Part shown: positions 1 through 39,529 of the stretch, piece after piece | How the letters are laid out: the number at the start of each line of letters is the position of its first letter | How positions within the stretch are numbered: position 1 is the stretch's first letter | Source: Octopus bimaculoides | Taxonomy: Eukaryota | Direction of reading: 5' to 3' | Assembly (NCBI RefSeq): GCF_001194135.2 | Contig: NC_068987.1 | Span: 86,302,044 to 86,341,572, forward strand | Length of the DNA stretch: 39,529 nucleotides | The notes under the pieces: generated by a model | What the model was told of the DNA's origin: nothing | Seen by the model: only the letters and a program-made list of their open reading frames with translations | The model's database searches: none | Position numbers and translations under genes: made by a program

Positions 1-188
1 TAGCTGCTATTTCTGAACTTCGGTATGTGGTGAAGCAACCTGTTTGCTGATCCCTTAATTTTGTTTATAAATGTATAAGAACTTTTAAATAAGTTCCACA
101 CCGATAATAGTGCTTACATACCGAAGGGCTTGATAAAAATTATTAATTATTAATTTATTAATAAATTGATAATCTGTTACCCCTTTAA

Positions 189-359
189 TTGTGGGATGAA
201 GTTAAAATAATAGACAGGGAACAACACTGGAAAATACGAAGACTAAAATAAGCAGCAAATATGCTAGGACACAACAACCTCCTAAGCAGACCGAGTGCAG
301 ATATGAATAGCATATGGGAACCGGTATTGAGGAAGGATAGAAAATTAATAGGTTTATAA
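189..359 (+). pseudogene. Penelope-like retroelement (PLE) ORF C-terminus, end of GIY-YIG endonuclease region, 5'-truncated with one in-frame stop
   Basis: Frame from 189 reads LWDEVKIIDREQHWKIRRLK*AANMLGHNNLLSRPSADMNSIWEPVLRKDRKLIGL*. This resembles the W-D-x-V-K-I-[IL]-D-x-E...KEA...L-[NS]-R...IW pattern I recall at PLE GIY-YIG C-termini. TAA at 249-251 sits where GAA (KEA) is expected. Confidence 0.75.
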
Positions 360-388
360 GCCTTAAAATTCACCCCACAATTGCCCAC

Positions 389-530
389 GGGCATATGGCG
401 TAGTGGTTAAGAGCGCGGGCTACTAACCCCAAGGTTCCGAGTTCGATTTACGGCAGCGACGAAGGCTGGAGGGTATATCAGCCGAAACGTTGTGTTAATA
501 ATGTAAATAATTCCTCATCTCTTAAATATA
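389..530 (+). mobile_element. PLE 3' non-coding/pLTR-like segment with tRNA-like head and partial hammerhead motif (internally deleted copy)
   Basis: A box TGGCGTAGTGG (396-406) and B-box-like GAGTTCGATT (439-448), then GACGAA-GGCTG(464-468)..CAGCC(479-483)-GAAAC(484-488). Starts 30 bp after the PLE stop codon. Confidence 0.6.
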
Positions 531-536
531 TATATG

Positions 537-565
537 TACGAGGGTGAGTCAAAAAGTAATGCTAT
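537..565 (+). mobile_element. Tc1/mariner-type terminal inverted repeat remnant
   Basis: TACGAGGGTGAGTCAAAAAGTAATGC begins with TA and shares the GAGT-n-AAAAGTAA-n-GC core with the mariner right TIR at 21604-21629. No partner TIR found. Confidence 0.5.
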
Positions 566-1069
566 TTCATATGTAAGGCCCCATGAATGAACATAGTAAG
601 AGGGAACAAGAACATGGAAATGTTACAACGCCAACGTAATGACTGTTACAATATCTCGAAGTTCCTTAATTCCTTTTCGCTTCTCCAGGAAGCAATTTCT
701 GTGTTATTTATTGTATGCAGAACAGCATTTTGCTGCGCATATTTGCAACTTTAATTTATAAATCACATATATGCGCAACTTACTTGTTATAAGATATAAC
801 AAGAATAGTTATGCTATTAATGTCGATCATAAAATTTGGAATGCATGTTTGGTAGATTTCCTTTCAGGAAATATAATGGGCATAAAATTGAAGTTAATAG
901 CGCATTATAAATCTGATAATGACGAACAATTTTTGACGAAATATGTCGGTCACCTCTATAAAAATATGTGCGCATATAATATGTGTATGTGTGTTTATAT
1001 GTAGAGGTGTCTATGCATATATGCAGATAATTACACACACGCACGCACACACATATATGTATATTTACA

Positions 1070-1075
1070 TACATG

Positions 1076-1115
<40 letters not shown>
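1070..1115. repeat. (TA)n microsatellite within a degenerate CA/TA tract
   Basis: Direct reading of the sequence. Confidence 0.95.
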
Positions 1116-1116
<1 letters not shown>

Positions 1117-1868
1117 GTTTTTATAGCGAGACACATACAATTTGTTGACCCTACTCAAATTTATTCGCCAAATGAATTAATGTCTTAAATCTGTCATATA
1201 TGCTTTTCATAGCTTATATGGAATTATACTTCAAATTAATGTGAACACAGGCTAGACGCCATTTTGTGTTACTGAAGCTTTGAAAGTATTCTTCTAGTGA
1301 TAATAAAATATATACGATTTATGGTTGCTTATTAATTTAGATCAACTCTTGTAGATGTACATTTGTTGATTCAACACTTTAAAATGATAAATTTATTTGC
1401 AGAATGTTGCTATACTTCGTGAACGACAATAGAAAATATTCAACGGATCTTGATATGTAAACTGTTGAATATGGTTTTATTTCATTCATATTACTGGGGA
1501 CAATTGTGGAAATATATGAATAGAAACTTATAGTTTCTGAATAACCGCAACAATATGTCTGTCTTTATTGACTGTTAATATGTTTTGAGATGCTTCAAAC
1601 ATTATGCTGATATTGTGCATTCATTCTACTAGAGAGAATTCTATGATGATATTTCAGAAATATTAGAATTTCTATCACTGTAGCAGCATGCTAATCTGAA
1701 TTTACATTACTTTTCACTTTAATTCAAATGCAGTGAAGTTGTATTTGAGGTATAAACCTATCATCGTACGTTTTATTTAATAACGCGTTTTTTTTCTACA
1801 CCTGAGTAGGGTATATGCGCATATGGATATTCATACATTGGTACATACACAAACACACAAACATATAT

Positions 1869-1900
<32 letters not shown>

Positions 1901-1930
1901 TTATATAATAAATATATACGACGAGCTTCT

Positions 1931-2050
1931 TTTAGTTTCCGTCTACCAAATCAACTCACAAGGCATTGGTTGGTCCGAGGCTATAGTGGAAGACACTTGC
2001 CCAAGTTGCCACGCAGTGGGACGGAACCCGGAACTAACCCGATTGGGTTG
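1931..2050 (-). mobile_element. tRNA-derived SINE, family 2, partial copy
   Basis: Reverse complement (gttccgggttccgtcccactgcgtggcaacttgggcaagtgtcttccactatagcctcggaccaaccaatgccttgtgagttgatttggtagacggaaac) aligns with the copy at 33673-33830. Confidence 0.85.
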
Positions 2051-5000
2051 AATGTTACTGTTGTTACTCCCGTTGGACAACATATATTTGTCTTCTTTAT
2101 TCGTCGATTCGATGTTGCATAGCATTTGTGGACTATCTCATCCAAACGCTTGGAGAACTGGCTGTTGTTTCTAGCACATGCCAAGATCTCCTTCCTCCTT
2201 TCTTTCTCACTCTCACATCTATCGACGTTTTTCAAATTTTTCTCTCCATAAAGACGTTTTATGGAATGATGATGCCAAAGTAACCCACGCGTGGCATATG
2301 AAGAGAGAAAAAGAAAGAATGGTAATTTAAATTTTTACTCGCACCCCATCCGAGGCTGTGTATGTGTCACAAAACAACATTTACTAAGAGAAAAATCATG
2401 CTATCAAAATAATTCATTTTTTACATACCTCTTATCTAAATCACTCTGGATAAATCCCAGGAACAAACTTCTCAGGCTCTCCAAATTTTTTGAATTATGT
2501 AAACAGAAACAATCGGAGCAGGAAGTGAGGCTAAAAAAATCAAAAATTTTCAATCTTTTTCTTTTTGTTATAACATAAATGTGTTTATGGGGAAAAATAT
2601 TGAAAAACATCAAAACATATTTGAGTGTGAAAAAATTATGAGTGAGGTCTTGCGATATCCTAGAAAGAACCGCCAAATCCCCCTTGAATCACACACTTTT
2701 TACTCTATGATTAAATTTTTTTGTAAAAGAAAAGGTTTCTCCGTTGTCCTGTAAGTGCTTAGTAAAAATATGAAAAAATAAAAGACATTGACCAAACTCG
2801 GTCCGGACCGGGATGGTGAGGGGTGGCGGGAGTGAAAAAAAAGTTATAAATTTTTTCTTTGCTTCGTAAAAAGACACCTTCCATCATTCCGAATAAAGTG
2901 CTGTTAACTGCGATTCTTTCACTTACAATTTCTTTTCATAATTTTTACTGCAGATTTATTAATGATATAAATAACAGCATCGATTAATAAATGCATAAAT
3001 ATATTTCAACTACTTACTGTTTTAGATCCTTTGAAATAGTTTCTGCAAAATATAAATAATTACGTTAAGATATTTACATAAAAGTAGAAAAGGGAGAATA
3101 TTATGGAGTGATAAATATTGAATTTATTGATGAATACTGAAAGTATTTGAAAGTTATGATTTCAGTTTAGCATGAATTAACTTTCCGTCTTAATGCAATT
3201 ATTAATAAATTAATGCACGCGAGTTATGAATAGTTCAGTGCAAGAGAGAATACGAAACCTGAAAATGTTTCTATGACAAATAAAAATAATTGTAAGATTG
3301 GTGGTTCGCATTTTTGGATCGTTGGTGCTTGTGTTACCCAATTCGGTCGTCTGAATAAGACAGTGCTTTATACAAGAGCATTTTGTTCGTTAACAGTTCA
3401 AACTCTTCTACTTTCGCGAGAGCAATCAACTTTGATAGACTGTCATGTTCTCCATTCGTTTCTTTCATTAGACAAGATGAAGACAGCATTGACATCGGGA
3501 ATTTTGTTTTAGAATAGATGAGACGATGTAACAAAATTCTAAAATTCCCATTATTCCTATAAATTGAGCTGTTAAGTAAATTCGTTCATTTCTTTCCCAT
3601 TTCCTATTCCCTCTAAAAATCATGTTTGCCTTTGTGATTTGTTTAGCTTTAATTTCCCTCTACAACTCTTGTTTGTTATTTTGAAACTTAATTTTTTCTT
3701 TCTTTTAGACGTATGACGATGGAGTGTTGAACAGAAAAAACGAAGCACAATTATCTGAAAACCCAATAAATTCATTAAAGAAAAATACTTCCTGAAAATG
3801 AACTCCAGCTCTGGTTAGTTATTTACAACTCCAACTACTCGTACGCCATTTTTTAATATTATTTTCTCATCACAAATTCGGTTCCTTAGGGCGGTTGTAT
3901 TATCGATTTAAGATTATTAGTAGCTTGTTGATAGAATCCGAAATGATATTAATCATTGCAGATAATTATACATGGCAAATGACTCATATTTCAGCTCTAG
4001 GAAAACTGAACTTTGAGAAATGTATGCAATTCTGAAAAAATAAATAAATAAATAAAACAGAAAGAAAAACTTTAGCTGTAGAACTAACAGAATCTGGATA
4101 CAAATAGTAAAATTTATGTTTTCTCTTGTAAAATATAGAGCTGTAGATGTTGCCTGACATGAAGTAGCGTAAGTCACACGGTTCATCCAGTCTCTGTTTT
4201 TCAAGTCCATCGTCTTCTCGGAAAATTTTGTTTATATCATTTATTCCTCTTTTCACTGTCTCCGCCAGCCGCATTTTAGTTTTTATTTATCTGTCTAGGT
4301 TAAATGATTAATAGACAAAAGTTTTCTCCTTTTTACTTGCATGAACTTAGATGCCAAACATTCTCAGTCTGAAAAATAATATTTCTGTAACTCTATAAAC
4401 TAGCAAATAAAGTAGACACAATAGCTTGTTATTGTATCATCAGTATGCATCAAGGTACCATGATATTATGTCATCACAGCTCTCAACTAGACAATTACGA
4501 GAAAAAGACTTTCTCATATTTATCAGGACAGCTATTTACTACACCATAATGTTAAGAACAATCAAGATTATTTAGAATTGTTACTGTATTCCTTGAAGGA
4601 ATACAATAACCAAATGATTTATTATCGTTTGTTTCCAGAGTACGTCAACAGACCATTTTAATTCTGAATTAAAAATATTTATTGATTGGTTTTAAATGAT
4701 TATTCATTATATGGAAATATTTATTTTACGTTTTTATATGTGAGTCAGATTTCACTTCAATGTTCGATTTTACTATTTTTCATGTCACACTGTCTTAACT
4801 TGTTTGTCCTTCCTCAGAATATATGCAATATATGGGCGTAAGGGTTTATATATATGTGGGAGTGGGTCAGCTGGTGTATATGACTGTGTGTGTGTATTCA
4901 GATATAACAAACCGAGCAACTAGAAAAATGTTTGGTATTATTTATATCCCATATTAGAAATGTTTCATTCCGAAATAAGGATTATATAGGTCTACAAGTA

Positions 5001-5384
5001 GAAAAACATTTCAGGCATCTCTTTTTAAAATGATATTGAAACGTGTGTAATGGAAAATATAATACCAAAATTTTTGAAGTCTTCTATGTTGTTATATAAT
5101 TACTGAGCACAAGTATTTTCCAGTGTTTTACAATATACTTCGGTGTTTTCAACTGTCATGAAATAAATTATCTACACATATACTTTAGATCACTGGATTT
5201 TGCAGATGAGATTTGTGAAGACAAAGACACAGTTTAATTCCCAGTGCTTTAATAGTCAGCCCCAATGCGTCGAATCACAACCGACCGGTGAACTAGCAGA
5301 GCATATAGATAGAGTCTGTGTGTTGTATATATTTATTTATTTATTTATTTATATTGACTGATAGATAGATTGATAGATAGGTAA

Positions 5385-5551
<167 letters not shown>

Positions 5552-8115
5552 AAAAATAGATTTAGGCGTAATGTTTATGTAAATAATTAATTATTTTAAT
5601 TATCTGTTCAGTTGCGTAAAAAGATTAAAGGATATGTTGAAAATATATGCAAATCATAACTTTTATTCTCAGATAGGTCTAGCGTAATTAAATCAAGAAG
5701 ATTTTTTCTTATATGCATGTGTGCATGCATGTATGTCTCTGTCTGTCTCTGTGTTTATGTTTGTGTCTGTGTGTGCGCGTGTATGCATGTGTATGTGTAT
5801 AACTTGCTTAGGCAGCAAAAGTATATTGTGTTTTTCCTAGTATGCGGAACAATAATCTTTGAAGCATCTTTGGAAGATGATTCTTAATTACATTTCTGTT
5901 TACGTAACAGAATATTCGGTTGGTTTTACATTCTGTGCTAAAATAATTTCAAATAAATAACTATATATTAAACATATATGAATTATTCTGACGTATACTG
6001 GGTTGAATAAAAATATAATGTTACAGACATATATATATATATATATANNNNNNNNNNNNNNNNNNNNNNNNNNNNNNNNNNNNNNNNNNNNNNNNNNNNN
6101 NNNNNNNNNNNNNNNNNNNNNNNNNNNNNNNNNNNNNNNNNNNNNNNNNNNNNNNNNNNNNNNNNNNNNNNNNNNNNNNNNNNNNNNNNNNNNNNNNNNN
6201 NNNNNNNNNNNNNNNNNNNNNNNNNNNNNNNNNNNNNNNNNNNNNNNNNNNNNNNNNNNNNNNNNNNNNNNNNNNNNNNNNNNNNNNNNNNNNNNNNNNN
6301 NNNNNNNNNNNNNNNNNNNNNNNNNNNNNNNNNNNNNNNNNNNNNNNNNNNNNNNNNNNNNNNNNNNNNNNNNNNNNNNNNNNNNNNNNNNNNNNNNNNN
6401 NNNNNNNNNNNNNNNNNNNNNNNNNNNNNNNNNNNNNNNNNNNNNNNNNNNNNNNNNNNNNNNNNNNNNNNNNNNNNNNNNNNNNNNNNNNNNNNNNNNN
6501 NNNNNNNNNNNNNNNNNNNNNNNNNNNNNNNNNNNNNNNNNNNNNNNNNNNNNNNNNNNNNNNNNNNNNNNNNNNNNNNNNNNNNNNNNNNNNNNNNNNN
6601 NNNNNNNNNNNNNNNNNNNNNNNNNNNNNNNNNNNNNNNNNNNNNNNNNNNNNNNNNNNNNNNNNNNNNNNNNNNNNNNNNNNNNNNNNNNNNNNNNNNN
6701 NNNNNNNNNNNNNNNNNNNNNNNNNNNNNNNNNNNNNNNNNNNNNNNNNNNNNNNNNNNNNNNNNNNNNNNNNNNNNNNNNNNNNNNNNNNNNNNNNNNN
6801 NNNNNNNNNNNNNNNNNNNNAATAAAAGATTAAACTTTATATATATATACAAAGTTTTAATTTTTAAAAATCTTTAACGATATTATAAACTATAAAGATT
6901 AATTGTTAATCAAATATTATTAATCAAAAATAATCGAAAATATATCAACACTATTCAAATCGAAGTTCTAATATTATGTTGAAATGAAACTATAACTTCT
7001 AAATAATTTAGTGCTAAATAAGTTATCTATTAAAAATAATCTATAAAGAACCAAATGAATAGTATAAAAAACAAGAATACATATTAGTTTCAAATAGTAG
7101 AAAATCTTTAGCAAAGTTAAAAAACAGTACTTATCCAAATTTTTTTAAGCCACGTGCAATAATTTTGTAAATAATCACCGAGTATATAGTATTTATCTAC
7201 AGATATTACCATTTTATTAGTTTTTGATTTACGAAACAAATATGAGATGGAATACATCAATATATTTGATTATTATCTCACCTATGATTTTACATCTGTA
7301 AAATATCATATATTTAACTGGTATGTCGTGACGGATAATGTGCAACGCTTGATGAAAGAAAAAAGCTAAACAACGTGTTTAAAATAATAAGGGCCATTAT
7401 ATACCATAACCAGCAATTTGTCACAAAGCATTCATAAAACCTACAGAAACGTAAATTCACGAATATATATATGTATATATGCATGTATGTATGTANNNNN
7501 NNNNNNNNNNNNNNNNNNNNNNNNNNNNNNNNNNNNNNNNNNNNNNNNNNNNNNNNNNNNNNNNNNNNNNNNNNNNNNNNNNNNNNNNNNNNNNNNNNNN
7601 NNNNNNNNNNNNNNNNNNNNNNNNNTATGAGTGTGTGTGGATATATGTATATATGCATGTATGTATGTACGTATGTACGTATGTACGTATGTATGTATGT
7701 ATGTAGGTAAATGTATATGAATGTAAATATGTGGAATTTGCTTATAAGAAATAGTGAAAAGCAATTAAGACGACGAAGAATATAATTACTTTCATTCAGC
7801 TGAAGATGTTTGTCATTATTTCGACAACAAAGCTGGTGATGAATTTACCCAATGAAGTGCGTTACTTAGTGTATAATGGCGTCAGTAGCTCCCAGAGGCA
7901 ATGTGAAAAGAGAATAATTTTCATAGCTGCATTGCAAAATGCAACTAACAGTTTTAGTTTCATACAGCAATTGTATCATTTAATGACAATAGTCTATGGA
8001 AACAAGAAGAATCAGAATAATTTTATCTCGACAACGTGGTAACATTTCTAACTAATTTTCATGAAAATTAGCTTTCATATAGGTACGATATTGTAATCGA
8101 AGGCGAAAATTCAGG

Positions 8116-8260
8116 CGTGGATGTGGCTGCTTAGTAAGACGTTTGCTTCTCAACCCAATCGAACTAGATTGAGCCTCAATGCCTGCCGTCTAGGATAACT
8201 GTCTTCTAATATAGTCTCCGACCGACTAAAGCTTGCTAATTCGATTCGGAGGACCAAAAC
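8116..8260 (+). mobile_element. Highly degenerate SINE family 2 copy
   Basis: ggcgtggatgtggctgcttagtaagacgtttgcttctcaacc...tatagtctccgaccgactaaagcttg follows the same block order as ggcgcaggagtgactatgtgggtaagaagtttgctttccaacc...tatagcctcgggccgaccaagaagccttg at 33673. Confidence 0.55.
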
Positions 8261-9666
8261 TGGAAGAAGCTTTTAGTATATACAAATGCAGTGTGACCCA
8301 AAAGTAGATTTACCGTTATTCAACTATTTCTTTCGCATTCATATATTAACAGTTTAGATCTTAATTATATAAAAAAAAAAATGAAATCATCATTCTATGC
8401 TAATTCAGTTAATTTTGTCAAGCTCTCTTTTCAGTTGGTAAGATAGAAATTGGAATGTAATAAAATATTTTAAAACAAATTTAAAGTGCCTTCATGATAA
8501 CAGTAAACCTTCAGCCTTGGCCAAGTTATTAGGACACTCCAATGTTTATATATNNNNNNNNNNNNNNNNNNNNNNNNNNNNNNNNNNNNNNNNNNNNNNN
8601 NNNNNNNNNNNNNNNNNNNNNNNNNNNNNNNNNNNNNNNNNNNNNNNNNNNNNNNNNNNNNNNNNNNNNNNNNNNNNNNNNNNNNNNNNNNNNNNNNNNN
8701 NNNNNNNNNNNNNNNNNNNNNNNNNNNNNNNNNNNNNNNNNNNNNNNNNNNNNNNNNNNNNNNNNTATATATATATATATATATGTATGTATATATATAT
8801 AACCAAAATAAGCAACATTTACTGACATTTCAGTAAATTTTCTGTATTTTTGTGCAGCCGAAGATTGCTCTGTATTTTATATTTAATGTAATGCTCACTT
8901 TGCTTAAATAAATTGAGTCACATGAAATGATCGTACTGCATTAATCTTGAATATCCTTGTTGCTTATTTTGATTTTAATCACCTTATTTTGGAACTGTTT
9001 GGATAATACCATACTTCATTCTGGTGCCTAAACTTAAGTACCATATTCACCTTGAGTCTATATCTATCTATATATATACGTATGTTTTGCAACTGGTCAT
9101 TATATTGTTACCAATTATATAATTCTTTATCTTTTCATAATCGAAGTTTGCTTGTAATAGAATATTCATTAAAAAACTTTCACAAGTATTTTCTCTCAAA
9201 TATTCGCCGTATCTATGTGCAGTTATCATACTTTAATTATCACTGATTGTGCATTTATTAACATATGTTACGATAACATTCAAAAATACATGTTGCGCAT
9301 TTGTGAGACTCTTTTCAATTGCTTTTACTGTTGCTTGCTCTTTAGAATGCCGAGTGATTTGTAAAATAAAATAAAACAGTCAAATCAGTGATGAAATAGT
9401 TGATTTGTTTAAGAAATATACACTAATCTACTTGGCATAATTATAATTAAAAAACGAATTCATATAGCTCATAACACGTAATAATGACACGTATTATATC
9501 TTCCGAAAAGTGACTGATTAATAAACTCTTTGAAATTATGTATCTAGAAAAACAGAAAACAAATTTAGCAATTTTTCTCAAATTAATTTTAAATAAATGT
9601 TTTCAGATTGTAACCTGGTACTTGCTTTCACTTGTTCAGGATTGAAACAATATATCTGCAATACTA

Positions 9667-10087
9667 AGGCAGCGAGCTGGCAGAAACGTTAGCACGACGG
9701 GCGATATGCTTAGCGGTATTTCGTCTGCTGTGACGTTCTGAGTTCAAATTCCGCCGAGGTCGACTTTGTCTTTCATCCTTTCGGGGGTCGATAAATTAAG
9801 TACCAGTTATGCACTGGGGTCGATGTAATCGACTTAATCCCTTTGTCTGTCCTTGTTTGTCCCCTCTATGTTTAGCCCCCTCTATGTTTAGCCCCCTCTA
9901 TGTTTAGCCCCCTGTGGGCAATAAAGGAATAAGTATTTCGTCTGTCTTTAAGTTCTGAGTTCAAATTCCGCCGAGGTCGAAGTTTGCCTTTCATCATTTA
10001 GGGGTCGAAAAATTAAGTACCAGTTGCGTACCGGGGTCGATCTAATCCCTTCCCAAAATGTTGGGCCTTGTGCCTAGAGTAGAGAAT
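9667..10087 (+). mobile_element. Composite tRNA-derived SINE (family 1): full monomer plus second 5'-truncated body, bounded by an 18-bp TSD
   Basis: Head ggcagcgagctggcagaaacgttagc and B-box-like ttctgagttcaaattcc occurring twice. TSD AATATATCTGCAATACTA at 9649-9666 and 10088-10105. Confidence 0.9.
9861..9908 (+). repeat. 16-bp unit (CCCCTCTATGTTTAGC) x3 inside the SINE tail
   Basis: Three exact tandem copies; the homologous tail at 20125-20170 has a single copy. Confidence 0.95.
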
Positions 10088-13000
10088 AATATATCTGCAA
10101 TACTAGAAAGCTACGCATTGGTATGAAGTACATCTGCAATCATGCTAAGAATGTGTTCTTATTTTTGGAAGCTTTTCTCGTAGATAAAACTAAATACCTT
10201 GCCTCTTAGAAATTTACCAAGCAAAGGAAGCAAGGTAAATATAATACCATCAAATATACCCTTAAATATAATACCATTAAAGATGCTACTGCAGTTGTTC
10301 ACGTTACAATATCAGACCCAGTCTACTTATTTAGAGAGCTCCTCTAGTTTTACATCTCCTTTTCAACTATGCAAAAGTTATGATTGTATGTTGGTAGAGA
10401 CATAATCTACAAGTATAATAGTAAAGCTGAATCTGGTGAAGGAGGTGGCATTCTCACTCTAGAAAATTAAGCTGAAATTGTTACTGAAAATATGGGTTTC
10501 TTATATAAGTGTCATAAACATAGAGCACCCCCTCCACAGAGAAGAAAACAAAGCAATTGGCTGACTCACATATATTGTTAGATTAGATCTCCGTCAACCA
10601 TTTAGATGAATGATCTCTCGTTAGCTTATGTTCAACAGAATATGCCCCAATATATGAAATATGTAAAATAGCATTATACAAAATGTCATGAATAATCAAC
10701 TGTTTAAGTCACAAGTGATTGTACATACAGCAGAAGAAGCAGTTTGGAAGCATATATGTAATTTACTTTTGAAATATATGCTGGAAAGCCACTGATAGCA
10801 TTTCATTGTAATATACATGAAGAGGATTTGTATCAAAATGCTTCACTTATGTAAATCAAAGTAGAGATTATATTCTTAATATTATATAATTACATACTGG
10901 TGCATGCTGTCGTAATCCTGGAATTTCCTCTGTGAGAAAAAATCGGCGTACAGTGGATTACTTAGTTTCGTAGTTTCAGATTCGGTACTTAAAGGATTTG
11001 CTTGGTATTTGAATAAATTTCGCAAGGTTTGCGGAATGGAAATTGTTCTTGTTATAGATTATAAAATTATACGGAATTTGTAGAGCTGTAAATTGAATAT
11101 TTTTTAAACCCGATTTATTTTCATATTTTAATCTTTGACACAGAACTGAAAAAAAGTCTTGATGATATGATTGTTATCATCCAAGACTTTGAAATCCAAC
11201 TCACGTCATTGTAGTGAGATATCTAGACTATGCTTGTATAGACAAGTTCGCTTAGAGCGAAGCACAGAGAAATATTTCTCAAGCATCAAAATAAATACAT
11301 GTGGGATAACCAAACTGATGAGAAATCGTTGAGTTTAAAAGCAATTACCCAGATGAGTCAACAAGAGAACAAATTTCTCTGTAATTTACAAAGTTCGAAT
11401 GATTTGAAGAAACTATAAAATTTTGTAATTGCTCCGCAAGTGCAAATTTAAACATCCACAATTCGAAAATGTTCCAGTTGATTTATTTAGATATCGTTGA
11501 AATGCCAGCTATTGATTGGCAACGTTTTCTAAGTTGTTGGTTTGATAAATATTTTAGGAACCGAATTAGAAATCATTGAAAGAGATCTGTCTATAACACG
11601 AATAGTGTACCGAAGCGCTGAGAACAATGTTCTGAAACATTGGGATTCATTCCGAAAACTTTTACCTGAATAAAGCTGTAACATTAATGGTATCGTAAAT
11701 TAATATATAGTGACATGTGACATTCTTTTCATTAAGGAATTTAGTCAAATCTAATTATAGGAGTAACATTACATAATTAAATACGAACTGCATCTGTAGA
11801 GATCTAAATAACCAATAATATTTCTGCTATCATGTCGATAGTAAAGCAATAATGGACTTATCAACACCAAAATTTTATATTCTTTTGATTCTCATCAATC
11901 TTCGTATTATATTGTAAGTAATATATATCATCTTCCATTGTATTGGTTACAAATATAGATATTCATTATTGTCTGTTGCTTTCAAAATAGAAACTTAATG
12001 AAGAGGTATTAATTTCTGTTATATTTTGAAATATATATACATTAGTTATTGTGCTAACGAACTTCATGAGATACTTAATATATATAACATTCTCTGTGTT
12101 ATGCATCACTTAATGATAAAACAAAATCCTCCATAGCCCATGAATCAACAGCAACTATCATTTTTCATGTAAATGATACATTAATCAGGGCAAAATGATA
12201 TATATTATCGATGCTATAAATGTGAGCTTAGAGTAAAGCTGCCATACTAATTTTAGATAACAAACGTTTTCCTACAGTAGCTAGGAAGTAATCTGGAAAA
12301 TTATGTGGCATTAACATTTGTTGGAGGAGAGTTATATTATCATATCGGTTGGCAAATGTGGTATCTCGGCGAAGACAATGATACAATTCCTATTCTTTCT
12401 TTAGCACTTCTTTTCGCTTCCAGCATAAATATTTTACTTTTAACAGCTTTTGCTCAGACACTAATTGATTAAATTATTCCTTTTTAAGAAAACGAGACAT
12501 CACAGCAGAGTAGTGCAAATCCTTTGAAATATTCTTAGGTTTTAAAAATACCAACCTTCATATTTGCTTCCACTGTACTATATTATATGTCTTGTCTCTC
12601 TTAAAAATGCGAGTAGAGCAAAGCAGGAAACGATAGAATAGCATATGAATAACGTAATGTAGTTTCTAAAGCAGGGTACTCACATGTATGATCTTGTAAC
12701 AATTGAATCTTACCGATCTCAAAACACTTTTTATTTGTGTAGTGATGGCTCCGCTGCATAACGAAGCCAAATGTTCGAATTTTCTCGTGTTGCAGACACT
12801 CATGATGCATATTGTGGATCCATTCATTCACCACAATTTATGTTGGTCACCAATAACTATTCCATAAAGAGCAAGGTTTCCCTATGAAGAAAACGTCAGC
12901 GATGATGTAGTTCATATTTATTAAGTGAATCCTCCAAAAACATAACAATGTGTTGAAGTAAATTTTTGTGAGAAGACATGTTACTCTGACTGCAAGCTAC

Positions 13001-13530
13001 AATATGAACGAAAAGATTGTTTTAAAAATATAAATTGTATAAAAGCAAAATCGAAGAGTTAAGACTTAAATGTAATTCTTTTACAACAATAAGCCTTAAA
13101 TGGATAAAACATTATTTGAGATGTGCCTATTATTTCAAGAATTATAGCCAATTTCAGAAAACTAATGTCATTTTTAGATTATAAACACACAAAACAAAAT
13201 CGTTCACAGATTCTTTGCAGCTGAATATAATGACCATTTTCAAGCAAGTTTTGCATTAATTTTACTTTATTTGAAATATTGGTAATAAATTTAACCAGTA
13301 ATTTCTAAAGCTGTCTCATTAAAATAATTCACATCTTGTGGAGACTCTAAACATGCTTCATTAAGGATGCTTTCAAACACGACAATCCCTTATCCAATAA
13401 AATAATTCACAAAAAATATATTGCAAATAATGTAAACTATATTGATCGCACATAAACAATGCATGCTTTTTGATTATTCATCGAATGTGCTGCAGGATAG
13501 CGCCTAAGGAAACACCCTAGTAACGCTGGG

Positions 13531-13579
13531 TGTTAGAAATAATATACTGCTGTTAGAAATAATATACTGCTGTTAGAAA
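13531..13579 (+). repeat. 20-bp tandem duplication (TGTTAGAAATAATATACTGC) x2.4
   Basis: Exact copies at 13531-13550 and 13551-13570, partial copy to 13579. Confidence 0.95.
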
Positions 13580-14297
13580 ACTAACCATAGCGCGCTTGAA
13601 ATTTAGGATTTGTTTTGGGTGGTGAGGAATATTATACTCAATATGAGCACCGTCTCATATTCTATAACCGTAGCCCACACTTATTCCACTCCTCCAGACT
13701 AACACCATAATAACTGATTGGGAGCTAAATTTATTAGACATCATAATGATTCCTCTCGCATCACACGCTAACATATTCAGACGTGTAAAGACATATTAAA
13801 CACTGGTGTTCTAGATAGAGTGAAAATAGACAGCAGGATCGTTTTCACTGTTATTCCGATGTCAGACGTCTGCTCCATTATGTCTGGTGTAGGGCCAGCA
13901 CACACATATCTTTTAGGATATTATCTCTACCATCTATTTTTAATTAATCTGTCTTACAAATATATGTTATGCTTCCTCAATTCCGGATAAAAGTGTTCTT
14001 CCCTGCGTAATGAATGCAGGGAAACGGATTTGTATAAAATCTCGTTCTGGTTGTGGGTAATTGAATTTTTCTTTCGTTTCTCTGATCATTGGAACTTTGG
14101 ACAGGGTCAGTTGAAGATTTTAAATTTGTAGTTTACGAATTACTTCCTTTTTTCATATTGTTTCGTGTAATTCTAAATTGGTATGTAATATATAAAACAC
14201 AAAAGAAATGTGTTTCAATCAGCAAGTTCTAGGAAGTAGAACATTTTTGGTCTCCTTTTGTAATTCGATTCGATCCCCTGGTGAAATTGTGACATAC

Positions 14298-14361
14298 CGT
14301 CCTGCGAGCTCGAGCGGCTACCGTAGCGAGTGTCGCTGGTCATTCTCCGTGGCCACGCCAT
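14298..14361 (-). CDS. Putative first coding exon, MAWPRRMTSDTRYGSRSSSQD(G), phase-1 donor; product unknown
   Basis: ATG at 14361-14359, 21 open codons, then GACG|gtatgt donor (intron starting 14297), inside a CpG-rich island. No downstream exon identified. Confidence 0.3.
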
Positions 14362-14472
14362 CCGGGTCCACACGGAGGAGTGCGAGTGAGCGTCCGTCTT
14401 TTTTCTAGGATATGTGGCCGATCATTCCATCCACTCCGCCTTTTGCTGCTTTGCTCCCCCCACCCATTCTTC
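14333..14472 (+). repeat. Left arm of a long imperfect inverted repeat (partner 15356-15494), in a GC/CpG island
   Basis: Hand alignment to the reverse complement of the right arm: about 110/128 identities over 14333-14460 (one 1-nt gap); perfect 33-bp block 14408-14440 vs 15388-15420. Confidence 0.95.
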
Positions 14473-15303
14473 TCAATTTCTTTTGTTATTTTTCATCTTT
14501 TTAGTAACATTTCCCACTGTATGTTCTTTAGAAGGGCAGGTAATTTTTATAGAGTATATTTATAAAGTCAAGTTATGGTTGTTTACAACAAATATTGATT
14601 ATAAAACACAGAGCTAACAATGTGAAAAACAGCAGCAAAATTGTGGAAACCTTTCTAGACTTGGTGATTGTCAGAGAATGAAAGGCTCAAACGAAAATGG
14701 ATACCCATCAACTGGAATGAAATACTTGTTTTGATAATGTGTATCGCGAAATCAAATTAGCAATTTGCAAGTCACAAACAGTCATAATAGTAGACTCAAT
14801 GAGACGGTGTGTATAAGATTTGGCAGATAGGTTTGTACATTTGAAAAGATTTGGTGTATAGATATTTCGTAGCGAGATATTGTGTATTCTTGCTTTGATT
14901 TGAAGATTGTTATGAGTGACTAGTGTAGAAAATAGAATTGAGAAACTATGTGTGCCTGTATTGTTTGGATTAGGCTGGTACATGTTTAACGATATTAGCC
15001 TTAATACACTGCAAGGTGTTAGTAAAACTATTCTGAGAAGAGATTATAATTTCTATAATTATATTGAGAAGCTAGGATAAACTTCGTAAAGTTTTTGTTG
15101 AGATATTTCAAAGTATACGAAGATGTGTACATTTGAAACCTGCATACCGAGCATTTGTACAACAGAAAACCTGAACTGCTAATGTTTTATCATCCCAGAG
15201 TTCGTTAGACTGTAGGGCTTTCATTTCTAATTGCTACATTTGTTGGTGTATTTCAAGGTATACATTACAGTCCATTAAAGTTGAGCAAAATGAGGTTTAA
15301 ATC

Positions 15304-15315
15304 GAGCATGCGCAG
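15304..15315 (-). promoter_or_regulatory. NRF1-like motif (CTGCGCATGCTC on the minus strand) just upstream of the right GC island
   Basis: Plus strand GAGCATGCGCAG partly matches the NRF1 consensus (TGCGCATGCGCA) and lies about 40 bp before the island. Motif match only. Confidence 0.25.
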
Positions 15316-15355
15316 TTTGTTATGACAATCACTTGTAATTGAGTTTGTAATTCGT

Positions 15356-15494
15356 GAAGAAAGTGGCGGGAGAGCAAAGCCACGAATGGCGGAGTGGATG
15401 GAATGATCGGCCACATATCCCAGAACAAGAAGTATGCTCACTCGGACCCCTGGGTGTGGACTCGAATGGCGTGGTCACGGAGAATGACCAGCGA
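15356..15494 (-). repeat. Right arm of the inverted repeat, in a second GC/CpG island (about 15350-15680)
   Basis: Reverse complement tcgctggtcattctccgtgaccacgccattcgagtccacac...ggatatgtggccgatcattccatccactccgcc matches 14333 onward. Confidence 0.95.
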
Positions 15495-15603
15495 AACTGC
15501 ACCAGAAAGACGCGTCACCTCCAACGAACAGACCAGGATTGCTGGAGCACAGAGAAATCAGGAACTACACAACTCCAGAGTCAACACCTTCCCTTCGGGA
15601 TGA
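15466..15603 (+). CDS. Short ORF paralogous to the 14361 exon, MAWSRRMTSETAPERRVTSNEQTRIAGAQRNQELHNSRVNTFPSG; may be non-functional
   Basis: Same ATG context as the left arm; in frame with ORF-track entry 15394..15603. No equivalent donor after codon 21. Confidence 0.2.
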   Translation: MAWSRRMTSETAPERRVTSNEQTRIAGAQRNQELHNSRVNTFPSG

Positions 15604-16915
15604 CAAGCCATAGCCAGGCACACTGTGCCTTATCTGATTCTCTCATGTGATGACCTTGTCATCACAGACAACAACGGACGAACTACTGATATCAGTATAA
15701 GTAAACATTGATGTTCTACCTATCTGAAATCTCGATGAGGAAACTTCGTCGTTTGTTAAACGTGTGGCCTGCTATAATATCTGCGCATATTCTATTTAAA
15801 TGGAATGAAATGAATATAACAGCTCACACAACATGTGATATGTGTTTTTCTAGTGGTTTACGTTATGTTTTTTTTTCCCGAAGGAGTCAAAATATACTCG
15901 CTGATTATATAATTTACTGGAGTTTAACGAATCTTATCCAAAGCAATATGTTGATAAGTTACCCTGCACGCATTTCCCATTCAGCGGAGAAAGACTGTCG
16001 ACAACAACATGTTACACAATGTTTATTGTAGTGAGAATCATAATTGATAAAACTTTCTTGAAATTCCTCTGTGAATTAGATTGTATTGCGCTGGTTATTT
16101 GATAAAGCATACGTTCCTTTGCTACATACAGCTATAGAGATTTTCAGGTGAAGATCATAAACAATCAGGTCTACTATTGATGCGTGTATGACTTATGGCA
16201 CGTTGCGTGCACTCGTGTGTATGCGTGTGTTTGTGTGAGTGAGTATGAGAGTGCGTGTGCGTATATGTTTGTGTGCGTGTGCGTGTGCGTGTCCATGTGT
16301 GTGTATGCATATCATGTGAATTACATACTTATATAAAGGAAAATTAGCAATCTTTTTTTTCGCGTTGGCAGGAACTGCGTCATTTCTAACATTATAACTC
16401 AGATGAAAATAACCTCTCACCACTAGTGTTTTGATATACGACAGCTGACAAAAAAAATCTAGGATAAATAAATGTAAACACTTACATAGTAGAAGCGTTG
16501 ACAATATATCAGAACGCTTTCTTATACATGACCAAAGAGATAATTGTTCCGATAAATCACAAGGATTGTTTCTCCACGTTTTGTCATAATACTGTCGGTG
16601 TCGCACAATGCTGTCGCAAGGCATATTTATGTATGTTTATATTTGTACATCTACCAACAACCTGTGCCATTTCCATTATGCCTTTTCCTTATTTTGTCCT
16701 TGGTGATCGTTTGTGTATATGTTAGTCATCGTCAAATATGGTCACTCAATTATCCCAGCATTTGTTTTACTAAAGGCGCCACCCAAATAAACATCCCTAT
16801 TAATAATTATGATGAACTTTGGTGGATAACTGATGAGGAATAGAGGTTGCCAACGTCTTGTGTGTGACTTTTCTGTGTGTTCTGTTGTTGTCCATTTGTA
16901 CAATATATTTTACCC

Positions 16916-16952
<37 letters not shown>

Positions 16953-17215
16953 NNNNNNNNNNNNNNNNNNNNNNNNNNNNNNNNNNNNNNNNNNNNNNNN
17001 NNNNNNNNNNNNNNNNNNNNNNNNNNNNNNNNNNNNNNNNNNNNNNNNNNNNNNNNNNNNNNNNNNNNNNNNNNNNNNNNNNNNNNNNNNNNNNNNNNNN
17101 NNNNNNNNNNNNNNNNNNNNNNNNNNNNNNNNNNNNNNNNNNNNNNNNNNNNNTTAAGTTTCACAGTATTAAACATATCAATGAGTTCATGAACCTTGGT
17201 TCTTTTCCCTAAAAC

Positions 17216-17259
<44 letters not shown>

Positions 17260-18267
17260 CATGTTATAGTCCTCTTCCTGCATAGAGAAATAGGGATACT
17301 TTCTTCTAAAATACTGCAGAGAATGCAGAGTAATCCCGAAAAGGAATATACCAATGAAATGTGCCTAAAAATCGCTCGTTAACAAACATTCTCGTGCGGG
17401 TGTAGAGTCATTAACGTACTACGCATTTGCTGATGAAAGTGGTTTTACAGCAAAGAACATTATAATCTACACAGAGTAAATGAATGACGTTTTTTACTGA
17501 ATATTTAATCCACTTCGCGATAAGTGAATTATATGTCGTGTGTTTTAGCAATTAGAGCTAATTTCTAGTTTGTGTTAATTTAACGATGAGTATTTACCAT
17601 CAAAATAAGTGTCAGCGTACGTCGGCAAATTTAATGACAATTCCTTTTAAATTTCTTAAGTGTTTACAGTGATTAAAATATCGTTTATTTAAAACAAAAG
17701 AATATATACATTGTTTTGATACTTATTTTTTGAAAAATTATGTACACATTTCAGCGCCCCGGGATGGCCGTAGATCTCGTGCTGAACACTAGTAAAAGAT
17801 AAAAGTCCTATAGTAAAAGCGAATTTTCTCCGAATTAATATTATAAAAATTTGAAGCCAATATTAAAATTCCCAATTTCAAAAGTATCCCTGCAGAATTC
17901 TACTAGGCTTTTAATACAAAAACATAAAGAGAAAAACAGATAGTCACAGATAGAGAGAAAGAGAGAGGTGAAGAGAGTGAGAGAGAGAGAGAGAGATGAA
18001 GAGAGNNNNNNNNNNNNNNNNNNNNNNNNNNNNNNNNNNNNNNNNNNNNNNNNNNNNNNNNNNNNNNNNNNNNNNNNNNNNNNNNNNNNNNNNNNNNNNN
18101 NNNNNNNNNNNNNNNNNNNNNNNNNNNNNNNNNNNNNNNNNNNNNNNNNNNNNNNNNNNNNNNNNNNNNNNNNNNNNNNNNNNNNNNNNNNNNNNNNNNN
18201 NNNNNNNNNNNNNNNNNNNNNNNNNNNNNNNNNNNNNNNNNNNNNNNNNNNNNNNNNNNNNNNNNNN

Positions 18268-18301
<34 letters not shown>

Positions 18302-18763
18302 GATGTGCGTTCGTGACATAGTCCGACAGATATAAGAAAGGTCATATGCGTACGTGAATGAGAGAGAAACTGAGCGAAGGCAAGATGAAAAAGATGTATA
18401 AATGGAGAAGAAAAAAATAGTATTTGATTTTTGAATGCTGTTGTAACTCTTACTAGCACTTCTACAAATATATCACTTCATTTTGACTTTCACTATTTCT
18501 ACTCTCCCGTATTGACTCCCAATGTTTTAACCCACAGTGACACAGAATCTGATTCTTTTTATATTTTTCTTTTTTAACTTATAGAATCTATGAAATTTTG
18601 TGCAAAATTTAAAGCATTTATTTCAGAATTGGTGACATTATCTCAATGTAAACAACCTTTCGCTCATTTCATCAACTTTACCGCCAGTAATGTCTCTATT
18701 GCATAATCAAAAATATCCTCTGGCCTTTTTCTTGTTTCCTCTTTTTCTTTGTATTGCAGCCTT

Positions 18764-18800
18764 TCTTCTTCTTCTTCTTCTTCTTCTTCTTCTTCTTCTT

Positions 18801-18851
<51 letters not shown>

Positions 18852-18874
18852 ATAATAATAATAANNNNNNNNNN

Positions 18875-18913
<39 letters not shown>

Positions 18914-18988
18914 CACCACTACTATCACCACCACCACTACTACTACCACCACCACCACCACCACCACCACCACTACTACTACTACAAC
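18764..18988. repeat. Compound trinucleotide array (CTT)n-(CTA)n-(AAT)n-(ACC/ACT)n
   Basis: Direct reading; includes a 10-N gap. Confidence 0.95.
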
Positions 18989-19500
18989 TTGCAAAGTTTA
19001 AGAAATGGCGCTTTATATGAATAGTTTTCAGGTCATATTTTAGCTTTTAGTAACATTATTTATTTATAATTAATTCAGTGATGTGTGTCTCGTTATCTCA
19101 GCTTTTATATCCTGGCCATTATTTCTAAGGATTTTAAATCTGCAATTAGACAAAATTCCATTTCTTGTACGCACCGATGCAGTTATTGCAAGTTAATTAT
19201 TAAGGCGTTGATATATATGCGATTCGATGAATAGCAATGTTCATAATTACCATATTTGACGATGTTCGCTTTCATGAGCAGTATTTCATTACTAAATTTG
19301 GATTAAGTGAATTTAGATATGGTTTAGCGTGATTTATTGTTTATCTATATTTAGATATAGTTATTGATATTGTCTGAGGAAATTTATCTTATATACATTC
19401 AAAAGCTTATTCTACTGTCTCAATCGATCTATCTCTATAATTTGCATAGAGGAGATATGCAACGATACAATTAAACAGACGTATATTGGCTTAAGAAAAC

Positions 19501-19544
<44 letters not shown>

Positions 19545-19940
19545 CACATATAGTCTGGATGTCGAAGCTGTCCGGTCAGTACAGGGATATCTCGGCTGCT
19601 GTTTTCAGCCGTTTACGGTCTCTCACAATTTCTATGTGTTCAAATATGTGCTTTGAAAGCAATATTTGACAGCTTTAGTTCTTATTTCTAGCATTGTATG
19701 TGCTCTAACAGCCTCTGTAATATTTAATTACAAAATTTTGCTACGCTACTACCTACATTAATTTTATACACACACATACACACAGACACAGCGTGCGCAC
19801 ACAATCTCACATACATATATATGTATATATATATGTGTGTGTGTGTATATATATATGTATATCTATCTATGTATATCATACATACACACACACATTGACA
19901 CATACACACACACACACTCACACACACACAGGCACACACA

Positions 19941-20171
19941 GGCAGCGAGCTGGCAGAAACGTTAGCACGCCGGGCGAAATGCTTAGCTGTATTTCGTCTG
20001 CCGCTACGTTCTGAGTTCAAATTCCACCGAGGTCGACTTTGCCTTTCATCCTTTCGGGGTCGATTAAATAAGTGCCAGTTACGCACTGGGGTCAATATAA
20101 TCGACTTAATCCGTTTGTCTGCCTTTGTTTGTCTCCTCTGTGTGTAGCCCCTTGTGGGTAGTAAAGAAATA
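19941..20171 (+). mobile_element. tRNA-derived SINE family 1, near full length, young-looking
   Basis: ggcagcgagctggcagaaacgttagcacgccgggcgaaatgcttag...ttctgagttcaaattccaccgaggtcgac...gtagccccttgtgggtagtaaagaaataa; close match to 9667-9933; inserted in a (CA)n tract. Confidence 0.92.
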
Positions 20172-20670
20172 ACACACGCACACACACAAATACACACANN
20201 NNNNNNNNNNNNNNNNNNNNNNNNNNNNNNNNNNNNNNNNNNNNNNNNNNNNNNNNNNNNNNNNNNNNNNNNNNNNNNNNNNNNNNNNNNNNNNNNNNNN
20301 NNNNNNNNNNNNNNNNNNNNNNNNNNNNNNNNNNNNNNNNNNNNNNNNNNNNNNNNNNNNNNNNNNNNNNNNNNNNNNNNNNNNNNNNNNNNNNNNNNNN
20401 NNNNNNNNNNNNNNNNNNNNNNNNNNNNNNNNNNNNNNNNNNNNNNNNNNNNNNNNNNNNNNNNNNNNNNNNNNNNNNNNNNNNNNNNNNNNNNNNNNNN
20501 NNNNNNNNNNNNNNNNNNNNNNNNNNNNNNNNNNNNNNNNNNNNNNNNNNNNNNNNNNNNNNNNNNNNNNNNNNNNNNNNNNNNNNNNNNNNNNNNNNNN
20601 NNNNNNNNNNNNNNNNNNNNNNNNNNNNNNNNNNNNNNNNNNNNNNNNNNNNNNNNNNNNNNNNNNNNNN

Positions 20671-21629
20671 AGCTCAAAAATGTTTTAAACTATTTCGCAG
20701 TGGAGACCCGAGCCTTCAAGATCGTGAGCGTAGTGGACGCCCGTCTGTCATCGTTTACGGTCAATTAAAAACCGTCATTGAGAAAGATCGACGTAAAACC
20801 ACTCGAGAGCTGAGAAAAGTGCTGACAAAATTTAGCCACAAAACAGCCCGCAACCATTTGCATGCGATCAGAAAATCAAACAAGCTCGACAAATGGGTAC
20901 CACAATTTTAATGAAAAGCGAAAAATGCTCAGATATGAAATTTGCACGTCGCTTTCGGTCCGTAAACAGGCCGATACATTTCTCGACCGTATTGTAACTT
21001 GCAATAAAAAGTGGAGTCTGTACAATAATAGAAAACGTTCTTCGCCTTGATTAGAACAAAATGAAGCACCGAAAGCCTTCCCTAAATACGAGCTCTTCAG
21101 AAACAAGGTTATGGTAGTGTACATCTGGTCTCCTCCAGCATAACTTCTTAAAACCAAGAAAAAAACCATTACTCCAGAAACATATTACAGTGAACGAAAA
21201 ATTGCTTCTCCTCTGTCCTAGACTGGCTAACAGAAGAGGGCAAATCATTCTTCATGACAATGCTTGACCACACATTTCACTAATGATGCTTCAGAAGATG
21301 GAGGGAACTTGGCTATGAAGTTCTTCCCCACCCAGTTTATTCCCCAGACCTTTCTCCTACCGACTACGACTTTTCAAGCACCTTGATGGTTTCCTGGAAG
21401 AGTAGAAGTTCAAATATCAAACCGATGCTGAAAGTGCGTTCAAAGAGTTCATCAGCTCCAGACCTCCAGATTTTTATGTCACCAGATTAAACAAACTTGT
21501 ACCTCGTTGGAGAAATGTGTTGATCGTAGTATTACCTAATTTGATGAATAAAATTTCCGCATTGTTGAAATATATTGTGATGAATTTCGTGTTTCAAGAC
21601 GTTGCTTACTTTTAACTCAGTCTGATATA
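20671..21629 (+). mobile_element. Mariner (DD34D, Mos1/Hsmar1-like) transposon fossil: frameshifted transposase plus right TIR; left end lost in the N gap
   Basis: Pieces read FKLFRSGDPSLQDRERSGRPS..RKTTREL..KLDKWVPQ; FLDRIVTCNKKWSLYNNRKRS (first catalytic D appears as N); IILHDNA*PH; and HPVYSPDLSPTDY..FKHLDGFL. Several stops and frameshifts. Right TIR reverse complement TATCAGACTGAGTTAAAAGTAAGC next to TA at about 21604-21629. Confidence 0.93.
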
Positions 21630-21879
21630 TCATGAGAGTGAGTTTGAACTGTACAGAGATGTTACCTAAAGTTGCTTGCCAGCAACTATACCACGCAGTA
21701 ACGCGCGTGTCTTTTATTTTGAATCTCTGATATTTGTATTTTTTAATTGTAAATCTAATGGCCAAAAGTGTTTTCCATCTTTTTAATAAGCGCCACGAAG
21801 CAACTCTCAATTTCATATCTTATCATAATTAACCACGTGATAAAACTCGCTGAAATATTTACACCAATCGCAACCTGCG

Positions 21880-22052
21880 ATGAACTGGAACAACAACTGC
21901 AGTAACAACTACGTCAGCGGCAAATTCAACGATAACTGCCACAACTGCAACAGCAGCTACAGCAACAAGAACCCCTAATCCAGCATACCACAATAGACTC
22001 ACTACCATCATCATCTATATCATCTCCAGTACCTCCATACACTACTACTACA

Positions 22053-22086
<34 letters not shown>

Positions 22087-22125
22087 TTACTAAAACCACC
22101 ACCACCACCACCAAACTACTATTAC
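21880..22125. repeat. Degenerate (AAC/CAG/ACT/ACC)n trinucleotide low-complexity tract
   Basis: Direct reading; explains the poly-V ORF 21926..22114. Confidence 0.85.
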
Positions 22126-24363
22126 AAAAGCAAATTTTTTCCTACTTCTACGGCTAATCTCATTGGCCAGACTCGACAACACCGTTCTACATCCGCCGGT
22201 GTCCAATCTAAACCATTCCTTTTTACTCTGTCTCTCTCTCTCCCCAAACCTCATCGCCCAGATGTAATTAAAATCAAAGAAATCAAAACCTAAAACAATT
22301 TACGATTCATTGGCCCCTAGATCATCCACACGTGTAAATCAAAATAAAAAAAAATGCTCTCTTTCTTTATGTGCGNNNNNNNNNNNNNNNNNNNNNNNNN
22401 NNNNNNNNNNNNNNNNNNNNNNNNNNNNNNNNNNNNNNNNNNNNNNNNNNNNNNNNNNNNNNNNNNNNNNNNNNNNNNNNNNNNNNNNNNNNNNNNNNNN
22501 NNNNNNNNNNNNNNNNNNNNNNNNNNNNNNNNNNNNNNNNNNNNNNNNNNNNNNNNNNNNNNNNNNNNNNNNNNNNNNNNNNNNNNNNNNNNNNNNNNNN
22601 NNNNNNNNNNNNNNNNNNNNNNNNNNNNNNNNNNNNNNNNNNNNNNNNNNNNNNNNNNNNNNNNNNNNNNNNNNNNNNNNNNNNNNNNNNNNNNNNNNNN
22701 NNNNNNNNNNNNNNNNNNNNNNNNNNNNNNNNNNNNNNNNNNNNNNNNNNNNNNNNNNNNNNNNNNNNNNNNNNNNNNNNNNNNNNNNNNNNNNATATAT
22801 ATTCCAACGTAGAAGTCTTAATTATAATTACCTTAAAACTTGTTTTAAATGTTAACAGAAGCGAGGTATGCAATTATATTTTGTGCTTAGTAATACGTCT
22901 CTTAACTAACTAAGGATATTCGCTATTAGTCAACTAATGACTGTAATAAAGGCATTAAATTGATTCAGCTGTAGGTATAATTGCAATGCATGAGAAAGTA
23001 CATTACTATATCTTTGATTCCCGATTTTAATTTGCTAGCGTTTGTTCTAAAGAGTATCAATATATGCAAATGTGATTTGCGGTTCATCGTACTAATAGCT
23101 TGATATTAATCAATGGATGTGATCGCAACGTATAACTTGTCATGTTCTCTCTGTAGCTAGGATACTGAAATCTAATTTTCCTTGAACATCACACTGACTT
23201 ACAGCACAATCTATTAGCGAAAGTAGATGCTGGGAATTTCCCGTGAGTTACCTTACAGTGTACTGATGAATTGATGTCGGTTTTTGGATTAAATTATTGA
23301 GTCAGATGTGTTATGTTGTTGAGTCTTCTAAAAATGTTACAGGAAGTGCATGTGTCCATTTGGAGTTTAGGCAACACTGGAGTACAGAACTTATCTATTG
23401 AAATCACGTGAAGAATATAACTTCGGTATTTAACCAAATTATTAACAAATATCTGTGTACGAAATTTCACTGTCATCTCATCTCCTGACACAAAACAGCG
23501 AGTGTTTGTCATCAGTTTCTGTAGAAGTTGCATGCGATACCAAGAGTAATCTAGGGTAGAGTTATATAGCAAATTCTCTTTTCTATTAAGTAGTTATTTC
23601 TGGTCTTCGAGCGAACCAATCAGTCAGTAATTCTGCAACTCTTATATAGCTACCCAGAGCAGTAAATGCATTATATCATTCATCATCAGAGTATGTCACA
23701 TATTGCTTTTAATTTTAGATGTTTTCAACAATAATCACAGCCAAGTACAAAATGCAGTTTGCTGGGAAACTAAATTCAAATTTGTTAAATAAAAGAAAAT
23801 AAAGTTGATTTTGTCGAACCACCTGCATGAGTCCATGAATTGATAGGTAAATTCATTTTAGAGTTTTCCATTTCGTAGCAGCTGCTTCAAAAGATACATG
23901 ATGCGTTTTTTTTTTCTTTTTTTTTTTGACAGATATCGGTTCATTGCTGAATCAAATATATCAGTTTTCGACTTTGGATTGCTTATTCTTTCTTCTTAGA
24001 GATGTATTTTGAAACCCGTAATCTACATTAATTGACGTCACAGTGCTGCCAGGATACGTGTTATCAGATCATAAAATTTGAACTTAAATCTCGACGTACA
24101 AAGTGCAAAATTAACGACGATATACATATTGTTCTAATGACATCTAAATAGGACGTCACTATAAATAATAAATATTCTTTTAGAACAATTCTCAACGTTG
24201 TGCAATTTATTTCATAAGATTAATATATACTTCAGAACCCCTTTTAAATCTCCTCCATTTCAATATAATGTTTATTAATTAGAAACGGAGCCATATTTCG
24301 CAACTTTTACATCTGAAGGGATTATATTTCTAACTCGAGCATCTGTTAATATAAACTCTCACT

Positions 24364-25037
24364 AAGGCGGTGAGCTGACAAAAGCGTTACCACGAAGGAC
24401 AAAATGCTTAGATTCATTCTGTCGCGCTTTATGTTCAGGGTTCAAATTTCGCGGAGTTCAACTCTGCCATTTATCCCTTCGAGATCAATAAAATAAGTAC
24501 CAGCTGAGTTCAGGGGTCGATATAATTGATTTACCCCCTCCGCTAAATTGCTGGCCTTGTGCTAAAAAATTAAAACTAATATTTTTTACGCTATTAAGGC
24601 GACAACATGACAGAATTGTTAGCGCGCCAAGAGCAAATGCTTAACCGTATTTCGTCCGTCTTTACGTTTGGAGTTAAAATCCATCCAGGTCGATTTTACG
24701 TTCCATCATTTCGTAATTAATAAAATAAGTGCCAGTACTAAAATCGATGTAACCGACATATCCTTCCTCTAAAATTGCTTGCCTTGTACCAGATTTTGGA
24801 ACCAATATTAACTATCATTAATGTAGCGAATCGGCAGAATCGTTAGCACGCCTCATAAAGTGATTAGCAGCATTTTCGTCCGTCTTTACGCTCCGCAAAG
24901 ATCAACCTAGCCTTTCAAATTTCGGGATCAATAAAATAAGTAACATTCAAGCTCTGGGGTCGATGTAATTGACTTGTTCCTTCCCTTGAAATTGCTGGCC
25001 TTGTGCCAAAATCAGAAACTAATATTATCTATCATTA
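24364..25037 (+). mobile_element. Head-to-tail trimer of degenerate SINE family 1 units (~225 bp each)
   Basis: Units start at about 24364, 24596 and 24820; each has a gttag/gttac head, a taaaataagt(a/g) block and an aaattgct(g/t)gccttgt tail. Confidence 0.85.
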
Positions 25038-26241
25038 CAGGTTTTGTGGCAAAAATAGTTCATTGATACAATTTGCAGAATAATGAAATTGAAGAGATGC
25101 ATCCTGTTGTAAACTTGAATTCAGAACGCAGACAATGAGAACGAAATGGCTATTAGTCATTTATACAAGCATTCCACTGGTCCAGTAACGTCGCTGTCTT
25201 TTCTATCTTATTTAGGCGCAAAGCCAATATTTGTGATGAAAACGTATATCGGGTTAGTCGTATGTTTACACCAACATTGGTCTGAAAGTTAATGAAGGGT
25301 GAAAGACTAACACAGGATAATTCAACAACATCGATACAGCATCACACTTAAGATTCAGTACGTCTTACAAACTTCTTGTAAACACTTGAACTTATCTATT
25401 GATGTGTTCCAATAATAACTAGTATATTTTCCTCTACATATCTCCCTCTCTTTTCCCACTCGCTGCTCGTGCAACTGACAGATTGTATATCGTTATTTTC
25501 AGTCATGGACAAGTTATTGATACTCTCGTTATATCGTCCTCTTGTGATTACTCACTTGCCGATAAAGCAGCGATTAATTATTATAAATACCGCAGTGTTA
25601 TGGTTGCTCTAACAAAAAAATGATAAATTAGCTACCAACGAAAAACTACAAATTCTTCTTCTTCCTCCGTATGTTCTTCATATAAATCATTATGTTTAGA
25701 ACATATTGTTAGATGTATGATCAATCATTGTCATTAAATAAATTGTAGGCTTTGACTGTTTTCGATCGAAAATATAACAAATTTTTATTGAAAATGTCAC
25801 GTTTCAATACATCTATTTCGTATACTTCTAAACAACTCAATAAACCTATCATTACCTTATTAGCATTGCTAATATCAACAGTATGTATAGATTATATTTG
25901 ATCTCCTTGACACAATTTCTATTTCGGATTTAAATAATTTCATTTCATTTGGGATAATAATTGTATTGGGATAGCTATAGGTTACACAATCGCTGATACA
26001 TATTTTATTTCAACTAAAATATAGAAAGACAAATAAAGCTATGAAATCTTTTGATAATTAACTGCCAATAAAATAAAGCTTGCACCATTTTTCTCTCAAC
26101 TTCTATCCATATAATTTCGTGTTTGTGTTTGTTTGTAAGATTCTTTATGCGAAACGGTTCTGTCATTGACGAAATGCATTTTGTCTACAAGAAACGACAA
26201 CCCATTCCTGTAATTGCTAACTTTGTCAGCATTTGGAACCA

Positions 26242-26600
26242 CTAGTAGTAGTAGTAGTAGTAGTGGTAGTAGTAGTAGTAGTAATAGTAATAGAGATCNN
26301 NNNNNNNNNNNNNNNNNNNNNNNNNNNNNNNNNNNNNNNNNNNNNNNNNNNNNNNNNNNNNNNNNNNNNNAGAAAGAGGAGGGGAGAAAGAGGAGGGGAG
26401 AAAGAGGAGGGGAGAAAGAGGAGGGGAGAAAGAGGAGGGGAGATAGAGGAGAAAGGGGCAGCTCGTAGTAGCGAAAATAGTAATAACAAGAGCAGCAGTA
26501 GCAGCCGCAGTAGTAGTACATTTGGCAGTAGTAGTAGTAGTAGTTGTTGTTGTTGTAGTAGCGGCAGTAGTAGGCAGCAGCAGCAGCAGCAGCAGCGGCG
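26242..26600. repeat. Compound (TAG)n / 14-bp polypurine minisatellite / (TAG,GTT,CAG)n tract
   Basis: Five exact AGAAAGAGGAGGGG copies at 26371-26440 next to an N gap; (CAG)n at about 26575-26595. Confidence 0.92.
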
Positions 26601-27363
26601 GTGGCAGGCACCCGTTAGTCGTTCAATTAATTCATTAATCAGCTGGTTTCTCAGACTCTTTTATTCACCATTCGTAGCCACCTCAATGTCAGGCTCTCAT
26701 TCAGTCTGGCACTCTGGATCTAATTGTCTACATAACTCTACTACATAGATTAAAAATCTTTGCGAGTTGTGTGATTGATTAAGCGTGCATGATAGTGATT
26801 GTGAGAGGATTTTTGAAGTGCCCACTGTGTATATACGCATGCGCATGCATGTGTATATGCAAATGCGTAAGCCGGCGAATACACTCATTCTAGTCTCTTT
26901 TGTTTATAGACAGAAAATATTTCGATTGTTTTGACTGCTTTATAACTTTAAACCTCATTTATCTCATAACCCAAGGGAATTCACACTCATGGACAGTCGT
27001 CTACAATAGATTCTCAAACACAAATATGTCTGAGGAGGTGTATGGAGAGGCTGTGCATGTGTGAGAGTGTGTGTGTCTGTGTGTGTAAGGACGATGTGAA
27101 AACAGTTCACAATAAAATACATGATAGTCATTGCAAGGATCTCCATCGATCTCATATCCAGATAGTTACTAAAATAACTATACTGGCATGCATTCATACA
27201 CGCATAGACGTACTCGCACAAGAGAACAAACGCGCCCCTTATTAGTGGCTGTGATAGTGGAGTTTACTGCTTGCCTATTCGTTCGTCTTCCGTAATACCT
27301 ATATCTTCCAATATCCATTTTAAGGCTGAGTATGTGAAAGTGCCGATTTGTTATCTATATGTA

Positions 27364-27580
27364 AGGCGACGTACTGGAAGAAACGTTAGCACGCCAGGCG
27401 AAATGCTTAGCGGTATTTCATCTGTCTACATTCTGAGTTCGAACTCCACCGAGATCGACTTTGCCTTTCATCCTTTGGGTGTCGATAAATTGAGTTCCAA
27501 CCGCATACTGGGTTCGATCTAATCGACTGGCCCCCTCCCCCAAAATTTCGTGCCTTGTGCCTAGACTAGAAAAAGATATA
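27364..27580 (+). mobile_element. tRNA-derived SINE family 1 (B-type tail) with a 13-bp TSD
   Basis: aggcgacgtactggaagaaacgttagcacgccaggcgaaatgcttagcgg...ccttgtgcctagactagaaaaaga; TSD TTATCTATATGTA at 27351-27363 and 27581-27593. Confidence 0.92.
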
Positions 27581-27817
27581 TTATCTATATGTATATATTC
27601 TAGTATACCAGCATGTTTACCATTAGCATCATAGTAGAATAGCACCATCAGTAGTATATCAGTTTTTATTTTCTCTATATTACACACAGTGTCTTCAATT
27701 CTCTCAGCTAGATTTAGTTCGGTTTCTCCATGTAGGAAATACGCGCGCGTGTGTGTGTTTGTGCGTGTGTGTTGTGCGTGTGCACACGTTCAAGTATATG
27801 TATATTTAGTGATACCA

Positions 27818-27957
27818 AGAGAGAGACAGACAGACAGACAGAGAGAGACAGACAGACAGAGAGAGACAGACAGACAGAGAGAGACAGACAGACAGAGAGA
27901 GACAGACAGACAGAGAGAGACAGACAGACAGAGAGAGACAGACAGACAGACAGAGAG
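27818..27957. repeat. 18-bp higher-order microsatellite (AGAGAGACAGACAGACAG)n
   Basis: Direct reading; gives the RETDRQ repeats in the ORF track. Confidence 0.95.
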
Positions 27958-30900
27958 ATTCGTCTGTACATGTGTCTCTACATTGGCGTATTACATGAAC
28001 GTGTGCGTGATATTTTTATGAGAATTAACACATATGGAATATGGTATGGCATTGATATGTCCGTTTATTTGGGATGCGTGCTCTTAGCAGAAGCCCCAGT
28101 GCTGAAACAACTTTTAAAACACAGATGAATGTAGTTGATTCTGTGAACTACATGACTTCAACCGTTGCGCTGTAGACATTCTTGAAATCCCATTTCATTT
28201 GACCCATATTAATGTCGAAATGAATACATTCACACATACACAGACACACACGCAGATATGCACACATATTGGTGCTTTTCCTGAATATTACAATATATAT
28301 TTCATTCATTGTTATGAGAAACAAAGATTTAATAGAATTTAGAATTACTTTTGTGATATTGCATTGTCATATAAATATCATTTTAGTTCTTTGCTCTACC
28401 TCGACGGATAATATTTATATGTAGGAACTCATTTCATACCATCCGTGTTTCCGTCATAAAGTATTGTATTATACATCATAATAAATATTAATATGTCCGT
28501 CATCAAATATTATTCATGACTTTATCATTCATCAATGGACAAACATATATATGCACGTATAAATGTATATATTTATGTATATACATATATGTATGTGTGT
28601 GGGCCTCTGTGTGTGTGTGTGTGTTTGTGTGTGCCTGAGCATGTATGTCTAATACGTTGATAAATAATATATATATATATATTTANNNNNNNNNNNNNNN
28701 NNNNNNNNNNNNNNNNNNNNNNNNNNNNNNNNNNNNNNNNNNNNNNNNNNNNNNNNNNNNNNNNNNNNNNNNNNNNNNNNNNNNNNNNNNNNNNNNNNNN
28801 NNNNNNNNNNNNNNNNNNNNNNNNNNNNNNNNATATATATATTGTAAATTCAGCTTAATTTCGCTTCAGTTACAGTTTGAAAAGTTGTGATTACTGATTC
28901 GAATTTATCTCATCAAAAGTACAGTCAATGCTGAAATCTTTAGGAACGGAAACTAAAATCGACCTTTTAGCAAAAATTTGAAGTTACATAAATTTTCTTT
29001 GCAACCATGATGTTATTAGAGAGAGCTAAGCAAGAAAACCGGATAAATGTGTGTGTAAGTGTATGCGTGTACGTGTGAGAGCGAATGTGTGTATGCATAT
29101 TAAGACAGTGTTTTGTGCATTAGAATATAGTGCGAAATATTGGTTAACAGCAGAAATGATTTAGGAATTCTAAAGTAATACGCAATTATATTAACAGTCC
29201 ATGAGTAAATCTAGGAACCATGGAAATTTACTTTCCCAACAAATGAAGTATTTTTGATAAGATCATATGTACTACTAAGACTGTGATTCCAAACTATGGC
29301 CCCGTGGGAAACTGCTCGTATCCAAGCCGCACACAGCGTTCATCAATAGAAAGATTGGAATTTCTGCCACTTTCCCTGTCGAAATACTAAGCCCCTTTAA
29401 ATGAATGTCAAGCCGCTGATTACCCTGATGCAACGCCTTAGGCATAACCGACCCTCTCGGGGCATGTATGCTGCCAGTATAGACACCATCCTACAATCAT
29501 TGCCATTTATTGAAACCCCAAATCATTAATCAGTTTCCCGTATGTAAAGATAGATGCCACCAATCTGCTCAAACTCCATTTGGCACGCTCTAAATGAAAA
29601 CACTCAAATAAAACCTGCATCCTGCCAACATTTTCGCCGCAACTCATAGCACTAAGCATAAAGAAAAAACCTGATGTCATTTCTATCGTACTGCAATGAA
29701 TTGATCGCAGTTGGAAAATAGAAGGCATTATTTTTCTATCCAAGATTCAAAGTCACGATTCTGTCTCCAAAGATCAGACGAGGAGGGCAGTTTCGTACGC
29801 CCATGTGGATGTATATGCGTTAAGTGCTACTGTCTTTTGTTTACTAACACTTACTCAGACACATATGAACAAACACACATACATGTGTATGTGTGTATAT
29901 ATATATATATTCTTTACTTTTTTACATGTTTCATCCTTGTATGTTTATACATCCACTTTCCTTCAGAATAGTCAAACAATTGCAGTGCATTCTTGTTATT
30001 TGTCGGAAGCATTTATGATTAGATGTTTCCGCCAGTATGTTTGTTCATAAGGTGAGGTGAATAGCTTTTCGAAGGATTCTCCTACAATATTTCTTTCAGT
30101 ATATTATAGAAAAGCACTTTTGTTACACATTTTGTTCCGTTATGAGGCATAATGACCGATGAACACCATGAGCACTCATGCGGTCTTATTTATATAGTAA
30201 TCTCCTCTATTCAAAAGTGTGGCATACTTAAAAATACCTTTGAATATTAATGTTTCTTTGCTGTATTCTATTCCAGCAGTTAATTGTCTTTACCGCTACA
30301 TTTATCGTTTCCATAGTATTATCTCTACTTTTGTAAGATGACATATGTTTCGATGTGACCAACCAATCTGCTAAACATTTCGGCATTTAAATGTGTCTAA
30401 ATTGCTGGCAACTATATCATTTGCTGGTTAGGAATATTGTCTTGTATTCAAGTGTTGATTTTTTCACTTTCTAAGAATAAAGTCACGGTTTCTTCTACAG
30501 AATTTCCGTTCATTCATAAATTATGGATCTCTTGTATTCCATTATCGTTCAAAACGGCTACAAGGTTTAAAATGTTACAGAGTTCCTTGAAAATTTGTGT
30601 TGGGGCACGTTTTAAATGTCATTCTGTTGGCGTACTCAATAAGATATGAGTCTTCCTTTCTGTCATTTTCATATTAGTCCTGTTTCAATAATCGAAGGTG
30701 AGCCTTTCCTTGCGATATAAGTAAAATGCTGTATGCTTCCTTTCAACTCCTTTTCATTGGATCAACTGAGGTACTGGTTACTTTTGCTATGAAAACTCTA
30801 GCTGAGAAGATTAAATTCTTCAGCGTAGTGCCATTGGCGTAGCTTGTGCCAGCGAACGAGTTTTACGAAGTTCTTCTCACACCTATCATTTTTTCTGCCA

Positions 30901-31837
30901 TTGAATACCATTCCTTCATATTTATCATTACTATTATGTTTTGTTTTATTATTTTTCTTATGGTCACATCAATATTAACTATATTAACTATAGTGACTAT
31001 TTGACTATTGTTTTCATGTTTGATGTTAAATTTAGTGTCGAAGTTATATATTTATTATTCTTGGTATTTTTTGCAATGCTTCCCAGAGGAATTCTATAAA
31101 TTATCATCGACTGGTGTATTAGTTTTTCTCTATCTTTTTCTTTTCCGCTTTTTTATATCATGTCTGTTGTAGTTTGTTGTAGTTTGATCGGGATTTTTTC
31201 GGCGCTGATTCATTGTACAAGTAGTCGTTTCTGTTGTGATGGCTTCCAAGGTTTGCAGAGGTTAATGTATATTGTGTGTAATAGATTCTCTTGAGAAGAA
31301 TTGTTTTCATTGTCGTCAGCTTGCCATCATATGATATATATTTTTCTTTCTTACAGTGAAACCTTAGTCTGTGTTTGTTCATTTCTGGTTTGCAATGTCT
31401 TTATTTATTACTACGAATTCTGTAAAGTGTGAATTCCTGTAAACGCTGTATAAAATAAACTTCCGTATAACTTTCATTCTTAATACGTGCATTACTGCCT
31501 TTTAGTAGTGTTTGGTGATTGGCTTTATCAAGATATAGAGTGACTATTTTACGCCAACATTATCGAATATGCGTTTTATTTCAACTTTGTACATATTTCG
31601 TCGATATATAATTGTCGGCATTGCAGGTTAAAGAGCTGAAGGTACATAACATACCCATCAGTAGTGGTATACGTATAAACACAGAGAGGGATACAGACAC
31701 GCATGTATGCGTATGTGTATGCGTGCGTATGTGTATGTATGAATGAATGTTGGTACGTTCGTATGTATGTAAAAACTGATCTTGTAGCGTCATCGACAAT
31801 AAGTAGTTTTCGTACCTGCTATACTTCACTTGTTCTA

Positions 31838-31990
31838 AGCCGGTCAGATAATTGATGAGTCCGATGTAGTGCGGAAATGACTTCCAACATATGTTTGGAT
31901 CTGCATTCGCACACTGCTGAATTCAAATTTGCATTTCATCTTTACGGACAAGACAAAAATATATGAACCGTGTTGAATTGGATTTTGTCG
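31838..31990 (+). mobile_element. Possible very old SINE family 1 remnant
   Basis: Weak block matches (gctgaattcaaatttgcatttcatcttt resembles tctgagttcaaattcc..tttgcctttcatccttt). Confidence 0.35.
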
Positions 31991-33639
31991 TGTGCTGGTC
32001 AACATAAATTACGGCAGATATTTTTCTCTTTTTATTTCTTTATTTTGAGTTCTTTTGTTGTAGACCTAACCAGCCGTTTAGCAGAATAACCTGGCACCTG
32101 TGTACCTCATGCGGAGCATTCTGTATCGTAAATGTACAAACAACGCCATAGTTTTGGGACTATATCTCCTCGTTTCCTTGAAAAGCTTTGGATAATGTCC
32201 ACTAGGTCTCTCAGATTAAGCAGTACAATATTCTCTATATCTCTCTGTCAGTACTTTATACATAACAGGGTAAAAAGGGAAATATTGTGGCCTTGAAGAG
32301 TTAAATCCAGTGTCCCATCACATATTAGCAGCTACGTAGATATCTAAACAACATCAGTTTAGGTTTCTGTAATTGAAATTTTGGGCTTCATGAGTTACGT
32401 TATAATTTTATGGTCCATGAACAGATCTAATTAAGTGATCAAAACTAGATTGAAGGAAGCAATCAAATTAACAGCATATGTAATTAACAGCAAAGAAAGG
32501 GATTTCCTATCATGGCTATTTTTCTCTGCTTCATGCAGCTTCACGTTCCAGTTCCTTTTCCAATAAAACCAGTGTATGAAAGACATATCTTCTGTATGAA
32601 ATTTAATGACAATTCAGAACTTATACGGGTATCTTTATTAAACACATAATGCAATATCGGAAAGACGGGAGATTGAATGCGTGTTACAGAAATTAAATAG
32701 ATGAAATGGCATTGAATGCATTACATGTAAAGCTATCTCTCGGCTAGCCAATGATACGCTTGAAAGAACGATATCTATCGTTACAACCGAATTGACTGAA
32801 TGCAAGAAAATATCATGGAATTAATTTGTGAAAGTTAACACACAGCTTTAGCAATCATATATATAAATATATAAAAGATTTTTTTCAATATGTAAAACTA
32901 TGGAAAATGTTCCGTGGCTAACTGGAAAACAAAATAGAATGTTAGGGATTTCAATTCAAATTCCTCTACAATAGCGTAAAGGTAATCAATAATATATGTT
33001 TCGAGTTAATTACGTATTTTGTAAAGGAATACATAAGTAGAGATAATGATGAAAGATAGGATAACACTCAGTTATCTTCTTTACATAGTCATCGATCAAT
33101 ACATTATTAAAATAATATCATGCAAATTGAAATATATTAGTAATATATAAAGAGGAAAAATGGAATGATTCGTAAAAATTGTTTTTGGATACTGCAGAGC
33201 TTCATTAGTAAGTACGTTTTATGCTAGAAATATATTTTGCCTTCATAGTAAGTAACAAGGTTTAAGATAATAGAAATAAGTACTGGGTACGAAGTTTATT
33301 CAACGATAGCGCTGCAACCATTATTATTATAAATATAATAGCTTGACTATATATTATTCGATAATGAGGACATAATACATGACTATAAAGTCAGTGCTCA
33401 TACTGTCTGGAGACAGAAAATATTTTAATTCTCATGTCTCTATATAATGGTTGAGTAATCGGTTTCGACACATGAATATCTCTCAAGGCAATAGTCCTTT
33501 GTAACACGACATCGTGTCTTACCGTATTAACAATAAGTACCAATAATGTGGGGGTGCTTTTCTATAGTTGTGTATATAGGTGAATATAAAGATGTATAGA
33601 TACACATATATATATAGAAAAAAACACATATATATGAAG

Positions 33640-33672
<33 letters not shown>

Positions 33673-34078
33673 GGCGCAGGAGTGACTATGTGGGTAAGAA
33701 GTTTGCTTTCCAACCACATGGTTCCGGGTACAGGCCCACTGCGTGGCACAGTGGGCAAGCTTCTCCTTTTATAGCCTCGGGCCGACCAAGAAGCCTTGTT
33801 AGTTGATTTGGTAGATGGTAACTGAAAAAAGCCCATCGAGTGTGTTTGTGTGTGTGCATGTGTGCGTGTATGTGTTTGTGCTTGCCCCACCGCCATCACT
33901 TGACAACCGATGATGGTATGTTCATGTCCCCCGTAACTTCGCGGATTGGCAAATGAGCTCGATAAAAATAAGTACTAGGTCAACAAAGAATAAGTTCTTG
34001 GGGTGATTTCTTCGACTAAAACCCTTCAACGTGATGCTCCAGCATGGCCGCGGTCAAATGGCTGAAACACGTAAAATA
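33673..34078 (+). mobile_element. tRNA-derived SINE family 2, long copy with an internal (GT)n tract
   Basis: Head ggcgcaggagtgactatgtgggtaagaag..ggttccgggtacaggcccactgcgtggcac; the 3' part (gataaaaataagtactagg..ggggtgatttcttcgact) resembles the family 1 central block; ends ccgcggtcaaatggctgaaac. Confidence 0.85.
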
Positions 34079-34884
34079 ATGTGTGTGTGTGTGCATACCT
34101 ATATACTTATAATTACATATAAAGACATTATACATTCATATACATATATAAATTACATATTAATAGATATCGTATACATTTATAAAGAGTTAATAACATC
34201 TAAAATTATATAGAATATTTATGACAACTTCATTTTAACTGTAAGTACATAGGAAGAGTTAAATCAAACGTATGATTCCGCGTGATTTATTCGTAATATG
34301 GAATATCATGAAAATTCGTAATATGTGTATTTTCTTGTAATAAACTTAAACGAATCGAATGCATTGAGACATATATGGTTAACTGAAGCGGATATTCAAC
34401 ATATATTTCTGCTAAAAAAATACCCACTGAGTCGTCTATTTTATAGGCATATACGTGAATATCAAACGTGGTAAACATATGCAGAGCCTTGGAGATATTC
34501 TTCAAGAAATTGACTGGTTTATACCTTGCACTCTTTTAGTGATTGGTAAGCTGGAACCTGCTCTGAGACATGCCTGTACAGATATTAAATATAGGTCAAT
34601 TGAAGAATCTTGTTGTCGTTATTTCAAATTTATCTTCTAAAGATAGATTTAACCATGTAAATTCAATCATGTACGGTTACCAATTTAATTCGTCCCAATC
34701 AATAATGGTTTTACGTTAGCAAATTGCCCTTAGATTTGCTCCAGTTTTACGGCAAACATTTCAGCAGGAAACAACATTCTTCTTTCGATGCTTCAGACTA
34801 AAAATAACGAAAATTATTGTATACATAGCTGAAGTGCAGTACATCTCATCAGAAAAAAAGTTGTGAAAAGCCCATGAGCAGAAC

Positions 34885-34942
34885 ATAGAATAGAATAAAA
34901 TAGAATAGAATTAAATAGAATAGAATAGAATAGAATAGAATA
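34885..34942. repeat. (ATAGA)n pentanucleotide microsatellite, slightly interrupted
   Basis: Direct reading. Confidence 0.9.
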
Positions 34943-37020
34943 ATTCGTTAAAAAGCGGTTGGAGGGTGCATCAGAAAGAAGGAGCTGTGTGCTCTTTCAT
35001 TCGTGTGTACATATTTCACCACCAACTGGCATTGTGAAATAATAGCATCTATTATCTCTCCTCACAACATGTCTCTCATGATTCTGGTTATTATAATATG
35101 CTGCAACCTATGCAGCTTATAATTGCCCGTTTTCTTCCTTGAAAATACGCAAACACATAAACCGCATTTCAATATTAAACGTTTACCATATTCCCGTCCT
35201 CATCTTTCCTTATGAAATAATTCCGCTACCCTTTTCTTTTATGTCCATGCTTCTCTTTCATTCAGTACTTGGGTATATTCAAAATAAGTCAAATTGCATG
35301 ACCCCGGCATATGTAATGTTCACAATAGAAATTGGAACAGACATAGCATTTGCAATTCCATTTTGATTACTTTAGACAAAACCATCAACTCAAATAACTT
35401 TTGATTCATGAAAACATGATTTAATAAAAAAAAAAAGAAACTGAACATTTCTATGAAAGAACAATTTTATCTAAAGAGGCGAAAATTGAAGAAACTCTGC
35501 CGAACTCTTAGAAAGCTTGATAACCAGTATCATTGAAAATAAATATAACCGGGTGTCTGAAGATAGCAGCACAGTTCACACTAACCCTTTCGCCAAATGA
35601 AGTAGCAGTATGTTTCAACTAACGCCCCTTTTCCGTGCAAATCTTTTTGACGCAGTATTTCGAGAAACCCATATACTTAGCATCGAAAGTACACACTTCA
35701 TTCCGATTCGACCAGCATACGTTAGGTCAAAGTTGAATAATAGCAACTCCTGAAAATCATATATATAAGCTTGGCACACAGTTTAATATGTCTGTGAATA
35801 ATGTTGTCAAAACTGTGCATTATATCTTCATTTTAAATACAAGACTACCCAGGCTTGTCTGATCCTATATTAGACCGTATAATATTTCTGTAGCAATGTA
35901 TTTTTTTAACATCATAGTAATTATTAATTTTATCACATTTTAATTTTATTTTAATAGAAAATGAAACCGTTATTACAACATGTTTTACGTATAGCACTGA
36001 CAAGGCAATCATTTTCTGTTATTTTCTATCTTAATGGAACCCTGCATGGTTCTGAAAACATTAGAACTTTTTTAATTGCAAATACTACAAGATATTTCAT
36101 ATTAGTCGTGAAGTAGGTAGCAAACTGTAGCGAAATCGGACTCAGGTGTTGTAAACAAATAATGCTGATTTACATTGCCTATTCTGCTGAATCAGATGGT
36201 ACGGAATGATAGCACTGAGTATTTAGTAAGATTCAGTACACGAGCATATATAAATTGTGGCTTATACCTAGCTTGACAGCACCTACAGAATGAAACATGA
36301 CAAGTTAATCACAATTTTAACATTGGTTACTCCAACTTTTTTATTTCAACAGATTCGTTTTTAAAAATATAGGTCACGCTTGTATTTTATTTTACCTTAT
36401 TTCATCTAGCCAAAAACATCTTTTGGACATATTGAATCCTCAAGTCAGTGCCGGATGTTTATTGGTGTTCTACTCCCTGTTAGTGTTTCACGTGTGTCCA
36501 CCCATTTTTAAACTTCTCAATCTCCTCACACACCTCTACGTAGCAGGGCACTGTCCAATGAAAATCTGCACGGAATTTTAGCCCCTGAAGCAGCTCATTG
36601 ATCTATGTTCTTCCTTCCTTGCAGATTGCCAGCAGAGCGGTTTATGTTTACTCCGTAACATAAAGAAAACTCGATTGATGAAGGTCAAACATCGGTTACG
36701 TAACCATCTTTTAGCATGCGAACGCTGAAGGCAGTGCGGCAAACAAAACAAAGTCTTGGCAAAAGTACTGATATTTTTTGACTTCCCCTCGTAGTATGCA
36801 AGTCGATTACCAGCAAACTTCAGAATGGCTATAGCAGTGTTTAAAGGTGGAAGAGATTTCAAAAAAAAAAAAATTGTTTCAAATTATTGTACTGTAATAC
36901 TGACATTATTATTATATAGCCTCAGATTAGCAATGAACGATTTATGGAGTTATGGTCAAGTGGAGATCATGGACTTCCATCCTTCATTACATTCAAAGGG
37001 TGTATCTAACTGCACTATCC

Positions 37021-37129
37021 AATTTTACTTATATACAGGGGTATATAATTTTACTTATATAGTCCCTTAATATATATTATATACCCCTTAACAAGGGTAT
37101 ATAATTTTACTTATATAGTCCCTTAATAT
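37021..37129. repeat. Mixed direct and inverted short repeat
   Basis: 35-bp direct repeat GGGTATATAATTTTACTTATATAGTCCCTTAATAT at 37039-37073 and 37095-37129, separated by an inverted copy of its start (ATTATATACCCCT, 37076-37088); partial copy at 37021-37035. Confidence 0.92.
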
Positions 37130-38319
37130 GCGTGGAAAGTACTTTTCCTTTTTCATCCAATGAAAGAAATAGAGAACTGAAAAGAACATTCCAATTATAT
37201 TAAGCAACCGTATATCTACTTTGCCCACGCATTTTCAGGAAAGTGTTAACTTACTGTGTTTACTAAAGTTGTAGCAAAATTTCTCTGTCATCATCAACAC
37301 CGATGGTAACTGAGAGCTGAAGTAGTTCATCAATAAAATGAATTCTTACTGCAAAAACATGTTTTCGTACATCGCAAAAATAACAATCTATTTTGTATCG
37401 TACAGTAAATAAATATCACATTAAAACATGGTATTCATTTCTATCTTGTAGCAATAATTACGATAACTTGAAGTCATTTTAAACACGCATTGTTTTTTCA
37501 GATTCATTGATTTTTGTCGCAGTAATATTCCACACAATAATTTACTGTAATCATGACAATTTTTTGGGGATAATAGCATTTTGATTCATAGTCTAATGGA
37601 GTTATTCATGTGTGTGTTCATGTGCGTGTATGTGTGCGTGTATGCGTGCGTGTATGTGTGCGTGTGTGTGTGAATAACGTTCTTCTAACGTTTAAATGTT
37701 TACATAAGCTGTCATAAAGAGAGAATTTTAAAAGAAAACAAATGCATGTCTCGTCGCTTTAAAATTTAAATGCAAACTCCGTAAGTTTTTACCATTCTAT
37801 AGTACAATAGTTTAAGTTAGTTGATACAGAACTAAAACATAGAAATATTATCTAAATTCGGTTTGTCTCTCTGTAAAGTAACTTCATAAATAATAAAAGT
37901 ATATATATATTTTGATGCTTCGATATAGTCTGTCTAGAAATATAAAGACTTAACCAAATGAAATAATATATGACAATAATAAAATTACATTACATATGGT
38001 AGTGTTCATCATTTAACCAGACGAAAAATTATTATAGCTTCAAATAAAAAGAATGTGCAAGCAGTATAAAAACGTTTATGAGATACCTCAGGAGATTTGG
38101 AAAAATATCTTGTGCCCAATGTCATCAACGTATGAGTAATAGAAGGAAAGTTTGATAGAGTATAAGGTACTGAAAATGTGATTGGACGTAACACATATAT
38201 ATTATAGACTTCGATCACAAATTGATTCTGAAACTCACTTAATATTCTTCTTCATGTTATGCTTACACACGCACGCACTCGCACACACACACACACACAC
38301 ACATACATATGTTCATGCA

Positions 38320-38328
38320 TTGTTGTTG

Positions 38329-38360
<32 letters not shown>

Positions 38361-38478
38361 GGTGGTGGTGTCGGCGGTGTCGGCGGTGGTGGCGGTGGTA
38401 TTGGTGGTGGTATTGGTGGTGGTATTAGTGGTATTGGTGGTATTGATGGTATTGGTGGTGGTATTGGTGGTGATACTG
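38320..38478. repeat. Compound (GTT)n-(GGT)n-(GGTATTGGT)n array running into an N gap
   Basis: Direct reading. Confidence 0.95.
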
Positions 38479-39325
38479 NNNNNNNNNNNNNNNNNNNNNN
38501 NNNNNNNNNNNNNNNNNNNNNNNNNNNNNNNNNNNNNNNNNNNNNNNNNNNNNNNNNNNNNNNNNNNNNNNNNNNNNNNNNNNNNNNNNNNNNNNNNNNN
38601 NNNNNNNNNNNNNNNNNNNNNNNNNNNNNNNNNNNNNNNNNNNNNNNNNNNNNNNNNNNNNNNNNNNNNNNNNNNNNNNNNNNNNNNNNNNNNNNNNNNN
38701 NNNNNNNNNNNNNNNNNNNNNNNNNNNNNNNNNNNNNNNNNNNNNNNNNNNNNNNNNNNNNNNNNNNNNNNNNNNNNNNNNNNNNNNNNNNNNNNNNNNN
38801 NNNNNNNNNNNNNNNNNNNNNNNNNNNNNNNNNNNNNNNNNNNNNNNNNNNNNNNNNNNNNNNNNNNNNNNNNNNNNNNNNNNNNNNNNNNNNNNNNNNN
38901 NNNNNNNNNNNNNNNNNNNNNNNNNNNNNNNNNNNNNNNNNNNNNNNNNNNNNNNNNNNNNNNNNNNNNNNNNNNNNNNNNNNNNNNNNNGTGTGTGTGT
39001 GTGTGAATATGAATCAATGCTTTCTTTCTTCCCCGCAGCATTCGGCAGTTTAGGGAAATCATTAATATCTTATTTGGATGAATCAACGCTGGCAGCCTCA
39101 GAAAAGCTCTCCATTTTTCAGGACAGATTACTATATTTTTTTTGTCAAATCAAACTTCAAAATCTGAAAATTCACACTTGAAGGATGAATTTTCGAGCGA
39201 AAAACTCGGTAAGGCGAAAGAAGATGTTGTTAACCAACTTTTAAACAAATATGAAATACAAATGCACATAAATAAACAAGAGAAATTGTTTGGACTTACG
39301 GGAAACGAAGCAACGACAGCCAAAC

Positions 39326-39400
<75 letters not shown>
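39326..39400. repeat. (AGAT)n tetranucleotide, probably the tail of the adjacent retroelement
   Basis: About 19 perfect units directly abutting the retroelement 3' end. Confidence 0.95.
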
Positions 39401-39401
<1 letters not shown>

Positions 39402-39529
39402 TTCTTTATTAGCCACGCAGGGCTCAACATAGATGGGACAAATACAATGTAGAGTTTTTCTTTTCGAGGGGACGATAAAAAATGGGGATAACGATCAAAA
39501 GGTATCGAAAACGTTTGGGGTATGTAAAA
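39401..39529 (-). mobile_element. 3' end of a non-LTR retroelement (probable LINE 3' UTR), continuing beyond the window
   Basis: The minus strand ends ...ttgtatttgtcccatctatgttgagccctgcgtggctaataaagaaa followed by (TCTA)n. The terminal ~45 nt match the SINE family 1 A-type tail, while the upstream sequence is not SINE body. Confidence 0.6.

What the first reader, a model, noticed from the sequence alone, without database searches (positions are those of the whole stretch)
14333..15494. Two CpG islands forming a ~140-bp inverted repeat around an ~880-bp AT-rich spacer: potential long dsRNA hairpin
Seen: 14333-14472 is the reverse complement of 15356-15494 at about 84-86% identity by hand, with a perfect 33-bp block (14408-14440/15388-15420) and a perfect 19-bp block at the outer end. 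No direct TSD flanks it, and GC-rich sequence continues past both outer ends, which argues against a simple MITE. About half the mismatches are transitions, giving G-U or A-C pairs in RNA on either strand. Established: A-C mismatches in long duplexes are favoured ADAR sites, coleoid cephalopods edit extensively, and >30-bp perfect duplexes can be Dicer substrates. Inference: read-through of both arms would make an editing or endo-siRNA substrate at a promoter.
Basis: partly seen in the sequence, partly recalled or inferred. Interest (0 to 1): 0.72.

Follow-up and report, generated by a model that had tools for sequence, protein, structure and literature searches.

The report
Ordinary repeat-derived inverted repeat, octopus-like DNA
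Two 150-base GC-rich segments do face each other as an imperfect inverted repeat across 870 bases, but they look like decayed transposon-type insertions, not paired promoters or a dedicated hairpin-RNA gene, so the locus is ordinary.

Summary
Bases 14329-14478 are the reverse complement of 15349-15498: 149 aligned positions, 23 mismatches, 2 one-base indels, 84.6% identity, blastn E about 1e-38. The perfect 33-bp and 19-bp blocks are present. No target-site duplication flanks the whole unit, and GC-rich sequence continues outward on both sides.

An RNA spanning both arms would fold into a stem of about 127 pairs (about -230 kcal/mol). Nothing shows that such an RNA exists.

The "CpG island/promoter" label is not diagnostic. 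CpG observed/expected is 0.88 across the whole window, and the window's SINE copies make the same kind of GC/CpG-rich patch.

The mismatches show no sign of selection for pairing (14 of 23 are transversions) and no codon periodicity. No Rfam, tRNA or Pfam signal was found.

Each GC island is bracketed by its own short direct repeat, and an exact pol III A-box sits in the best-conserved block. My leading reading is two head-to-head SINE-like insertions that share a 150-bp module. A decayed TIR transposon and a local inverted duplication remain possible.

Published work finds no Dicer-2, siRNA-class Argonaute or endo-siRNA signature in molluscs, so the siRNA branch is disfavoured. Passive ADAR hyper-editing is plausible if the locus is transcribed, but that is generic in octopus.

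Genome-wide copy number could not be tested.

The parts
14329..14478 (+). Left arm of the inverted repeat (150 bp, 56% GC)
15349..15498 (-). Right arm, the reverse complement of the left arm (150 bp, 54% GC, 84.6% identity)
14479..15348 (.). Spacer: 870 bp, 32.5% GC, no internal symmetry, no protein domain, no other copy in the window
14408..14440 (.). Perfect 33-bp block; its partner is 15388-15420
   Evidence: P = 0.028 for a run this long given the overall divergence.
14333..14351 (.). Perfect 19-bp block near the outer end; its partner is 15476-15494
15387..15397 (+). Exact match to the pol III A-box consensus TRGCNNAGTGG (TGGCGGAGTGG). The left-arm counterpart on the minus strand has one mismatch at the first base.
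   Evidence: 3 exact matches in the window against 0.21 expected. The other two lie in SINE-like repeats.
14262..14328 (.). Left outer GC-rich extension (55% GC), not homologous to the right extension. It contains a B-box-like GATTCGATCCC at 14267-14277.
   Evidence: The B-box-like match is not above chance.
15499..15750 (.). Right outer GC-rich extension (46% GC), unique in the window. It contains three short palindromes (15616-15630, 15646-15666, 15684-15697).
14255..14261 (+). CTTTTGT, repeated at 14480-14486. These direct repeats bracket the left GC island and are a candidate target-site duplication (10/11 matches if extended to CTTTTGTAATT / CTTTTGTTATT).
   Evidence: null about 2%; 8 copies of the 7-mer in 36.3 kb.
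15343..15348 (+). GTTTGT, repeated at 15751-15756. These direct repeats bracket the right GC island and are a weaker candidate target-site duplication.
   Evidence: 29 copies of the 6-mer in the window. Not significant on its own.

Best explanation
The locus is a selectively neutral inverted repeat derived from interspersed repeats. It is not a pair of promoters and not a dedicated hairpin-RNA gene.

The most likely anatomy is two separate short SINE-like insertions lying head to head, 870 bp apart. The left unit runs about 14262-14479 on the minus strand. The right unit runs about 15349-15750 on the plus strand. They share a 150-bp 5' module (the two arms) and then continue outward into different GC-rich bodies.

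The arms differ by K2P 0.173, or about 0.087 per arm. On the published octopus transposon clock this corresponds to roughly 25 million years of neutral decay.

The locus makes double-stranded RNA only as a by-product. If a longer pol II transcript, such as an intron or a read-through RNA, covers both arms, they would pair into an imperfect stem of about 150 bp. That stem would be promiscuously deaminated by ADAR, like the very large class of nearby inverted pairs in octopus genomes. Production of siRNA is not expected.

Shown: the repeat itself, its divergence, the lack of any coding or RNA-family signal, the unrelated outer extensions, and the bracketing direct repeats.
Inferred: the SINE-like identity, the age, and everything about RNA.
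For: - Each arm continues outward into GC-rich sequence (55% and 46% GC) that is not homologous between the two sides. Only 2.7% of 200-bp windows here reach 48% GC. This fits two modular elements better than one element inserted into random DNA.
- The left island is bracketed by CTTTTGT(A/T)ATT, matching 10/11. With the inner boundary fixed by the end of homology, the null is about 2%. The right island is bracketed by an exact GTTTGT where GC content falls.
- An exact pol III A-box lies inside the best-conserved block of the arms. The window has 3 exact matches against 0.21 expected, and the other two are in recognisable SINEs.
- GC/CpG-rich patches of 200-350 bp in this window are mostly SINE copies.
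- A SINE reading frame from the window matches an Octopus bimaculoides protein.
- Octopus genomes are about 66% repeats and 11.6% SINEs. About 900 SINE families have recently active copies (PMC13282606).
- 14 of the 23 mismatches are transversions that break pairing. Only 4-6 G-U pairs form in the predicted stem, so there is no sign of selection to keep a hairpin.
- The arms show no Rfam hit, tRNA, protein domain or structure of their own.
- The per-arm distance of about 0.087 sits on a published burst of transposon activity at JC 0.09, about 25 My.
Against: - No third copy of the arms, extensions or spacer exists in the 39.5-kb window, even by profile search at E <= 10. Membership of a dispersed family is therefore not demonstrated, and genome-wide copy number could not be measured.
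- Homology extends about 38 bp upstream of the A-box, which is unusual for a tRNA-derived SINE head.
- There is no convincing B-box in the arms. ARAGORN finds a tRNA-like fold only at a threshold where 26-32% of shuffled sequences also score.
- Neither unit has a recognisable 3' tail.
- The right-hand direct repeat is not significant on its own.
- The two oppositely oriented units carry similar flanks on the same strand, and an exact 11-mer TTTGTAATTCG occurs only at 14257 and 15344. This model does not explain either fact.
Confidence: 0.42

Rival explanations
1. One decayed non-autonomous DNA transposon (1170 bp, 14329-15498) with 150-bp terminal inverted repeats. It would have inserted into a pre-existing GC-rich repeat whose two halves now form the outer extensions. 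The RNA consequences are the same as in the best explanation: dsRNA only as a passive by-product.
For: - The two arms begin and end at the same positions, and the outermost 19 of 20 bases are nearly perfect.
- There is no coding capacity.
- The per-arm distance of about 0.087 coincides with the published burst of TIR and Helitron elements at JC 0.09, about 25 My (PMC13282606).
- A nested insertion would explain GC-rich sequence on both sides with a single event.
Against: - No target-site duplication of 2-12 bp at or near the arm ends.
- The termini do not fit TA|CAGT (Tc1/mariner) or an 8-bp hAT-type duplication when read directly from the sequence.
- Each GC island has its own bracketing direct repeat, which a single element does not predict.
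- No second copy in the window.
- The spacer is plain AT-rich sequence.
Confidence: 0.22
2. A local inverted duplication that is not a transposon. About 150 bp of one GC-rich element was copied in reverse orientation 870 bp away by replication template switching or ectopic gene conversion, and has drifted since.
For: - Only two copies exist in 39.5 kb, and they lie close together.
- There is no target-site duplication around the whole unit.
- Homology ends abruptly at both ends of the arms.
Against: - The copy would have had to land next to a second, unrelated GC-rich patch, when only 2.7% of windows are that GC-rich.
- No junction microhomology in inverted orientation was seen.
- The bracketing direct repeats of each island are not predicted.
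Confidence: 0.15
3. One reading: a functional hairpin-RNA locus. A transcript through both arms serves as a dedicated ADAR editing substrate or as a precursor of endogenous siRNAs that regulate a nearby promoter.
For: - The predicted stem is long and stable, with helices of 33-38 bp.
- Octopus has the highest hyper-editing signal among the animals surveyed (PMC5625713).
- The 33-bp perfect block is mildly longer than expected (P = 0.028).
Against: - Arm identity is only 84.6%, and 14 of the mismatches are pair-breaking transversions.
- No transcript, promoter or small-RNA evidence is available.
- Molluscs lack Dicer-2 and siRNA-class Argonautes and show no endo-siRNA signature (PMC11114477; PMC12479628).
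- No Rfam family matches.
- The CpG-island argument fails.
Confidence: 0.04
4. Two diverging paralogous promoters or first exons. Each arm would be the 5' end of a transcript running outward, so the arms would never be in one RNA and no hairpin would form.
For: - GC-rich sequence continues outward from both arms.
- GT-donor-like sites lie outward of both, read directly from the sequence: GGACG|GTATGT on the minus strand near 14299, and AA|GTAAAC on the plus strand near 15700.
Against: - No reading frame is conserved between the arms, and mismatches show no codon periodicity.
- No protein domain or homologue was found.
- Donor-like hexamers are common by chance.
- The GC patches look like the window's SINEs.
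Confidence: 0.03

Closest known systems
Inverted pairs of SINEs in one transcript (the inverted-Alu type of ADAR hyper-editing substrate)
   Same: Two diverged copies of about 150 bp lie in opposite orientation within 2 kb. They are predicted to pair into a long imperfect duplex with A-C and G-U mismatches. Octopus is reported to be exceptionally rich in such pairs and in hyper-editing (PMC5625713; PMC9989829).
   Different: Membership of a dispersed SINE family is not shown: there is no third copy in the window and no genome to search. Only a 150-bp module is shared, and the rest of each unit differs. Transcription and editing are untested. Only about 41 bp reach the >95% identity used in the published survey of such pairs.
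MITE, foldback or other non-autonomous TIR DNA transposons (including palindromic Harbinger elements of Xenopus)
   Same: It has terminal inverted repeats, no coding capacity, an AT-rich interior and an age matching the octopus TIR burst. Such elements fold into dsRNA and are edited in frog (PMC5625713).
   Different: No target-site duplication, no second copy seen, and 1170 bp is large for a MITE. GC-rich unrelated sequence abuts both ends, and each GC island has its own flanking direct repeat.
Drosophila hairpin-RNA (hpRNA) genes that yield endo-siRNAs through Dicer-2 and AGO2 (from my own knowledge: Okamura et al. 2008; Czech et al. 2008)
   Same: A genomic inverted repeat with a loop that could form a long intramolecular duplex.
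   Different: The arms are short and only 84.6% identical. The pathway proteins and the siRNA signature are reported absent in molluscs. There is no evidence of a transcript or of targets.

Membership tests
Non-autonomous TIR DNA transposon / MITE | Terminal inverted repeats | tested here: met
   150-bp arms, 84.6% identical, E = 6e-39.
Non-autonomous TIR DNA transposon / MITE | Target-site duplication directly flanking the inverted repeats | tested here: not met
   No 4-12-bp direct repeat at the arm ends with +/-20 bp of slack. The best result is an off-register AGCGA.
Non-autonomous TIR DNA transposon / MITE | Many dispersed copies with the same internal sequence | not testable with these tools
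   No other copy in the 39.5-kb window. k-mer scans of metagenome, prokaryote-genome and viral collections gave nothing, or 20-mer chance hits only. No octopus assembly is available.
Non-autonomous TIR DNA transposon / MITE | No transposase; small size | tested here: inconclusive
   No Pfam domain in six frames of 13400-16900. At 1170 bp it exceeds the usual MITE size but is acceptable for a deletion derivative.
Pair of SINE copies (inverted-Alu-like) | Internal pol III promoter (A and B boxes) or a tRNA-like head | tested here: inconclusive
   Exact A-box at 15387-15397, with 3 matches in the window against 0.21 expected. No B-box in the arms, and the B-box-like site at 14267 is at chance level. 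ARAGORN is negative at thresholds with a low false-positive rate.
Pair of SINE copies (inverted-Alu-like) | Each copy flanked by its own target-site duplication | tested here: inconclusive
   Left island: CTTTTGTAATT / CTTTTGTTATT, 10/11 matches, null about 2%. Right island: GTTTGT / GTTTGT, not significant alone.
Pair of SINE copies (inverted-Alu-like) | Membership of a dispersed multi-copy family | not testable with these tools
   The arms are unrelated to the three SINE-like families seen in the window. The genome is not available.
Pair of SINE copies (inverted-Alu-like) | 3' tail (A-rich or a short tandem repeat) | tested here: not met
   The outer ends read ...GGATCGAATCG on the minus strand and ...GAAACTTCGTC on the plus strand, with no tail.
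hpRNA / endo-siRNA locus | Long, near-perfect intramolecular duplex | tested here: inconclusive
   A duplex is predicted (127 pairs, -230 kcal/mol). It is interrupted about every 6-7 bp outside one helix of 33-38 bp, and arm identity is 84.6%.
hpRNA / endo-siRNA locus | A transcript through both arms and 21-22-nt Dicer products loaded into an siRNA Argonaute | not testable with these tools
   No RNA data are available. The literature reports no Dicer-2, siAGO or endo-siRNA signature in molluscs.
ADAR hyper-editing substrate | A similar sequence in reverse orientation within about 2 kb | tested here: met
   The arms are 870 bp apart. About 41 bp (14403-14443) reach about 95% identity, which is borderline for the criterion of PMC5625713.
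ADAR hyper-editing substrate | Co-transcription of both arms and clustered A-to-G mismatches in RNA reads | not testable with these tools
CpG-island promoter | GC >= 50% and CpG observed/expected >= 0.6 over >= 200 bp, standing out from a CpG-depleted background | tested here: not met
   The thresholds are met formally (GC 0.52-0.54, observed/expected 1.0-1.2). The background is not depleted (0.88), and SINE copies give equal patches.
CpG-island promoter | Transcription start sites | not testable with these tools
   No expression data are available.

The most novel reading that the evidence does not exclude
The pair could be single-copy in the genome, conserved among Octopus species and transcribed as one hairpin RNA. 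That RNA would either be a dedicated ADAR target or decoy, or be cut into small RNAs. The second outcome would mean endogenous hairpin-derived small RNAs in a phylum reported to lack the canonical endo-siRNA machinery.
Probability: 0.03. Interest if true: 0.65.

Novelty: new member of a known kind. Interest (0 to 1): 0.13.

Why it matters
It matters little. If the locus is transcribed, it is one more of the very many nearby inverted sequence pairs that feed promiscuous ADAR editing in octopus neural tissue. It says nothing new about editing, RNA interference or promoters.

Its practical value is as a caution. In this AT-rich genome, which is not depleted in CpG, short GC/CpG-rich patches are usually SINE-type repeats and not CpG-island promoters. 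Inverted pairs of such patches are expected by the thousand.

The locus would only become interesting if it proved to be single-copy, conserved and processed into small RNAs.

Tried and rejected
- Copy number outside the window. Exact lookups of the arm ORF (98 aa), a spacer ORF and a neighbouring 143-aa ORF found nothing on record. A protein search with the arm ORF found no homologue. This is weak evidence, because a very abundant SINE from the window retrieved only one protein.
- k-mer scans with the conserved core. They returned 0 hits, or 20-21-nt chance matches only, in metagenome contigs, and 0 hits in prokaryotic genomes and viral contigs.
- Sampling octopus DNA through the one O. bimaculoides protein hit. 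The lookup failed, so no octopus DNA was obtained that way.
- They could not bound the copy number of non-coding DNA.
- Coding origin of the arms: rejected. No frame is conserved, mismatches show no codon periodicity, and Pfam is empty in six frames.
- Structured RNA gene: rejected. No Rfam hit near the arms even at E <= 10. The arms alone fold no better than shuffles.
- tRNA origin by ARAGORN: uninformative. Hits appear only at a threshold with 26-32% false positives.
- Extension of homology into the spacer or the outer flanks: none.
- Tc1/mariner TA|CAGT termini or a hAT-type 8-bp duplication: not supported on direct reading.

Full report
**Observation**

The window is a draft eukaryotic assembly: 11 runs of N, 34% GC, and many microsatellites. 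The reported inverted repeat is real. The repeat finder, Smith-Waterman and blastn all pair 14329-14478 with the reverse complement of 15349-15498.

A global alignment has 149 matched columns, 23 mismatches and two single-base indels. That is 84.6% identity and a K2P distance of 0.173. The blastn E-value is 6e-39.

The perfect 33-bp block (14408-14440 / 15388-15420) and the perfect 19-bp block (14333-14351 / 15476-15494) are both present. A perfect run of 33 or more has P = 0.028 given the overall number of differences, so it is only mildly unusual.

Transitions are 9 of 23, somewhat fewer than the "about half" reported. The spacer is 870 bp, 32.5% GC, and has no further symmetry. No target-site duplication flanks the pair. 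GC-rich sequence continues outward on both sides: 55% over 14262-14328 and 46% over 15499-15750, against 32-34% beyond.

**What it is not**

It is not coding. The arms have open frames, as GC-rich DNA tends to, but no frame is conserved between the arms. The mismatches show no three-base periodicity. Pfam finds nothing in six frames of 13400-16900, and the 98-aa arm ORF has no homologue.

It is not a known structured RNA. Rfam gives nothing near the arms even at E <= 10. ARAGORN finds no tRNA. Each arm alone folds no better than shuffled sequence.

It is not demonstrably a CpG-island promoter. CpG observed/expected is 0.88 for the whole window, so an observed/expected of about 1.0-1.2 in a 54% GC patch does not mark anything out. 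The other patches of that kind in the window are mostly copies of an interspersed SINE (9671-9920, 19861-20160, 27341-27570) or of another repeat (33721-33960).

**Surroundings and origin of the DNA**

The window carries at least three SINE-like families.
- One has copies of about 210 bp at 9667-9879, 9933-10047, 19940-20151, 24478-25037 and 27362-27581.
- A second has copies at 1919-2034 and 33721-33838.
- A third is a clear tRNA-derived head near 390-470.

A reading frame through the first family matches one database protein, an uncharacterised Octopus bimaculoides protein, at 68% identity. An octopod origin is therefore plausible but not proven. The arms, both outer extensions and the spacer have no other copy in the window, even by profile search at E <= 10.

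**Anatomy that bears on origin**

- The outer extensions are both GC-rich, yet they are not homologous to each other. Only 2.7% of 200-bp windows here reach 48% GC. Two unrelated GC-rich flanks are therefore unlikely for one element dropped into random DNA.
- The left GC island (14262-14479) is bracketed by CTTTTGTAATT and CTTTTGTTATT. With the inner boundary fixed by the end of homology, about 2% of random loci do as well.
- The right island (15349-15750) is bracketed by an exact GTTTGT at the point where GC content falls. This is weak on its own.
- An exact pol III A-box (TGGCGGAGTGG, 15387-15397) lies in the best-conserved block. The window has three exact matches against 0.21 expected, and the other two sit in recognisable SINEs.

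Several points count against a classical tRNA-SINE head. Homology runs 38 bp upstream of the A-box. There is no good B-box in the arms. The relaxed ARAGORN hits are at the false-positive rate.

One oddity remains. The exact 11-mer TTTGTAATTCG occurs only twice in the window, at the left edge of the left island (14257) and at the inner edge of the right arm (15344). I cannot explain it.

**Most likely explanation**

I rank the origins as follows.
- Two separate SINE-like insertions lying head to head and sharing a 150-bp module: about 0.42.
- One decayed TIR transposon nested in an older GC-rich repeat: about 0.22.
- A local inverted duplication that is not a transposon: about 0.15.

All three imply the same biology, a neutral piece of repeat-derived DNA. 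The per-arm distance of about 0.087 corresponds to roughly 25 My on the published octopus transposon clock (JC 0.09 is about 25 My; PMC13282606). The same paper reports that about 66% of the O. vulgaris genome is repeats, that 11.6% is SINEs, and that about 900 SINE families have recent copies. A repeat origin is therefore the default expectation.

**RNA consequences**

If a single RNA covers 14329-15498, the arms are predicted to pair on either strand. The prediction gives 127 arm-arm pairs, longest helices of 33 bp (plus strand) and 38 bp (minus strand), and about -230 kcal/mol for the duplex. The stem would carry 4-5 A-C and 4-5 G-U mismatches. Fourteen of the 23 differences are transversions that break pairing, so nothing suggests selection to keep the stem.

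Porath et al. report that octopus has the strongest hyper-editing signal among the animals they surveyed. They also report that 4.4e-3 of random 50-mers have a near-perfect inverted partner within 2 kb (PMC5625713). Zhang et al. conclude that young repeats are the main ADAR targets across animals (PMC9989829). By that yardstick this locus is a fairly degraded member of a very large class, because only about 41 bp reach 95% identity. Passive editing is plausible if the locus lies in a transcribed region. That is inference, and no RNA data were available.

The endo-siRNA alternative is disfavoured. Dicer-2 and siRNA-class Argonautes are reported lost in Mollusca, and no endo-siRNA signature was found in mollusc small-RNA libraries (PMC11114477). 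A mollusc survey that included O. bimaculoides found evidence of Dicer processing of long dsRNA elusive (PMC12479628).

**What could not be done**

It was out of reach. The DNA collections on hand are prokaryotic, viral or metagenomic, and they returned only chance 20-mers. Exact-protein lookups for window ORFs and for the one octopus hit returned nothing. The window itself only excludes a family as abundant as the main SINE.

**Verdict**

The locus is an ordinary instance of a known kind, and interest is low.

Noticed in passing
window 9667-9879, 9933-10047, 19940-20151, 24478-25037, 27362-27581: At least five or six copies of one SINE of about 210 bp, 68-90% identical to each other. It begins GGCAGCGAGCTGGCAGAAACGTTAGCACGCC and has a B-box-like GAGTTCAAATTCC. 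The copy at 9667 ends in a 16-bp tandem tail (CCCCTCTATGTTTAGC x3.3, 9861-9913). A reading frame through the SINE matches an uncharacterised Octopus bimaculoides protein at 68% identity.
   Followed up: partly
window 1919-2034 and 33721-33838: A second repeat family is present as an inverted pair 31.7 kb apart, about 80% identical. The copy at 33744-33754 carries an exact A-box.
   Followed up: partly
window about 390-470: A clear tRNA-derived SINE head: A-box TGGCGTAGTGG and B-box GAGTTCGATTT. ARAGORN calls it tRNA-Ser-like at an 80% threshold. It is a third SINE-like family and is unrelated to the arms.
   Followed up: partly
window 14257-14267 and 15344-15354: The exact 11-mer TTTGTAATTCG occurs only twice in the window, at the left edge of the left GC island and at the inner edge of the right arm, in direct orientation. 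No origin model I considered explains it.
   Followed up: partly
window 15616-15630, 15646-15666, 15684-15697: Three short palindromes lie within 90 bp of the right outer extension: GGCACA-C-TGTGCC; TGTGATGA-CCTTG-TCATCACA, an 8-bp stem; and a perfect 14-nt palindrome, TACTGATATCAGTA.
   Followed up: no
window 16207-16339: A GT-rich degenerate microsatellite (GTGTGCGTG-type units) gives a sub-threshold Rfam mir-297 match (32 bits against a gathering score of 90). This is almost certainly a low-complexity artefact.
   Followed up: no
window 18763-18979: Four different trinucleotide arrays lie back to back, (TTC)13, (CTA)17, (TAA)13 and (ACC)n, interrupted by a 10-N gap.
   Followed up: no
window 26371-26451 and 27818-27956: Two near-perfect minisatellites: a 14-mer AGAAAGAGGAGGGG x5.8 (98% matches) and an 18-mer AGACAGAGAGAGACAGAC x7.7 (97% matches).
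   Followed up: no
window 6048-6820, 7496-7625, 8554-8765, 16953-17153, 18006-18267, 18865-18874, 20199-20670, 22376-22794, 26299-26370, 28686-28832, 38479-38990: Eleven runs of N totalling 3210 bases, mostly next to AT or other microsatellites. This is a gapped short-read scaffold, so repeat content in the gaps is unknown.
   Followed up: no
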